A DNA stretch of 64,000 bases from Candidatus Heimdallarchaeota archaeon (lineage in GTDB: Archaea; Asgardarchaeota; Heimdallarchaeia; JABLTI01). Positions 1 to 64,000 of the stretch are shown here, one piece after another. Below the pieces are notes generated by a model, which made no database searches, was not told where the DNA came from, and saw nothing but the letters and a program-made list of their open reading frames with translations. A program made the translations under genes and the position numbers. The stretch is from NCBI GenBank assembly GCA_019056785.1, contig DXJV01000029.1:89731-153730 (forward strand), read 5' to 3'. How positions within the stretch are numbered: the first letter of the stretch is position 1; the number at the start of each line of letters is the position of its first letter.

Positions 1-1557
1 GGAAAGAAGCTTTTCTGCTTTCAGCAGCTCTTTCTTTTGTATCTGGAACCTAATCCGAGAAATTATTGCTTGGGCATTTTCTTCCTGGTTGGCATGAATA
101 GAAGCGAAAAGATCGGCACGATTAATGTAGGATTCGGCAAGCGAAAATTTGCCCAGCGCAGTTGAAATTTCGAACAACCAGTTCAGAATATCAAAATAAA
201 TTTCATCCTTCTTGTTCAATTTGGTGCAAATATGTAATGCTTTTTCAAATTCATCAAAAGCAGTTGTTAAATTACCGACAATGGCATTTAGCTGCCCCAG
301 TTTGATATGGTCCATTAGGAGTTCTTCTGGAGGGGCGTGGTATTTCACTTTAAACTCCAGGGCATTTGTACGTGTTTCCACTGCTTCTTTAAAATTTCCA
401 GCGATGAAATTAACATAAGACAAACCATCAAAGATGGGTGTAAGAAGAATAGTGAAGCTATGATTCTGAGCGATTTCAAGGGCAGTTTGATAATTGGTCA
501 ATGCTTCTGCATACTTTCCTTTTCGCGCCAACAGCTTAGCAATATTAGTTAAGGCAATCACTTTATTGTAATCATCAGTTAAATTTGTCGCTTGTTCGAG
601 CAGTTCAAAGAAATATTCCTCTGCTTTGGTAAATTGTTGTTGACTTTCAGAAACAAAAGCAAGATTTTTTATGCAATTTACAACGCCAATTTGATCCTTA
701 AGAGCAACATAGGTTTTTCGTGCTTCTAAATAATTTTTCTCTGCATGCTCATAATCTCCCAATGCGGCTTCCCAATCTCCACGCAAGCAAATGGCTTTTG
801 CCTTCAGTGCTTTGAAATTAAATGATTGGAAGATGACAGAAACCTCTTCAAATAACAATTCTAGCTCCTGAAAGTTCTTCTGGACGATGGAATAATGGAT
901 TAAATCCAAAAGGAATTGAGTCATAAAATAGGGTTCTTCTAATTGTTTTGTTAATTGATAGAGCGTTTTCGTTTCTTCAATGAGAGCAAGAGTAACAATC
1001 TCAGCTGCTTTGACATGCGAAAGGACAAGATAAGCAAGTAAAAAAAAATGATCAAAATCCGGAAGAGAGGCATTCTTCTCTTGAAACGAATGAATCTTCT
1101 CCACCACAGTTTTAAGGTTCTCTTTATTTTTATAACCACTTCTAAACAATATTTGAGCAAGAGCGCCCAAACATTCGATGTAGACCATCGGGTCAGAAGT
1201 CTCTGAAATCTCTTTCTCAACTTGTTCTAAAAGCTCAATTGCATTTGAGATTTCTCCTTGTTGGGCCTCTGCCAGAGCAAACCAAACTTTCGCCCCGGCG
1301 TTTGTCTGAATTTCTTTGGCAAACTCATTCAAATAAGCATAATCTGCCAGCATATACGCGATTTTTGCTGCGAGGTAACGTAATTCATGATCGTCTTCTG
1401 GAAGGGTAGGGGATTTCGAAATGCGCAGAAATCGTTTGAAAAAAACCTTCGGATCTTTTGAGTCTAACGCAAGACGATCGAATTGAAATTCAATTGCATC
1501 TAGGGACTCTTGAGAGAGACGACTTTCATGCGTTTTAAATGCTGTTGGGAGGACCAC
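1..1557 (-). CDS. Tetratricopeptide repeat (TPR) protein, 3' end runs off the window
   Basis: Not in the ORF track because it has no stop inside the window. Manual translation from GTG at 1557 (GAGGG upstream) is open to position 1 and gives TPR-like helices, e.g. LGDYEHAEKNYLEA, LARKGKYAEALTNYQTALEI, LGKFSLAESY. Confidence 0.8.
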   Translation of the reverse strand, partial: MVLPTAFKTHESRLSQESLDAIEFQFDRLALDSKDPKVFFKRFLRISKSPTLPEDDHELRYLAAKIAYMLADYAYLNEFAKEIQTNAGAKVWFALAEAQQGEISNAIELLEQVEKEISETSDPMVYIECLGALAQILFRSGYKNKENLKTVVEKIHSFQEKNASLPDFDHFFLLAYLVLSHVKAAEIVTLALIEETKTLYQLTKQLEEPYFMTQFLLDLIHYSIVQKNFQELELLFEEVSVIFQSFNFKALKAKAICLRGDWEAALGDYEHAEKNYLEARKTYVALKDQIGVVNCIKNLAFVSESQQQFTKAEEYFFELLEQATNLTDDYNKVIALTNIAKLLARKGKYAEALTNYQTALEIAQNHSFTILLTPIFDGLSYVNFIAGNFKEAVETRTNALEFKVKYHAPPEELLMDHIKLGQLNAIVGNLTTAFDEFEKALHICTKLNKKDEIYFDILNWLFEISTALGKFSLAESYINRADLFASIHANQEENAQAIISRIRFQIQKKELLKAEKLLS

Positions 1558-1863
1558 TTTTTTCCCTCGAGTTCTTCTTATTTAGCTAATTATTTTTCCC
1601 TGCATTCTAAAAACAAATTCCTAATATGTGGATAGTTTTTTACTCGTTTTTAATAAAAGATTATTAGTTAAATCTTTTTTAAAGGTTATTTTTAAGGGAT
1701 TTTGGGGTTTTGACTGTTTTTTGGGATAGAAACAACAAAATACCCTACTTCAATAAATCTTTTGTCATTACTAAAAAGTAATAAGTGAGTTTAACAGCTT
1801 TTTTCTCCAAGAAAAAGCTTTTTGTATTAAAATGCTTAAAATTTGACCAAATGGTGAGAGTCT

Positions 1864-3312
1864 ATGAGTCAACATGGAACCAGTAATCTAAATCCGAAAC
1901 AACTCGAAAAATTAGCCGAAAAAGCAAAAGAACTAGGATATGACAATCTGAGGTTTTTTGTCGATGATATTGACATGTTGTTGCGCCCGGCTGTTCTTTT
2001 GAAACAAAAAGATATGAAATATTTCGAGTTGGAAAACCTCATTTCCTTGCTAACGAGTAAAAATATTAGCCTGGGAATGGCGCCCCGGATGTTAAGTATG
2101 GTATCAAAATACGCTGAAAGAAATGAAGAATTAGAAGCAGAAAACGCAGAATTAAAGCAATCAAATATAACTATGCGAAGTAAATACCAAACTGCTGAAG
2201 CCCAGGTAAAAGAATATCAAAAGCAACTTAAAGAACTCTCTGTTGGCGTCCAAGCTGATGCTAAAATCCGAGAAGAGAATATAAAACTTAGTGAAGAGAA
2301 TAAGTATCTAAAAATCACAAATGAATCTCTCACCGGAGAACTAAAGAAAACCAAAGAAAAACTCGACGAGAAAATTGAAGAAGCAAATGATCTTGAAGTT
2401 GAAAATAGCCAGTTAGAATTAAAGATTAAAGACCTCCAGAGAGAATTGAAAGAATTGGAGTTGGAATATGAAGAACTAAAACGAGAAGGTATTGGTACCG
2501 ATAAGACAAAACGACTCGTTGAGGACTTAATTGATGAAGTAGATGAAGCCTATAGTACTGTAGACGACCCCTTTAAGAAGGAATTCTTGGCATTTATGGG
2601 TGTGGAATTGAGCGAAATCGTTGAGGGACGAACTATTACAAAACAAAAAATTCTCAATCAAATAGCGATTCATGCACACGAAATTGAAAAAAAATTCGAG
2701 CCAAAAATAGCAGCTTTGCAACAAATGCCTGCCCGCAGTGCTACACCTCAACCGGTAATCAAAGAACCAAGAGAGGTTATGAAGAAAGAAGTTATTCCTG
2801 AACCCGTGAAAAAAACCGCTCCAGTTGCAGTTAAAAAAGGACAACCTGCTGAAGCGCCTTCAAAACAAAAGGCCAAGGAAGAAACCGAAGACCATTATGT
2901 GAAACCAAGTGAATTCTTGAAGAAAAAAGGCATCATCGTAAGTAGTGGAAAAGAACCTGCAAAAACAGAAGAAGCGAAAGAAAAAGGTGAAGAACACGCA
3001 GAAAAAACACCTGCAAAACCCGCTACCACTGTTTCACGTTCCAAACGTAAATTTAAGAAGAAAGTGGAAATCGACCGCACACCAAGCCCTGAATTGATTC
3101 AGGTCTTTGACGTATTTATAAAATATCTTGAAGCTATAACTGACAATAAATCATTTAATGACCTGTGCGACAAAATAATCGAGCAACTTTATGAACACAT
3201 TGGCTCTCCCGGCATGACACAAGTTTACAAAATAAAAAGTAGTGGCGTGAAAAGAAAACAATTATTGATCGACCTAATAAAACAGTGGAAAGTGAGACTG
3301 CCTGACCTCTAA
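1864..3312 (+). CDS. Long coiled-coil hypothetical protein
   Basis: 482 aa ORF with GGTGA RBS. Heptad-rich E/K/L region (aa ~80-210), P/K/E low-complexity linker and small helical C-terminal domain. Confidence 0.75.
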   Translation: MSQHGTSNLNPKQLEKLAEKAKELGYDNLRFFVDDIDMLLRPAVLLKQKDMKYFELENLISLLTSKNISLGMAPRMLSMVSKYAERNEELEAENAELKQSNITMRSKYQTAEAQVKEYQKQLKELSVGVQADAKIREENIKLSEENKYLKITNESLTGELKKTKEKLDEKIEEANDLEVENSQLELKIKDLQRELKELELEYEELKREGIGTDKTKRLVEDLIDEVDEAYSTVDDPFKKEFLAFMGVELSEIVEGRTITKQKILNQIAIHAHEIEKKFEPKIAALQQMPARSATPQPVIKEPREVMKKEVIPEPVKKTAPVAVKKGQPAEAPSKQKAKEETEDHYVKPSEFLKKKGIIVSSGKEPAKTEEAKEKGEEHAEKTPAKPATTVSRSKRKFKKKVEIDRTPSPELIQVFDVFIKYLEAITDNKSFNDLCDKIIEQLYEHIGSPGMTQVYKIKSSGVKRKQLLIDLIKQWKVRLPDL

Positions 3313-3359
3313 GAACTGAGGAAGGACCAGCTCACCTCTCGTTTTTTTCAAATGATTAT

Positions 3360-4007
3360 TTATAAGATAATCTGGATTTTCTGATGGATCGCGTAAGAAG
3401 ACATACCACCTGAATCGAAGCGAAGACGAATCAATTTAGACTTGTCTTGTCCGTGAATAGCAATGACTTTTCCGGTGACCTTAGTCTCACTTTCAGGATA
3501 TTTTAAAATGAATTTTTTACCTATCAATGTCTTATGGTTATAGTCATCCAAAACTCTTGCAATTGCTTGATTGGTTTTTTGAAGCCTTTTGTCTCGTCGA
3601 TAGCTAGTTATAATTGCGCTAATAAATTTGACTTTCTTTGATTTTGGTTTAGTGGTTGGCTTGGGTTTGGTTGTAGTGGAGGTCTTTGACTTTGTGCGTG
3701 TGCTTTTCTTTGTAGCGGTTGTTTTTACTTTTGGGGTGGTCTTTTTAGCCGTCGTTGGTTTTTTAGCTGCAGTGGTCTTTTTAGTTGTAGCCGGTTTTTT
3801 TGTTGTAGAAGTCTTTTTGGCTGGTGAAGTGCTCTTTTTAGTGGTAGTGGCTTTTTTTGTCGTTGTGGAAGTTTTAGTGGAAGATTTTTTCGCGGGTGTT
3901 TTTTTAGTGGAGGTTTGTTTTGTAGATGCTTTTTTGGTTGTGGTTGTTTTAGCAGCAGGTTTCTTTGCAGAGGTGCTTTTTGAAGTGGTTTTTTTCTTTT
4001 CTGGCAT
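3360..4007 (-). CDS. rpl35ae: 50S ribosomal protein L35Ae (eL33) with long Lys/Thr-rich N-terminal extension
   Basis: C-terminal ~90 aa match the L35Ae pattern: I.SYRR...Q..NQ, LIGKK, GKV...HG, R.RF. N-terminal ~125 aa are K/T/A/S/P low complexity. Confidence 0.85.
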   Translation of the reverse strand: MPEKKKTTSKSTSAKKPAAKTTTTKKASTKQTSTKKTPAKKSSTKTSTTTKKATTTKKSTSPAKKTSTTKKPATTKKTTAAKKPTTAKKTTPKVKTTATKKSTRTKSKTSTTTKPKPTTKPKSKKVKFISAIITSYRRDKRLQKTNQAIARVLDDYNHKTLIGKKFILKYPESETKVTGKVIAIHGQDKSKLIRLRFDSGGMSSYAIHQKIQIIL

Positions 4008-4085
4008 AACAAATCACTCTAAGTTATTATTCGATAGGTAGAGGACAAAAGATGTCATTCAAAAATCTTTTCTCTGTGATTAATT

Positions 4086-5489
4086 TTATTTTGCTATTTT
4101 CTTGTCCTCTACTGCAAGAAGGACACTCTCCAGCGAAATTAGAAAGTTCTCTATCTCACTTTTTTCAACAGTAATCAGTCGCCCGGGTTGATGAACGAGA
4201 ATATTCCGTTTTTTCCGGACATTATTAATAGCTTCCTCTTGTTCTTTAGTTAAGAGGTCACGCTCGCGTAAGAATTGCAAGATCATATTAAAATTGGTAT
4301 AAATCTCCACAGGAGCACCGAAGCGTTCTATAAGGCTTTTGAATAATTGCTCTGCAGAACGGAAAAGAAAAACCAAAGCGGTAGCACGTTCTTCCTCTGA
4401 AATTTCGTCCCAATGTTTAAGACGGTTTTTGACATACTCAATATCCGTCTTTAAGGAAACGACCTCATGTTCGTAACTGAATACATGCCGAGCAATATCA
4501 TAAAACGGGCTTTCAAAGAACCGGTCCTTTATTACGGCAGTTTGTTTTGCCGAAACTTTTAATTGGTCCAAAATCGGCTTGTAAATGCGCCATGCTTGTT
4601 GTTTCGCAACAAAATTGTTGGCGTAATTTCTCAGCGCCTCTGATAAAGGTTCCTCGTATTCTTGCTGATAGATAGGATCAATCCGACGAGCGAAACGTCT
4701 GAGAGTGGTCTCTCCAACTAACCCTTCTATTGGGAATTGGCTAACAGCACGAATGTAGTTGTTTCTATTCAGCCGTTCTTCTTCATTTGGCGGCATAACT
4801 ATAGGCAATGTCTCAAGGATCAGTTTTCTTAATCTACCGATAGAATAGAAAGCAAGAAGGTCGCTGAGAAAAGTAAGAACAGTAAATAGAATAGTGAAAA
4901 TGATAACATTCACAATATTATCAATTTTATCAAGAACTAAAAAGTCTAGAACAATTGGCCTGAAATGTAAATAGATAATGCCAATCAAATCTGCCAAAGA
5001 TAAAATGGACCAAATAATTGAAAAGAGAAACAAAGTCTCAAAACTACTTAAGAGGTTATTTTTTCTATTAACCTGGCTTTGGCTAATATATGAATCAATA
5101 TATAGCTCACGCACACGGGCCACAAGCGGGGGAACAAGCTCCTTTTCAATGGCAGCACGAATCTTTTCTTTTTGGGTTCTTGTAAGGCTTGCTTCATCAT
5201 CTGAGAAGATAAAAAGCTCGTCGATATTTTCTTTTAATTTTGACTCGTAATGTTTTCCAACGCCACTAATAAAGTAGATTAACATTGGAGAAATCATGTA
5301 GATAAAAAGTGCAGGTGCAATCAACATTAAAGCCCAGAGAATAAAGCCCCAGTTGGGGGTTATTCCTTTTGCCAGAAGATAAATAGCATAGACAATAAAT
5401 TCCAGCACAATAGGAGCGTAGACTCCAAGAAGAAAGCGTTGATTGAATAAAGCATTGGTTATTTTCGACCGCCAGTTATTGGTTCCCAT
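4086..5489 (-). CDS. Membrane protein (about 4 TM helices) with C-terminal HEPN-like domain
   Basis: Two pairs of hydrophobic helices in the N-terminal half. C-terminal helical domain has 'RSAEQL' and an R-x4-H motif (RNILVH). Confidence 0.65.
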   Translation of the reverse strand: MGTNNWRSKITNALFNQRFLLGVYAPIVLEFIVYAIYLLAKGITPNWGFILWALMLIAPALFIYMISPMLIYFISGVGKHYESKLKENIDELFIFSDDEASLTRTQKEKIRAAIEKELVPPLVARVRELYIDSYISQSQVNRKNNLLSSFETLFLFSIIWSILSLADLIGIIYLHFRPIVLDFLVLDKIDNIVNVIIFTILFTVLTFLSDLLAFYSIGRLRKLILETLPIVMPPNEEERLNRNNYIRAVSQFPIEGLVGETTLRRFARRIDPIYQQEYEEPLSEALRNYANNFVAKQQAWRIYKPILDQLKVSAKQTAVIKDRFFESPFYDIARHVFSYEHEVVSLKTDIEYVKNRLKHWDEISEEERATALVFLFRSAEQLFKSLIERFGAPVEIYTNFNMILQFLRERDLLTKEQEEAINNVRKKRNILVHQPGRLITVEKSEIENFLISLESVLLAVEDKKIAK

Positions 5490-5617
5490 GAAAAAGCACC
5501 TTTTATTACCTTAAAGCGAAGAACTATTTTTAATACATCTTAGTGTTATTAGGTTAAATAGTCTTTGATGATTAATAAAAGTGGAACTGTGAGGGATAGG
5601 CCATCCAGCAACAAAAA

Positions 5618-6997
5618 GTGATCAAAAACGAAGAAACACTCATTAATATAGAAAAAGACCCCTTAATTAAAAGGGGAAGAAAACTACTCCTCGAGCTAAT
5701 CGCCACTGGCATTCAAGCAGCAGACCCTTTTAAAGCCGTACAAAAACATGTCAAATTGGAAGGAAGAACAATAAGAATCGCTACCAAATGGGAACGAGAT
5801 ATCTCTTCTTTTGAGAATGTAATTATTGTAGGAGCCGGGAAGGCCTCAGCCAAAATGGCTTTGGCTCTTGAAAAAATTCTGGGAGAGGAAAACATCACAA
5901 AAGGCTTAGTAAATGTTCCATCAGAAACCGTGAGCAATTTAACTGGAACATCAAAAATAAGATTCCATCCCGCCGGACATCCCGTGGCTACTAAGGCTTC
6001 TCTCGAGGGGACTAAGGAAATCATTAAATTAATTTCAGGATTAACACGAAATGACCTTGTCATTTGTGTGATTAGTGGAGGCGGTTCTGCCATGCTGGAG
6101 CTGCCGATAGCAGGTATCACTCTCAACGATTTTTCCACTGTTTTTAATTTATTGACACAGAAAGGGGCAACTATTTATGAATTGAATGCCTTTCGCAAAC
6201 ATTTATCACAAGTGAAAGGAGGGCGATTGGCAAAAATAGCCCGGCCAGCGGAGGTTGTTTCACTAATAATAAGCGATGTTGTCGGCGATGACCTATCGAC
6301 CATTGCTTCTGGACCCACTGCTCCAGATAAAACAAGCTGGCATGATCTAATGACAATTATGAAAAAATATGCTCTTACAGCGGCACTTCCACAAACAGTA
6401 ATACAGCTGATTGAAAAGGGCGTTAAAAGAGAGCTTGCAGAGACCCTTAGAGCAACCGACCCGGTTTTTATGCGGGTATATAATTTCTTAATTGCATCTA
6501 ATACACTTTCCTGTCATGCGATAAAACAGGCTGCCTTAGGAAAAGGTTTTACAGCGAGAATTGTTTCGACAACACTAACAGGTGAAGCCCGGTTAGTAGG
6601 AGAAAAGTTAGCCGAAGAACTCCTCCATAGTGAGAAAAACAATGTGCTAATTGCGGGAGGGGAAACTACAGTAACCATTACCGGAAAAGGAATTGGCGGA
6701 CGAAATCAAGAGCTGGCCTTAGCCGCAGCAACACATTTGAGCAACAAGGAAGGGATTTTTTTTGCAGCGGTTGGTTCTGATGGAAAAGATGGGCCGACAG
6801 ATGCCGCAGGAGCAATCATCGACTATCAGACAATCTTAAAAGGAGTGAAGAAAGGATTGAGGGCTGAAACCTTTTTACTTGATAATAATTCTTACGCTTT
6901 TCTAAAGGAAACAAATTCATTAATACTTACAGGACCCACCGGCACAAATGTGAGTGACCTCTTTCTGGGCGTACACCTGGCCCGAAAAGCCGAATAA
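5618..6997 (+). CDS. Glycerate 2-kinase (MOFRL/DUF4147 family)
   Basis: Motifs GAGKAS, ISGGGSA, RKHLSQVKGG, SDVVGDD..IASGPT, GGETTV, GGRNQE, DGKDG and GPTGTNVSD. Confidence 0.93.
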   Translation: MIKNEETLINIEKDPLIKRGRKLLLELIATGIQAADPFKAVQKHVKLEGRTIRIATKWERDISSFENVIIVGAGKASAKMALALEKILGEENITKGLVNVPSETVSNLTGTSKIRFHPAGHPVATKASLEGTKEIIKLISGLTRNDLVICVISGGGSAMLELPIAGITLNDFSTVFNLLTQKGATIYELNAFRKHLSQVKGGRLAKIARPAEVVSLIISDVVGDDLSTIASGPTAPDKTSWHDLMTIMKKYALTAALPQTVIQLIEKGVKRELAETLRATDPVFMRVYNFLIASNTLSCHAIKQAALGKGFTARIVSTTLTGEARLVGEKLAEELLHSEKNNVLIAGGETTVTITGKGIGGRNQELALAAATHLSNKEGIFFAAVGSDGKDGPTDAAGAIIDYQTILKGVKKGLRAETFLLDNNSYAFLKETNSLILTGPTGTNVSDLFLGVHLARKAE

Positions 6998-7138
6998 AAA
7001 AGTTCTCGAATTTATTTCCAGAGTTTTAAATGAGAATTAACAAGCATTTAAGTAGTTTCTAAAGACAAAGCTTTACAGAAGAGCCTTAATTGCAATAAAT
7101 GGTAAATATATAAGGTAGTTCTTAAAATAGAATATCGA

Positions 7139-8332
7139 GTGTGTTTAAAGTTGTCGAATTCGTCGTTGTATCAATATGCCTCTAAATATGCACAAAAAGC
7201 CTATGAACAAGATAAAGCTGGAAATTACAAAGCAGCACATCAAAATTATTTGAAAGCTGCAGAAGTGTTGCAACAGCTCATCCAATTCACAAGCAATCCC
7301 CAATTAAAAAACATGTACTATGTTAAAGCAAAAGAATATCTTGCTCGCGCAAAGGAGCTAAAAGATATGGGAATGCAACCGGTAGAAGGGGGGAGACGGA
7401 GAAGCTCAAGAAAGGGCAGCCGGGGAGGTGACAGTGGAGGGGATGAAGAAGAGGATGAACTTGAAGAGGCTATCTCGGAAATTATCATCGTGGAAAAACC
7501 CAACGTGAAAATGAGCCAGGTGGCAGGATTAGAAGAAGCAAAGAGAGCCTTGCGAGAAGCAATCATCCTACCAATGAAACGACCCGACCTTTTTAAAGGC
7601 GCTCGAAACCCATGGCGAGGCATCTTACTTTTTGGCCCACCAGGTACCGGGAAAACATTATTAGCAAGAGCAGTTGCAACAGAAGTAGATGCAACCTTTT
7701 TTAACGTGAGTGCCTCAAGTATTATCTCGAAATGGCTGGGAGAATCGGAGAAACTGGTTCAACAGCTGTTTGAAACAGCCCAGGAAAAACAACCCTCGCT
7801 CATTTTCATAGATGAAGTAGATAGCATTGCTTCTGCAAGAGGTGGAAGCGAACATGATGCAATGCGCCGTGTGAAAACAACTTTGATGACCCAGATGGAC
7901 GGAGTAACAACAAAGAAATCAGACCGGATTGTAGTTATAGGTGCAACTAACCTCCCATGGGAACTCGACCCGGCCTTTCGAAGCAGATTTGAAAAGCGCA
8001 TCTATATTAATTTGCCTGATTTTCCTGCACGAGCGAAAATTTTTGAAATCCACACAAAAGGAGTAGAAATCGACCAGACAGTCGATTGGAACCTCCTTGC
8101 TGAGGTAAGCGAGGGCTATTCAGGAAGAGACATTCAGCTGCTCTGTAGAGAAGCAGTAATGATGCCGGTAAGAGAACTTGATATTGCAGGTGCTTTGGAC
8201 AATCCCGACATTAAAGCCAGGGCAGTAACAATCGACGACTTTATGTTAGCAATGGAGAAAATCAAACCCAGCGTTGCTCCTGAAGAACTTCTGAAGCACA
8301 GAGACTGGGCAGAAGAATTTGGAAGCGTCTAG
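7139..8332 (+). CDS. vps4: Vps4-type AAA+ ATPase with N-terminal MIT domain (ESCRT-III disassembly); true start may be TTG 7151
   Basis: MIT helices (AYEQDKAGNY..A...Y..A), PWRGILLFGPPGTGKT Walker A, FIDEVD Walker B, SKWLGESEK pore loop, GATNLPW, RFEKRIYI and C-terminal W.EEFG. Confidence 0.93.
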   Translation: MCLKLSNSSLYQYASKYAQKAYEQDKAGNYKAAHQNYLKAAEVLQQLIQFTSNPQLKNMYYVKAKEYLARAKELKDMGMQPVEGGRRRSSRKGSRGGDSGGDEEEDELEEAISEIIIVEKPNVKMSQVAGLEEAKRALREAIILPMKRPDLFKGARNPWRGILLFGPPGTGKTLLARAVATEVDATFFNVSASSIISKWLGESEKLVQQLFETAQEKQPSLIFIDEVDSIASARGGSEHDAMRRVKTTLMTQMDGVTTKKSDRIVVIGATNLPWELDPAFRSRFEKRIYINLPDFPARAKIFEIHTKGVEIDQTVDWNLLAEVSEGYSGRDIQLLCREAVMMPVRELDIAGALDNPDIKARAVTIDDFMLAMEKIKPSVAPEELLKHRDWAEEFGSV

Positions 8333-8454
8333 AGAAAAGATGCTCATAATTCTTACCAAACAAATAATTAATGAGGAAAAACAGTTAAGTAAAAACTACA
8401 ACCAAAGTCTTAGTTACAATTGGCTACTGAAAAAGCAAACATGTGGGATAACAT

Positions 8455-9291
8455 ATGTCAGTAAAACAAAAGAAGAAGAAAACGAAAGCAAAAACAAAAA
8501 AGAAGACAACGCAAAAAGAGCAGACAGTACAAGAGGAGCAGCCGTTACAACAACAAGAACTGCAAGAAGAGAAAACACAACCTGCGAAATCCACCTTAGA
8601 GAGCAAACCGCCTCGCGAAGCAACTGTAACTATTTCCTTGATAGAAAACCCAGTCACAACAGAAGATAAGATTTACAATGCATTATTACGGATAGAGCAG
8701 CTAATACAATCAGATGTAGCTATTTCCCGTGAGGATCTTTTTGACTTAGGAGAGGATGTTGAAAGACAGCTTTTGGAAATTCTTCCGGAATGGATTAATA
8801 AACCCTGGATGTATGTCACCCCCGAACACCAGAAACAACTCGATTCCTGGTGTGCAGATTGGTCCAATTTCATTATGGAATATGCCCGCATTAATATTAA
8901 ACACATTATTCACATCGAAGAAGAACGAGCGAAATATCCATTCAATAATAAACAAATAAAGAAACGATTAGACAGAAAGCAATTTCAAACGATAGGTGAT
9001 TATATAGTCGCCCAGGAGATGGGCATTTGGTGGGATAAGAAAAAAATTCGCCTCCGTCTCTATTGGCGAACATTGGATGAATGGGCGGACATTATTTATG
9101 AGTGGAGTTTGAAAACAGGGCGTGCGGCCGGCCCCGAAAGAGTCATGACTTTGCTAGATATTCAAGAGGCAGGCCAACCATGGAGCACCATACCGGTCGA
9201 GGACCTGAAACGAATTTTTGAGATCATGAAAGAAAAAGGATATATTGAATGGGCTGATAAAAAGAAAACAGCTATTGCTTTTATTATCTGA
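8455..9291 (+). CDS. vps25: ESCRT-II subunit Vps25/EAP20-like protein with N-terminal extension
   Basis: KQLDSWCADW, PFNN..I.K.L and W.DK.K...LYWRT.DEWA..IYEW...G, then TL.DI. This matches the tandem winged-helix pattern of Vps25, and the gene is adjacent to vps4. Confidence 0.88.
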   Translation: MSVKQKKKKTKAKTKKKTTQKEQTVQEEQPLQQQELQEEKTQPAKSTLESKPPREATVTISLIENPVTTEDKIYNALLRIEQLIQSDVAISREDLFDLGEDVERQLLEILPEWINKPWMYVTPEHQKQLDSWCADWSNFIMEYARINIKHIIHIEEERAKYPFNNKQIKKRLDRKQFQTIGDYIVAQEMGIWWDKKKIRLRLYWRTLDEWADIIYEWSLKTGRAAGPERVMTLLDIQEAGQPWSTIPVEDLKRIFEIMKEKGYIEWADKKKTAIAFII

Positions 9292-9298
9292 GCGCAGT

Positions 9299-11497
9299 TC
9301 ACTTTCTTTTTTCGTTTTTTATTGCAATGGTTTCAAAAGAGAGCTTTGGTTGATGGGTTACTGGCAAGCAATTAACAGTTTGAAGCGAGAGATGGGGATA
9401 CAGCTGGATAGTGGGTATTCCAGATGAAAAACTGACACTAATTTTATTTATTGCTTGGTGAGGGGACGGAGCACTAGCAGAGCTTGGCGGCATGGTCTGT
9501 TCAATAGTAGTATTACTCAGCCATTCAAAAACATTGACTAAAAAGTCCAAGTTATTTGTAGACGAGTATTTTCCATTCACACCCCAATTGTCAGCCATAA
9601 AATTGGAACCCGAAACAATAACACGACCAGAGGAATTTGTTGCAGATTCATACGCTGCAACTGCAATGTTAGTAGAAGTCTGATACCAAGCGATACCTTT
9701 GGAATTGTTGCCAGAAAGAGCTAGCTTCGCACCTAAAAAGTCGAAGTTAGTTAAATCGGCAGTCACAGGATGAGTCGAATCCATATCGGTAATTAAAACA
9801 ACATTGTAGGAGTCGGTTTCTTCGTCATAAATAATCTGCGAGGGAATAGAATCATTTGTGAAAGTGATATTGAAGTTCTTGGTTAATCTGTTGGTTTCAT
9901 TTAATGCAGCAGTACCGCTCCAAGCCCCAAGAACAAACAACCCATGACCAGATTCCACAAAATTGACAATATTTGTTATAGTTTGGTTTGTAAAAGGAAT
10001 ATAATAATTGACGAGTTCTTGATCAGTTCTCATTGCTAAGCCAAAAGTATTTGGATCAGCAATAACAAGAGCATCAAAGTTTTCCAAGTGAGTGAAATTA
10101 TCAGGATGAGTTAATTCCACAAAAGTAATCCCTTCATCGGCAAGCTTTAAGCGAAACTCGAGAAATTGCCCGAAGAGATGATCAATAGACCATGCTGAGT
10201 GGAAAATATCAAAACCAACACGAACTTTTGGTGGGGCAATATTGACTGAGACATCTATTGCAAATGACTCGCCTAAACTACTCTCAACGATGATTGACTC
10301 TTCGTGCACCCCAAGAGGAAAGTTACTCGAGATATTAAAGAGACAATCGACAACACCACTCTGGTTAATGAGAACACTATTGGGGGTCTGAACAAGAGAG
10401 TCGCCTAAGGTATTAGTAGTGAAAGTGAATGTTTGTTGAAGGGGGCTAATAATTGTTATTGGAAAATGCCAGATGTCACCTTGAAAAGCAGTTGGCATGG
10501 AAAAAGGCAACTTATCAGGAAAAATAAAGCTCACTAAAGGCCAACCATTGCTCTTCGGTGCTTGAGTGATAATTGTTTTTGCCACCTCAACATCGGCTAT
10601 GCCAGCACCCATTGAATAAGGCGGGTAGGGGTAGTCAAAAGAAGCGCTTTGCATTAGAGCGGCTTTCAACAAGCCGGGAGAGGTTTTGTAGCCTTGAGCT
10701 CTGCACCAAGAGAGGAGGACGGCCGCTTTTCCAGAAACTTTTGGGGCTGAAAAACTGGTACCAATGGCGATTAATGTAAAGCCGGAATCCAACAAATCAG
10801 GTTTTATACGATGATCCTTTAAAGGGCCAATGCTACTATAGGCAGCCACGCCCTCAACCGTGGAGGCGCCAACAGTAATCGCTTGTAATGCATCACCGGG
10901 AGAATCAATGGTAGAAAGTGCATAACCGGTTTCATCGCCACTATTTCCAGCAGAAACAACAGTCAAAACGCCTTTTTCAAATGCAATGCGATTAATGAGT
11001 TCCACAATGGTATTATTACTTATAATTGGCCCACCAATTGAGAGATTAATAATGTCTGCATCGGCTTCATATGCAGCCCAGTAAATAGCAGCGTAAATCG
11101 CTGGGTAGGTGGCAGAGCCTTCTGAATCAGCACACCGAGCAATGATAAGCTTTGCTTGAGGCGCAATGCCAAACGAACGGCTGGCAATTTGCAAAGCTAC
11201 TAAAGTACCATGATGATAGGGAGTATCATCAACAATTGAAGCGTTATTAGCATAACCAAATTCTGTTGTCACGAAACTTTTTGTAGTGATAATAGAACCC
11301 TGCAATTCTCGTGAAACTTTGTAGCCGGCAATACGAGCAGTCATGTCGATGCCTGAATCCAAGACAGCAATTTTTACGCCCTCACCGCCTTCCCGCGGAG
11401 GAATCCAAACCGAAACAAACACAAGTGCTCCGATAGAAGAAACAACAATAATAATGACAATCGCCCAGATCGCCGTTCGCAGATTTTTTTCAGCCAT
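9299..11497 (-). CDS. Membrane-anchored S8 subtilase with C-terminal GATase-like/DUF4350-type domain (site-1 protease-like architecture)
   Basis: N-terminal TM helix; catalytic D (VLDSG), H (HHGT), oxyanion N (SAGNSG) and S (GTSFSAP); NLSIGGP. C-terminal part has FD..H, 'GHGLFVLG' and 'GRVIVSG'. Confidence 0.85.
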   Translation of the reverse strand: MAEKNLRTAIWAIVIIIVVSSIGALVFVSVWIPPREGGEGVKIAVLDSGIDMTARIAGYKVSRELQGSIITTKSFVTTEFGYANNASIVDDTPYHHGTLVALQIASRSFGIAPQAKLIIARCADSEGSATYPAIYAAIYWAAYEADADIINLSIGGPIISNNTIVELINRIAFEKGVLTVVSAGNSGDETGYALSTIDSPGDALQAITVGASTVEGVAAYSSIGPLKDHRIKPDLLDSGFTLIAIGTSFSAPKVSGKAAVLLSWCRAQGYKTSPGLLKAALMQSASFDYPYPPYSMGAGIADVEVAKTIITQAPKSNGWPLVSFIFPDKLPFSMPTAFQGDIWHFPITIISPLQQTFTFTTNTLGDSLVQTPNSVLINQSGVVDCLFNISSNFPLGVHEESIIVESSLGESFAIDVSVNIAPPKVRVGFDIFHSAWSIDHLFGQFLEFRLKLADEGITFVELTHPDNFTHLENFDALVIADPNTFGLAMRTDQELVNYYIPFTNQTITNIVNFVESGHGLFVLGAWSGTAALNETNRLTKNFNITFTNDSIPSQIIYDEETDSYNVVLITDMDSTHPVTADLTNFDFLGAKLALSGNNSKGIAWYQTSTNIAVAAYESATNSSGRVIVSGSNFMADNWGVNGKYSSTNNLDFLVNVFEWLSNTTIEQTMPPSSASAPSPHQAINKISVSFSSGIPTIQLYPHLSLQTVNCLPVTHQPKLSFETIAIKNEKRK

Positions 11498-11618
11498 ATT
11501 TTAAACACCGATTGTAGCTTTTTAGCAATTAATTTTTTAAGAAGGTTTTCCTATTTAAAAAAGATACTCATCTCATTAAAAGCTATTGTAATGAACATAA
11601 TTCGCGAGGGTTTAAAAA

Positions 11619-12077
11619 GTGGAAGATTGTTTTGAAATAGTCCCAATTGGGTTGGTGAAAAAAACTGAAACAGCTACGTGGCTTGAGGTTTTCGAAAAAT
11701 ATCAAAAGGGATTATTACGCCTCGAGGAATTTTCACATGTTAAAACGCACTGGTGGACAAGTGGACGCGACTCAAAAAAGGACCGACAAAAATTACGCGT
11801 GTACCCTCGTGTAAAACTAGGACCCAAGCAACATAAAGTGGACACACCTCTTTGTGGGGTGTTTGCAACACGAGCGCCCGTTCGCCCCAATCCGATTGGT
11901 TTAACAATCGCTAAAATTTCCCACATTGAGAAAAATCGTGTTTTCATTGATCGACATGATGCCTTTAATGATACGCCACTTATCGATTTAAAACCCTATA
12001 TCCCAAAATCCGATAGCATAGAAAATGTGAAATTACCAACTTTTTTCAGAGGACTGGCGGAAAAAAGAGAAAGATAA
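11619..12077 (+). CDS. tsaA: tRNA (N6-threonylcarbamoyladenosine(37)-N6)-methyltransferase TrmO/TsaA family
   Basis: PIG.V, GL..LEEFSH, GVFATRAP.RPNPIGLT and D.TP..D.KPY motifs. Confidence 0.9.
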   Translation: MEDCFEIVPIGLVKKTETATWLEVFEKYQKGLLRLEEFSHVKTHWWTSGRDSKKDRQKLRVYPRVKLGPKQHKVDTPLCGVFATRAPVRPNPIGLTIAKISHIEKNRVFIDRHDAFNDTPLIDLKPYIPKSDSIENVKLPTFFRGLAEKRER

Positions 12078-12105
12078 AAAAGAAAAGAAAAAAAAGAGGG
12101 GGAAT

Positions 12106-14955
12106 TTACATGAAAGTTAGGGCAATGCCCGGCCGTCCTGGCTCCGCCGCACGAGCTTTTGCATGATCTGATTTGGAGGCCAACATCACGACCACTTCTT
12201 TTGCTTTGAATTCTCGTTTGTAGTACTCAAGTGCATCTGTTATAGCTGCTAGTTCTGCTCTCTGGCTAAGAGTTGAGTCGTAGCCGGGGTTTTTCATAAG
12301 TTTTTGGGCATATTTTGCAGCAGCATTGCCTGCTTTCCGGATGGTCTCCTCTTGCATTATTTTTGCAATGAGATTGTCAGGTTTTTGCCGGCGAATGGAG
12401 AGCACTTTGTACATCCATTTCGGTGCGATAAAAATCTCGATTTTTTCCAATGCTTTCTTTTGCCGTTTCTTAATAGCATTAAAAATGCCTTCAATATCTT
12501 CTCGTACATTTCGAATTAGGCGTTCTTCTTCTTCGAGTTTCTTGTTAATCAATCGTTTATTGGGCTTCGGGAAGGGTCGATGACAAGCAAAAGTCTTTGC
12601 TTTCCTGACTTTTTCATTTATTTCTTCAGCAAAATGAGGTATAATGGGGGTCATGAGGTCTACCAAAGTTAAGAGTGCGGTTCTGTAGCCCGGTCCTCGA
12701 ATTGCACCGGAACGTGCTTCGTACCATTTTAAGTCATTTAAAATGTCAAAGAAGCCCGAACTAATAGCACTTCGAGTTCGCTGATTTTGATAATGATTAG
12801 CAGTATCGGCAATGCGTGTTTGTAATTTGCTCAAAATCCAGCGGTCAATCTGTCGTTCTTCGTCCGAGAATTTCCCCTTGGTCAATTCGTGGAAGATCAT
12901 TGACATGCGTTTCTTCGCAGCTTCAACATCAGCATAACGGAAACTGGCATCCGTGTATCCTTCACCACAATAAGCTAAACCGAACCTTGAAGCATCAGCA
13001 CCAAAACGTTGGACGATTTCGTCTAAGGAGATAGTATTGCCAGCGCTTTTACTCATTTTATCACCTTCAACTTGAATCATCCCATTAGCTTCAATTTCAA
13101 GTGGGTAGTGCCCTTTCGGAAAGACAGCCAAGTGCTGAAAGATGTAGAATGTTAAGTGGTTAAAGATCAATTCTTTTGCACTTGCGCGATAATCAGGGGG
13201 GTAGAAATATTCGAACTCTTCTTTCATTTCTTTGATCAAAGCCATGTCCAGCCCTGATTTCTTCTGAGCTTCTTCTAAGGTTGCTTTGTTCCGGAAGATA
13301 TAATCGAATAATTCATTGGGTAATTGTTCAGGAGTTAAATTGTGCTCATTAACGATACGGGCGATGGTATAAAATGCCATGTAAATGGTACTATCTGAAA
13401 GAGTTTCCACAATCCATTCTGGGTCCCATGGCAAGGGGGTGCCTAAACCGCTCTTTCTCGCACAAGCCTTATCTTGCAACCAATCGATGGTATATTCAAA
13501 TGATTGTCGAGCTTCGGGGGGATAGATTGTCATCTTTTTCGCTAAGTGATTACGAGCCCGTTGTTTCCATTTCTCATTGCCATATGTGATGAACCATTGA
13601 TCCTTGAGAATTTTTATATGATTTTTCGTTTGACAACGGCAAATGACAGGTGAGGCGGTTTCCCACATTGAGGAGGAGATCTTTTGCGCTTTAAGATCCT
13701 TTATCAAGTGCTCTTTAATTTCACTTACTTTAATGCCGGCGTATTTGCCGCAATTTTCACGCATCACACCGGAATGGAACTCTTTCTTGTAAATTTCCTG
13801 AGTTGCTTCCTCGGTTTTAGGATCATTTTGCGTTTGGATGCCCATCTTCTCAATGATATCTTTAGCTGGGTGTTCTCCCAGTCCTTCTGTTTTAATCATA
13901 GAGATCAATTGAATATCAGCAGCAAAATCTCCAGGCAAACCGTATTTCGTAAGCATTTCTGGCTTTGTCCACAAATCACGTAAAGCGACATAATCAAAGG
14001 GAGCATGACTGGGAACACTCATCACAACACCGGTCGTGTGATCAACCTCTACAAAAGTTGCCGGCAAAATTTTAATGTCAACTTCTCGAATAGGAGCATG
14101 ACAAGTTTTTCCAATGAGTTCTAACCCTTTGAATTTTCGAATAACTTTTACTTTATGCAGCTGATCCTCTAACTTCAAGACAGTCGGTTCTGAAACAAAC
14201 CATTTCTCGCCATCGACTTCGGCTTCCACATAATCGCCATCAGGGTTTATCCACATATTAGTAACACCAAAGATGGTTTCAGGGCGTAAAGTTGCCGGGA
14301 CAAGATACCCATCCTCGAAGGGGAATTTTAGTAAGATGAACTCTACAGGTGAAACGCCTTCACCTTTTAATCGGTCGTGGTCGCCTGTGGGGCTTTGACA
14401 GTGACTGCACCAAACAACAGGGTGTGTGCCTTTTTTCACGTAACCTAATTTCCGCAGAGTTTCATATTGCCATTCGATAAACCGGCTGAAAGGGGGGCAG
14501 AGAGTAGTGGTGACAAATTCACGTCGCCAGTCAATACTCATCCCAAATTTGGTAAAAGTTTTTTTCGCCAGAATTTTGTAATAGTTTGAGATGTGGAGGG
14601 GGTCAGTGAACTTTTTCATCTCCGATTCAGGGACACCACTTTGTTTCAAGATTCGAATTTGCACTGGGTCGCCTTTCTTCACTCGTTCAGCCACGCCTTG
14701 TATGGGTTGCCCGGTCGCATGCCAGCCTTGAGCGAAAAAGACATTGTACCCCTGCATTCGTTTATAACGGGCATATACATCCACTTTCATGGAGGTATAG
14801 CCATGCCCTACATGGATCTTCCCATTAAGATAGACGATGGGGAAAGAAACCAAGAATTTCTTTCGGGATTGGTCAACATTGGCTTCGTAAATTTTCGCCT
14901 TAGCCCATCGTTTTTGCCATTTTGCTTCAACTGCAAATGCATCGTATTCGTTCAT
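12106..14955 (-). CDS. leuS: Leucine--tRNA ligase (archaeal/eukaryotic type)
   Basis: Y.NG..HVGH, IDWRREF.TT, ATLRPET.FG.TN editing domain, GVVMSVPSHAP.D, KMSKS and C-terminal A.PGRPGI. Confidence 0.97.
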   Translation of the reverse strand: MNEYDAFAVEAKWQKRWAKAKIYEANVDQSRKKFLVSFPIVYLNGKIHVGHGYTSMKVDVYARYKRMQGYNVFFAQGWHATGQPIQGVAERVKKGDPVQIRILKQSGVPESEMKKFTDPLHISNYYKILAKKTFTKFGMSIDWRREFVTTTLCPPFSRFIEWQYETLRKLGYVKKGTHPVVWCSHCQSPTGDHDRLKGEGVSPVEFILLKFPFEDGYLVPATLRPETIFGVTNMWINPDGDYVEAEVDGEKWFVSEPTVLKLEDQLHKVKVIRKFKGLELIGKTCHAPIREVDIKILPATFVEVDHTTGVVMSVPSHAPFDYVALRDLWTKPEMLTKYGLPGDFAADIQLISMIKTEGLGEHPAKDIIEKMGIQTQNDPKTEEATQEIYKKEFHSGVMRENCGKYAGIKVSEIKEHLIKDLKAQKISSSMWETASPVICRCQTKNHIKILKDQWFITYGNEKWKQRARNHLAKKMTIYPPEARQSFEYTIDWLQDKACARKSGLGTPLPWDPEWIVETLSDSTIYMAFYTIARIVNEHNLTPEQLPNELFDYIFRNKATLEEAQKKSGLDMALIKEMKEEFEYFYPPDYRASAKELIFNHLTFYIFQHLAVFPKGHYPLEIEANGMIQVEGDKMSKSAGNTISLDEIVQRFGADASRFGLAYCGEGYTDASFRYADVEAAKKRMSMIFHELTKGKFSDEERQIDRWILSKLQTRIADTANHYQNQRTRSAISSGFFDILNDLKWYEARSGAIRGPGYRTALLTLVDLMTPIIPHFAEEINEKVRKAKTFACHRPFPKPNKRLINKKLEEEERLIRNVREDIEGIFNAIKKRQKKALEKIEIFIAPKWMYKVLSIRRQKPDNLIAKIMQEETIRKAGNAAAKYAQKLMKNPGYDSTLSQRAELAAITDALEYYKREFKAKEVVVMLASKSDHAKARAAEPGRPGIALTFM

Positions 14956-15474
14956 TTTCTCTTTAGACTCCTTTACATCGACTGTTTTCTATTGATTCTT
15001 CCGAGGAATTAGCTGCTTGTAAACAAATGGAGGTATAGCACAAATTCGCTTTAAAATTCTTCTGACTAGCAATGAAATGCCCTCTCAGGGGGGGTGAAGA
15101 AACAAAGATTGTCTGAGACTCATACCACGAGCCAGTAGAACTAACAGTAAAACTGGCAGGATAGTGACAAACATCGGCGCGTGGAGAAGAAAAAGCAATT
15201 CGGGCAATCATGCCTTCTTTCCAATAACTAAAACGAGAAGAGAATCTGTTATTAGGTAAGAAGAACACTATTCCTCATTTAAAATTCCTCGAATTATTCT
15301 ACCCACCTATTCTTTTAAAGGTTTCTTAATTTCTGTGAGTAGGTTGAGCGGTAAAAAAAAGGGTCGAACCAGAAGAGAAAAACTGAAGAAAATTTGCCGA
15401 AAAAAGGATGTTTTAATATGGAAGATGAGCTGTTTAGTTAAACCCTACAGTTTGGAAAGGAGTTTGTAGACAAA

Positions 15475-16215
15475 ATGCTTGTTGATATGCATATCCACAC
15501 CAATGTTAGCTATGACTCAAAAATCAAAGTAGGGTTGCTAGTACGTAAGTTGAAAGAATTGCGAATTGCTGGATGTGCAATCACAGATCATAACTCTTTG
15601 GATGCAATTGCAAAAGCAAAGGAAATAGGGAAAAAATACAACATCAAAATCTTCGCCGGTGTGGAAATATCAACACGAGAAGGGCATATTTTGGCCTATG
15701 GACTGACTGAGCGACCACCGGACCATCGCGCTGTTGCTGAAACAATCGAATGGGTGCATGAGCATGGAGGAGTTACTTGTTGTGCTCACCCTTTCAGAAA
15801 ATACGAACATAGTGTAGGGGATAATGTCTACCATTATCATTTTGATGCGATCGAAATCAACGGCAGGAGCTTTTTCTCCCAAAACAGAGCAGCAGAACTG
15901 GCTAGCAAATTAATGAACGTAAGCTTAATTGGTGGAAGCGATGCTCATTACCTCCAAAAAGTTGGTAGAGTGACGACAAACTTCTACGACGAGATCGAAA
16001 CTGAAGATCAATTAATCGAAGCAATCAGGAAAGGAGCATGTGAAGTACAATATGACATACAAAAAAGCTACAAACCAGAGCTAATACAGGCGATACCAAA
16101 AGACGAACTAAACATACTGGAGAGGTTTATAGAAATAAGAAGAGAACCACAAGCAGCAATCATTGAATCGGTCGGGAAACGGATACGCTTTATCGATGCC
16201 AACTTGCAGAAATAA
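15475..16215 (+). CDS. PHP-domain metal-dependent phosphoesterase
   Basis: DMHIHT..S.D, AITDHN, GVEIS...GH, AHP and GGSDAH. Confidence 0.9.
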   Translation: MLVDMHIHTNVSYDSKIKVGLLVRKLKELRIAGCAITDHNSLDAIAKAKEIGKKYNIKIFAGVEISTREGHILAYGLTERPPDHRAVAETIEWVHEHGGVTCCAHPFRKYEHSVGDNVYHYHFDAIEINGRSFFSQNRAAELASKLMNVSLIGGSDAHYLQKVGRVTTNFYDEIETEDQLIEAIRKGACEVQYDIQKSYKPELIQAIPKDELNILERFIEIRREPQAAIIESVGKRIRFIDANLQK

Positions 16216-16332
16216 TGGCACTCACAAACAATAAAAAAACGCCTTTTTCTATTTAAAAAAGAGTAATGCAAGATATACCACATTTTGCGAAAGCTTTAAA
16301 ATAAGAAGTTAAAAAAGGAAATTCAGAACATT

Positions 16333-16407
16333 GCACCGATAGTCTAGTGGCTAGGACCCATGCCTGCCTAGTATGGAACGCGGGTTCGAATCCCGCTCGG
16401 TGCACCA
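16333..16407 (+). tRNA. tRNA-Gly(GCC), CCA encoded
   Basis: Acceptor stem GCACCGA/TCGGTGC, D-arm, anticodon stem CATGC/GTATG with loop CT-GCC-TA, T-arm GCGGG-TTCGAAT-CCCGC. Confidence 0.92.
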
Positions 16408-16789
16408 CAATTATTTTCTCGCCCCATCTTTTTTGTCAGCAATTTTTTTAGTCGACTCAGCTTAAAGCATGAATTAAATGAACCAACCGCGATAGAAAAA
16501 TTCTCAGAATAAAGGGCTGGTAATCCGAAAACAAGGTAAATTATCCCCAAAGCAAATAGAATGAAGAGAAGAAAAACATTGTTTCTGTCTTGATTTACAA
16601 GTCATTTTCGATTAAGAAAACAGCTAAAAATACAAGCAGTTTAAGACAATCGTCTTTTATTAGAATTATAAATCAAATAGAAAGACTTCATAAACTGAAA
16701 GATAATGAAATAGAGGGTCATTGTAGCTATACGTTTGGAAATAGAAAAAAAGCCAGCCATAGAGTAGATCTAGGCTTGGCAATTAGGCG

Positions 16790-18115
16790 TTATTTATTTA
16801 GAATAATGTCCCTCAAAATTTTCTCTTTTTTCTTATTTTGTCTCCTAGTATAAATGATTGGCAGAATGAAAATCGACCCAATTATGGTAATGTAAACTAT
16901 TGTTTTGATATATGGCATCCAATACCCAGGAGGTTTACCACTATAGAAAGTCAGATTTAGAATACAGATCCCGTCTATAAAGGTTTGCAAATAGATATAA
17001 CTTTCATGCGAAAAAACACCAACAGCACAACTAGAGGCCACTAAATTCTGTTCTAATAATTTTGGTTTAGAAGGGTCACTAGCATCGAGAACATAAAAAC
17101 CGTTCATATCGGTTGCTTCGAAAACATATTTCCCATTGACAGCAATATCCCAAATATTTTCAGTCGTATAACGATAACCTACTGGATAATCCTTTTCCCC
17201 ATAATAATGACCGATTCTTATGGGGCTGGTGCTGTTTTTTGTGATATCAAGTATAAAGAGACCGTGACACCCGGTGCCAAGATATACATATGAACCATTT
17301 ATTGTGACACTAAACCCATATATGTCTGTATACATCTTATCTTCAAAATAGCCAACAATAACAGGATTTAGAGGATCACTTATGTTAATAATCTTTAGAG
17401 GAGGGCCTGTATTATCTGTCACATAAGCAAGGGAACCCTTAATTGCAAGATCCCAAACTTCCCCAAATATATCAAATTGTTCAACCATTATAGGTTGAGT
17501 TGGATCACTGATATTAACAATGACTAACCCGCCTCTATGAGCAGCTAAGTAAGCATAGTCACCTTGAAGAGCAATAGTTTGAACATTACCGGGAGTAGGA
17601 CAGTGTCCTATGAACGTGATATTTTCAAGATCACTGATATTTAGGATCGTTAAGCCAGTTTTACCAGCAACATACAAGTAGTTATCTCGTAAAGCGAGGG
17701 TTTCCAGACTATAATTGTCAAAAGAATACTCTGCAACAAATGTTGGTGAAGCCGGATTACTCACATCAATTATTGTAGGGTTACGCCCGATAATGCTAAA
17801 GATGTAGTTATCTTGCATGGCAAATCCCAAGCCTCTTTTTACTTCATCAGGGGGGTAATATGCTAGCAATGTAGATACAGTATAGTCATTAATTTGCATA
17901 GGCGGGTCAACTTTTGGATTAATGGCTCGTTGGAAATTATTCACTGTCAAAGGCGGAGCTGTAAAAATAGGCACTATTGAAAAAGTCATTACTAAAAGGA
18001 GAAAAACGGAACAGAAGATAGAAGTGATTTTTGTCAAAGAAAAAAGGATACTTATCGAACAAAAATTTCTGTTCTTGGTTAAGCGATTTTTTTTATTTGT
18101 CATTTTTTCTCCCAT
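16790..18115 (-). CDS. LVIVD-repeat (beta-propeller) surface protein with N- and C-terminal TM segments
   Basis: Repeats such as YLYVAG..GLTILNISD, YAYLA...GLVIVNISDP..P, YVYLG...GLFILDI and GFYVLDASDPSKP. Confidence 0.88.
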   Translation of the reverse strand: MGEKMTNKKNRLTKNRNFCSISILFSLTKITSIFCSVFLLLVMTFSIVPIFTAPPLTVNNFQRAINPKVDPPMQINDYTVSTLLAYYPPDEVKRGLGFAMQDNYIFSIIGRNPTIIDVSNPASPTFVAEYSFDNYSLETLALRDNYLYVAGKTGLTILNISDLENITFIGHCPTPGNVQTIALQGDYAYLAAHRGGLVIVNISDPTQPIMVEQFDIFGEVWDLAIKGSLAYVTDNTGPPLKIINISDPLNPVIVGYFEDKMYTDIYGFSVTINGSYVYLGTGCHGLFILDITKNSTSPIRIGHYYGEKDYPVGYRYTTENIWDIAVNGKYVFEATDMNGFYVLDASDPSKPKLLEQNLVASSCAVGVFSHESYIYLQTFIDGICILNLTFYSGKPPGYWMPYIKTIVYITIIGSIFILPIIYTRRQNKKKEKILRDIILNK

Positions 18116-18478
18116 TTTATTATCAACTAGAACTTAAAGATAAAAACATATTTAGTTAAAAATAAATAAGTTCGAATATATTTTTATACCTTTGCTTTTC
18201 TTAAAACAATAGACACTTTTGTAGAAGAAAAAAACAATGGGAAAAATAAAGAATGCTTCTTCTCTCCTCTTTTACCTTAAACAAAACAATCTACTGTAAT
18301 TGGGGGTCTTTTGCTGAAATTTCTTTTCAGAAAGATGAATTAAAAATTAGAGATACCAAAAATTCGTTAGGAATAACTACCACAAAATTAGGGGAACTTC
18401 TCAGAACAGATTATATACAATAAAAGTAACATTTAAAAAACAAAACAAACAGCACAACACTGGATGAGAACTAACATT

Positions 18479-18584
18479 GGGCGTATGGCTCAGCCAGGTA
18501 GAGCGGAGGACTCTTAAGAGAAAAAGAGGTTCTTCACTCAGAAATATCCTTAAGTCGGGGGTTCGAATCCCCCTACGCCTACCA
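18479..18584 (+). tRNA. tRNA-Lys(CTT) with 29-nt intron at canonical 37/38 position (18517-18545), CCA encoded
   Basis: Acceptor GGGCGTA/TACGCCT, D-stem GCTC/GAGC, anticodon stem GAGGA/TCCTT interrupted after CT-CTT-A. BHB-like pairing (GAG/CTC, CTCT/AGAA, 3-nt bulges). T-arm GGGGG-TTCGAAT-CCCCC. Confidence 0.92.
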
Positions 18585-18727
18585 TTTCTTCTCTTTCTAA
18601 TGTTTTATTTGCTCATGATAAAAATAGAAGAAAATTGACCGTTTGTTTTTTTAAGAAAACTTTTTCTTTCGAGAAGGCGATAGTTTAGTAATGAATAAGC
18701 ACGCAGTTGTTTAGGAGTTTCTTACTA

Positions 18728-18952
18728 ATGGTTGAGCCTAAATGTCCGGAATGCGGCAACAATGAATTTGAGTATCGTTATATTTTTCCCGAAGGGAAAA
18801 CGCAGGAGTGGAAAGAGCGGAGGATCCAGTTTAAAGCCGACGGTCGTAATGACCAATGGATTGAAGACATTAAGAAGCAATTCAATGAAGCGCATCCTTG
18901 TGCCATTGTTTTTTGCACTAAGTGTGGTCATATTATTGGTGCCGCCAAATAA
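18728..18952 (+). CDS. Small zinc-ribbon protein (CPECG...CTKCG)
   Basis: ATG 18728 follows AGGAG. Two CxxCG knuckles. Confidence 0.7.
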   Translation: MVEPKCPECGNNEFEYRYIFPEGKTQEWKERRIQFKADGRNDQWIEDIKKQFNEAHPCAIVFCTKCGHIIGAAK

Positions 18953-19079
18953 ATTATGCTTTCATGTTATGCTAACGTTATCACATCACCTTTCAGCCTC
19001 TTCTCTTTTACGTTATTTTCATTTTACCACAAGAGATAAAAAGAGGGGAACAGCCTAAAGTTCTTTAGAAGTAGAAAAA

Positions 19080-19625
19080 ATGCAGGAGGAAAATCCAACG
19101 CCCTCTGAGAAAGTTGCTGCTCTGCGGCAATTCTTTGTTTCACCACCCCCGAAAAAAGGCAAACATCATCGTATTCTTGTTTTTGGTACTTTTGATATTA
19201 TTCATCCTGCTCATTTACGCTTTCTTACTGAAGCCCGAGTTGCGACAAACTGTCCTGACTGTGAGCTTGTTGTCGTTCTTTCACGTGACAGCTCCATCGA
19301 GCGCATTAAAGGCCGGAAACCCATTTTTAGTGAAGAGCAACGCTTAAAACTCATCAGTGGCTTACGGCTGGTAGATTATGCCTGCTTGGGCAATGAAGGA
19401 ACGGACCATTTCCGAATCATCCTTGATATTGAACCGGATTACATCGTCCTTGGTTATGACCAGCTTCTGGAGGAACGGCCATTACTCGAGTTCATTCAAC
19501 GGCATCAACTCCAAACAAAGGTTCTACGATTACCGAAATTTGAGAGTGGGGACCTCTGTAGCTCTTCTGAAGTGCGGAAAAAAGTCCTTCAAATGTATAA
19601 CTCGGAAAAAGAAAAAGCAATTTAA
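19080..19625 (+). CDS. ribL: FAD synthase / cytidylyltransferase-family nucleotidyltransferase
   Basis: GTFDIIHPAH, LVVV..RD, KGRKPI..E.QR, PDYIVLGYDQ and SSS. Confidence 0.8.
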   Translation: MQEENPTPSEKVAALRQFFVSPPPKKGKHHRILVFGTFDIIHPAHLRFLTEARVATNCPDCELVVVLSRDSSIERIKGRKPIFSEEQRLKLISGLRLVDYACLGNEGTDHFRIILDIEPDYIVLGYDQLLEERPLLEFIQRHQLQTKVLRLPKFESGDLCSSSEVRKKVLQMYNSEKEKAI

Positions 19626-19771
19626 CGGAAGTCTAATTAAAAGTAATTTTTCTATGCTTTAGAATTACCTCAATCTTTTTTTTATCAGCATGAGTCTAAT
19701 TTCCTGTTTAGGAGGTTGTTACCATCACTTGCACTTTTTCTTTTTTTCCCATTTGCCCTATAATGGAAATG

Positions 19772-21115
19772 TTAGTCCAATATATCGCTTGGGATTTTCA
19801 GGTTGCTGAGTTGCTTGAATTCTCTTTTTTCGAAATTGGCGATCTTTTTCAGAAGATTTTTCCTATCTTCGTTTGTTATGATACACTCATCGCTTTGAGC
19901 ATATTCTGCCAATTCGTTGAGTAAGCTTTGATACTCTTCAATTAAATGTTCGTCATTAGCATAATTACCTTCAATCGATAGTTCTTTTAGGAGTTCAATA
20001 ATTGGTTTATCTTTCTTAGTAATTTCACCAATTATGAAGGCATCACGATCGAGAGGATTATTATGTTGATAGAAGCGCTCAATGATTGCTATATTATCAT
20101 CCACTTCTCGAGCAGTAATACGTTTCTCTTTTATGGAATTCCGTAGCATCAGATAGGGTAGGGTCAGAGCATATTCACCGAGTTTTGAAAAATCACCAAT
20201 ACGCCAGAGCTTTGGTGGTCGAAATGTGGAACCAGTGCGTTCAATATATCCTTCATGCAAGACCTCCAGTAGCGATTTTCCGAGATGATCCTTTTGTGAG
20301 AGTATCTCTTCGGCTGTCACTTCTTGTAAATAATTCTCAGAATAGAGATACGAATCGATGTTTTTTGCGAAAGAAGAAGTGATAACATCAATGCTACTCA
20401 CCACCGGATAGTAGTAATTTGCCTGTGAAATGCCATGGGTTGCAACCATCAAATTCCAGTAAAATGTTGAACCTTCTGTGGTCTTAATTTCGCTCCAATA
20501 ATTCTTTAAATTCTCGTTTAAGAGGTCTTGGTAGGCACTAAATTGGGGCCCGCCATTTACGATAATATGTAATGCCATCTTCCGCTCGTCTAAAATATTT
20601 TTCTTGAACAACTCTGCATGCCCGCAGCTTTTATTTTTTATTAACCAATTTAGCGCCAAATATTCTATTACTGTTTTAAGGAAGGTTTCTACAAAGAGTT
20701 TTGGATATTGGTATCGTAATTGAAGGGCTTTACTGACATATTGCCAATTTGATGAATCAAGGGTTTTTCCCAGTTCATAAAGTTTTTTCCCTTCAAGAAT
20801 AGAGGTTTCTTGAAGGAGTTTAAATTGCTCTTTTGGCTCGAGTCTAAAAAGAGTCATTTTTATTGAATCATTTCGCAATAAACTTGCGAAAAATTTCTTA
20901 GCGAGTCTATTATCCAATTTGTTTTTTCCTTTCGTTTTTGCTTCCATTGGCATACCAATTAAATTGACAATGTGTTCCGAATTTAGCAAATTGTGTATTA
21001 AAAGTTTAATTTCATTTTCTTTTTCAATAGATAAAACACCGACAACAATGTCTTTTCCGATTTTCCCAGCTTCCGCAACTCCCAAACTTAAATTGCAGTC
21101 TATATTTTCGCTCAA
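19772..21115 (-). CDS. Hypothetical protein with degenerate RNase HII-like fold
   Basis: TTG start after GGAGAGGG. GVAEAGK, IIVNGG and ANYYYPVVSS resemble the RNase HII motifs GVDEAGR, vDa and KAD..YPVVSAAS. Confidence 0.55.
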   Translation of the reverse strand: MSENIDCNLSLGVAEAGKIGKDIVVGVLSIEKENEIKLLIHNLLNSEHIVNLIGMPMEAKTKGKNKLDNRLAKKFFASLLRNDSIKMTLFRLEPKEQFKLLQETSILEGKKLYELGKTLDSSNWQYVSKALQLRYQYPKLFVETFLKTVIEYLALNWLIKNKSCGHAELFKKNILDERKMALHIIVNGGPQFSAYQDLLNENLKNYWSEIKTTEGSTFYWNLMVATHGISQANYYYPVVSSIDVITSSFAKNIDSYLYSENYLQEVTAEEILSQKDHLGKSLLEVLHEGYIERTGSTFRPPKLWRIGDFSKLGEYALTLPYLMLRNSIKEKRITAREVDDNIAIIERFYQHNNPLDRDAFIIGEITKKDKPIIELLKELSIEGNYANDEHLIEEYQSLLNELAEYAQSDECIITNEDRKNLLKKIANFEKREFKQLSNLKIPSDILD

Positions 21116-21258
21116 AGTTTGACCCTCTCCAGGAGGATAACTGCTATTTTAAATGCTTTTTAAATTACTAAATACGCTCTTTTCTTTATTAGTATTCTTC
21201 TCAAAAGAGCGTTTCATTATGGAAAAAATGGTGCGGGGAGCGGTTTTGATAAGAAAGA

Positions 21259-21945
21259 TTATTTGGTTTTCGAGAGTTTTTTATATTCATCCAATTTTAT
21301 CGAGAGCTTGATCATTGCATCGTTTAGTTCAAAAGCTTGGAAGGCAGTAATCAAGTCGGTTCGGGTTCGATTGACCAGATTCCTGGCAGAATCCAATTTT
21401 GTTCGCAATGGTCCCACCAACATTTTTGTGTAATCGACAGTGATCAATTCTGAGAACAAAAAATCCATGTAATTAAAGGCTCGTTGAGCATTTTCCATAT
21501 CTCTCCGTCGCAACGAATCAAGCAGATACCGTCTTAACTCTCCTATCGTATCACTTGCAGCCAACATGTAACTTGTAAAGGAAATCTCACATTCTTCCAC
21601 TGAAGGGATCTCGTCGTAACGAATGATAGAGTTTATCATTATTGCCTCCCCTAATTCTTGTGCAGCATCATCTAATCCCCGCCAGCACTCGAGACTTTTT
21701 GTTCCTTCGACTCTTTTGCTCATCTCCTTAAAGAGCTTCTTTGCTTCCTTTATTTTTTCATCAGCAATTTTGAATTCTTGCCGGTGAACAGATTTTATCG
21801 CTTCACTACAGATTCTTATTAATCGTCGTTGCTTAGTAAGGATGATATCTCGAGACTTGTCCTCCTCTTCTAGGAGAAGTTTTATATGATTCATTGATTC
21901 TTCAAATTTCTCTGTCTTCAATTTGGACAACTCTACTTTATTCAC
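21259..21945 (-). CDS. Translin/TRAX family protein (C3PO-like endoribonuclease)
   Basis: R.LIR.C..AI..VHR, QE..EA, Y.L...D..GELRR and LR.K.D..R. Confidence 0.88.
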   Translation of the reverse strand: MNKVELSKLKTEKFEESMNHIKLLLEEEDKSRDIILTKQRRLIRICSEAIKSVHRQEFKIADEKIKEAKKLFKEMSKRVEGTKSLECWRGLDDAAQELGEAIMINSIIRYDEIPSVEECEISFTSYMLAASDTIGELRRYLLDSLRRRDMENAQRAFNYMDFLFSELITVDYTKMLVGPLRTKLDSARNLVNRTRTDLITAFQAFELNDAMIKLSIKLDEYKKLSKTK

Positions 21946-22148
21946 TCTTTTATTAAATTTAAATTAATCTTTTAAATGAAGAATTTTTTTCCCGTTTTGC
22001 CTCCTCCCGATTATTTTCAGTTATCTCCGGTGATTTTTTGTTGTTTAAAGAGCACAAATATCTGTAGTAAGTCAATAGTTTCACCAATCACTCTCAACTT
22101 TTTATATAACCGATACAATAATTAGTAGTAGTATGGAGCGCGATTTAG

Positions 22149-22457
22149 ATGGAACGTAAGCGAAGATTGATACAGAAAGTGAAAATCGAAACAGTGCAAG
22201 CGAAAGTTTTACTCGAACTGAAGCCTTGCCCTGAATGTGGCAGCGAAATGAGTTTTTATTTAGATTGCCCTTTTGGTAACGGTAATATTGTCAATCCTGA
22301 GATTTGTTCTGAGCGATGCAATGTTAGCTGTGAAGCATTAATTTATTGCGAACAATGTGACTATGAAGAATTTGTCGAAATCTTTCCACTTTCCGGTCTA
22401 CCAATTAAGGAACGGCTTTCAAAACGTGAGTTTCAGGAAAAACCGAAGTGGGAATGA
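22149..22457 (+). CDS. Small Cys-rich zinc-finger protein
   Basis: CPECG, C, C..RC...C and CEQCD; GGAG RBS and TATA-like TTTTATATA upstream. Confidence 0.7.
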   Translation: MERKRRLIQKVKIETVQAKVLLELKPCPECGSEMSFYLDCPFGNGNIVNPEICSERCNVSCEALIYCEQCDYEEFVEIFPLSGLPIKERLSKREFQEKPKWE

Positions 22458-22473
22458 GAATGGGTGGAGAGCG

Positions 22474-22938
22474 CTAATCTTCTTCGTCAGGCAGGTCTGG
22501 AATTATTAAATTCTCATCGAAGTCTTCATCCCAATCAGGAAGATATTTATCTCCGGGAGGCAATAAACTTGGATTTTTAGCGAGAATTCGTTCTATCTTT
22601 TGGGCAATAAACACCAAAGTGATTGCTTGTGAAACATATGATTCTCCTTCCAACACAGCCATAACCAAGGCATTTTTTCCAGCACTTACAGCAACGATGT
22701 GTCGATCACCCGGCACATTGATTTGGATATCTCTGACACCTTCAAATTTGAGCAAATCAGAAACATATTCTGAAATATGGACAATACCGGAGGCAGCAGC
22801 ACTGAGAGCTTCTTTAATATCCTCAGAATCGTTTGGTGCAAATGTTTGAATTGGAATGCCCGATCTCGAAGCAACGACGATTGTGTTTACACCTGTTGAT
22901 TGTGAAAAATCATTCAGGATGGTTTCAATATCTTCCAT
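22474..22938 (-). CDS. Roadblock/LC7 (LAMTOR-like) domain protein with acidic tail
   Basis: GV..IVVASRSGIPI, LSAAAS.I...S and HIVAVSAGKNALVM fit the roadblock pattern. Confidence 0.85.
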   Translation of the reverse strand: MEDIETILNDFSQSTGVNTIVVASRSGIPIQTFAPNDSEDIKEALSAAASGIVHISEYVSDLLKFEGVRDIQINVPGDRHIVAVSAGKNALVMAVLEGESYVSQAITLVFIAQKIERILAKNPSLLPPGDKYLPDWDEDFDENLIIPDLPDEED

Positions 22939-23046
22939 TTTTACCTACTCTAAATGGTAACTGTTTTAGGTTATTTATTTTACTGTTTAGACTATTTTTA
23001 AGAGCTTTTTGAGTTTTTTTTGACAGAAAAAAATGTCAGTAAGCGT

Positions 23047-23757
23047 TTATTTTAGCGCTTGGAAAGTGTCTGAGAGGACCTTAGGATTATTTGTAATGAG
23101 TGTTTGGACGCCCATTTTTGCTAATTTTACTGCTAAATCAGGTTTGTCCACCGTCCAAGTGCGCGTTATTAAGCCAAATTGTGCGGCACGGGATAACAGT
23201 CTTTTTGTGACTATTGACTTATGAGGATGTATCCCTTCACAGTGAAGAGATTTTCTAACTTTTTTTAGACTCGTAAAGGGATTAGTGAATAGGAGAGCTG
23301 TAGGAATACTCGCGTTTAGTTCCTTAACTTTCCGTAATGTTTCTGGGATAAAGGAGGAAATTACCAGCCTTTTGGTAATTTTCAGATCGGTTAACATATC
23401 CACTAATGTTTTTTCGAGCCTTTTTTCTTTAATTTCTATGTTCAACCAATATGTATTCCCAAAAAGTTTGAGAACTTCTTCTAGAGTGGGGATTTTTTCG
23501 CCATGACCAAAATCAAATTTCCGGAGCTCGGTTAGCGTTAATTCTTTTACAATTCCAGTACCATTTTTAATTGTTCTATCAACTGTACTATCATGAATGA
23601 TAACAATTTCCCCGTTTATCGTTGCTCGGATATCAAATTCCAAACCATCAGCACCATCATGAAATGCTCTGGAAAAAGCTGCAAGTGTATTTTCGGGCTC
23701 AACGGCAGAAGCTCCTCGATGGGCAAAAATAAGAGGTTTTAGTAGGGGGTATTCCAT
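23047..23757 (-). CDS. Glycerophosphodiester phosphodiesterase
   Basis: AHRGAS...PENT..AF, EFDI, HD.TVDRT, IPTLEEV, NIEIK, ISSF, WTVD and ITN.P. Start set at ATG 23757. Confidence 0.93.
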   Translation of the reverse strand: MEYPLLKPLIFAHRGASAVEPENTLAAFSRAFHDGADGLEFDIRATINGEIVIIHDSTVDRTIKNGTGIVKELTLTELRKFDFGHGEKIPTLEEVLKLFGNTYWLNIEIKEKRLEKTLVDMLTDLKITKRLVISSFIPETLRKVKELNASIPTALLFTNPFTSLKKVRKSLHCEGIHPHKSIVTKRLLSRAAQFGLITRTWTVDKPDLAVKLAKMGVQTLITNNPKVLSDTFQALK

Positions 23758-23873
23758 GACAATCAGCAACAAACAAAATTATTTATTAACCAGCTATTGA
23801 AATTTTATTCTCATCTAATAAATTATATTGCTTAAAAACAACTTTAAAACCATCGATTTGTTTGTGATTCGAC

Positions 23874-24956
23874 ATGGAGCTAAAATTAGCATTCAAAAAA
23901 ACGATAGACAACGTTCAGAGGGAACTGAAGAAACTCTTTAAAAAAAATGGCTCAAAGACAGTATTATTGGGTGACTTTAGTGGTATTTTCTATGACTCTT
24001 TAGACGAGTATCTCACCCATGGCGGCAAACGCATTCGCCCTTTTCTTGTTCAGACGGCTTTCGATGCAGTGGGAGGCGACCATTCGAAGGGAAATATTGT
24101 TCGGGCCTCGCTGGCACTTGAATTGCTACATAATGGATCCCTCCTTCATGATGATGTAATAGACAAAGACGAAACGCGCCGTGGTAAACCTGCATTCTAC
24201 GTTAAATTCAGAAATTTCTACCAACAACAAGTAAACAACGAGTCTTTTGACAAGGCAAATGATTTTGGTGAAGCGATGGCTATTTTTGCCGGAGACCTTT
24301 GTTTTCCCTACGCCATTGAATGCATTATTAATAGTGGTTTTCCAATGGAAGCAAGGATTAAGGCTTTACAAGCATTTGCAGATGCTTTTCGAGAAGTTAT
24401 TAATGGTGTTATTATTGAAACCGGCGATGCCACATTAAACACGGGTACTGAGAAGTCTTATTATCGAATGGTTAATTTGAAAACTGGGGCCTTAATTCGC
24501 AAAGCAGTTGAAATTGGTGCCATTCTCGGTGGCGGATCAGAAGCGCAAAGAAATGCGTTAGTTACCTATTGTAAGGAAATCGGCATAGCCTTCCAAATAC
24601 AAGATGATATTCTAGGTATTTTTGGTGACCCAGAAAAACTGGGAAAACCCATCGGAGGGGACATCAGAGAGAATAAACAAACGATTTTAAGAATTTATGC
24701 GATGGCAAATGGCTCTAGTGAACAAGTGAATCGTCTTAGCGAATTGATGGGTTCGGATGACATTACAGAAGCCGAAGTCGAAGAAGTGCGAAAAATTTTC
24801 CGAGACACAGGTGCATTGGCTTTTGCCCGTGAGAAAATTAAGGAAGCAACAGAAAAAGCGATCCAAGCATTAGAAACAGCAAAACCACCGCTTAAGGAAA
24901 AACCAAAGAAATTGTTCATTGCACTGGCAAAATATCTAGAAGAACGGAAAAAGTAG
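23874..24956 (+). CDS. Trans-polyprenyl diphosphate synthase (IdsA/GGPPS superfamily)
   Basis: GGKRIRP, LHDDVID...RRGKP (FARM), KTG, FQIQDD (SARM), GK..GGDIRE.K.T. Confidence 0.92.
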   Translation: MELKLAFKKTIDNVQRELKKLFKKNGSKTVLLGDFSGIFYDSLDEYLTHGGKRIRPFLVQTAFDAVGGDHSKGNIVRASLALELLHNGSLLHDDVIDKDETRRGKPAFYVKFRNFYQQQVNNESFDKANDFGEAMAIFAGDLCFPYAIECIINSGFPMEARIKALQAFADAFREVINGVIIETGDATLNTGTEKSYYRMVNLKTGALIRKAVEIGAILGGGSEAQRNALVTYCKEIGIAFQIQDDILGIFGDPEKLGKPIGGDIRENKQTILRIYAMANGSSEQVNRLSELMGSDDITEAEVEEVRKIFRDTGALAFAREKIKEATEKAIQALETAKPPLKEKPKKLFIALAKYLEERKK

Positions 24957-25041
24957 CCTTTTCTCGTCTTTGCTCCAAGAATATTGCCTTTTTTATACTT
25001 CTTTTTGAATTTTCTTTTATAACAGGATGAGATGAATGTGA

Positions 25042-25386
25042 ATGGTTGAAACAGGCGAGAACAATACTCCAGGAAAAACGGCTGTAAATACGCGAGAAAT
25101 GCTTGAGAATGATGTTCGCTCAAACCTCCGCTATTGCTGGCAACGAGCAATGGTTTTTGCCATCCAATACAAACCAACGATTCAAGAAGTGCTGGACGAA
25201 CTTGTTAAGGGGTTTTTAGTCTTTATACCAAAATATCACCCAAAAAGAGAGGCTTTTCGACAAGCACTTGTGGAGGTGTTCCATGAAATGCTGGGAAAAT
25301 TCTTCTCGACAGAAGATATTTCTGGAGAGATGCTCGAAAACCACTTTATAGAAAAAGCCATTGACAAGATAAAGCAATTGCTCTGA
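25042..25386 (+). CDS. Hypothetical helical protein
   Basis: 114 aa ORF with normal composition, co-oriented with its neighbours. Confidence 0.6.
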   Translation: MVETGENNTPGKTAVNTREMLENDVRSNLRYCWQRAMVFAIQYKPTIQEVLDELVKGFLVFIPKYHPKREAFRQALVEVFHEMLGKFFSTEDISGEMLENHFIEKAIDKIKQLL

Positions 25387-25463
25387 ATTCTCCACCTTAA
25401 TAAAAAAGTTAATTTGTCTTCAAGTAGAGATAAAAAAACTGGAAAAACTCGGAGGAAAAACCA

Positions 25464-26537
25464 ATGGATGTTCTCGTAATAGGTGGTAGTCGGTTTAGTG
25501 GTAGAAAATTGGTTGAATTACTTGCCAAAAGAGAACACTCTGTTATGGTGATTAATCGCGGAAAATCAGAAAAAGCGGCCCCGCCCTTTATTCAGCCAGA
25601 GAAATACCAATATCCTGAAGGTGTGGAAGTTCTCCATGCTGATCGTAAAAATACCAGAGAGTTTGCGCGAATCCTTCGAAAAAGCACTTTTGAAGCGATT
25701 ATCGATACCTGTGCGTATACAGAACCAGATGTCCGGACAATTTTGCAAAACACCCCAAAAGGATTAGAACATTATGTTATGGTCAGTACAGCCAGTGTAT
25801 ATGATGAGAAAAAATTAAGAATGTTTCCTATTGCAGAAGAAGCCCCTATCGGTTCAATGGGTGATGATGAGCAACTCCTTTATAGTAGAGATAAACGCAA
25901 AGCAGAGGCAGCACTAAAAACTGCCTATCAAGAGACCGGCTTCCCCATGACTATTATCCGCCCAACATATATTTATGGGCCAAACAATCCACTCTACCGA
26001 GAGTATTATTTTTTTGACAGGCTTCTTGACAAGCGCCCCATTTTTCTTCCGGGCAGTGGTGACTTTATTATTGACTTTGTTTTTGTCTCTGATGTTGCAT
26101 GGCTATTAGCCGCGCCACTTGAAAGTAAAAAAGCTAAAGGGGAAGTCTACAATGCCACCGGCGAAGGTGGGCTCACACTCAACAGCTATATTGATATTCT
26201 AGCTGAAATCGTTGGGGTTAAACAGCCTGAAGTTATTCATTATAACCCAGAAATTTTACAGCAAAAAGAGCTGCAGCCAAAAACAATGATGCAAATGTTT
26301 CCTTTTAGCTATAGTGAGCATCTGCTTTTAAGCCGAGAAAAAGCTGTGAAAGACTTTGGTTATAAACCAACCCCCTTCTATACAGGAGTACGCATAACGT
26401 TTCAATGGTACGAAAAACGACGCAACCGCGACTGGCAACCTGATTACTCGCTGGATGAAAAAATCAGAAAATATCTCGAGAAAAAAAATACAACAATGAC
26501 TAATTATAAGCGAAACCTTGATTTTTCAGCAAAATAA
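25464..26537 (+). CDS. NAD-dependent epimerase/dehydratase (atypical SDR)
   Basis: VLVIGGSRFSG, NRG, STASVY, YxxxK (YSRDK), RP.YIYGP; GGAGG RBS. Confidence 0.88.
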   Translation: MDVLVIGGSRFSGRKLVELLAKREHSVMVINRGKSEKAAPPFIQPEKYQYPEGVEVLHADRKNTREFARILRKSTFEAIIDTCAYTEPDVRTILQNTPKGLEHYVMVSTASVYDEKKLRMFPIAEEAPIGSMGDDEQLLYSRDKRKAEAALKTAYQETGFPMTIIRPTYIYGPNNPLYREYYFFDRLLDKRPIFLPGSGDFIIDFVFVSDVAWLLAAPLESKKAKGEVYNATGEGGLTLNSYIDILAEIVGVKQPEVIHYNPEILQQKELQPKTMMQMFPFSYSEHLLLSREKAVKDFGYKPTPFYTGVRITFQWYEKRRNRDWQPDYSLDEKIRKYLEKKNTTMTNYKRNLDFSAK

Positions 26538-26555
26538 TAATTATTCTGGAGAAAC

Positions 26556-27251
26556 TTGATGAACGAGCGGAAACTGCAGGAAGAAAAAGAGAATCTTATT
26601 GCACATTACAAAATGAATGGATATATAAAATCCCCAGAAGTGGTCCGAGCTTTTCGTATGGTTCCCCGTGAGGAATTTATCGAGAAAAACCTCAAACGAA
26701 TGGCCTACCTAGACCGCCCTCTCCCCATTCTAGCCGGGCAAACAATTTCCGCCCCCCATATGGTGGCAATGATGGTTAGCAAGGACATTCTCAACTTGCA
26801 AGTAGGAGATAAATGTCTCGAGGTGGGTGCAGGCTCCGGCTATCATGCTGCTGTTATTGCTGAAATTGTTGCTCCCACAGGAACCGATGAGAAAACGCGG
26901 GGGCATGTCTACACTATTGAGCGTATAAAAGAGTTAGTTGACTTTGCAAAAGCAAACCTTGAACGCACAGGGTATGCTAACCGCGTCACTGTGATTCACG
27001 GGGATGGCTCCATGGGTTACCCCGAGAAAGCACCTTATGATAAAATTACCGTCGCTTGTGCGGCCCCGGATATTCCTCCTCCACTCCTCAAACAGTTAAA
27101 ACCAGGCGGTCGGCTTGTCATTCCTGTTGCCGGCGGAGGATATTTTCAAGAATTAAAGGTTATATTCAAACGAAAGGATGGTTCTATTAAAAGCGAAACA
27201 AAATGTGGTGTTGCTTTCGTACCCTTAATCGGAAAGTATGGTTACAAATAA
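26556..27251 (+). CDS. pcm: Protein-L-isoaspartate O-methyltransferase
   Basis: VPREEF, AY.DRPLPI..GQTISAPHMVA, LEVGAGSGY.AA, GDG..GYP..APYD and FVPLIG..G. Confidence 0.95.
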   Translation: MMNERKLQEEKENLIAHYKMNGYIKSPEVVRAFRMVPREEFIEKNLKRMAYLDRPLPILAGQTISAPHMVAMMVSKDILNLQVGDKCLEVGAGSGYHAAVIAEIVAPTGTDEKTRGHVYTIERIKELVDFAKANLERTGYANRVTVIHGDGSMGYPEKAPYDKITVACAAPDIPPPLLKQLKPGGRLVIPVAGGGYFQELKVIFKRKDGSIKSETKCGVAFVPLIGKYGYK

Positions 27252-27262
27252 AACTGTTGTTC

Positions 27263-30200
27263 TTATGCTGCTTCTCCAAAAAATTCTGTTAAACTTCGCT
27301 GAGTTTTCTTTTCTTGTATAAAATATTCATTAATCGCTTCATTGAATAGCTCCAACCGTTGTTTCAAATAATTAGAAAGATTGTAATCTTCCATTAATTT
27401 CTTTGCAGTCTCATAATATTTGGTAATGGTCTTTTTATGTACCGTCAAAATAATTTTCCCGCCATCTGGACAATTGGTACATTTTCCAGTGAGGGGCATT
27501 CGTCGATATTTTGTATTACATTTAACACAGCGGAAAGTTTGGGCACCAAAGGCACGGAGACAACCGATCATGTCCGGGAAGAAATGTTTATTGATTACGC
27601 GTTCTGCCACATCCTCAAGGTCCACTGCTCGAATCATTTTTGCTATTTTTAACTGCGCCTCGAGTTTATCGACCATTTTCCCCAGCCGGGAGTAGATGGT
27701 AGATGGCGGTCCGAGGGCAATATCGCTTGTTTCATGCGTATAATGGAAGTTTTCGAATTGCTCTAGTGTATCTAAACGATTAGCAATAAGGTCAATAATT
27801 TGAGCGATTTTTTTCGAGTCTATAAAATCATAAGAACGTTCGTAGAATTCCAGCGGGTAGCGTTTAACACAATCAACAGCATGAGATTCGTCATCCACTT
27901 CATTTGGGTTAATGACTGTTCCGAGAGTAAGAGGGGCGTCCATTGAACCTCCGCGTGTAACGGGGAGGAACTGTTTGGAAAAATCGAGAAAGCCCTCAAG
28001 CATGAGAATAATGGCATCTTCATCCCCATCACAATTTCGCCTTTTTGCCGCATGCCAATAAGGATGTGCGAGATTCCCTTTGACAGTTGTAAAACCGACT
28101 ATTCTACCGGTTATTCCTGAGGAAGTGTGAGGAGCTAACCCTATGACTAGATGCCCGATGAGATCAGATATCTTCTTAATGTTATAAAATCTCGGGAGAC
28201 CATAAACAGACTCGAGTAAATCATCTACATACCGGGCCACCCGCACTAAAAATTCACCATTGTCGATATTAAGAACGACATCCTGTATTTTCAATTCCAG
28301 AATCTGGTTATCAGTAGTGAGTGGTTGCCCTCGGATGTCTTTTGTATAACCAATTGCTCGCAATTGTTCCACTGAAGCACTTACTTCCTTGGGTTTAAAA
28401 TGCATTAGAGGAATATCGGTGGAATCAAAACGGATTGTTCCGTCTTTATAGACGTTCAAATCATGTCGTGCCCTTAAAAAGCCTTTTTCGAGAAGCTCGG
28501 GAATCTTGTTGCGATTCATTAGTTTCTTGACACCTTTAGTGTTTGCCGGAATGGACCCCCCTAAGGTTTTTTTCACTCGAGTAATATCTTTACTAAGATC
28601 CACCATGCGTGTTGTATAGGGGACGGGATAACGATTGCATTGCTCACAAAAATCATTTTCAGCCAACTCCCGCCCACAAGAAGGACAACTTGTTAGGATT
28701 TTTGTGGGGATGGCACATTTCGGACACAAGGAAAGATGTGTAATTGTATTGCATTTTGGACATTCTCTTTGAACAACAGTAATCTCGATCGTCTTCTTTT
28801 TTGCTGCCTCCAGAATTAAACGACTATTACCATTTCCTTCCATTTCGAGTGGAAAGAGAGAATGCACCGGGGGCTTCATTTTGCGTTCTTTCGCCTTTTC
28901 TGGTCGCCCCATCCTTGCACCCGAATAGATTGGGATTTTCATTTTAATCTCGAATGGCACAAGATGCTTGAAAGGAGGACGTACGTCTCGCTCGATTTCT
29001 TCGGGGTGTAAGGTAGTGTTTTTCAATTGCATGCAATGTTCAAGGATTAAATTACATTCATCAATGATGATATAACCGTCTTTAATTTTATGAGGAAGTC
29101 CAATGCGCTCTAACAGAACTTTTGCATTAAAGGATGGATCAAGAACAAGAGCATCTCGCTTTTTCGCAAGATTAATTATGAGTTCTTTGTCAGTCACACG
29201 AGCACGTAAAATTTTGTCGCGCAGCTCAAAAAATTCATCAAAGGTTATATCATGCCAGGCATAGGTATAATAGGGATGAAGGGGAATCATCAACTCATAA
29301 CTAAAACTTAAAGCCTCGAGTTGGGTAGGCTTGGTTGTTATTGGGTTGCTAAGAAACTCTTGTAATCGCTCTGGCGACATGCCCAACAGCTTAGCTGCAA
29401 TTTGCAAATCGTTATTGCATTTTGATTTAAGCCGCGACTCGAGATAGAGAACCCACCATTCTTCCACAAAACCCGAAGGAATTAAGGGATGGTTATTTTC
29501 CAGAAACTCACCAAAACCGACTAGTAAATCCCCTAGAAAAAGGATTTTAGCAATACGCTTCTGGAGTTTTATCGCTTGTCCATAGGTCTCGATTTTCACC
29601 ACAGAACCATCTTTCAACAAAACGGTGGGCCCTTCTATCGAATCCACTGGCATGACAACACTGCCTTTGCCGGGGCGTTCTGTCCGGATGTGTGTTCCTG
29701 GTGCCAAGAAATCCATGAGAACTTTCATCGTAGCAGGGTGGATGCCAATTCCTGCTAAACCAGTATTCCTTGAGTGTCCATAGCGTATACGAAATCCCCC
29801 TGCTTTGGAAGGGTGCGCGAAAATTGGCCGTCCACCGATGATATCCTTAATATAGCCATAAGAGGGTTGTGTTTTAGCCTTAAAATCTTCTTTCTCTTTT
29901 TGTGCTTGTTTCTCGGAGATGGCTACTTTGAGTGATTTTAACCAATCCCATCCCGACAAACCAACGGTTTTGACTGTCTTCAAGATTTTCATTGCCCGGC
30001 CAACAATACCATCATTTAAGACCAGGCATGCTCCCCCTCGTAAGGTATTTGTCTCGACACGCGGGAGGTCCCGAAAAGCAGACACTTCATCGGGGTTTGT
30101 GCTTTCTCCTGTGACTTCTACAGGCAAATTTTGAACGGCAAACTCGATCTGTTCTGCAGTTGTAGGAATTTGTAAATGTACAACGCGTTTATAGAGATCT

Positions 30201-30766
30201 ATCTCCTCCACAAAGCGCATCATTTCTTGTCGTGTGGCTTTGTAACGAGATAACTTCAAAACCTTCCGGACATGGTCCGATATGAGAACGGTTAAAGCTG
30301 CTTCCGTACCCCCTGCAGAACGTATTGGCCCCGCAAAATAAACCGCAAGATACTTGGTATTATCATCATTTGATTTAATCTTTACTTTTGCGATTCCTTC
30401 CAATGGAGCAGCTGTAACTCCTTCTGTAAGAATGGCCAGCGCGGTCCGGATAGCTATGTCGGCTTTCTTTTCGTCTGAGGAGCTGGGATCAATGAACCGT
30501 CCCTGAGCAATTTCTTCGGCAATTTTGAACGCAACATTCTCTCGATCCATTGTTGTACTTAAATGTCGGATCTGCTCCGCTATTCCTGGCAACCCCATCA
30601 ACCCTTCCACTTTGCCGGCAACATCTTTTGCCAGGTGGATCTCTACTTCTGGTTCTGGGTCCAAGCCTTTTCGACGCGCTTCTTGTGCCACCTGATAAAT
30701 CCGGCGCACTTCCTCTTCAAGTGCATTGAAATAAGATTTCATCTGATCTGAAGTTGCCAGTTCCAC
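27263..30766 (-). CDS. polC: DNA polymerase II (PolD) large subunit DP2, no intein
   Basis: AGPIRSAGGT, GGFRIRYG, GARMGRPEKAK, HAAKRRNCDGDED catalytic motif, C-terminal Zn finger and PIP box QRSLTEFF. Confidence 0.98.
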   Translation of the reverse strand: MELATSDQMKSYFNALEEEVRRIYQVAQEARRKGLDPEPEVEIHLAKDVAGKVEGLMGLPGIAEQIRHLSTTMDRENVAFKIAEEIAQGRFIDPSSSDEKKADIAIRTALAILTEGVTAAPLEGIAKVKIKSNDDNTKYLAVYFAGPIRSAGGTEAALTVLISDHVRKVLKLSRYKATRQEMMRFVEEIDLYKRVVHLQIPTTAEQIEFAVQNLPVEVTGESTNPDEVSAFRDLPRVETNTLRGGACLVLNDGIVGRAMKILKTVKTVGLSGWDWLKSLKVAISEKQAQKEKEDFKAKTQPSYGYIKDIIGGRPIFAHPSKAGGFRIRYGHSRNTGLAGIGIHPATMKVLMDFLAPGTHIRTERPGKGSVVMPVDSIEGPTVLLKDGSVVKIETYGQAIKLQKRIAKILFLGDLLVGFGEFLENNHPLIPSGFVEEWWVLYLESRLKSKCNNDLQIAAKLLGMSPERLQEFLSNPITTKPTQLEALSFSYELMIPLHPYYTYAWHDITFDEFFELRDKILRARVTDKELIINLAKKRDALVLDPSFNAKVLLERIGLPHKIKDGYIIIDECNLILEHCMQLKNTTLHPEEIERDVRPPFKHLVPFEIKMKIPIYSGARMGRPEKAKERKMKPPVHSLFPLEMEGNGNSRLILEAAKKKTIEITVVQRECPKCNTITHLSLCPKCAIPTKILTSCPSCGRELAENDFCEQCNRYPVPYTTRMVDLSKDITRVKKTLGGSIPANTKGVKKLMNRNKIPELLEKGFLRARHDLNVYKDGTIRFDSTDIPLMHFKPKEVSASVEQLRAIGYTKDIRGQPLTTDNQILELKIQDVVLNIDNGEFLVRVARYVDDLLESVYGLPRFYNIKKISDLIGHLVIGLAPHTSSGITGRIVGFTTVKGNLAHPYWHAAKRRNCDGDEDAIILMLEGFLDFSKQFLPVTRGGSMDAPLTLGTVINPNEVDDESHAVDCVKRYPLEFYERSYDFIDSKKIAQIIDLIANRLDTLEQFENFHYTHETSDIALGPPSTIYSRLGKMVDKLEAQLKIAKMIRAVDLEDVAERVINKHFFPDMIGCLRAFGAQTFRCVKCNTKYRRMPLTGKCTNCPDGGKIILTVHKKTITKYYETAKKLMEDYNLSNYLKQRLELFNEAINEYFIQEKKTQRSLTEFFGEAA

Positions 30767-30853
30767 TACTTTTTCACGACACCGTTTAAGTTCTTATTAA
30801 TTTTATATCGAAGTATTTATTTAATAACACTAGTATGATGCTTCTGATTTTTT

Positions 30854-32455
30854 TTATGATAGAAGGAAGGAAGCATTACTAATAATTGGTGCTCCAACGA
30901 GTGATGGTACCAATCCCAAGACGATTATTCCAAGGGCAATAACAATATTAATGAAATTTATGAAACTCAAATCCGCGCCTATACCCTTTGGTTGTATAAA
31001 TGTTGCTTGTGCTGGGGGATTGTCAAAAACAAATTGCTTGAGGAGAGAAAGAAAACCGACTAACAAAAGCAAAAGAACAAAGATCAATGCAATAACAACG
31101 CCGATGAACTCGAGTTTGACTAAGGAAAAAAGAAGGAGATAGATATTCACCCCACCAAATGTTGGAAGAAGACCAATAAGAGAAGCAAGGCCGATGAGAA
31201 AAGTGAAGACAGTGAGAGGATATTCTTTACCAATGCCCTGATAGTTAATTACTTCTTCTTGTGCAGGCCTTTTCGACAAGAGATGCTCTTTCGCTGTCAA
31301 TGCAAGATAGCCGGCAAAAAAGACATTAACAATCTGCAGAGCAGTAAAGCCTAAAGATTCTTGCAAAAGCCCCGATTGCATTACAATAGTACTACTGTCT
31401 ACAATCATTCCCGTTGCAAACCCTGTAAGAACAATCCCGAGATTTGTAATAAGTGCAAAGATGACAATTTTCGAAAAGGTTTCTGCGGTTTTCTTTTTCT
31501 TAGCAACTTGATAAGAAAATAAGAATACACCTTGAAATGCTGTTAGCAATCCTATAATTAAAAGGACAAACGAATAACCATTGTTTGTAAGGACGGTCGG
31601 GGAAAAAACTACATACACAACCTTAATGATAGCCAAAAGGGCCAGACCACCTGTGATACTTGCGAAGGTTTGTTGAATAGTAGCAGAGCTGCCGCTAATG
31701 GCCTTTGGCATCCAAAGATTTAGAGTGATAAGATTCGCAAATAAGCCAAACCCAACGATAAATAAAGCAATTATAAGATAGATCGCAAACAAGCCATTTT
31801 GCGCTTTTACCGCCAGAAGTAGTTCTGGATGGTTTTTAATGTAATCAAGATTTACCGACCCTAGAAAGCCATAGCTCAAAATTACTCCTAAGAGGAGAAA
31901 GAAGAGTGCTAATGCGATAAGCAGATATGCTTTAACTACTTCTTGTCGTAAAAGCAGTTTATTTTGTTCGTTTGCCAGTAATAGTATAAGAGAAATACCA
32001 ACTATCGCCCAGGCTAAAAATATAGTGAAAAGATCATTGGCAATGATTGAAAAATTCATGCCGATGCTAAAGAAGAGAAGAGAAAGCAATGAAGACAATT
32101 GCCGTCGCTGCTCTCTTCTTTTTGTTGTTTCATAAACGAACATTAATATCAGCAAAGTGTTGATAATGATAAGCAACCAACCACTGAAACCATTAACCTT
32201 CATTTGAACACTGGTAGAAGGGCTATAACCTATTCCTATAGTACTGTTGTAAAAACCATAGAGAGTTTTTGTAGGGGAAGCCTTCACTTTGAAATTTACT
32301 GCAGCAAAAATAGCAGTATTAATTATCATATTTCCTGTGGCCAGTTCTGCTGCAAAATTACTCAGCCATTTTCGCAAACCAAAAAGGATGATAGCAATGA
32401 AGAAGGTTAGAAACATCGGAGAGAGCAACAAGAAATTGATTGAGACTTCAGCCAT
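30854..32455 (-). CDS. NuoN/MrpD-like antiporter-fold membrane subunit (degenerate)
   Basis: About 14 TM helices. DLFTIFLAW, G.VNL, LW.P.A and GL.PTFGG are recognisable, but the TM5 Glu and TM7 Lys are replaced. Confidence 0.75.
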   Translation of the reverse strand: MAEVSINFLLLSPMFLTFFIAIILFGLRKWLSNFAAELATGNMIINTAIFAAVNFKVKASPTKTLYGFYNSTIGIGYSPSTSVQMKVNGFSGWLLIIINTLLILMFVYETTKRREQRRQLSSLLSLLFFSIGMNFSIIANDLFTIFLAWAIVGISLILLLANEQNKLLLRQEVVKAYLLIALALFFLLLGVILSYGFLGSVNLDYIKNHPELLLAVKAQNGLFAIYLIIALFIVGFGLFANLITLNLWMPKAISGSSATIQQTFASITGGLALLAIIKVVYVVFSPTVLTNNGYSFVLLIIGLLTAFQGVFLFSYQVAKKKKTAETFSKIVIFALITNLGIVLTGFATGMIVDSSTIVMQSGLLQESLGFTALQIVNVFFAGYLALTAKEHLLSKRPAQEEVINYQGIGKEYPLTVFTFLIGLASLIGLLPTFGGVNIYLLLFSLVKLEFIGVVIALIFVLLLLLVGFLSLLKQFVFDNPPAQATFIQPKGIGADLSFINFINIVIALGIIVLGLVPSLVGAPIISNASFLLS

Positions 32456-32456
32456 T

Positions 32457-34376
32457 TTAACCGAGACCTCCTACTAAGATTAAGACTGAGGTTAAAACCA
32501 CCAGTGAAAGTATTGCCCAAATTATGCTGGCAAAGATGGACTTTAGCCGTATCCAAGCAAAAAACCTTTGAAGAAAATTAAGCGGCTTTCGCAGGAATAT
32601 TTCGCTTGTTTTATGAAGGTAATAGCCATTATTGATAAGCCGTTCAATACTCACGACAAACTTAGTTGCAGCAAGTTTAAGGAGAAACGGTCGCTCTGGC
32701 TTCCAGTAAAGCACAAAGGCGGCAACAAAAACACTAACAGTAAGTACCAAAAGTATAGGGGAAAGGACAATGTCACTAAAGAAGACTATAGGATAGTCCA
32801 AAGCATAGATTTTATTCAAAAGACCTGAAAAGAGGAAACTCTCCGGATAATTATAAAAGAGCAGGAAAATTCCAGCCACAAGCGACCAGCCTAGAGAGAG
32901 GAAGAGAGAAGAGAGAGAGGTTTTACTTATACCTCGGACTACATAATCGCTTGATAATTCTCTCTGCATTACTTTTTGAAAAGCACGTACAGTTAAAAAT
33001 GTCAATACGAAGAAGCATACAATGGCCACAACGAGTATCCCTTTCATAGTGGGGACCCGACTAGTTTTAAGAGCAGTAAAAAGCATATCACGACTAAAAT
33101 AAAGGCTTGTTGGGAAAATACCTGCAAAATTTACAATGGCTATTATACCAAGTATAAACAATACCCGATGCTCTTGCTTCATTCCTGCAACTTTTGGCAA
33201 ATCAGCCACACGTAACGACTCGAGTATTGCCCCAAAAACAAATGCTACAACAAAGAGAGATGGTAACCCAACGATAAGATTGAAGATTGCTGCGACATAA
33301 CCAACAGTAGACCCCGTACTAAAAGCAAGGAACGAGAAGCTTTGTTGTGCTATAGCTAAACCAATTAAAAGACGATTGATATTTTTTGTAGCAAAAAGTG
33401 TAAGAACGATAAAAAGGAGGGTGATCGCCGCAAACCAACCAATTAACTGTAATACCGAAGCAGAAAACAAAGGCGTTGCTGTTCCAACTTCTGCTGCACG
33501 AGAGTAAAAGAATGGTTTGAATACTAACAATAAGAAAAGCCCACTACTACCAATAGTTGTTGTCGTAAGCAACATCGAAGCAGGTAAAGGTGTTTTTGTA
33601 AGGTCGTTATCTTGCTGTTCGCTTGTTAATGGCCAGAAGAGGAAAGGGACTTGCGCACCTTTTATTAAAGCACCAAGCGCTAAGAGCATTCTTATGAGAA
33701 GTCGCGTATTGGAACTTGAGCCTAAAAGTATCTTTTCCGGTGGAGTCGGCCACAAAGTCAAAAGGTCAGCCAAATTGGCACTCTTAAAGGAAACAATCAT
33801 AAAACTAAAACTGAGAAGGATGAGAATGTCAGAGCAAAAATTGATAATCAGGTATCGCTTAGCAGCACTCGCGGCTTTTTGCCCTTCTTGCCCGGATTTC
33901 TTGTACCAATGAGAGATTAAAAAGAAGGCTCCAATGGAGGCAATTTCCAGGCCGCCAAATAACCAGTAAAGATTATCAGCAAAAATTGCAAAAAGTATTG
34001 CTGCTTGTGTCAATAGATAAAAGAACCAATATCTCGTTCTGGAAGAATCGTAACGCATAAAGGAAATAGAATATAAAGCTAACAATGCTCCCAGATTTGA
34101 AATGATACAAGCAAAGACGATAACCAATTCAGTTAGCCGGATGCCAGCGCTAATACCCGGCAACCATTCAACTGTAAAAGAGCCATAAGCATGCAAATGT
34201 CTAAGTAGAAACCAAGAGGTTATTGCTGTAGGTAAAAAGATAGTGAAAAACAACGTCCAGTCTCGAGTGCGGCCTTTAGCTGCAACAGACTCCTCCAATT
34301 GGGAGAGTAACAAATTAAAAAGGATGCCGATTAGAGGAAAAAGTATAACAAAGAAAGCAGTAATTGATCCGTTCAT
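32457..34376 (-). CDS. NuoL/MrpA-like antiporter-fold membrane subunit (degenerate)
   Basis: W.PG, YS..FM..D....RY, E(IASIG)..LISHWY, KGAQVPF..W and G.FP...YFSRD. Its start overlaps the upstream stop. Confidence 0.82.
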   Translation of the reverse strand: MNGSITAFFVILFPLIGILFNLLLSQLEESVAAKGRTRDWTLFFTIFLPTAITSWFLLRHLHAYGSFTVEWLPGISAGIRLTELVIVFACIISNLGALLALYSISFMRYDSSRTRYWFFYLLTQAAILFAIFADNLYWLFGGLEIASIGAFFLISHWYKKSGQEGQKAASAAKRYLIINFCSDILILLSFSFMIVSFKSANLADLLTLWPTPPEKILLGSSSNTRLLIRMLLALGALIKGAQVPFLFWPLTSEQQDNDLTKTPLPASMLLTTTTIGSSGLFLLLVFKPFFYSRAAEVGTATPLFSASVLQLIGWFAAITLLFIVLTLFATKNINRLLIGLAIAQQSFSFLAFSTGSTVGYVAAIFNLIVGLPSLFVVAFVFGAILESLRVADLPKVAGMKQEHRVLFILGIIAIVNFAGIFPTSLYFSRDMLFTALKTSRVPTMKGILVVAIVCFFVLTFLTVRAFQKVMQRELSSDYVVRGISKTSLSSLFLSLGWSLVAGIFLLFYNYPESFLFSGLLNKIYALDYPIVFFSDIVLSPILLVLTVSVFVAAFVLYWKPERPFLLKLAATKFVVSIERLINNGYYLHKTSEIFLRKPLNFLQRFFAWIRLKSIFASIIWAILSLVVLTSVLILVGGLG

Positions 34377-34795
34377 TATTTCGTACCTCCTTTCTGTAAT
34401 GAAGATTCTCGTGAAAAGATTTCTGGCTCACCGATGAAATCTTTTTCCTCATCCTGTGGTTCTTGCTCTTCTTCCAGCTCAAAGTTGAAATCTATAAGAA
34501 CTGTCGCACCTGTTTGGCGTAAACGCCGTTCAATGGTTAAACCAATGGCAAATAAGACAAAACTTACGACCAGTATGAGGATAGAGAAAATCTGAGGGAG
34601 AGCATCTTGTAAGCCACTTGATTCCATACGCAAGGCAGCTAAGGCAAGAAGGAGAATATTTGCAGAAGAAAATAGTAATTCTACGCCAAAAATTAACCGA
34701 AGAACTGTTTTACCGGTTATAAGGGCATACAAGCCAATGCTCAGCAAGATTATGAACGTTAACAAAACATAGGGTGTACCCGTAAGCCAATCCAT
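34376..34795 (-). CDS. NuoK/MrpC-like small membrane subunit with acidic tail
   Basis: SIGLY.L......LR.IFGVELL...AN; 3 TM helices. Confidence 0.8.
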   Translation of the reverse strand: MDWLTGTPYVLLTFIILLSIGLYALITGKTVLRLIFGVELLFSSANILLLALAALRMESSGLQDALPQIFSILILVVSFVLFAIGLTIERRLRQTGATVLIDFNFELEEEQEPQDEEKDFIGEPEIFSRESSLQKGGTK

Positions 34796-34801
34796 CGTTT
34801 C

Positions 34802-35116
34802 TTAAAGCCTCCTTCTTTTTTCGTTGTTTCTTTGTGGATGGGCAATAAATGAATCAATTTTGAGAAGAAACGACGAAGCAACGACACAGATAATCAACAA
34901 AAAAGCAACAAGAAATAAATCAAAAACACGTAATGACCACATGGCTTCAGCTAGATTTTTAACCCCGCTTCCCACAGAACTTACAAGAGCACTAATGTCT
35001 GAAAAGACAAAAAAAACAGTGATAAAAATAACAACAAGAAAACTCACTGTTACTATTCCTATCCCTCGAATGAACCATTGTGAGATTCTCTTTTGGGTTC
35101 GAAGCTTATTACTCAT
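34802..35116 (-). CDS. NuoJ C-terminal-half-like membrane protein
   Basis: Two TM helices; V..LAEAMWS..VFDLFLVAFLL resembles NuoJ TM5. It lies immediately upstream of the NuoK-like gene. Start set at ATG 35116. Confidence 0.55.
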   Translation of the reverse strand: MSNKLRTQKRISQWFIRGIGIVTVSFLVVIFITVFFVFSDISALVSSVGSGVKNLAEAMWSLRVFDLFLVAFLLIICVVASSFLLKIDSFIAHPQRNNEKRRRL

Positions 35117-35132
35117 GCTTTTTTCACTCTCA

Positions 35133-35564
35133 TCATAATTTTCGCATTTCTTTTTGATGTACTCGTTTAGAACGTATTTTGTAATAATCAACAGCAAAGA
35201 TGCTGAAACCTATTAATAATAATACAAATAAGAAGAAGGGCCACTTTGGTTGAGAACCTCCTTCCACAACATGAAACACCTGGTAAGAGAAGAATAAGAA
35301 GAAAACAAGCATTAGAAATACGACGATTATAATACTATACAGAAAGAAAGGGTTGAATGCCTTTTCCGTTTCAGGATTAGCTTTTAAAGGGGTGATGCCT
35401 TTATGCCCTTGGCTTTTTTCTTTGATTTGTTGCTCCTCTTTTTTCTGCATTGTTAAAGTTATTGCAATTAAAAGGAGAATCAGTAAGTTTAGGAGGACCA
35501 TTCCAAAGAGTAAGCCTTCAATCAACAATGTTCTCATCTTCCAAGTATTTATACTTCTTATCAA
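35133..35564 (-). CDS. NuoA-like three-TM membrane protein (degenerate)
   Basis: TM1, long loop (K...G), TM2 (FF.Y.II.VVF), TM3, as in NuoA. First gene of the Nuo-like run. Confidence 0.55.
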   Translation of the reverse strand: MIRSINTWKMRTLLIEGLLFGMVLLNLLILLLIAITLTMQKKEEQQIKEKSQGHKGITPLKANPETEKAFNPFFLYSIIIVVFLMLVFFLFFSYQVFHVVEGGSQPKWPFFLFVLLLIGFSIFAVDYYKIRSKRVHQKEMRKL

Positions 35565-35590
35565 GCATAAAAGCTTTTATTATTAATATT

Positions 35591-38293
35591 CTATTTGGTT
35601 CGCTTTGTGATTGTGAGTTGACTACAGATTTGCTGATAAGTCCCTAAGAGAAGCAGCTCGAGATTTGGAACGCCGCTATGAAGCCTTTTACCAAGTGTAA
35701 TGATTTTTTTCAAACTGGCTTCAATTGTCGCATAAGCCCGTCTAAAGGCATCTGAAATGATCAACTCACTAAGGTTGTTAATTTCCTCATTATCAAATGG
35801 TTGATAAGGATAGATTCTTCCCAGAATTTCCGGCGTTTCGCTATCGTTAGTTGTAATAAAGAAACGTGCGATCTCTTCAGAAACTGTGGGGAGTTTTATT
35901 GGCGAGAAACTAAAAAGATAATTCCGTTCTTCTTTTGCTTTAAACAATGGAATCGATGTGAAGACTTTCAAAGGCTTGTTATGTAACAATCTTTTCCCGA
36001 TTTGTCTGAAAATTTCCTGTTTAATTTTATAACTGGTTTTGACGAACAGTTGTCGCTGCTTTGTGCTTTCTGTCAAGCTTTCAAGTCGTTGATTGAGCTC
36101 CTGAGGGAGGGCAAGCCGCAGATACGAGTCTTGGATTTCCTTATGAAGTCGTGGTGAAAGCGGTTCTGGAAGTTCCATGCCAATATTGAAAAGAGTCCTG
36201 ATAGCATCATTAAGATTGCACCCCCATTTCTTAAAGGCTGTAAAACATTCTCGTGTTTCTTTTGGGTAATCAGACTCTTTGGAAGGAAGAGGTACCGCAA
36301 GCAATTGTAGAGAGGTGACGTTATTTGTTAATCCTTTAAAATTCACAGCTGTTGCCTCTGAGATCATCGCAAGCTCTTTTGTCATCAACCGCTTATTCAT
36401 CGTCTTTAATTCAGCTAACAACTTACGAGCATGTGGGATACTTCGTTCTTGTATTCTCCCTAAAAAGCCGGTTTCCAAATAAGATTTTTTATTTTCTGCT
36501 GTTATTTTTCCCTCAACTGCATCCTCCTCTATGTCCTTTAGAATTACAAGAATAGCTTTTGCTGTGGCTTGAAAGGCTTCATCTACATGTTGTAGGTCAA
36601 TCTCCACAAGAGGTTCAGTATTGTAGGTAGCGCCCTCTCCTGGCGAAAATGCGCGCACCCGGTTTTCCACGTCTTCAATTGCTCGTTCTATTTGACCTAT
36701 TAGCCATGTCCGCGGACCACTAAATGCTTGAATTAAATTCAGGATCAATCCAATCTCAATGGTTAAGGATTCCGAAATATTGTAAAATAATGCTCCCTCA
36801 CGTCCGATGGAGGGGAGAGTACCATTTATGAAAGAAAGGCTGCCGTAGAGATAATTGTGCGCCCAGAAGAAGGTGTCACTAATCGCCCTAAGAAGTGCCT
36901 GATTGTTTACTTGTTGACTTTCAGGCGTTGGTTTTGGCAATGTTATTGCGTCTTCCTTTCTCTTTGCCTTTTTGGCTTTTTTAGCTGGGAGGGGTCTTTC
37001 CTCAGATGAGGTTAGAGCAACTGATGGTATAGCCGGTGCTTGGGAGGAAGGAGATAAGGAAGCGTTTTTGGTTTGATTTGTAGCGTTTATTTCCCACATT
37101 AAGGCTTGAATTTCGACGGGCTTTGTAAATAAATCATTAATAATAGTAACAAACGTTGTACGATAGTTTGCAGGTGTAATTTCATTTGATGACTGAAGAA
37201 TTGCTCTTAGAAAAGCCTCTTTTAAGGCAAATTTCTCCAATAATTTACAAAGTTGTTTTAAATATTGCACTTCGAACGGGCGATTGCCAATGGCTTGTAG
37301 ATAACTTCGGATGAATTGCCAGCTGACAAGGTTGGTGTCTGAGAGCGACAGTTTCTTGACAACAGTGTCAATAGCCCGTAAACTTATCCCGATCGGACCC
37401 CTGCTTTTCAAAAGATTTTCTAGAAAGCGTTCAAAAACAGCCGGGAATTCCCGTTCATAGTAAGTTGTAAGGCGTTTAACAATATTACCAGTATAAAGTA
37501 AGAAAGGAATTAAACCCCCTTTCAAAACGAAATTGAAAAGGGTGGCGGTAACCTGCTCGCGATATTGTTCTTTGGGAAAGTTTTCCTGGAATGAGTTTTT
37601 GAGTGAAAGAAATCCCTCCCAGTAAGATTGTTTGCCAAAAAAAGCTGTGAAGGGCAGCTTTTCAAAGAACAAGGGATAAGATTGTTCTTCTACCCATTTA
37701 GAAAAATTGGCGATTTCTTCCTCTAGGAGAGAATCGTTGGAGGGAAAATTAGAAAAACGATCTTTTTCCTGGAGAAATTTAGGGGTTTCATAAAAGAGTG
37801 ACCTCTTCGCACGCTTACGGAAATCAGCGATGGCTTCTGCGAGGATTTCAATTGTCTCTCTACTCGAGGGAATATACCCTTCGACATTTCCTGTGGCCAG
37901 TTTCTTTGCCAGATGTGGCTTTGAACAAATTACTACCATTAAAGAATAACATAATTCGCTCAACGAAAGCTCTTGTGCACGGGTTAATTCTCCTTCTTGT
38001 ACAATGATGGCCACCTTCATTTGAGCGCTATGAAGGAGCTCAGGATTAACCAACCCCAGAGAATTATTAATCTGTGTTAGATGACGAATATAAATGTGAG
38101 CATTAAAAAGCTCAGAATGACGCAATTCTCCTTGTTGGAGAAGCTCTTGAAACATTGTTGACATGCCTGCAAGAGCGCCACTAAGAAGGGTTGCATCGGT
38201 TTGATCCTCCTGAAAAAGACCCGCCGTGATAAAGGGAACGGAACCTGTCATAACCACAAGATCAATTTTTTTCGCTTGTAATTCCATTCCCAT
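35591..38293 (-). CDS. Large hypothetical protein with N-terminal longin/roadblock-like domain
   Basis: 900 aa. The N-terminus D..LLSGAL.GM..MF.E.....ELR resembles the Asgard longin-type motif; the rest is unassigned and mostly helical. Confidence 0.6.
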   Translation of the reverse strand: MGMELQAKKIDLVVMTGSVPFITAGLFQEDQTDATLLSGALAGMSTMFQELLQQGELRHSELFNAHIYIRHLTQINNSLGLVNPELLHSAQMKVAIIVQEGELTRAQELSLSELCYSLMVVICSKPHLAKKLATGNVEGYIPSSRETIEILAEAIADFRKRAKRSLFYETPKFLQEKDRFSNFPSNDSLLEEEIANFSKWVEEQSYPLFFEKLPFTAFFGKQSYWEGFLSLKNSFQENFPKEQYREQVTATLFNFVLKGGLIPFLLYTGNIVKRLTTYYEREFPAVFERFLENLLKSRGPIGISLRAIDTVVKKLSLSDTNLVSWQFIRSYLQAIGNRPFEVQYLKQLCKLLEKFALKEAFLRAILQSSNEITPANYRTTFVTIINDLFTKPVEIQALMWEINATNQTKNASLSPSSQAPAIPSVALTSSEERPLPAKKAKKAKRKEDAITLPKPTPESQQVNNQALLRAISDTFFWAHNYLYGSLSFINGTLPSIGREGALFYNISESLTIEIGLILNLIQAFSGPRTWLIGQIERAIEDVENRVRAFSPGEGATYNTEPLVEIDLQHVDEAFQATAKAILVILKDIEEDAVEGKITAENKKSYLETGFLGRIQERSIPHARKLLAELKTMNKRLMTKELAMISEATAVNFKGLTNNVTSLQLLAVPLPSKESDYPKETRECFTAFKKWGCNLNDAIRTLFNIGMELPEPLSPRLHKEIQDSYLRLALPQELNQRLESLTESTKQRQLFVKTSYKIKQEIFRQIGKRLLHNKPLKVFTSIPLFKAKEERNYLFSFSPIKLPTVSEEIARFFITTNDSETPEILGRIYPYQPFDNEEINNLSELIISDAFRRAYATIEASLKKIITLGKRLHSGVPNLELLLLGTYQQICSQLTITKRTK

Positions 38294-38483
38294 AATTGCT
38301 CACTTCAACTAACAAACTTTACAAAATGTGAAGATAATAATTAATAAAATCTTTCTTTAATTCTACCGAAGTATTTAGTTTGCTGCGAAAGGATAAAAAC
38401 CGCTGCCTTTTAAAGTAATAGCTTAACCACTCAAAAAAACTGAAAAATAAAAATGAGGAAAAGGAAAACATCAAATAAGGAAA

Positions 38484-39215
38484 TTAAATTTGATGCATCC
38501 ATAAAAGACTTCTATAAACATTTCGTATGCGGTCCTTTAATTCCGCTGCGGCTTTCGTTTCGTTCATCTTTTCAAGACCTTTAAGTACTTTGCGGCAGTA
38601 GTCACACTCTTCACCATTGATGACTTTTCGATTGTCAATATCAAGAATAACTTCTGTTTCATAGTAATCCTTTAAGTTAGGAGCAATGCCAATTATGTCA
38701 TAATCTCTTGGGTCAACAAACGTTTCAGTGTACCACGTGATTCGCAAGTCTTTCTTATGAACAAACAATTTAAGTGTGGCAATGGCAATTTCCATGAGAG
38801 CCAATTCGCCGGTCACAACAACTGTTTTACCGGTCATTACAGGCTTCATAACATATTCAAGGTTGTTGCCAAAAGTTTTGAGCATCAAGGTAATGCTTGC
38901 ACGGGCTTCAGGACGAGTTGCAGCAGAAGGCATTGCGGCACTTGCCATACCGGATGCTTGAGGGGTGGTAGCAGCAACAGAACGAGCTGCAACCTCTTCG
39001 CGACTCGTCCGCGCAATGGTAGAAGCACGATGTTGCCGTAAAGCGAGATTTTTATCTAAAAGTAAGGTAATGACGTGATCATCGTGCAAATAAGACACTT
39101 GCCATAAGCCGCCCACCTGGGTCTTGAGATCGTCAACATAAATAGGAATAGTAATGCTTTTATTGCAACCTTTGCATACGAGTGAAATTTCTTTTAAGGG
39201 TACCCTAGCAGACAA
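38484..39215 (-). CDS. Zn-binding N-domain plus folliculin/DENN C-terminal-like domain protein
   Basis: CKGC...H.DH...L.LD.N N-terminal domain, Ala-rich linker, then VMTGKTVVV...L....I.TL.......RI..Y......D..GI.P resembling the folliculin cDENN region. Confidence 0.65.
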   Translation of the reverse strand: MSARVPLKEISLVCKGCNKSITIPIYVDDLKTQVGGLWQVSYLHDDHVITLLLDKNLALRQHRASTIARTSREEVAARSVAATTPQASGMASAAMPSAATRPEARASITLMLKTFGNNLEYVMKPVMTGKTVVVTGELALMEIAIATLKLFVHKKDLRITWYTETFVDPRDYDIIGIAPNLKDYYETEVILDIDNRKVINGEECDYCRKVLKGLEKMNETKAAAELKDRIRNVYRSLLWMHQI

Positions 39216-39289
39216 CGATTATACACTCCGACTATTTTTTTACTATAACACTCACCTAATATGAAATCTATACTAATATTGTGGTGTTA

Positions 39290-39305
39290 AAGACTTTAAA
39301 GTCTT
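39290..39305. promoter_or_regulatory. Perfect 16-bp palindrome AAGACTTTAAAGTCTT centred on a TTTAAA TATA-like box; candidate operator
   Basis: Exact inverted repeat about 75 bp upstream of the 39215 start. Confidence 0.4.
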
Positions 39306-39536
39306 ATGACAAAATTATCCGCCATAAAGAGCAGATAATCCTGCAGAGGAATCTTCGTAAGAGTATTAGAAAGGTCTTCTAACATCCACGTAATATAATA
39401 GACTTGTTTTCCCAAATAAAAGTTTTTTATAAAGGCAAAAAACGCACCTGAAAAAGAAAAAGAACCAAAAACGCTGCAAGAACGCCGGACAAAAAAAGAA
39501 AAAAGGAGAAAAGAAATCAAAGAAGCTGATTTCTTT

Positions 39537-39896
39537 TTATTCCACAAATTTTCCGATGATGACAAAGATTCCGCCGAGGAGGACAAGCCAGCCGGGAATG
39601 CCCCATATTAAGGCACCAAGAAGGACGATGAAAATTCCCCAAAGAAGGAGATTGAATTCGAGAACATCAAAGAATGCCTTAAGAATACCAATAATAAGAG
39701 CCAGTGCACTGAAAACCAATAAAAGAATTGGCCAGACAATACTGGCGGAACCAACAAGCCACCCCAACAAACCATTGCCACCGAGATACCAAGCAGCAAA
39801 AGTGGTAAGAGGAGTGAAGCTCAAAATACCAACAACAATACCTAAGAGCCCACCAACCAATACGGCGATGAACCCAATCTTTTCTAACTTAACCAT
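39537..39896 (-). CDS. Small Gly-rich multi-pass membrane protein
   Basis: 119 aa, about 4 hydrophobic helices, GGAG RBS. Confidence 0.75.
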   Translation of the reverse strand: MVKLEKIGFIAVLVGGLLGIVVGILSFTPLTTFAAWYLGGNGLLGWLVGSASIVWPILLLVFSALALIIGILKAFFDVLEFNLLLWGIFIVLLGALIWGIPGWLVLLGGIFVIIGKFVE

Positions 39897-40153
39897 TGTT
39901 ATAATAACTCCATATTGTTAGTAATAGTTAGGAATACCCCTAATCTCATAGGGGGTAATCATTTCTTTGTAAGAGACAAAATATTAAAGTTGCCACTTTT
40001 TACGTAAAAAAGTGGTTTTTGTCAGAAAAAAGAAGGAAAAGATAAAAACAAAAAGATTATAAGAAAACAATCAACAAAATAACCAAAAAGATTAAAAAAT
40101 AAAATAAAAGGAATTGAACGGCAAGCATAAGAGCCAAACAATGAGAAAAATAA

Positions 40154-40261
40154 GCCGCGTTAGCTCAGGGCGATGCTTACATTCGTGTACTTCGCGAGCA
40201 CTGGTAGAGCTCTCGGCTGTTAACCGAGCGGTCACAGGTTCAAATCCTGTACGCGGCGCCA
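40154..40261 (+). tRNA. tRNA-Asn(GTT) with 33-nt intron in the D-loop (position 15/16, 40169-40201), CCA encoded
   Basis: Acceptor GCCGCGT/ACGCGGC, anticodon arm CTCGG-CTGTTAA-CCGAG, T-arm ACAGG-TTCAAAT-CCTGT. Removing 40169-40201 restores GCTC-AGTGGTA-GAGC. Confidence 0.9.
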
Positions 40262-40341
40262 CCTTTCTTCTTGCTTTGCTTGTTTAAGATCGTTTTATTG
40301 ATGGCAGTTGCTTCTTCAGTCCTTGCTTTCACTTGTCGCTT

Positions 40342-40599
40342 TTAATAAGCATTATCGATTTCGTGTAATATTTCTAGTGCTCGTTTCAGCTTGTTGTTAA
40401 TAAAAAAGCCCAGCTCCTGATAATATTCATCTCGCAATATTCGAGAGACGTCAACAGCAGCTTCTTTTAGTGCTTTATGCGCCAGAGTGATCACCTCGAG
40501 TCGTTCGTCTTCTTCTTCCAATGTTCGGTAGTTTGGCCCTATATATAATGAACCATTCCCAACTGCCCTCACATAAAAAAAGTCAAAGTACTCTGGCAT
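40342..40599 (-). CDS. Small hypothetical protein
   Basis: ATG 40599 preceded by GGAGG; 85 aa with protein-like composition. Confidence 0.6.
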   Translation of the reverse strand: MPEYFDFFYVRAVGNGSLYIGPNYRTLEEEDERLEVITLAHKALKEAAVDVSRILRDEYYQELGFFINNKLKRALEILHEIDNAY

Positions 40600-40761
40600 A
40601 CCATATTTTCCTCCTAATTTATGCATTTACCTTTTTACTTTAAATATCTTGTTAATAGTCATATAGAGCGACATATTTTTAGAGCCCTTTTATTTATTTT
40701 TCTTTCATTGCTGAACTTTCTTAGAAAAATAATAGCAGAATTATAAGTGTGGGTATAATTT

Positions 40762-41829
40762 ATGACTTCAACTGTAGATAAATCAAAGGATGAGCAAATA
40801 AAAGTCTATAATAAACGCGAAGAAAACATTTTGGAAACATTACGATTAGTTGAAGGGTCTAGTTTATGGTCGATTACTTTCCGCCGCATGCGTCGGGATC
40901 AATTGGGTATGTTTGGTTTTGGTATTGTTATCTTTCTTCTCGCACTTGGCATTGCGGCCTTCCTTATTCAACAATACGACAATCTGTTTGGGTTGGGGAA
41001 TCCAACTGCAGATCCTTGGGATCAGAACAATTACTTCATTGAATTGTGGATCCCCGGTACCGAGAAATATATTCGATTAATTGCACATCCACAATACATC
41101 CTGCCAGGCGAGCAATCAATCCCTCCATGTGCAAAATATCCATTTGGAACCGACACCAGAGGGTATGACATTTTTTCCCGGACAATTTTTGGTACACCCC
41201 TCTCTCTTGCCTTGGGCCTTGCGGGCCAAATGGCTACAAGTGTTATAGGGATGATTGTCGGAGCCGTTTCGGGTTATTATGGCGGGCTTTTTGATGATAT
41301 TATTCAACGTATAAATGAGGTCATTATTGGTCTCCCTGATTTCATTTTATTCATTTTTGCAGTTGCACTCTTCCGTGAGATCAAGATTTTCAATTTCGAT
41401 GGTGGGTATTATATCATCGTCCTCACGATCCTCTCATTGATCAGCTGGGGCGGAACGAGTATTATTGTGCGGAGTACTGTTCTTAGCTTGAAGGCTAGAG
41501 AATTCATCATGGCAGAGCATGCTCTTGGTGCAGATGATAAGCGTATCATTTTCAAGCATATTATCCCAAATGCCATGTCGCCAATTATTATTATAACTAC
41601 TTTAGGCATTGCCGGAACAATTATGAGCATTGCTGGACTGGCATTCTTCGGTTTCGGGGATCCCACAGCCGTTAGTTGGGGTGATGATTTAGCTTACCAC
41701 CGCGATAACCTTCTCACTTATTGGTGGATGCCAACATTCCCGGCGATGATGATTTTCCTCACCATGCTGGGCTTTAATCTACTTGGTGATGCACTCCGAG
41801 ATGCGCTTGATCCAAAGCTGAAGAGATGA
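40762..41829 (+). CDS. Oligopeptide/dipeptide ABC transporter permease (OppC/DppC)
   Basis: PFGTD..G.DIFSR, G.VSGYYGG..D, EAA loop EFIMAEHALGA...RIIFKHI.PN, and GFNLLGDALRDALDPK. Confidence 0.93.
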   Translation: MTSTVDKSKDEQIKVYNKREENILETLRLVEGSSLWSITFRRMRRDQLGMFGFGIVIFLLALGIAAFLIQQYDNLFGLGNPTADPWDQNNYFIELWIPGTEKYIRLIAHPQYILPGEQSIPPCAKYPFGTDTRGYDIFSRTIFGTPLSLALGLAGQMATSVIGMIVGAVSGYYGGLFDDIIQRINEVIIGLPDFILFIFAVALFREIKIFNFDGGYYIIVLTILSLISWGGTSIIVRSTVLSLKAREFIMAEHALGADDKRIIFKHIIPNAMSPIIIITTLGIAGTIMSIAGLAFFGFGDPTAVSWGDDLAYHRDNLLTYWWMPTFPAMMIFLTMLGFNLLGDALRDALDPKLKR

Positions 41830-41854
41830 ACTTCCTCTTTGCTCTTTTTTTCTT

Positions 41855-42631
41855 TTATTTTCTAAAACAAACCATCTTTGCATTAGTTTGGAGTTTTCTT
41901 ATTGTTTCCTTTGTGGCAATTGGCACCACTTCACAGCTATTCAAATTACTACTAAAAGTGATATCCTTTACAAAGTTTAACTCTAACAGTTTTTTGCCAT
42001 GAGCTGTTTTCCTCAACAACTCTTCGATTGTTTGTTCTTGTAAGAATCGTTCCAGCACATGAATTTCATGAAGAATATCCTGTGAAAGTTGTATGCCGGA
42101 TTTCAGACACTCGCGAGCAATCAAAACACTCCCAATTTGATCCTCTGTTCCCATCTGTTCTTTGGTAATTGGCCCTTCGGTAAAAGCAGGGATAATTACA
42201 ATGGGTTTGACTTCCTTTTCCCAGAGAGTGAGTGTTTTTTCAGCGACTGCTTTGGCATTAATAATGGAACCTATAAGTAGATATGACGCTTCACATGCTT
42301 CTATAACTCTTTTTGCCCCCGTCGAAGAAGTGAATATCGCCTTTTTTGTAGGGCAGCTATTTGCAACGGCAGCCATTTCTACAGGGCTATTGCCGTATAA
42401 GAATTCCGGTAATTTTACACACTCGCGCTCGCCCATAATAAATGCGCCTATTTCTTTTTGCGCTTGAAAACAATCTGCCACTTCTTGGACAACACAAATC
42501 TCCTCAAGGCCATTTGCCATTGCTGTGGGGATAGTAGTACTTGCACGTAAAACATCCACAATAATCGCGATAGCATTATGTTCTGAAGCCATTTTTGCAC
42601 CAGCTTCATTCCCAAAAATATTAACAACCAA
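41855..42631 (-). CDS. comB: 2-phosphosulfolactate phosphatase family protein
   Basis: IVDVLRASTT, GER...., GNSP, SSTG, GS..NA.AVA and ED. Confidence 0.85.
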   Translation of the reverse strand: MVVNIFGNEAGAKMASEHNAIAIIVDVLRASTTIPTAMANGLEEICVVQEVADCFQAQKEIGAFIMGERECVKLPEFLYGNSPVEMAAVANSCPTKKAIFTSSTGAKRVIEACEASYLLIGSIINAKAVAEKTLTLWEKEVKPIVIIPAFTEGPITKEQMGTEDQIGSVLIARECLKSGIQLSQDILHEIHVLERFLQEQTIEELLRKTAHGKKLLELNFVKDITFSSNLNSCEVVPIATKETIRKLQTNAKMVCFRK

Positions 42632-42855
42632 AAGTCGTTTTCACCAAAAGGAACTTTTCAATTGCCCTTTTTTAAGCCCTCTGGTCAATATTAATTAAAG
42701 CTTTTTTTCCCCTTATATCGAAAAAATGAAAAATAGGTAATTCTTTGTTATCCCAAAAAGTATAATTCAATCATATCTCCCCGTAAAAGCTTTTTCCAGC
42801 GTTTACTCGTAAGAAAATTGAAAAAAAAGGTCAGAAAGTTTCGGAGGAACATTGC

Positions 42856-43956
42856 GTGTCAAAACAAGATGAAATTAGAGTTTTACTGTTTAATAAGAAA
42901 GACGAAGAGCTCCAAAAAAAGTTCAATCGTGCGAAAAAAGTTACTCGAGAGATTCTCATGGATATTGCTGAAAATGACAGCGAATGGAAAATTCGAAGAG
43001 AAGCTGTAAAGTTCCTCGGAAAAAACCGAGTTAAAGAAAGCATTCCTCTCTTAAAGAAAATCCTCCTAAAAGATCATTTAACTGTTCTTCGAAAAACTGC
43101 TGCAAAAGCACTTGGAGCCTTTCCGGAACCAGATGTAATTAAGACCCTTCTCGAATCCTTGAGTTTTTTCAAGGACCCCTCCATCCTTGTAGAAATTATA
43201 ATCGCTTTGGGTGAAATGAAAAGCGAGGAAGCAGTAAAACCGCTAACTGAACTCTTACTCCAAAGTCCTGATGGAGAGATCCGAGAAAATTGTGCCAAAG
43301 CATTAGGAATGATCGGGGAGAATTCTGCTGTTGATGCACTTCTTGAAGCTTTAAAAAAGGACAAAGAAGATTGGGTTCGAGGAGCCGCTGCGGAAGCGCT
43401 TGGAGTGATAGGAGATGAACGTGCAATCCCCGCCTTATTGCATGCATTTCAAAATGACATCGGGTTGGGAATGGCAGCAATCTCTGCAAAAGCTCTTGGG
43501 AGATTAAAAGCAAAAGAAGCAGTTGAATCGCTCTTAGAATTTGCTCAAAAAAGTCAAAATGTTGAGAACCGGCGAGCAGCAACTTATGCCTTAGGTGAAA
43601 TTGGCGATAAAAGAGCAGCCGACACCTTAGTAACTCTCTTAGAAAATGATGAAGATGAATCAGTTCGTTATTGGGCTTGTTTAGCCTTGGTTTTTATGAA
43701 AGTTAAACGAGCTACAAATGTCTTCCTGCATACCTTGCAACAAGATCCCAGCTGCCATGTAAGAAAAACAGCCGCCCTTGCTCTTCGACAGTTAGAACCT
43801 AAGACAAAAAAAGCAATAAAGATTCTTTTCGAGGTTTTGAATAAAGAGGAAGAAGAAGCAGAAGTGAAAGAGCAAATTGCTGCGACACTTGAAAAAATAG
43901 CAGAATTACAAGGACTGAAAGACATCAATGAACTTGCCGCCAGTCTTTCAAGCTAA
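42856..43956 (+). CDS. HEAT/PBS-lyase repeat protein
   Basis: About 10 repeats of VR..AA.ALG.IGD..A...L...L; GGAGG RBS. Confidence 0.9.
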   Translation: MSKQDEIRVLLFNKKDEELQKKFNRAKKVTREILMDIAENDSEWKIRREAVKFLGKNRVKESIPLLKKILLKDHLTVLRKTAAKALGAFPEPDVIKTLLESLSFFKDPSILVEIIIALGEMKSEEAVKPLTELLLQSPDGEIRENCAKALGMIGENSAVDALLEALKKDKEDWVRGAAAEALGVIGDERAIPALLHAFQNDIGLGMAAISAKALGRLKAKEAVESLLEFAQKSQNVENRRAATYALGEIGDKRAADTLVTLLENDEDESVRYWACLALVFMKVKRATNVFLHTLQQDPSCHVRKTAALALRQLEPKTKKAIKILFEVLNKEEEEAEVKEQIAATLEKIAELQGLKDINELAASLSS

Positions 43957-44025
43957 TCTTTTCTTTTTTGGCGAAAATCAAACATTCCACAATAGATAAA
44001 AGGAATTTTAAGTATTAAACGGACT

Positions 44026-45465
44026 ATGAGCATTCAAGAATTGTTTATTACTTCTGTTGGCATAGATGTCGGAACAACAACTTCTCACATGGTCTTTTCA
44101 AGACTACATCTTGTAAAACAGATGAGTCGAAGCTCAAAGAAATTCGAGATAACAAATCGTGAGATCCTTTATCGTGGCAAGATTCACCTGACACCATTAA
44201 TTGATCAAGAGACAATTAACTTTGAGAAGCTGTCAGAGATTTTACATCGAGATTTCCAGGAAGCAAAAATTAAGAAAGAAGAAATAGATACAGGAGCAGT
44301 AATTGTCACCGGGGAAACGGCAAAAAAGAAAAATGCAGAAAAAATTGTTAGTATGCTTGCCGTGGAAGCCGGGAAGTTTGTCGCCGCGACTGCAGGTCCC
44401 AACTTCGAGTCAGTTATAGCTGCAATGGGAAGCGGTGCAGTTGCAAAAGCTAAACAACTACAAAAAACAATTATGAACATTGATATTGGTGGAGGAACCT
44501 CAAATATTGCTGTCATTTCTCCGAAAGGCGAAATTATTGACACTGCCTGTATTAATGTTGGAGGTAGGCTTTTAGTCACAGAAGGGAAAAAGAATATTCT
44601 CGTGAAATATGAAAAAGCAGCAGAAATCACCGCAAGGGATGTGGGAGTGGAACTCGAGATCGGAAAGCCACTTGTTACTGAAGACAAGCAAAAGATTGTT
44701 CAGCGGCTTGTGGAAGCATTATTAGAGGTTATTACAAAAAAGGTAAAAATTTCACACACAACGGCAAATTTGATGATGACACCATTAATCACTTTTGATG
44801 GGAAGGTTGATTACTATTCATTTTCTGGTGGGGTAGCTGAGTATCTCTATGGAAAAACCACCCAAACCTTCAATGATATTGGGTTAGATGTGGCAAAGGA
44901 AATCAAAAAACAAATACAAAATCTCAAATTAGCACTGATCGAACCTTCAGAACTTATTCGCGCAACAGTGATAGGTGCAGGGCAATATTCACTACAGGTT
45001 AGTGGCGCAACAACACTTGTCACAGATGACAATGTATTTCCAATTCGCAATATTCCTGTTGTTGTACCCTATTTACCCCAGGAAAAACCTACAAAGGAAG
45101 AGATAAAAGAAGCCGTAGAATTAGCCTTCAAAAGAATTGATATCCCTAATGGAGAAGCGCCAGTTGCATTGGCTTTCCACAAAACAATTGGGCTATCATA
45201 TGAACGCTTGAAAACGTTTGCCCAAGGGATCGTTTCTGCTGTGCCCAATTTACTCCACTCAAAAATACCCCTCATCTTGGTATTTAATGATGATATTGGA
45301 AACAGCGTCGGAAATGTCATGCGGCGGGAAACCGAACTTAAAAACAACATCATCTCCATAGATGAGCTGGCCCTTAGAGAAGGGGATTACATAGATATCG
45401 GCGAACCTATGGCGGACAAACAAGTCGTTCCTGTTGTTGTTAAAACACTCATTTTCGAGCAGTAA
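44026..45465 (+). CDS. eutA: Ethanolamine ammonia-lyase reactivating factor EutA family ATPase
   Basis: SVGIDVGTTTS..VFS, TGAVIVTGETA.K.NA, FVAATAGP..ES..A..GSGA, NIDIGGGTSN, IRATVIGAG and PVVVKTLIF. Confidence 0.92.
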   Translation: MSIQELFITSVGIDVGTTTSHMVFSRLHLVKQMSRSSKKFEITNREILYRGKIHLTPLIDQETINFEKLSEILHRDFQEAKIKKEEIDTGAVIVTGETAKKKNAEKIVSMLAVEAGKFVAATAGPNFESVIAAMGSGAVAKAKQLQKTIMNIDIGGGTSNIAVISPKGEIIDTACINVGGRLLVTEGKKNILVKYEKAAEITARDVGVELEIGKPLVTEDKQKIVQRLVEALLEVITKKVKISHTTANLMMTPLITFDGKVDYYSFSGGVAEYLYGKTTQTFNDIGLDVAKEIKKQIQNLKLALIEPSELIRATVIGAGQYSLQVSGATTLVTDDNVFPIRNIPVVVPYLPQEKPTKEEIKEAVELAFKRIDIPNGEAPVALAFHKTIGLSYERLKTFAQGIVSAVPNLLHSKIPLILVFNDDIGNSVGNVMRRETELKNNIISIDELALREGDYIDIGEPMADKQVVPVVVKTLIFEQ

Positions 45466-45710
45466 TCAATCTCAACCGGCTCTAACTTCTAAGAAAAAAG
45501 CTGAATCAACAACTTTATATTAGGCAAATAAGTTTGGTATGAATGAGGAAGTTTTTACCAGAAAGAATTAATAACTTATAACACTGCTCCTTTAGAGTAG
45601 TTTTTATACGTAGAAAGATATTTCTCAACAGAAAAAACACTCTGAAAAAAACACTAACAAGAAATTCTTACAAGAAAAAGGATTAAGTAGAGAATAACAA
45701 GGGTGAAAAA

Positions 45711-45992
45711 ATGAAAGAAAAACTCCTGACTTTAACACAGAAACTTACAAACGCCGGTTTTACCATCCAAGGAATGGAAGTCGAAGCAAAAGATATTGTC
45801 CGCATTAAATTCGTCGATCTAAAAGGCTTACAATTGGTAGTGAACAGTACTGCAGCTAAAATAGAGGAAGGAAATTGCCCCGAGAAAGTCCTGACTAAAA
45901 TAAAAGAGATTTTGGGGACGGATTTCGAGATAAAAGAAACATTAGAATCTTCCGAAGAAGACATGTTCCAAAGCTTGCTTGATGCGGCATAA
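45711..45992 (+). CDS. Small hypothetical protein
   Basis: 93 aa, GGTGA RBS, acidic C-terminus. Confidence 0.65.
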   Translation: MKEKLLTLTQKLTNAGFTIQGMEVEAKDIVRIKFVDLKGLQLVVNSTAAKIEEGNCPEKVLTKIKEILGTDFEIKETLESSEEDMFQSLLDAA

Positions 45993-46039
45993 AAATGGTT
46001 GATTTTTGATAGGACGAAAAAAAAGGAGAGAAAAATGAG

Positions 46040-46252
46040 TTAGGCTCCGGCTCGCTTTTTTATCGTACATTTTGTATCTGAACAGCTATAGCATCTTATC
46101 CCTTTGTATTTTTGCGAGCAATACGTTACTTTATTTCGAATTTTACACCAATCTATAACACAATCCAAACAAAAAGAAGAGGTTGTTTTTTTCAGTGTTA
46201 TGGGTTTTTCTGGAGAGAGATTTTTTTTACGAGGATCATCTAAAATTGCCAA
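46040..46252 (-). CDS. Cys-rich microprotein (paralog of 46369-46557)
   Basis: FCxDC-x3-WC-x2-R-x-K-x2-YC-x-QKY-x-G is shared with the neighbouring ORF. Confidence 0.7.
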   Translation of the reverse strand: MAILDDPRKKNLSPEKPITLKKTTSSFCLDCVIDWCKIRNKVTYCSQKYKGIRCYSCSDTKCTIKKRAGA

Positions 46253-46368
46253 GCTAACACCAACTCTACGAGTTTCTCTGAAGTATAAAGATTGTTTGCT
46301 GCTCTTTTAAATTCCTAACATTACGAGACTATTGGAATAGTACGTTTCTTGAAAAAGAGCGGGAGCTT

Positions 46369-46557
46369 TTAAAAGGCGCTTTTTTGACATACAAGGCTAA
46401 GACCTTGCACACCTCGATACTTTTGGGTGCAATAAACAATTTTTCCTCGCAAAGAACACCAAGTATACATACAATCACTACAAAAATGTTTTACTAAAGG
46501 GCGATTACTGGTTGAAAGAGATTTTGCTTCTAATTTTTTCTTTGCTTCTGAAGCCAT
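46369..46557 (-). CDS. Cys-rich microprotein (paralog of 46040-46252)
   Basis: FCSDCMYTWCSLRGKIVYCTQKYRG versus FCLDCVIDWCKIRNKVTYCSQKYKG. Confidence 0.7.
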   Translation of the reverse strand: MASEAKKKLEAKSLSTSNRPLVKHFCSDCMYTWCSLRGKIVYCTQKYRGVQGLSLVCQKSAF

Positions 46558-46609
46558 TTTTCTTATTCCGAGAGAGTTTTTTAGTTCTGATTTTTACTAG
46601 TTCTACAAT

Positions 46610-47791
46610 TTAATTCAAAGTTTGGCATTTAAAGCTGTCCTTTTGTTTCTTTTTAGATAGGAGCATTAAATTGATGAGGGAATTTGCTGGTTGACGCTGT
46701 TTTTGTATAAGAAAAGCCCTTTTTGGAAGGCTTTGAGAGCTAGTAATAATTAAGTTACTAATTTCCAGGTAGTCTACTAAGCTTAATTGTAGGATAAGTA
46801 GACCATACAAGAAGTTACAGAATCCCTCATCTTCATATAAATCACGATGATCCCAAGCAATATTAAATGGGAGGTTATAATCAGCAATATTTTCAGCACC
46901 ACATAGAGGAACACTGTTGGCAGCGATTACACCATCGTTCAATTCATTCCCAAAAAGAAAGGGCGCGTACCATTTCCTTTTAGTGCCACGAATTGTTATC
47001 CAGCGTATTGTACCAGGTGTTTGTATAGAGCCATTTAATGTCAATAGAAAGTCGTTGTTCGGTGTTTTCTTTTTGAAAAACTTACCTAAGAGGGGGCCAA
47101 AAATATTTGTATTTCCAACTGCAATCTGGCGAAATTGTTCGCTTTTTGCAAAATGGTTTTTCCCGTAACGAATTTTCAAAAAAAATTGCAAAAATGGCGC
47201 TTGTAAATAATCAACAATTTTACTGCCACGATTTGGCGTACCAATTAGAACAATAGTGCCAATTTTTAAGCTGCGGCCCTTACTATTTTCCAAGAGATTT
47301 GCCCCCCGAAGATGCCGGCGAAGAAGCTCACGAACAATTAAGCCTCCCATACTTGCGCCAATGAAATCAATCGTTTTGTCCTCAGAAATTTCCCAGTCAC
47401 TATTAGAAGCGGTTAATGTATGATAAAGTATCTCTGCAAGGGCAGGAATATCATATTGGAAATTGCAACGTCCGTCTTTTTTCGAATAGATATCGAAGAG
47501 GAAAATTTTTCGATAACCTTTCGGATTTGTTTTTTGATGAAATTTTAATTTATTAATATAAAATCTATGATCACCTATCTTTGGGGGTGTGGATACGGAA
47601 TATCCAGGAACAATAATAAGAACCCTGTTAGAGGCGCTTGCTTGCTTTTTTTTCAGCTTGGAAAGAACAGTATTCATTGCCAAGATCGATGGGTTTGCTC
47701 TTTGTGGCGGGGCAAAGAAAGTTAAATCAGCTATAGAAAGCGCAGGAAATGCGGAATTGTTTAAAACTTGTAAACGCAACTCGGTGTTCAT
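46610..47791 (-). CDS. Alpha/beta-hydrolase, lipase/esterase (PGAP1/DUF676-like)
   Basis: IIVPGY oxyanion region, nucleophile elbow GASMGGL, IGTPNRGS, NDGVI and a C-terminal His (WDH). Confidence 0.82.
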   Translation of the reverse strand: MNTELRLQVLNNSAFPALSIADLTFFAPPQRANPSILAMNTVLSKLKKKQASASNRVLIIVPGYSVSTPPKIGDHRFYINKLKFHQKTNPKGYRKIFLFDIYSKKDGRCNFQYDIPALAEILYHTLTASNSDWEISEDKTIDFIGASMGGLIVRELLRRHLRGANLLENSKGRSLKIGTIVLIGTPNRGSKIVDYLQAPFLQFFLKIRYGKNHFAKSEQFRQIAVGNTNIFGPLLGKFFKKKTPNNDFLLTLNGSIQTPGTIRWITIRGTKRKWYAPFLFGNELNDGVIAANSVPLCGAENIADYNLPFNIAWDHRDLYEDEGFCNFLYGLLILQLSLVDYLEISNLIITSSQSLPKRAFLIQKQRQPANSLINLMLLSKKKQKDSFKCQTLN

Positions 47792-47856
47792 CTACTGATC
47801 AACTAGACTCCTTTGAGCCTAGTCTTACAGGGTTTTGTTTAAAAAGAGCTAAAAAC

Positions 47857-48618
47857 TCAGCCCACAATTTGGATTTTGTTGCGTTTCAAAAGGTCTACAA
47901 AGGCTTTCTTACTCGAAAGAGTTTTGATGGTAAATTGGTTTTGATACTCATATTTGTTTAGGGTTTGAATTGTTTTCAACGCTTTCGCCCGAGTTTCTTT
48001 TGGAAGATTCCTGGGAGCATAAGTGTAAATCATCTTTGCTTTTTCATCGACTAAGACAGTTAATTCATTACCGAACATTATTGTTTGTTCTTCAAACTCG
48101 ATGGTTATCCCATTGTTGATTCGAAAGGTCCGGATATGGTGTTTGAATTTTAGATTCGCAATTAAATTGCGATAAATTTCCACGACGGTTTCCTCTCGCA
48201 GAGAGGTATCATTAATTAGATAAGTGTCATGGTAAACATTAAGGAGTGATTTTATCATTGCATAAACATTTGCGATGAATCTTATCATTTCCTTCTTAAA
48301 GATTAAAAAGAGCGAGCAAAACCGCCCTTCTATGAAGGCTGAAGACTCCACACGGAAAACATACACAAGGGCACGATATTCTTGATTGTATGGCACAGGA
48401 ATCGGACCGAAGAGCTCCCGCTCAACTTCAGGTGTCATACCCACAGCAGTAATCCCTTGAATGATTGTTGCTATTGCTTGGCGTTCATTCAGAGGGCTGT
48501 AATTTACACTCAATACAGGACCGGTTTCATCATTGAAAGAAAATAAAATGCCGTCAAAAATCGTTTCTGTTGATTCTGGCGTCTTTGCTACTTCATCCAC
48601 AGTGGTCATCGAACTCAT
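47857..48618 (-). CDS. uDENN/longin-like domain fused to gelsolin-like domain
   Basis: N-terminal F.F.DETGP longin/uDENN signature. C-terminal VLVDEKAKMIYTY......ETRAKA..I..L..... fits the gelsolin-repeat pattern. Confidence 0.55.
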   Translation of the reverse strand: MSSMTTVDEVAKTPESTETIFDGILFSFNDETGPVLSVNYSPLNERQAIATIIQGITAVGMTPEVERELFGPIPVPYNQEYRALVYVFRVESSAFIEGRFCSLFLIFKKEMIRFIANVYAMIKSLLNVYHDTYLINDTSLREETVVEIYRNLIANLKFKHHIRTFRINNGITIEFEEQTIMFGNELTVLVDEKAKMIYTYAPRNLPKETRAKALKTIQTLNKYEYQNQFTIKTLSSKKAFVDLLKRNKIQIVG

Positions 48619-48782
48619 TGCGCAGGCACCCTCGATTTATTTATATTTATCTCTGGCAATTCCTCTTTAAATTTTTGCGTAAGAACAAGCAATAAAAATT
48701 TGCTGGGAAAAAATAGCTGCTCTTGAAAAAAGTTAATAGGGAGAATTGCGATTGTGTTGTAAGTATTTGAGGAGTAAAAAAC

Positions 48783-50294
48783 GTGCCGACCTATAAATCT
48801 ACAGAACCAATGAATGCTAGCAACGAGATAGAAAGTGAAAGTGACCCTCGCGTTGCACGGGATTTTCAATTATTCATTCATAAAACGTTCTCCAAAAGCA
48901 TTCAACGGCTACGAGAAAAGGATTGGAAAGAATTTTCATTCGAGACTGCCATTGTTTTAGTTTTGATTAGCTGTGCCCTTTTTGTTAGATTAATTCTCGC
49001 ATATGATTATCGAGTGAAGTATGGCCTTAATATTGGCAGCGACATTATCTGGAATCATTGGTTACCATTCAATATTAATGACATAGAATTTCGCGGTTTT
49101 GCAGATTTTAATTATTATTATTTCAGTTGGATCAAAGGGTGGTATGAGAATAATTGGTACCCCTACGAGTGGGCAGACCCTATAAATGTCTATGACTATT
49201 ACTCCTACCCTCCGGTCTTTTTGTACTTTCTCATATTCCTATGGCGTCCGGGTATGAATAACCTATGGATGGCTTTTCCGATGATCTTTACTGATGCTGC
49301 TGTTGCAGGTGTAGTCTATCTGATTCTACGAGAGATAAATAAGACAAAAACATCGCGGGTTGTTGCTGTCTTTGGTGGAGTATTGATGGCAATTGCACCG
49401 ATCAATGTGATTTACGATGGAATCTATTGGCTAAATCCTGGGCCCGTGACTCTCCTAACGATAATAGCATTCTATTTTGCAATGAAAAAGAAATGGTGGC
49501 AAGCATTCTTTTGGCTAGCAATAGCAACAATGACCAAGCAAAATGCTCTTTTCTTTGCTTATCCATTGTTTATGGCCATGGTGGGTGAAAAAGTACGAAA
49601 TAAAACTATCCGCGAGACAGTTATTGAGAGCATAATGAATGCTATGCTGTTCGTAGGTGTTGGACTCTTGTTATCTATTCCATATATCTTTATTGACCCT
49701 GTCGAATATGGACGGCATATGCTTTTCCCGGGAAGAAAACTTGAGTTACGCTTTACGGCAGTTCATCCAGCTACTAATGATTGTGTTTCATTTGCAAAGT
49801 CACTCGAGGAACTCGGCTTCCCTCAAGTATTTGTAGGAATCGCAGCATTTGGGAATTATTCTATGCTCTGGATGATTGCTTCGGCTTCAGTGATTGCTGT
49901 TGGCATGCTATGGCGCTCCTATCAAGATAAAATGGACAACATTGAATTTTTTGAATGGATTGCAATGTATACAATTGTTACACATATTTTTATGCCTCGA
50001 GGGGTGTATAAATTCTATACAGCTTATTATGTTCCAATGATCTTAGTTGCCCTTCTTGGAACCTTTACGTATTTCTTCTCGAGTGAGAAATGGGTAGCCT
50101 TTAGCCTTTTGGCAGGTGGGGCACTCTTCCTCTGGTTTAACTTTTGGCTTCTTATTATGGATAGATGGGCGGTTCCATTTTACCTTTTTATGGTTGCTCT
50201 CACAATAGGACTACTTGCATTTGTTAGAAATGATGTTAAAGCCTTTATTACTCGAAAAAGGAAAAAAAGAGGAGAAAGAATACAGGTAGTTTAA
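48783..50294 (+). CDS. GT-C fold integral membrane glycosyltransferase (GT87/PIG-M-like)
   Basis: About 11 TM helices; first-loop D..YY...PY...Y.YPP..LY, D.....VYL, and AT.TKQ. Confidence 0.78.
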   Translation: MPTYKSTEPMNASNEIESESDPRVARDFQLFIHKTFSKSIQRLREKDWKEFSFETAIVLVLISCALFVRLILAYDYRVKYGLNIGSDIIWNHWLPFNINDIEFRGFADFNYYYFSWIKGWYENNWYPYEWADPINVYDYYSYPPVFLYFLIFLWRPGMNNLWMAFPMIFTDAAVAGVVYLILREINKTKTSRVVAVFGGVLMAIAPINVIYDGIYWLNPGPVTLLTIIAFYFAMKKKWWQAFFWLAIATMTKQNALFFAYPLFMAMVGEKVRNKTIRETVIESIMNAMLFVGVGLLLSIPYIFIDPVEYGRHMLFPGRKLELRFTAVHPATNDCVSFAKSLEELGFPQVFVGIAAFGNYSMLWMIASASVIAVGMLWRSYQDKMDNIEFFEWIAMYTIVTHIFMPRGVYKFYTAYYVPMILVALLGTFTYFFSSEKWVAFSLLAGGALFLWFNFWLLIMDRWAVPFYLFMVALTIGLLAFVRNDVKAFITRKRKKRGERIQVV

Positions 50295-50307
50295 AACGAT
50301 TTGTATA

Positions 50308-52152
50308 TTAAAGTACTTTCTCAAAAAAGTCAGCAATACGTTGGTAGAGAACTTTTTGGTTTTCAGTTTTAATTATCCCATGGCCTTCATTTTCGAAAAT
50401 GAGCAATTCATAATCGATGGAATATTCGTCAAGTCGTTTTCGCACAGCGTCAACATTTTTTGGGGTGACATTTGGGTCTTGTGCCCCTTGAACGATAAGA
50501 AGCGCTCCTCGGATATTCTGTACAAAATTTATGGGCGAACGTTCGAAATATCTTTCCGGAACTTCTTCCGGTGTTCCCCCGAGCATTTGTTCTGAATAGG
50601 GACGCAGATCAGGGCGTGTCGTTTCGTAATCTACCACCAGGTCAGTCATACCACAAATTGGCACGGCAGCAGCAACAAGGTCGGTAGGCGCTTTTGTGAT
50701 AGCAAACCAGCTACTATAACCTCCATAACTTGTGCCGGTGACACCAACTTTACCTTTAGAAACAAGCTTCTGGTCGATGAGAGCTTTAATCCCTTCGAAA
50801 ATATCATCTTGCTCATCGGAACCCCAGCCATGGACACGTATGGCGTCTTCAAATTCATACCCATAACCAGTGCTTCCACGATAGTTTGGTGCAAAAACGA
50901 GAAAGCCACGATGGGCATAATATTGCACTTGAGCAATAATTTCGTCTTCTATATGTGCTGTCGGGCCACCATGAATATAAACAATGCATTTCCCAGTGGG
51001 ATGCTTTGGTTTGTAAAGCCATCCATGAAGAGGTAAGCCATCTTTTCCTTTCCACTCGAAATCTTCTGCAGGCGTGAAATCCTCCGGTGTTAGTTTTGCT
51101 TTGCTCCAAACATCTGTAATTGTTTTGAACTCTAATGCTGGAACAGCTTCTAAGGGAAATTTCACCAAATCGCTTGGTTGTGTTGACGAATAATAGATAC
51201 CCAACCATTCACCATCAAATGCAGGACTAATGAGATGAAGATTCCCTTTAATACGGGGAAGAACGGTTTTTTCTCGAGTTGAAACATTAAAAATCGTTGT
51301 CTTTATTTTTGCTTTCTCGGCTTCATGGATAAGGAGGTAATTGCCAATCTTTGGTGATGATAAATCCTCAATAGAACTCGTTGGGTCGTCATAAATCCAC
51401 TCAATTTCCCCTGAAGCTACTGTATAAATTCCAACAGAATAATAAGTTTGCTTTTTGTTATCCTTGTAATCGGTCATAAATGCAATGGTCTTTCCATCTG
51501 GAAGCCAGGTAGCGGTTATTCGTGCTTGAGGGGCAAAGTTTAGAATTTCATGGTCATCTTTCCCCTCACAATCTACCAACCAGATTTGATTTCCTTTCGG
51601 GTGATATTCTTTCCGACTATAGAGCAAGTGAGTACCCGGGTTATTCAATGTGGGATAGGTCCATGCCGGCTTTGTTGGTTGCGCTAAAGGTATACGCTCC
51701 TCTGTTTCGAGGTTATGGGCATATATCCAAGTCGGCTCCAGCTCCTTCTTTTGTGAAAAGTCATAATTTGCTCCATAAAAGAGCCAGTTCTCAGATGGAT
51801 GAATGTCGCCATAGCGAATGAAATAGGGTGGGTTCTCTTCTGTAAGTGGATACATAGTCAAAGGGTCAGCTAAATTTACTTTGAATAAACGATGCCGTTC
51901 ATTTCGGCTTTTATCTTCAGAGACCAATACCGCCTTGCTTTTTGGGAAGAAATCGAGAGCGATGGTTGTTTCTGCTGTTTTTGTCAATGCTATTGGCGTT
52001 GGTTTTGGAGCAGAGAGGTCAATATAAAAAACATCCACATTTGGATGAATGTTTTTCCACGAGAAGGCAACCATATCACCTTTCTTAGAAACAATTAATC
52101 GGAAAAGACGCGGTACACTTAATAAATTATCAAGATAATCATCTTTATTCAT
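50308..52152 (-). CDS. S9 family peptidase (acylaminoacyl/dipeptidyl aminopeptidase)
   Basis: Beta-propeller N-terminus, IHGGP, PNYRGSTGYG, GTSYGG, QG..D.NV and EGHG. Confidence 0.94.
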   Translation of the reverse strand: MNKDDYLDNLLSVPRLFRLIVSKKGDMVAFSWKNIHPNVDVFYIDLSAPKPTPIALTKTAETTIALDFFPKSKAVLVSEDKSRNERHRLFKVNLADPLTMYPLTEENPPYFIRYGDIHPSENWLFYGANYDFSQKKELEPTWIYAHNLETEERIPLAQPTKPAWTYPTLNNPGTHLLYSRKEYHPKGNQIWLVDCEGKDDHEILNFAPQARITATWLPDGKTIAFMTDYKDNKKQTYYSVGIYTVASGEIEWIYDDPTSSIEDLSSPKIGNYLLIHEAEKAKIKTTIFNVSTREKTVLPRIKGNLHLISPAFDGEWLGIYYSSTQPSDLVKFPLEAVPALEFKTITDVWSKAKLTPEDFTPAEDFEWKGKDGLPLHGWLYKPKHPTGKCIVYIHGGPTAHIEDEIIAQVQYYAHRGFLVFAPNYRGSTGYGYEFEDAIRVHGWGSDEQDDIFEGIKALIDQKLVSKGKVGVTGTSYGGYSSWFAITKAPTDLVAAAVPICGMTDLVVDYETTRPDLRPYSEQMLGGTPEEVPERYFERSPINFVQNIRGALLIVQGAQDPNVTPKNVDAVRKRLDEYSIDYELLIFENEGHGIIKTENQKVLYQRIADFFEKVL

Positions 52153-52255
52153 ACCAAATCTTATTTCTTACTCATTATTTAAAGGTAGAGGCTTTTAAGA
52201 AGCTTGAAATGAAAGGAGTAAAAATGAGCTGACTCTTGCAATTGCTTCTTTGAAA

Positions 52256-53500
52256 TTATTTTGCAACCTTTGCCCAATCAAGGACTGCTTTCACACCAAA
52301 TTTCTTCTCATAACCCAAGTATTTCTGGAAGCCAAGCCCGTAAAGATCCTCTCGAGAGAGAATGAGGTCCGCCTGTCCATGATAACCATGCATTTTCAAA
52401 ACCTTATAAGAAACCCATTCGCAGAACCCTTCCCGGAGGTGGATTGGTTGATTTTGGTTGATGAGGTTTTCTGATTGCCATACGTGAGCAAGCTCATGAG
52501 AAACTGTCCCAAGAGCCATTTGAATGGGCAAATGCGATTGAATATAAATATTCACTTTATCGTCTTTCCTTTGGAAAAGGCCGAGATTCTTGCCTGCTGT
52601 AATTGCTACTCCAGCTTGTGCTATTCGTCTATCTAGCAATTTCTTCGAAATTAATCGATAATTGATTGAAATAGTTATTTCTATGCCCAATTTTTTCAAT
52701 CCTTTTTGTGCAAGAGCAATCACCTTTTGCAATTCTTCTTCTGTAGTGATTGCTGTTTTCTGACAGGCCAGGCAGATTTTCCGGCCGTCAGAAAGTTCAT
52801 AATACTGCTCTTTTACCGGACACCCACAGGAATCGCAGTGTGGTGCAAGATGCTCACAGTGTTCGCAGAAAATGCCTTCTTGGTTCTTATAGGAATAGTA
52901 TCTTCCCACAATTGGCAGCCCACAAGCAGAGCAACGACGAGCATGCTCAAGACACGCATAACAGATCTTTTTTTCGTAAACGGTGAATAAAAATTGGCTT
53001 GGCATGCCACACATATCACATCGCTCATAGACTCTGTAGCAATGATCACAAACTTTCTCTTCGCCAAAATGCCAATATGTGCCAATTATTGGATTGTTAC
53101 AGACAGCACAACGAGGAGTGGTTTTTAAGCAATACTTACATAGAATTTTTCCCCGAACTTTTGTGTAACGGACAACCGGCTTGCCACAACGTTCACATTT
53201 CTGATATTTTTTCATACAGTCGTCACAAGCAATGCTTTTATCGATAAACCGTGTATAACTTCCAATGATGGCTTTCCCGCAGATGTCACATTTTGGTGCT
53301 CGTCGGTAACAAAGAACACATAACCCATCAATTGCTTCATTTTCTCCTCCAATGATGGGTTTGTGACAGCTCCTGCACTTTGGAAGCGATTGATAACATT
53401 CATAACAAAAAATAGAGCCATCTGAAAAATGGATGTATTTTCCTTTAATGACTTCTAAGCATGCGTCACATCTGACTTTAATCGTTCCGACGGAAACCAT
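52256..53500 (-). CDS. LIM-like zinc-finger repeat protein with DA1-like zincin peptidase
   Basis: Eight CxxC-x(14-18)-CxxC units, L.DGRKIC..C..TAI, HELAH, EGFCEW and Y..GF. Confidence 0.85.
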   Translation of the reverse strand: MVSVGTIKVRCDACLEVIKGKYIHFSDGSIFCYECYQSLPKCRSCHKPIIGGENEAIDGLCVLCYRRAPKCDICGKAIIGSYTRFIDKSIACDDCMKKYQKCERCGKPVVRYTKVRGKILCKYCLKTTPRCAVCNNPIIGTYWHFGEEKVCDHCYRVYERCDMCGMPSQFLFTVYEKKICYACLEHARRCSACGLPIVGRYYSYKNQEGIFCEHCEHLAPHCDSCGCPVKEQYYELSDGRKICLACQKTAITTEEELQKVIALAQKGLKKLGIEITISINYRLISKKLLDRRIAQAGVAITAGKNLGLFQRKDDKVNIYIQSHLPIQMALGTVSHELAHVWQSENLINQNQPIHLREGFCEWVSYKVLKMHGYHGQADLILSREDLYGLGFQKYLGYEKKFGVKAVLDWAKVAK

Positions 53501-53620
53501 CTATGAGGAGACCTCACTAATCGGTAGAATCTTTTGTAAATATCTTTCTACGGTAAATAATTGCTCATTTTAAAGGAAAAAACTTTCGATAGAGGCTAAA
53601 AGCATGGCTTTAAAAATAAG

Positions 53621-54169
53621 TTAGAGCCTGCGACGGAGGGTATTCAAATAATCAATGAACTCATTGAGAATTTTACATTCTTCGCTGAAGTGTGCTTGTA
53701 AAGTTGTTTCTTGACGTCGAGTTAACGGTTGAAGAATGATTTTCTTGAAATTAGATGAGACAATAATTAAGAGAAGTACAACAGTTAAAAGAAGTAAATA
53801 CTTAGACCAATGATCGAGCAAAATAATCGCTGCCACACTACCAGCTAAGAACAGGAAAGAGAGAGAAGAAAAAACAATGATTAAACTATTAATCGTTCGT
53901 TTTCTTCGTCTAGTGATCTTGTGAAAAGCCTCTCTTACCTTCGTTTCTTCCCAGCAAGTGGCAATTTCTGGCAAGCTAATGCTGACAGCCGCAATCTTTG
54001 TTTCCATAGTTTTCATTGCAGCAGTGATATTCTCAAAGGGGAGTGGGGTAGAACTGCTTTTTCGATGGATAAGTACAGAAAGATCTGCTATAATGGAATT
54101 TAGAACTTCTTTTACCTCTTTAGAGACTTTCCTTTGCTTCAATGATTTCTTGGAAGGCAAATATGTCAT
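53621..54169 (-). CDS. Hypothetical membrane protein (2 TM)
   Basis: 182 aa with a helical hairpin of TM segments. Confidence 0.65.
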   Translation of the reverse strand: MTYLPSKKSLKQRKVSKEVKEVLNSIIADLSVLIHRKSSSTPLPFENITAAMKTMETKIAAVSISLPEIATCWEETKVREAFHKITRRRKRTINSLIIVFSSLSFLFLAGSVAAIILLDHWSKYLLLLTVVLLLIIVSSNFKKIILQPLTRRQETTLQAHFSEECKILNEFIDYLNTLRRRL

Positions 54170-54201
54170 GGTGCTTCGCCTGTTGCTTTTATAGCTGACA
54201 A

Positions 54202-54606
54202 CTAACTTTTTGAAAGCCGGTAGAAAATTATGATAAGCGCACCAAGAATGACCACAAGTGAACCGAGATTCCCTGCCAAGAGAGCAATAATAATTATAAT
54301 GATCGCATAAAGATAGAGATTCATTCGATAATAGATCCTACGATCAACCGCCAACCAGATGACAATTACTGCCACAATGATTGCGACGACAGCGGCAAGC
54401 CAGATGTTAACAAAACCAAAAGTATAGGATTGCCAGGTTCCCTCGGGAGCGCCAACCTCCAAATATTGGACAATACCAACTATAGCTGAGACAATGATTA
54501 GCACCGCACCGAGAATGATAAGCACTTGACCAACATTGAATAATGTCCCATAGCGTTTACGATGGGTTTTACTTTGCGATTTTGTCTTTTTCTTCTTAGG
54601 GGTCAT
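54202..54606 (-). CDS. Hypothetical membrane protein (about 4 TM)
   Basis: Start set at ATG 54606 (MTPKKK) after GTGA; basic N-terminus followed by hydrophobic helices. Confidence 0.7.
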   Translation of the reverse strand: MTPKKKKTKSQSKTHRKRYGTLFNVGQVLIILGAVLIIVSAIVGIVQYLEVGAPEGTWQSYTFGFVNIWLAAVVAIIVAVIVIWLAVDRRIYYRMNLYLYAIIIIIIALLAGNLGSLVVILGALIIIFYRLSKS

Positions 54607-54692
54607 AACTTCACTTCCAAATTTCGAAAGATAAATGTCATTTAATACACAATCAAAGGTTATAATTATTCTTAATTGTATCGCTGATGGGA

Positions 54693-55190
54693 TTATGACC
54701 GTGAGCGTTTGGCAACAACATTTGCATGAACAATAGTTCCTATAGCTGCACCAATGGCAAAAGTCACGCAAATAGAAAAGACAGCAATAATAAGCAGCGC
54801 AATAAGAAGCTCAACAAAACCAAAGATCAAGCCAAAAGAATGACTCTTAGTGAAGATGAGAGTCAAAAGGGCAATAAACCCATAAGAGCCAACAGAAATA
54901 AGCGCAGAATAGGTGGAATATTGGAGAGAAGTTAAAATCGTATAATTCTGATTTTTCCACGCGCAAATAAAGCCGGCGGGAATGCCATAAAGAGCGAGAA
55001 CGAAATTTAAAGCATAAGGGTTTTCTAAAATATAGGTCGCAAAAAATTCTGTGAGAACATAGGCAATAGCTACGGCAATCCCTGAAAGGCTAATAGTCAG
55101 CCATGGCGGGCGTAATTTTTTATTATAACCCTTCTCATATTCTTTAAAAGCCAAACTTTCTCTGATAGAAGGTTGATCTTTGAGATCCAT
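54693..55190 (-). CDS. Hypothetical membrane protein (4 TM)
   Basis: Hydrophobic ORF; start set at ATG 55190. Confidence 0.65.
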   Translation of the reverse strand: MDLKDQPSIRESLAFKEYEKGYNKKLRPPWLTISLSGIAVAIAYVLTEFFATYILENPYALNFVLALYGIPAGFICAWKNQNYTILTSLQYSTYSALISVGSYGFIALLTLIFTKSHSFGLIFGFVELLIALLIIAVFSICVTFAIGAAIGTIVHANVVAKRSRS

Positions 55191-55635
55191 TTTCTGTTTC
55201 AACTAGTAAAGAATTTGACGGGATTATAAACCTATTCTAATCTTTAATTAATACAAGAAGAGGGTACAACGAAACCACTCTTCTGACAAAAGCCCTCGCC
55301 CTTTAGCTCTCTCTCCAAAGTAAAAGAAAAAAAGAGAACAAATCAACAAGATGGCACTGGGGGTTTAAATAGTTAATTTTCCATTTCTTTGTAATTAATA
55401 ATTTAAAGCACTATACATATTATAGCCCTTCGAGTAGCTATTACTTGCAAAAGGTCAAGAACCTACTTTTAATTAAAGGAAACTCAAAAAATTCCGAAAA
55501 AAAACGGAAAGTTCAATCACCCATTAGGAAAAAACGGCGGAAAAAGTTACTAGAATATAGCACACTTTTACTAGAATAGCGGGGGGAATTTTTCAGAGCT
55601 CTTTTATATTAAAATAAAGGTTCTTTTGTCTGGAG

Positions 55636-55869
55636 ATGACTATTAAAATGTTGACTGTTGCGGAACAACTCCCCCCCTCTGCTCGAGCGATTTATACGCT
55701 CCTTTCTGAGCAGGGTCCTTTGACTTCAAAGGATTTGATACAAAAGTGCGATCTAGCACCTCGAACGGTTAGATATGCATTAAAACGTTTAACGAAAGAG
55801 GGCCTCGTGAAAAAAGCACCATATCTTCTTGATATGCGTTCTTCCAAATATTTTGTTGAAACAGGTTAA
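55636..55869 (+). CDS. Small winged-helix HTH transcriptional regulator (MarR/TrmB-like)
   Basis: LPPSA..IY..L...GPLT.KDL.....LA.RTVRYAL.RL...GLV.....L.D.R...Y; GGAG RBS. Confidence 0.88.
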   Translation: MTIKMLTVAEQLPPSARAIYTLLSEQGPLTSKDLIQKCDLAPRTVRYALKRLTKEGLVKKAPYLLDMRSSKYFVETG

Positions 55870-56064
55870 GGATTGTATATCTAATAACTTGCGTCTTAAC
55901 AACTCTCATTAAATCAAGAAGGTAAGGAACTACAGGAGTCCCAGAAACGGGCTTCCCCCTCTTTTCATATTTCTTTTTCTTTTCGTTTTCTTTCTAAGGG
56001 ATAAATTTTTGAATAGTTCAAATGATTTTGTTATTGCATTGTAAAGACTTTGTAGTAGGAATGA

Positions 56065-57456
56065 ATGCTAATGAAGCTTTTTAGTACGTCAGGAATCCGC
56101 CGGAAAGTTGCAGACCTTCCGCCCGAATTTGTGGTGAAAGTTGGGTTAGCAATTAGTGAATCACTTTGTAATGATAAAAACTCTAAGGTGCTTCTTGGGA
56201 GAGACGCACGGTTAAGTGGTCCTCAACTTGAACATGCCATTTCAGCCGGGCTCTTAGCTGGAGGTTGCTCTGTTGAACACCTCGGGATTGTACCAACCCC
56301 AGCTCTTGCGTATCATACCTACAAACTGAAGGCGAATGCAGGGGTAATGTTGACAGCATCACACAACCCACCAGAATACAATGGCATCAAAGTTTTTGAT
56401 AAAACGGGCATGGGGCTCTCCCCCGAAGATGAAATGAAAATTGAGAAAGCCTATTTTACAGAGCTAAAAGCTGTTTCTTGGGAGAAAATTGGGAACGATC
56501 ACCAAAACTATGGGGCAGAATTGTACCACAAAATGCTTCTGGATGCGGGGGGAGCTATTGATGACAAATATTTCGATGCGGTTATTGCCGACCCCGGTGG
56601 GGGAGCAGGCTGTCAAGTGATTAATGAAACCTACAATGAATTGGGATTAAATTTAGTTATGATTAATGCTCTTTTTGACCCTTTCTTTTCCGCCAGACTC
56701 TCAGAACCGGTGCCTAAAAACCTGACAGAATTGATTTCACTTGTACAAAAGCGAGCGAAAAGTAAATCAGAACGAGTGATTGGTTTAGCATATGACGGGG
56801 ATGCTGATAGATGTGTTGCTATTGATGAAAAAGGCAGGTATGTACCTCAAGATGTGTTAATTGCTCTCTATTCTCAATATGTTGTGGAACAAAATAACAA
56901 CAAAGGACTTATCATTACGCATATTGATGCATCTATGTTGATAGAAAGACTTGTAGGAAAAGCCGGAGGTATTGTGAAGCGGACAAAAGTAGGCGACGTT
57001 GCAATTGGTAATATGGTTGCAAAGGAAAAGGCGCTGTTCGGTGGCGAACCTTGTGGCGCATGGATCCATCCTAAACAACATCTTTGCCCAGATGGACCCC
57101 TGACAGGGTTGAAAATCTTAGCGTGGATTGCTGAGCGAGGACCACTTTACAAACTCGTAGATGAGGTTCATGATTTTCCGGTACAAAGAACGATAATTGC
57201 ATGTGATAATGAACTGAAGAATGAAGTTATGCAAAAAATTGATGAAACTATTTCTACAAAGAATAAAATCAAAGAAATATTAAAGATTGATGGTCTTCGA
57301 ATTACTTTTGAAGATGATAGCTGGGTATTAATCCGCCCGAGTGGCACTGAGCCAATTATTCGGATCACTTCACAAGCAACTACAAAAGAAGACGTTGAAA
57401 GCCAGCTTGAATATTATTCACAAGTCATAAAGAAAGTGATTAAACAGTTGAAATAA
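56065..57456 (+). CDS. glmM: Phosphoglucosamine mutase / phosphohexomutase
   Basis: LF.TSGIR, GRD.R.SG, TASHNPPEYNGIK, DGDADR, GGEP.G and IRPSGTEP. Confidence 0.92.
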   Translation: MLMKLFSTSGIRRKVADLPPEFVVKVGLAISESLCNDKNSKVLLGRDARLSGPQLEHAISAGLLAGGCSVEHLGIVPTPALAYHTYKLKANAGVMLTASHNPPEYNGIKVFDKTGMGLSPEDEMKIEKAYFTELKAVSWEKIGNDHQNYGAELYHKMLLDAGGAIDDKYFDAVIADPGGGAGCQVINETYNELGLNLVMINALFDPFFSARLSEPVPKNLTELISLVQKRAKSKSERVIGLAYDGDADRCVAIDEKGRYVPQDVLIALYSQYVVEQNNNKGLIITHIDASMLIERLVGKAGGIVKRTKVGDVAIGNMVAKEKALFGGEPCGAWIHPKQHLCPDGPLTGLKILAWIAERGPLYKLVDEVHDFPVQRTIIACDNELKNEVMQKIDETISTKNKIKEILKIDGLRITFEDDSWVLIRPSGTEPIIRITSQATTKEDVESQLEYYSQVIKKVIKQLK

Positions 57457-57469
57457 AGGATGGATAGTA

Positions 57470-58729
57470 TTGGTGCAACTCAAAGAAAAACTGACAGACA
57501 TAACGATTGTGATTTTTGTCTCCTCAGCAAAAAAGCAGACATTAACACCACTAATTGAAAACAAACTCCCCATATTTTTTCTCGTTGCCGGAAAAAGAAT
57601 TATTGATTGGCTTTATTCTATGGCAGCAAAAATAGGCATTGAAAAGTTCATTTTGCTCTATGAAAAAGGAGAATTAGCAGCTTTACGAGAACAATTGAGC
57701 AATTACCAAGAAATTTCAGAGCCCATCGATAAAATAGGCAATTTTACTCTTTTCGCATATGAAAGCTCAGAAGGACTCTCTAATAATGAAATAACAGCAC
57801 TACAAGACCAACTTACAAAATATTCTCTCTGGATTGATGGGAATGTTATCTTTTCTGAACGGTTCTTCCACGAATTTCTTCAAGCAGGATTAAAGGCTGA
57901 AAAACTTTTCTTGATAAAACAAAATGAGAAAGAGATCAATGAGGAAAGTGCCGGCATTGGTTTTCTCGAGCGACAGTATTTAGATTACGCTTTAATGGGA
58001 GCAAAAACGGTATCTGATATTTTTAAGCGTGTAAGGGAGGAAATTAGTAAAGAGTCAAAAATAACAACACCCTATGTTGTAAAGGAAACAGAGTTTTGGC
58101 AGATAAATTATCCCTGGGAATTGCTGGATGCAAATCAGACTTTGATTACTTACATCGAGAAAAAACTTGAGGGAAAGGTTGAGAAAGGAGTGACGATCAT
58201 CGGAAAAGTCGCCATTGGAAAAGGAACGAGAGTCAGAGCCGGAAGTTATTTAGAAGGACCATTAACCATTGGTGAAGATTGTGACATTGGTCCAAACTGC
58301 TATTTAAGAAAAGGCGTCGTATTGGGAAGAAAAGTGCGAGTTGGGAATGCTTGTGAACTAAAAAACACGATTGTTGAAGAAGGGACACATATTGCTCATC
58401 TATCCTATGTTGGCGACTCAATTATCGGCGCAAATTGCAATTTTGGTGCTGGAACAATTACCGGAAATTTGCGGCTAGATAACCAAACTGTAAAAAGCAA
58501 AGTTGGAACCATGGTCCTTTCTACTGGTAGAAGAAAAGTAGGCGCAATAATAGGCGACAATGTGAAAACGGCAATAAATGTTTACTTTATGCCGGGTGTT
58601 ATTGTAGGAAACAATGCCGCTATTGGAACAAGTGCAATTATTACTCGAAATGTCCCCGCCCAAACTTTTGTTTTTGTAGAGCAACAATTACAAACTCGTG
58701 CTTGGAAGCCGAAGAAGACGAAAAAATAA
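57470..58729 (+). CDS. glmU: GlmU-like protein: degenerate nucleotidyltransferase domain plus intact hexapeptide acetyltransferase domain
   Basis: YPWELLDAN, IGPNCYLR, HLSYVGDS.IG..CNFGAGT and G.IIGD.VKT. The N-terminal LAAG.G.R motif is absent. Follows glmM. Confidence 0.8.
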   Translation: MVQLKEKLTDITIVIFVSSAKKQTLTPLIENKLPIFFLVAGKRIIDWLYSMAAKIGIEKFILLYEKGELAALREQLSNYQEISEPIDKIGNFTLFAYESSEGLSNNEITALQDQLTKYSLWIDGNVIFSERFFHEFLQAGLKAEKLFLIKQNEKEINEESAGIGFLERQYLDYALMGAKTVSDIFKRVREEISKESKITTPYVVKETEFWQINYPWELLDANQTLITYIEKKLEGKVEKGVTIIGKVAIGKGTRVRAGSYLEGPLTIGEDCDIGPNCYLRKGVVLGRKVRVGNACELKNTIVEEGTHIAHLSYVGDSIIGANCNFGAGTITGNLRLDNQTVKSKVGTMVLSTGRRKVGAIIGDNVKTAINVYFMPGVIVGNNAAIGTSAIITRNVPAQTFVFVEQQLQTRAWKPKKTKK

Positions 58730-58745
58730 CTTTTGTTGATGGTAG

Positions 58746-60296
58746 ATGGTTCCCCGCAGAGAGAAGCACATAAAAGAATTAAACACCATCCGAAAAAACC
58801 TGTCACAGGTTGCATTAAAGATAGCTTTTTGTTACCCAAATACCTATCAGGCAGGAATGGCTTCGCTCGGGTTACAACTCATTTACCGGCTTTGGAATAG
58901 TTATGAGGAGGTGGCATGTGAGCGGACATTTTTACCCCTATATAAAGAGACAGAACCGTATACTCTCGAGTCTAATCAACCCTTACGAGAAATGGATGTT
59001 CTTGCCTTTACTATGCAATATGAAGATGATTATACGAACATCCTCAAAATCCTCCAGCGAGCCAAAATACCACTTCGTTCTTCCGATCGGGATGAACGCC
59101 ATCCACTGATCCTAGCAGGAGGTCCTTGTTGCCAGGCAAATCCAACACCAATGGCCCCTTTTATTGATGCATTTTTTATTGGCGACCTTGAACCTGTAAA
59201 TGATCAGCTATTAATACAAGGCCTTTTAGAGCCACGAACACGTGCCGAGAGAATGGCCGTTTTAGATACTTTTGATTGGGTGTGGGTGCCCTCACTTTCA
59301 CGGGAGAAAACAGTGAAATTTGCACCAAAGGGTGACTTGAATGACTACTTCTACCCCATAAAACAAATTATCCCTCAAGTAGAACCAGGAGAAGATTTTT
59401 ACGGCGTTTTTGGTAAGACATTTATGCTCGAAGTGGTGCGAGGTTGTAATCGTAGTTGTTCATTTTGTCTGACAGGAAAAATAACACGACCAAAAAGGGA
59501 TCGCTCCTTGCAAAAACTGCTAGAACTTTACCGGCAAGGGACAAAAGAATGTGCAGTAGATAAAACCTCGTTGATTGGTTCAGGAATCTCAGATTATAAA
59601 GAGCTTGAAACACTCTGTGAAAGCATTATTAACGATGGTTTAAAATTCTCACTGCCAGCCATCCGAGCTGACAAAATCACTGCACGGCTTGTTCAAAGTA
59701 TCGTTGCTAGCAAACAAAGAACAATTACAACAGCACCCGAAGCAGGAACCGATGAGCTGAGAAAAAGGATCTGTAAGCGGATAACAAACGAAGAAATCCT
59801 GGAAGCCACACAGATAGCTTCAGAGGGAGGGTTAACAAGGTTAAAAGCCTATTTCATCTTGGGTTTGCCATCAGAAACAAAAGACGATGTAGAAGCGATT
59901 ATTACCTTAGCAGAGCAGATGGCTCGTATTGGCAACAAACTTCGAACCTTCCGTTTTACAGCAGGATATTTCATCCCAAAACCACGAACAGCATTCCAAA
60001 ACAGGCCCATTCTTTCTTTGCAGGAGATGCTAACACGTGGAAAATTCTTACTAAAAGCAAGCTCCCGAGTTCCAAGAGTGACGTTTGAAGTTTCTAGTGC
60101 AAAATGGGCACAAATCCAGACATTACTTTCGATCAGTGGAGAAGAAATCGCGCCTGCACTTGAAAGTGCTGCTAAACAAGGTGGAAAACTTGGCGACTGG
60201 CGAATTGCGCTTGAAAACCACGGCATACAACTCGAAACAATAATTGAAAAACCCAGAGAAAGAACAGAGCAGCCCTGGGAATTCATTAAAATATGA
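58746..60296 (+). CDS. Radical SAM protein with B12-binding-like N-terminal domain
   Basis: YPN.Y..GMASLG, AGGP....NP.P, EVVRGCNRSCSFC (CxxxCxxC), APEAG, YFILGLP.ET and FIPKP.T.FQ. Confidence 0.9.
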   Translation: MVPRREKHIKELNTIRKNLSQVALKIAFCYPNTYQAGMASLGLQLIYRLWNSYEEVACERTFLPLYKETEPYTLESNQPLREMDVLAFTMQYEDDYTNILKILQRAKIPLRSSDRDERHPLILAGGPCCQANPTPMAPFIDAFFIGDLEPVNDQLLIQGLLEPRTRAERMAVLDTFDWVWVPSLSREKTVKFAPKGDLNDYFYPIKQIIPQVEPGEDFYGVFGKTFMLEVVRGCNRSCSFCLTGKITRPKRDRSLQKLLELYRQGTKECAVDKTSLIGSGISDYKELETLCESIINDGLKFSLPAIRADKITARLVQSIVASKQRTITTAPEAGTDELRKRICKRITNEEILEATQIASEGGLTRLKAYFILGLPSETKDDVEAIITLAEQMARIGNKLRTFRFTAGYFIPKPRTAFQNRPILSLQEMLTRGKFLLKASSRVPRVTFEVSSAKWAQIQTLLSISGEEIAPALESAAKQGGKLGDWRIALENHGIQLETIIEKPRERTEQPWEFIKI

Positions 60297-60313
60297 GAAT
60301 TTACACAAAAGGC

Positions 60314-60697
60314 TTATTCTTCATGAATAACATGAAAATAATAGCCGGCTTCTTTTTTTGGGCCAAAGCTTCGGAGTCCTTCTTTTTCTAATTGTTCTCG
60401 AAGTTTTTGTGCTTGCTCAGTTGTAAGCTCTCCTTTTTTCTCGAGGAACGTGATGATCTCATGTGCTTGTGCTGCAGTCTCACACCGTCGCAAGAAGTCG
60501 ATAACTGTAGGGTCATAACCCGCTAGACGATACGGGTCAAATTTTACCCCGGCTTGTTGCTCAGCCTTAGTTTCCTCTTCTAATTTAACTTCAATTTCTT
60601 TAGCTTTTTCTTCCCCGAGATAACGCAAAGGTATCATTTTCTTCTTTTTGCGCATCTCTTCTTCGAGAGCGGGATATTGGCTTTCTTTTTTCGTCAA
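60314..60697 (-). CDS. DUF2095 family protein
   Basis: YPAL..E, GYDPTVIDFLRRC.T...A.EII.FLEK.GE and LRSFG.KK..GYY. Confidence 0.85.
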   Translation of the reverse strand: MTKKESQYPALEEEMRKKKKMIPLRYLGEEKAKEIEVKLEEETKAEQQAGVKFDPYRLAGYDPTVIDFLRRCETAAQAHEIITFLEKKGELTTEQAQKLREQLEKEGLRSFGPKKEAGYYFHVIHEE

Positions 60698-60715
60698 GTA
60701 AACACCTCTTCTGGT

Positions 60716-61921
60716 TTAATGCGCATCAGCCGCATTAATTTTAATGACATCACCATCTTGCAGCTCGTAATTCTCACCAATGCGCCGTTGCGTTTTAACA
60801 AGAATGGCATTAATAAAAGAGTTTGCCAAGTCTTGATGAATCATCCCGGCAAATTCGCGGGCTGTGGTCCCCCGGGGAACCAAATAAACATCTGGCAAGA
60901 TATTCCCATTGTGATCGGTGTATTGATGTTGGTCCTCCACAGGATAAACAGCGATCACATCCAGGATGTCAAAAACAGCACGGTTTATGAGCGCTTGAAC
61001 GCCTGTAGAGCCATAAACTTGGAGAATGTTGGTGCGAATTTTCTCGAGAGCTTTTTTATCTTTCTCAGCAAGCTTCTCAGGTTGCAAAATAGTGAAATCC
61101 GAATCACCTGGAGTGTAAGAAATAACCCCTTCTTCAGCAAACTTTCTGAGGAAGTATTCTGCAAGAGCAGAACAGGGGATAAGATCGTCGCCATATTTTT
61201 CTTTCAGGCGTTGATAGTTTTTTGCAGCCTCGGGGATGTCGATTTTATTGGCAGCATAAACTATGGGTTTAGCTATCTCACGCAGAATCTTCAAGAAATT
61301 AAAGAGCTCATCATCTGTCCATTTGGTAGGGATAGAGGGATTCACGCCTGATTTGTTCAAAGCCTGTCGGATTTGCTGCTGAGTGATTTTCAAGCCGGCA
61401 AACTTGTCGCTTAAAAGCTTATCAATAGGAATACGCTCAGTCTCGGCTGTCCGGCTTATTTTCTGCCAATCCTTCCGTACGAGTTGTTCCATCCATTTAA
61501 CCACTTCGGTTTCGAGAAAGGCAATGTCCTTTTCAGGGTCGTAACTCCCGCGCTCAATTTGATTGCCATCAGCATCAAGCGAACCGGAAAAGTCCACAAC
61601 ATGAATTAATACATCAGCACGACGAAGGTCATCCAGGAGTTGATTGCCCATACCACGCCCTTTCCAGGCATCAGGGACAAGGCCAGCAACATCCAACATT
61701 TGGATCGGAACTAAACGGACACGATTGAGACAGAGAGAATTTTGAGGGTTACACGTCACGTCCAGCTCCTTGCAAACACAGGGAATGCGGACATAGCCGG
61801 TGCCAGGAACAGGTTCGATAGTAGTGAAGGGATAATCACCTGTCTTTGAGGAAGTCAAACAGGCAGCATTTAGAAAGGTGCTTTTTCCGCTGGAAGGTTT
61901 TCCAACAATACCAATTAACAA
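60716..61921 (-). CDS. ychF: Archaeal YchF/OLA1-family translation-associated GTPase/ATPase with TGS domain
   Basis: GKPSSGKST, YPFTTIEP, DVAGLVP.A..GRG.GN, NKID and C-terminal TGS (IH.DL...F). Confidence 0.93.
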   Translation of the reverse strand: MLIGIVGKPSSGKSTFLNAACLTSSKTGDYPFTTIEPVPGTGYVRIPCVCKELDVTCNPQNSLCLNRVRLVPIQMLDVAGLVPDAWKGRGMGNQLLDDLRRADVLIHVVDFSGSLDADGNQIERGSYDPEKDIAFLETEVVKWMEQLVRKDWQKISRTAETERIPIDKLLSDKFAGLKITQQQIRQALNKSGVNPSIPTKWTDDELFNFLKILREIAKPIVYAANKIDIPEAAKNYQRLKEKYGDDLIPCSALAEYFLRKFAEEGVISYTPGDSDFTILQPEKLAEKDKKALEKIRTNILQVYGSTGVQALINRAVFDILDVIAVYPVEDQHQYTDHNGNILPDVYLVPRGTTAREFAGMIHQDLANSFINAILVKTQRRIGENYELQDGDVIKINAADAH

Positions 61922-62006
61922 ATTCGATTTTTCTCCTGCGAGCTTTGTACAATAGCCCAGTTTATTTTAATAACGAGTTAATCTTTAATATACTTTCTCA
62001 AGAACA

Positions 62007-62600
62007 TCATTTCTGGTAAAGATTTTCCAAATAGGCATTTTGAATGGCAACAATTTCCTTGCTACTGGAAGCGGCACTGTAAGCTTCGAGGAGCGCGCCA
62101 TTCAATTGGAAAAAGGATTCACCCCATTTGAAACCGTCTAAGAGAAAACGAGCAGCCTCTTTAAAACCAAGAATATAAAGAGCAGCAGCCAATGCCTCAG
62201 CAGTGCTTAGCTTACAGGGTTTGCCATAATTAATGGAATTCGCAGCAATAAGATAAGGGAGAATCCGATGGACAAAACGCCAGCGAGGACGACGGGGAGA
62301 AGAACCCGCTTCTTGCCGACCGAAAAACTGTTGCGCTTGTGCCCACGAACAGTCAAAAGCAACAAGACCTTTTGTTTGAATGAGAGGGAGATCCTCAATA
62401 GAGAGCGCTTTCTGACAAAAAGGATTTAAAAGAACGCTGTTCTTAGGAACGGCACTTAAACGCGTCGTGAGGGTAATCTTACCGAGTTTATGCAATTTGA
62501 CAGCAGTGTTCTTTTTAGGATCATCTTGCCGGGTATAGAAAACATACAAGCGAAGACCATATAAGGACTGGACAAGGGGGAGGGATTGGTCGTGAGACAT
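62007..62600 (-). CDS. tsr3: 16S rRNA aminocarboxypropyltransferase Tsr3
   Basis: QDDPKKNTA.KL, LNP, DCSW, R.LP.LIAAN.INYGKP.KLSTAEA.AAAL and FKWG..F..LN..LL..Y. Start set at ATG 62600. Confidence 0.93.
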   Translation of the reverse strand: MSHDQSLPLVQSLYGLRLYVFYTRQDDPKKNTAVKLHKLGKITLTTRLSAVPKNSVLLNPFCQKALSIEDLPLIQTKGLVAFDCSWAQAQQFFGRQEAGSSPRRPRWRFVHRILPYLIAANSINYGKPCKLSTAEALAAALYILGFKEAARFLLDGFKWGESFFQLNGALLEAYSAASSSKEIVAIQNAYLENLYQK

Positions 62601-62804
62601 GGTAAAATACACAAGAGAGGGAGTTTTTAAGGTTACTCGGAATTTTTTCATATAAAAATTTATTATTGAGAATCGAATCTTATTAATACGAAAAGAATTT
62701 GAACCAAAAACTATCTAAATAAAGAAAGAAATAAGTTAAAAAGAAGAGCAAAAAACAAGAAACAACAAACAAAAAGGCATGAGCAAGTAAAATGGTGTAA
62801 GCAA

Positions 62805-63035
62805 ATGGTAGAAGCCTATGTATTGATAAATGTTAAAGGCGGCTCAGAAAGCGAATTATTCGAAAAATTGGCAAAGATAAATGAAGTAGAAGAAATCGCA
62901 CTAGTGTGGGGGCTATTTGACATCATAATGAAAATAAAAGCAGAGTCGGCAAATGCACTAGATAAACTAGTAAGCGATGAAATAAGAAAATACTCAAACA
63001 TTTCCAGCACCATGACAATGTTAATTCGACAGTAG
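62805..63035 (+). CDS. Stand-alone Lrp/AsnC ligand-binding (RAM) domain protein
   Basis: AYVLINV..G.E, V.G.FDII.KI and IR....I.ST.T. Confidence 0.88.
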   Translation: MVEAYVLINVKGGSESELFEKLAKINEVEEIALVWGLFDIIMKIKAESANALDKLVSDEIRKYSNISSTMTMLIRQ

Positions 63036-63099
63036 TTGGGGAATAAATTTCTCTTTTTTTGTCTGCTTTTTTCGGTGTGAGGATTTTTAGTTTTCTTTT

Positions 63100-63852
63100 T
63101 CAATTGTCTGAGACCACTCTATTTCCACATACGCTACAGAACTCGCTGTCTGCATCTATATATGATCCGCAGTATTCACAAATTAACGGTTCTGAGCCAT
63201 TGCTTGTTGCTGTTGTTGTTTGTGTTTGTTCCATATACGCGCTTCTGCTTGGGCTTTCCGTTGGCATATAATATGGTTCTGGTATTTGAGATGGTGATGA
63301 TGGTGGTGCTCTATAGTCATTGTTTCCTGCTTCACTTGTGACTAGTTGTCCTCTTGGCACCTGAGCGCTTTTTGCCACATGTTCTTTTTTGAATGGGCTT
63401 ATCAGTCCGGACAGTACACCGATTATTGTTGTGGTGACTATAACGACTAAATAACCATATAGGAGATTTGCTTCTGTAAGCAAGCTTGCATCAAAAGTTC
63501 CACCTTCCTCCATGAAATAGTAATACAACCCTATTGACGTATAGATTGTTACAATACTTATCAGACCACCCCGTGCTGAATGTTTCTTTCTATAGAAAAA
63601 GCTGCAAACAAAGGCGGAAACTACCCATGGCAGAAATGCTAAAACGATTCTGATGGCATCTGCCGGGATAAAGAATACGTTTATCGGTTCCATTATTGCT
63701 GTTTCGAATACTTGCATGAGTTCTATCCAATTAGCACTTGCCAGGTTGGTAAAGTAATATGTAGTCGACACTCCATCCAAATAGATTTGTATGAACAAAT
63801 AGCTTGGTAAGGTAATAAACAGAGTTGTAAAGAAGGCTTTAAGATAACCCAT
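63100..63852 (-). CDS. Membrane protein with C-terminal zinc ribbon
   Basis: Four TM helices, S/P/T-rich linker, CEYCG...FCSVCG. Start set at ATG 63852. Confidence 0.8.
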   Translation of the reverse strand: MGYLKAFFTTLFITLPSYLFIQIYLDGVSTTYYFTNLASANWIELMQVFETAIMEPINVFFIPADAIRIVLAFLPWVVSAFVCSFFYRKKHSARGGLISIVTIYTSIGLYYYFMEEGGTFDASLLTEANLLYGYLVVIVTTTIIGVLSGLISPFKKEHVAKSAQVPRGQLVTSEAGNNDYRAPPSSPSQIPEPYYMPTESPSRSAYMEQTQTTTATSNGSEPLICEYCGSYIDADSEFCSVCGNRVVSDN

Positions 63853-64000
63853 GATGTGTGTACTCCGAATTTGATTTATAAGCAAAAAGATATTGGTGAC
63901 AATCTAATAAAAACATATGTAATCTGACAAAAAAGAATGACCTTATGGGATGACAACTACTATGCTCAAGTTTGCCGAACTCCAAACAGCCACAGCGGCA

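Follow-up and report, generated by a model that had tools for sequence, protein, structure and literature searches.

A divergent complex-I-like membrane arm in a Heimdallarchaeial family: possible descendant of a two-pump group-4 [NiFe]-hydrogenase

What does a cell do with a set of complex-I-type membrane genes that stands apart from any redox enzyme and has lost many of the charged residues of a proton pump? The question is raised by five tightly packed minus-strand reading frames at positions 30854-35564 of the window (the whole 64,000-nt stretch of Candidatus Heimdallarchaeota DNA that we analysed), which encode NuoA-like, short NuoJ-like, NuoK-like, NuoL-like, and NuoN/MrpD-like proteins (A', J', K', L', and N'; Table 1). 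A sequence-only reading of this DNA had described five linked membrane genes in nuo order, with no neighbouring NuoB, NuoC, NuoD, or NuoH; we confirm all five frames and find no NuoB/C/D/H genes within the whole window. The L' start and the K' stop overlap by one base, the start of A' is probably the ATG at 35537 (an alternative TTG at 35564 would give 143 aa), and the start of J' is most likely 35116, without overlap with A', because the resulting 104 aa are near the 108-109 aa of its orthologues. The layout p243-[p900]-A'-J'-K'-L'-N'-PolD recurs in at least 13 contigs. The upstream 900-aa protein (p900), earlier considered as a possible part of the module, is missing from most orthologous loci (present at about 4 of 10) and therefore is not a core subunit. 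The spacer upstream of A' is possibly an archaeal promoter of the module itself, as its base composition and boxes suggest. T-runs at 38440-38470, after the 243-aa gene, resemble an archaeal terminator.

Table 1. Features of the five-gene module and its upstream spacer, in window coordinates.
Feature	Coordinates	Strand	Description	Basis
Spacer upstream of A'	35538..35590	(-)	putative promoter; AT-rich, TATA-like boxes	read from sequence
A' (s1)	35133..35537	(-)	134 aa, three TM, NuoA-like	weak profile match and gene order
J' (s2)	34802..35116	(-)	104 aa, two TM	hhalign to NuoJ and gene position
K'	34376..34795	(-)	139 aa, NuoK/MrpC-like, acidic C-terminal tail	PF00420
L'	32457..34376	(-)	639 aa, NuoL-like antiporter-type subunit, short lateral helix and C-terminal anchor helix	PF00361
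N'	30854..32455	(-)	533 aa, NuoN/MrpD/MbhH-like antiporter-type subunit	PF00361

Homology is secure for K', L', and N'. K' matches its Pfam family with 50.9 bits (cut-off, 26.1), has NdhE (2e-12), then MrpC and Nqo11, as PDB profile matches, and aligns to Heimdall NuoK with 98% hhalign probability; L' matches its family with 68.8 bits and NuoL and Nqo12 in the PDB with 1e-36 and 7e-33; N' matches its family with 51.2 bits, and its best PDB profile matches are MbhH (3e-23) and MrpD (5e-20). An AF2 model of L' (pTM 0.83) has helices at 572-609 and 613-635 beyond TM15, and its 18 best Foldseek matches are all NuoL/ND5/NdhF chains (TMq 0.71-0.75). In the L-subunit tree, L' lies inside the NuoL-type group, apart from MrpA-type proteins (SH-aLRT 93), on a stem of 2.3 substitutions/site whose sister is not resolved.

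The identities of A' and J' are drawn from weak profile matches and gene order. A', for which there is no Pfam match, aligns by hhalign to a Heimdall NuoA reference with P=2e-5 (NuoJ, 8e-3; NuoK, 0.5); it matches Heimdallarchaeaceae NuoA with E=3e-5 in a 21-sequence phmmer set and E. coli NuoA weakly, with E about 0.07, in PDB profiles. J', with neither a Pfam match nor a PDB sequence match, aligns by hhalign to NuoJ positions 75-177 with P=1.6e-4 but a weak probability of 24%, whereas NuoA and NuoK do no better than 0.18 (global mode) or 0.019 (local mode); it has the LW..R..D motif in common with NuoJ, and its gene occupies the position of NuoJ in an intact H-A-J-K-L-N locus. We tentatively equate J' with TM4-5 of NuoJ, its C-terminal half. 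For the names NuoA and NuoJ given in the sequence-only reading, support from profiles is thus weak, and the A-J-K-L-N order behind them is conserved. Orthologues of A' (n=11), at 23-32% identity, have an invariant C-terminal tail, SKRTVQRDMR, and those of J' have invariant QWF.RGIG and W..RV.DL motifs; conservation in both proteins is strongest in juxtamembrane/cytoplasmic tails, which suggests protein contacts.

Are the missing charges truly missing? All the motifs previously quoted can be read in the window proteins: FLML in A'; GVELL and LVVS in K'; GGLEIAS, LIKGAQ, SMLLT, and GLPSLF in L'; LAWAIVG and GLFANL in N'. In profile alignments to solved chains of NuoL/Nqo12/MrpA, MbhH/MrpD, and NdhE/Nqo11, these motifs fall at the canonical positions, in agreement with MAFFT column tallies against intact Heimdall homologues, and thus the residues are not hidden in a shifted register. 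N' lacks not only the TM5 Glu and TM7 Lys, as had been claimed, but also the TM8 Lys, TM11 His/His/Lys, and TM12 Lys, each in 8/8 sequences. For L', the reported loss of His motifs (TM8 His and TM11 His/Lys) and retention of the TM7 Lys (24/24 sequences) stand, but more is retained than was claimed (TM6 Asp, 24/24; TM12 Asp, 22/24; TM12 Lys or Arg, 20/24), and the TM5 Glu, said to be kept, is replaced in 6/24 sequences, the closest relative among them; D256, D258, and K261 are new and invariant. For K', the first Glu is kept and the second is gone, as reported, but the second is missing from intact Heimdall NuoK proteins too and its loss is not specific to the module; the TM2 Glu is present in 9/12 sequences and is V or I in three. 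At the TM2 'FD' acid position of A', FLML in the window protein corresponds to VFE in three relatives. We conclude that the canonical proton path is broken, as proposed: the continuous proton-carrying Glu/Lys/His axis is lost, completely in N' and centrally in L'. Within its family, L' can do without the TM5 Glu and the TM12 Lys, and some sublineages dispense with the L' TM5 Glu and the K' Glu. L' could be the sole module subunit still able to bind or conduct an ion, and its near-universal TM7 Lys, TM6 Asp, and TM12 Asp may reflect some ion-linked activity.

The module had been called an orphan. However, spare, divergent NuoD'-NuoH' and NuoC' genes lie at two loci outside it, with similar divergence and the same lineage pattern, and the module probably is not an orphan. 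D' adjoins H' in 10 loci and is translationally coupled to it, and the AF2 model of C' (pLDDT 85) has only NuoC-type chains among its top 50 Foldseek matches; in no contig examined are any of the three loci (module, D'H', and C') adjacent. The related suggestion of a redox partner encoded elsewhere fares poorly: D' contains a single Cys and lacks the NiFe motifs, H' has lost the acidic TM5-6 loop, and no spare NuoB was found, the four NuoB-like genes in the genome (82.5% complete) all being those of other enzymes. An orthologue of L' is present in every genome of one GTDB family (12/12) and in no other of the 400 Asgard genomes, and only three full-length representatives appear among 1.84 billion proteins before the score falls from 657 to 233 bits. 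H' occurs in 12/12 genomes of the family, and the remaining 71 genomes of the class yield nothing at orthologue level, no score exceeding 55 bits; C' occurs in 11/12 and 0/71, the single miss being a 64%-complete genome. An unrelated-looking protein, p207, has the same pattern (12/12). A pattern shared within one clade, however, represents one evolutionary event and is common to many lineage-specific genes.

Where might such a set have come from? The next-best matches of L' and H' are the L and H genes of a single Heimdallarchaeaceae H-A-J-K-L-N locus (L037), which lies beside NuoC-D-I-B, HycI, and HypE/F. For six of the primed proteins (D', H', K', L', N', and A'), the Heimdallarchaeaceae locus gives the best non-self score, ahead of the genome's canonical paralogues; for C', the canonical NuoC is slightly ahead of the Heimdallarchaeaceae NuoC, both scores being weak. 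Heimdallarchaeial group-4 [NiFe]-hydrogenases have a complex-I-like architecture with a shortened membrane arm (bioRxiv 10.1101/2024.07.04.601786). The Heimdallarchaeaceae enzyme resembles the module in the set and order of its A-J-K-L-N arm, in its two antiporter-type subunits, and in its distal subunit, which, like N', has a derived TM7 motif, 'LN.W', in place of the Lys. In contrast, the known Heimdallarchaeial enzymes retain features that are lost or absent here: the two NiFe CxxC motifs, the Fe-S subunits NuoB and NuoI, an acidic loop in NuoH, and, in L and for the most part in N, the Glu/Lys/His axis. Moreover, J' is reduced to two helices, and the primed genes occupy three separate loci. 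The case for hydrogenase ancestry is built on scores, gene order, and a single shared motif.

According to the explanation that we favour, and that we hold to be right with somewhat better than even confidence, the primed genes are the dispersed descendant of a two-pump group-4 [NiFe]-hydrogenase, without Fe-S subunits, that has been put to another use. The ancestor would have been a two-pump, complex-I-like enzyme of the kind that Heimdallarchaeaceae still have in full (H-A-J-K-L-N plus C-D-I-B); one sister family would have lost the catalytic parts of the enzyme and kept the remainder, the five genes of the window being the membrane arm A'-J'-K'-L'-N'. The eight proteins would join into one complex-I-shaped membrane complex with neither a NiFe site nor the Fe-S subunit NuoB, for which redox-driven pumping would be impossible and the role of a structural or regulatory membrane platform most likely. 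New here are the equally divergent NuoD', NuoH', and fold-confirmed NuoC' at two other loci.

Comparison with other known systems delimits what the module is. The folds of L' and K' match those of the respiratory complex I arm (NuoA/J/K/L/M/N; PDB 4he8, 3rko, 8e9g), L' has the lateral helix and anchor of NuoL, and the gene order is nuo-like; however, the module lacks NuoM and a cofactor-bearing redox arm, its central hydrophilic axis is discontinuous, and scores are far below NCBIfam equivalog cut-offs (NuoL, 128 vs. 407.5 bits). Mrp (CPA3) and MBH/MBS modules (PDB 6z16, 7qru, 6cfw, 6u8y) likewise combine two antiporter-type subunits with a NuoK/MrpC-like subunit and have no NADH-side modules, and MrpC has the 'DP..Q' loop motif of K'; in contrast to Mrp, neither an MrpA C-terminal domain nor genes of MrpB/E/F/G type were seen, and the essential Mrp Lys/Glu residues are missing. 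Of the earlier label 'complex-I/Mrp-like', the first half thus holds, best as complex-I/hydrogenase-like, and the second is weaker. Ehr (energy-converting hydrogenase-related) and Mbx/MBS-type complexes are reportedly group-4 relatives with a large subunit without NiFe cysteines, and thus are, as the primed set would be, hydrogenase-derived with a large subunit that no longer binds NiFe. Those complexes, regarded as redox enzymes, retain their Fe-S subunits and the charges along the membrane axis, whereas the primed set has no NuoB, yielded no dedicated NuoI, and has also lost the pump residues.

Might the five proteins act without D', H', and C', as a stand-alone Mrp-fashion transporter or channel in which the charges of L' (TM7 Lys, TM6 Asp, TM12 Asp/Arg) and its new invariant polar residues move an ion or sense membrane potential, the other three proteins belonging elsewhere? 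We consider this unlikely. The five genes do form a compact unit with what appears to be its own promoter, never adjoined by D'H' or C', the charges in question are near-universal or invariant, and, among structures, N' most closely matches MbhH and MrpD. But N' is without any canonical charge, two L' charges vary within the family, and L' sides with NuoL. A NuoA-like subunit, moreover, has no place in Mrp; NuoA contacts NuoH in complex I. D', H', and C' require a membrane arm, and with only five PF00361 genes in the genome there is no other spare arm.

A complete A-B-C-D-H-I-J-K-L-M-N operon with NiFe cysteines is present on another contig, which removes the concern, raised with the sequence-only reading, that the module belongs to the genome's only complex I. 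By analogy with mitochondrial complex I, which has assembly factors derived from paralogues, the module might be an accessory of this canonical 11-subunit enzyme, serving it as another distal arm, as a scaffold for assembly, or as a regulator. Coexistence agrees with this proposal (besides the operon of this genome, examined directly, a canonical NuoL of about 710 aa accompanies L' in at least 7/11 other family genomes among the matches listed), as does the tail-centred conservation of A' and J'. It nevertheless seems improbable to us: a full parallel set of eight proteins resembles a complete complex, not an add-on, and the set appears to derive from a different enzyme type.

One spare module alone bears Fe-S sites: a NuoC plus a NuoI-B-D fusion, on another contig. 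Its fusion retains two 4Fe-4S motifs along with the CC...C...CP ligands of NuoB, and no membrane genes adjoin it, so that the arm might serve this module in a redox-active, Ehr/Mbx-like complex. This is very unlikely: both genes are full-length in only 2/12 genomes of the family, vs. 12/12 for the arm and D'H', other genomes of the family have no unfused orthologue of the D part, and the fusion's D domain would compete with D'. The fusion therefore is not an obligatory partner of the arm. A NuoI-like ferredoxin partner might still exist among the many Fer4 proteins.

That the genes are a non-functional relic, pseudogenes on the way out, as residue losses throughout and protein identities of 26-46% (vs. 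73-85% in flanking genes) might suggest, is scarcely credible, being contradicted by five frames that are open and constant in length at 39-65% identity in every contig examined and by dN/dS values of 0.08-0.27 (L', 0.08-0.16; N', 0.11-0.12; K', 0.10-0.20) at unsaturated dS, like those of flanking PolD and p243 (0.06-0.18) and of H', D', and C' (0.10-0.22). The earlier claim of selection, not decay, is upheld, gene order and length being conserved over deep divergence. Purifying selection, a separate complete operon, and a broken proton path together argue for repurposing. With similarly altered D', H', and C' encoded elsewhere in the genome, the cell may be keeping an entire 'dead' complex I for some other purpose.

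The reading frames at window 30854-35564, which form a membrane arm of NuoA-, NuoJ-, NuoK-, NuoL- and NuoN/MrpD-like genes (A', J', K', L' and N'), lie on the minus strand with intergenic gaps of 16, 6, -1 and 1 bases. Comparison with protein families places L' and N' above the gathering cut-off of PF00361 (Proton_antipo_M; 68.8 and 51.2 bits, cut-off 21.5) and K' above that of PF00420 (NuoK; 50.9 bits, cut-off 26.1). NCBIfam models rank NuoL first for L' and NuoN/MrpD first for N', all at scores far under the curated cut-offs: L' falls short of the NuoL models TIGR01974 and NF005141 (128 vs 407.5 bits and 124 vs 556 bits), and K' of the equivalog cut-offs (34.6 vs 128 bits). Profiles built from orthologues match solved chains of NuoL (1e-36), Nqo12 (7e-33) and MrpA (7e-33) for L', of MbhH (3e-23) and MrpD (5e-20) for N', and of NdhE (2e-12), MrpC and Nqo11 for K'. 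The HMM alignment of L' extends to the start of the Nqo12 lateral helix, and the AlphaFold (AF2) model of L' (pTM 0.83) contains the NuoL beta-hairpin and the C-terminal elements of NuoL: after TM15, a lateral helix of ~38 residues (572-609; pLDDT < 50 in parts of 585-621) and then the last anchoring helix (613-635). The best 18 Foldseek matches of the model are NuoL/ND5/NdhF chains, with full-length alignments to NuoL chains at TMq 0.71-0.75. An Mrp (CPA3) antiporter has the MrpA C-terminal domain/MrpB and MrpE, F and G beside MrpA, C and D; L' lacks PF13244, PF20501 and PF04039 and, in an L-type subunit tree, sits on a stem of 2.3 substitutions/site within the NuoL-type group, separate from MrpA (SH-aLRT 93).

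Genes of the arm, its neighbours and related loci. Positions without a contig name are window positions; C numbers are contigs of the source genome and L numbers are locus handles. dN/dS values for arm and flanking genes are pairwise Nei-Gojobori ratios at unsaturated dS (0.2-0.9).
Feature	Position	Strand	Length	dN/dS	Remark
p243	38484-39215	-	243 aa	0.10-0.18	flanks arm
p900	35591-38293	-	900 aa		soluble
A' (s1)	35564/35537-35133	-		0.20-0.27	alternative starts
J' (s2)	35116-34802	-		0.10-0.15	
K'	34795-34376	-	139 aa	0.10-0.20	
L'	34376-32457	-	639 aa	0.08-0.16	
N'	32455-30854	-	533 aa	0.11-0.12	
PolD large subunit (DP2)	27263-30766	-	1167 aa	0.06-0.08	flanks arm; intein-free
Longer PolD copies	L006:13611-18521, L011, L014, L016		1636-1661 aa		four related genomes
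D' (NuoD')	C100, overlaps H' by four bases		377 aa	0.13-0.20	whole-genome family scan
H' (NuoH')	C100		352 aa	0.12-0.18	whole-genome family scan
D'-H' then p207	C100:18484-21363 (L043:9484-12363), L047-L057		207 aa (p207)		
Anchored-protein gene	L048:301-1335	opposite to D' and H'	344 aa		between D' and H' in four genomes
C' (NuoC')	C11:67562-67969		136 aa	0.10-0.22	PF00329 genome scan; window's own contig, 53 kb from arm
C' then p792	C11:67562-70513 (L058:5563-8513), L060-L069		792 aa (p792)		
Two small ORFs	C11:70-72 kb (L044:133-513, L044:1596-2009)				rejected as NuoC
Canonical operon	C41:42304-52633 (L010:8074-18633)				complete
NuoC + NuoI-NuoB-NuoD fusion	C31:8128-10624 (L042)		671 aa (fusion)		
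Group-3-type [NiFe]-hydrogenase locus	C57:3553-9014 (L045)				
Group-3-type [NiFe]-hydrogenase locus	C11:78300-81382 (L044:8300-11382)				

The two small proteins, A' and J', match no Pfam family and no Mrp family in Pfam or NCBIfam; the NuoA family PF00507 finds no Pfam match in A' or in the genome scan, and J' has no Pfam match to the NuoJ family PF00499 and only two TM helices where NuoJ has five, including the TM3 region. The topology of A' fits that of NuoA (TM1, long charged loop, TM2, TM3), its alignment matches that of Heimdall NuoA by hhalign (P=2e-5, 52-78% probability; 8e-3 for NuoJ and 0.5 for NuoK), the single sequence matches NuoA from Heimdallarchaeaceae, the sister family, at E=3e-5 within a set of 21 sequences, and a PDB profile search returns, among designed helical proteins, only NuoA matches at E about 0.07. 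The acidic residue of NuoA TM2 is gone from A', save in three relatives. For J', hhalign gives a weak match confined to TM4-5 in the C-terminal part of NuoJ (P=1.6e-4, 24% probability), the two share an LW..R..D motif, and a PDB profile search gives no match. Taken with gene order, these matches make A' likely to be NuoA-like and J' tentatively NuoJ-like. Conservation in both proteins is strongest in the juxtamembrane tails (SKRTVQRDMR; QWF.RGIG), which points to protein contacts.

The proton path of NuoL/M/N and MrpA/D is a continuous axis of TM5 Glu, TM7 Lys, TM8 Lys/His, TM11 His/Lys and TM12 Lys/Glu, and the axis is broken in both N' and L'. The sequence-only reading held that the NuoL- and NuoN-like subunits had lost proton-channel residues; HMMER alignments to solved structures and column tallies from MAFFT alignments with intact Heimdall homologues (8 N', 24 L' and 12 K' sequences) agree and bear this out. 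For N', every canonical charge is absent from every sequence (0/8): TM5 Glu (V/A/I instead), TM7 Lys (F/L instead), TM8 Lys, TM11 His/His/Lys and TM12 Lys. For L', the TM8 His, the second TM11 His and the TM11 Lys are absent throughout (0/24 each), the first TM11 His is present in 14/24, the TM12 Lys in 9/24 (Arg in 11, Leu/Tyr in 4) and the TM5 Glu in 18/24 (Ala in the window's closest relative). The TM7 Lys, present in 24/24, is the sole universal member of the canonical axis in L', which also has the TM6 Asp (24/24) and the TM12 Asp (22/24); it is the only arm subunit with a few buried charges left. The TM2 Glu of K' is present in 9/12 sequences. The second NuoK Glu, likewise noted as lost, is indeed absent from K', but it is also absent from intact Heimdall NuoK, so that its absence is ancestral and not part of the degeneration. 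We conclude that, as judged from alignment, the residue losses of the arm are real.

The genome also has a complete A-B-C-D-H-I-J1-J2-K-L-M-N operon, with NuoJ split in two genes, and the arm is therefore not half of a sole complex I, split off from the rest, an alternative that the sequence-only reading had raised. The D subunit of this canonical operon retains both NiFe motifs (RVCGIC and DPCFSC), so that the operon combines a hydrogenase active site with a complex-I chassis of three pumps. Four NuoB-type (PF01058) genes are present in the genome, which is 82.5% complete, and each is part of another enzyme: the canonical operon, a group-3 hydrogenase adjoining an FAD/NAD subunit, an HdrA-MvhD-MvhG-MvhA set, and the NuoI-B-D fusion. 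One of the two group-3-type [NiFe]-hydrogenase loci reads HdrA-MvhD-MvhG-MvhA-HycI, and the other has large and small subunits beside an FAD/NAD-binding subunit. The triple fusion, which is accompanied by a NuoC gene, has intact Fe-S ligands and only one Cys left per NiFe motif, and its closest Heimdallarchaeaceae relatives are separate B and D genes. The fusion is full-length in only 2/12 genomes of the family (this one and one other, at 70% identity; the family here is one GTDB family of Heimdallarchaeia), so its distribution rules out the fusion and its NuoC as the arm's obligatory partner.

The arm, described as an orphan from the window, probably has partners elsewhere in the genome, as family scans indicate: D' and H', divergent NuoD and NuoH, on one contig, and C', a divergent NuoC, on the window's own. 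The PF00146 score of H' is only 48.8 bits, and the protein lacks the acidic TM5-6 loop (KFDQPYFDR...NW vs canonical AELEE.PFD...E...EY); with one Cys in all, D' contains neither of the NiFe motifs (L1/L2). Orthologues of H', at 34-46% identity, are present in 12/12 family genomes, and the other 71 genomes of the class give no H' match above 55 bits, the best being NuoH of H-A-J-K-L-N loci. D' adjoins H' in 10 loci. The D'-H' pair is always followed by p207, a protein of roughly six TM helices and no Cys that is confined to the family (56-65% identity), follows H' in 12/12 genomes, and has no Pfam family and no similarity to NuoA, J or K. The gene that separates D' from H' in four genomes encodes a sequon-rich anchored protein. 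C' scores 23.4 bits on PF00329 (cut-off 22.5), and the top 50 Foldseek matches of its AF2 model (pLDDT 85) are all NuoC-type (TMq 0.64-0.76), including Nqo5, NdhJ, NDUFS3, MbsK, fused NuoCD and HycE; by Pfam score and predicted fold, C' is thus a NuoC. It is found in 11/12 family genomes, the sole miss being a 64%-complete genome, and in 0/71 others. Two nearby small ORFs were rejected as NuoC (Pfam and phmmer negative). In 9/10 loci C' is followed by p792, which has a Glu/Lys-rich N-terminus, several TM helices, a large outer domain and no Pfam family. Both p207 and p792 are possibly members of the assembly. Complex prediction for H' with A', J' and K' gave ipSAE 0.00-0.01 in a run without controls, which counts neither for nor against binding. 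In a group-4 [NiFe]-hydrogenase or complex I holoenzyme, Fe-S subunits of the NuoB and NuoI types are present, and the NuoD-type subunit bears NiFe cysteines in a hydrogenase or quinone-site residues in complex I; the set C'D'H'A'J'K'L'N' falls outside this definition, since D' has no NiFe motif and the scan of the 82.5%-complete genome finds no spare NuoB (PF01058) gene.

The arm is kept in a constant setting, with the layout p243-[p900]-A'-J'-K'-L'-N'-PolD large subunit in at least 13 contigs. The 900-residue protein p900, which the sequence-only reading suggested including in a structure prediction of the arm, lies between p243 and the arm in only about 4/10 orthologous loci (53% identity where present) and is therefore not a core part. 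It has no Pfam or NCBIfam match, belongs to no known family, and resembles an insertion within a conserved locus. The p243 gene is upstream of the arm in every orthologous locus (80-85% identity across the family) and encodes N- and C-terminal CxxC motifs joined by an Ala/Ser/Thr-rich linker, with no Pfam, NCBIfam or PDB sequence match; T-runs follow the gene, suggesting that it is a separate transcription unit. The PolD gene lies directly downstream of the arm, and its longer copies carry an Intein_splicing/LAGLIDADG insertion in the catalytic domain. The L' family consists of 25 clusters at 39-65% identity, all named Heimdall or Asgard, with lengths of 637-647 aa save for one 567-aa partial record, and the score below it falls from 446 to 73 bits. 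Across the GTDB family, all eight primed proteins are 26-50% identical and the flanking housekeeping genes 73-90%, and all genes trace the same three subclades. Purifying selection on the primed set is as strong as on neighbouring housekeeping genes. Constant lengths, dN/dS of 0.08-0.27 and synteny thus argue for selection and against pseudogenisation, as had been proposed from the uninterrupted frames.

Orthologue-level L' (> 600 bits) is found in 12/12 genomes of the family and nowhere else among 400 Asgard genomes, and when 1.84 billion representatives are searched exhaustively with HMMER, three full-length members and two fragments emerge, after which scores drop from 657 to 233 bits. The next tier (165-230 bits, full-length coverage) is the NuoL of a Heimdallarchaeaceae locus that reads NuoH-A-J-K-L-N, flanked by divergent NuoC-D-I-B with NiFe cysteines and by HycI, HypE and HypF; the A-J-K-L-N gene order is therefore inherited. 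The locus fits a published description, from Heimdallarchaeia, of complex-I-like group-4 hydrogenases whose membrane arm is shorter (bioRxiv 10.1101/2024.07.04.601786). For each of D', H', K', L', N' and A', the score against this locus exceeds that against the genome's own canonical paralogues. Its distal subunit already has Thr at the TM7 Lys position and 'LN.W' for 'P.H.W'; N' has the Asn of 'LN.W' in 8/8 sequences, while the canonical N and M of the genome retain the Lys and His. Because the L-type tree gives no resolved sister group for L', we take descent of the primed subunits from a two-pump hydrogenase to be probable rather than proven.

In the simplest history, a two-pump hydrogenase in the ancestor of the family would have lost its NiFe site, the Fe-S subunit NuoB and the charged pump axis, its genes would then have been dispersed over three loci in a burst of change, and the primed genes would since have been held by purifying selection. 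The arm, D'-H' and C' loci are never adjacent in any contig examined and their co-occurrence, confined to one clade, amounts to only one event, and for this reason we infer, rather than observe, that C'D'H'A'J'K'L'N' still assemble: they are exactly the subunits without an Fe-S cluster, joining D' to the arm is the one role in which H' and A' make sense, and the genome, with only five PF00361 genes, has no other spare arm. Redox-driven pumping by such a complex is excluded, because the cofactors are missing, and the missing charged axis likewise rules out canonical proton transfer along the arm. On a bolder reading, which we rate as somewhat less likely than not, one Heimdallarchaeia family would keep a complete complex-I-shaped C'D'H'A'J'K'L'N', possibly with p207 and p792, without NiFe site or NuoB and encoded at three loci, as a pseudo-enzyme for a non-redox role; membrane organisation, ion-gradient sensing and docking of other proteins would be candidate roles under that reading.

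Redox-driven pumping is the textbook function of complex I and of its hydrogenase relatives, and in known derivatives either the redox chemistry is changed (Mbx/MBS, Ehr, NDH-1) or the peripheral arm is dropped (Mrp). To our knowledge, these derivatives keep either the Fe-S cofactors or the charged pump axis; unlike them, the primed set appears to lack the NiFe site, NuoB and most of the pump axis. Literature searches turned up nothing specific on complex-I-like modules in Asgard archaea that are degenerate or have no cofactors. If the eight proteins assemble, a whole multi-subunit energy converter would, as rarely happens, have been preserved as a pseudo-enzyme, and it would offer a natural experiment that shows which parts of the complex-I scaffold matter for reasons other than catalysis, in archaea near the eukaryotic stem, where much membrane biology is still to be learned. 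Metabolic reconstructions of Heimdallarchaeia should leave the primed genes out when respiratory capacity is tallied.
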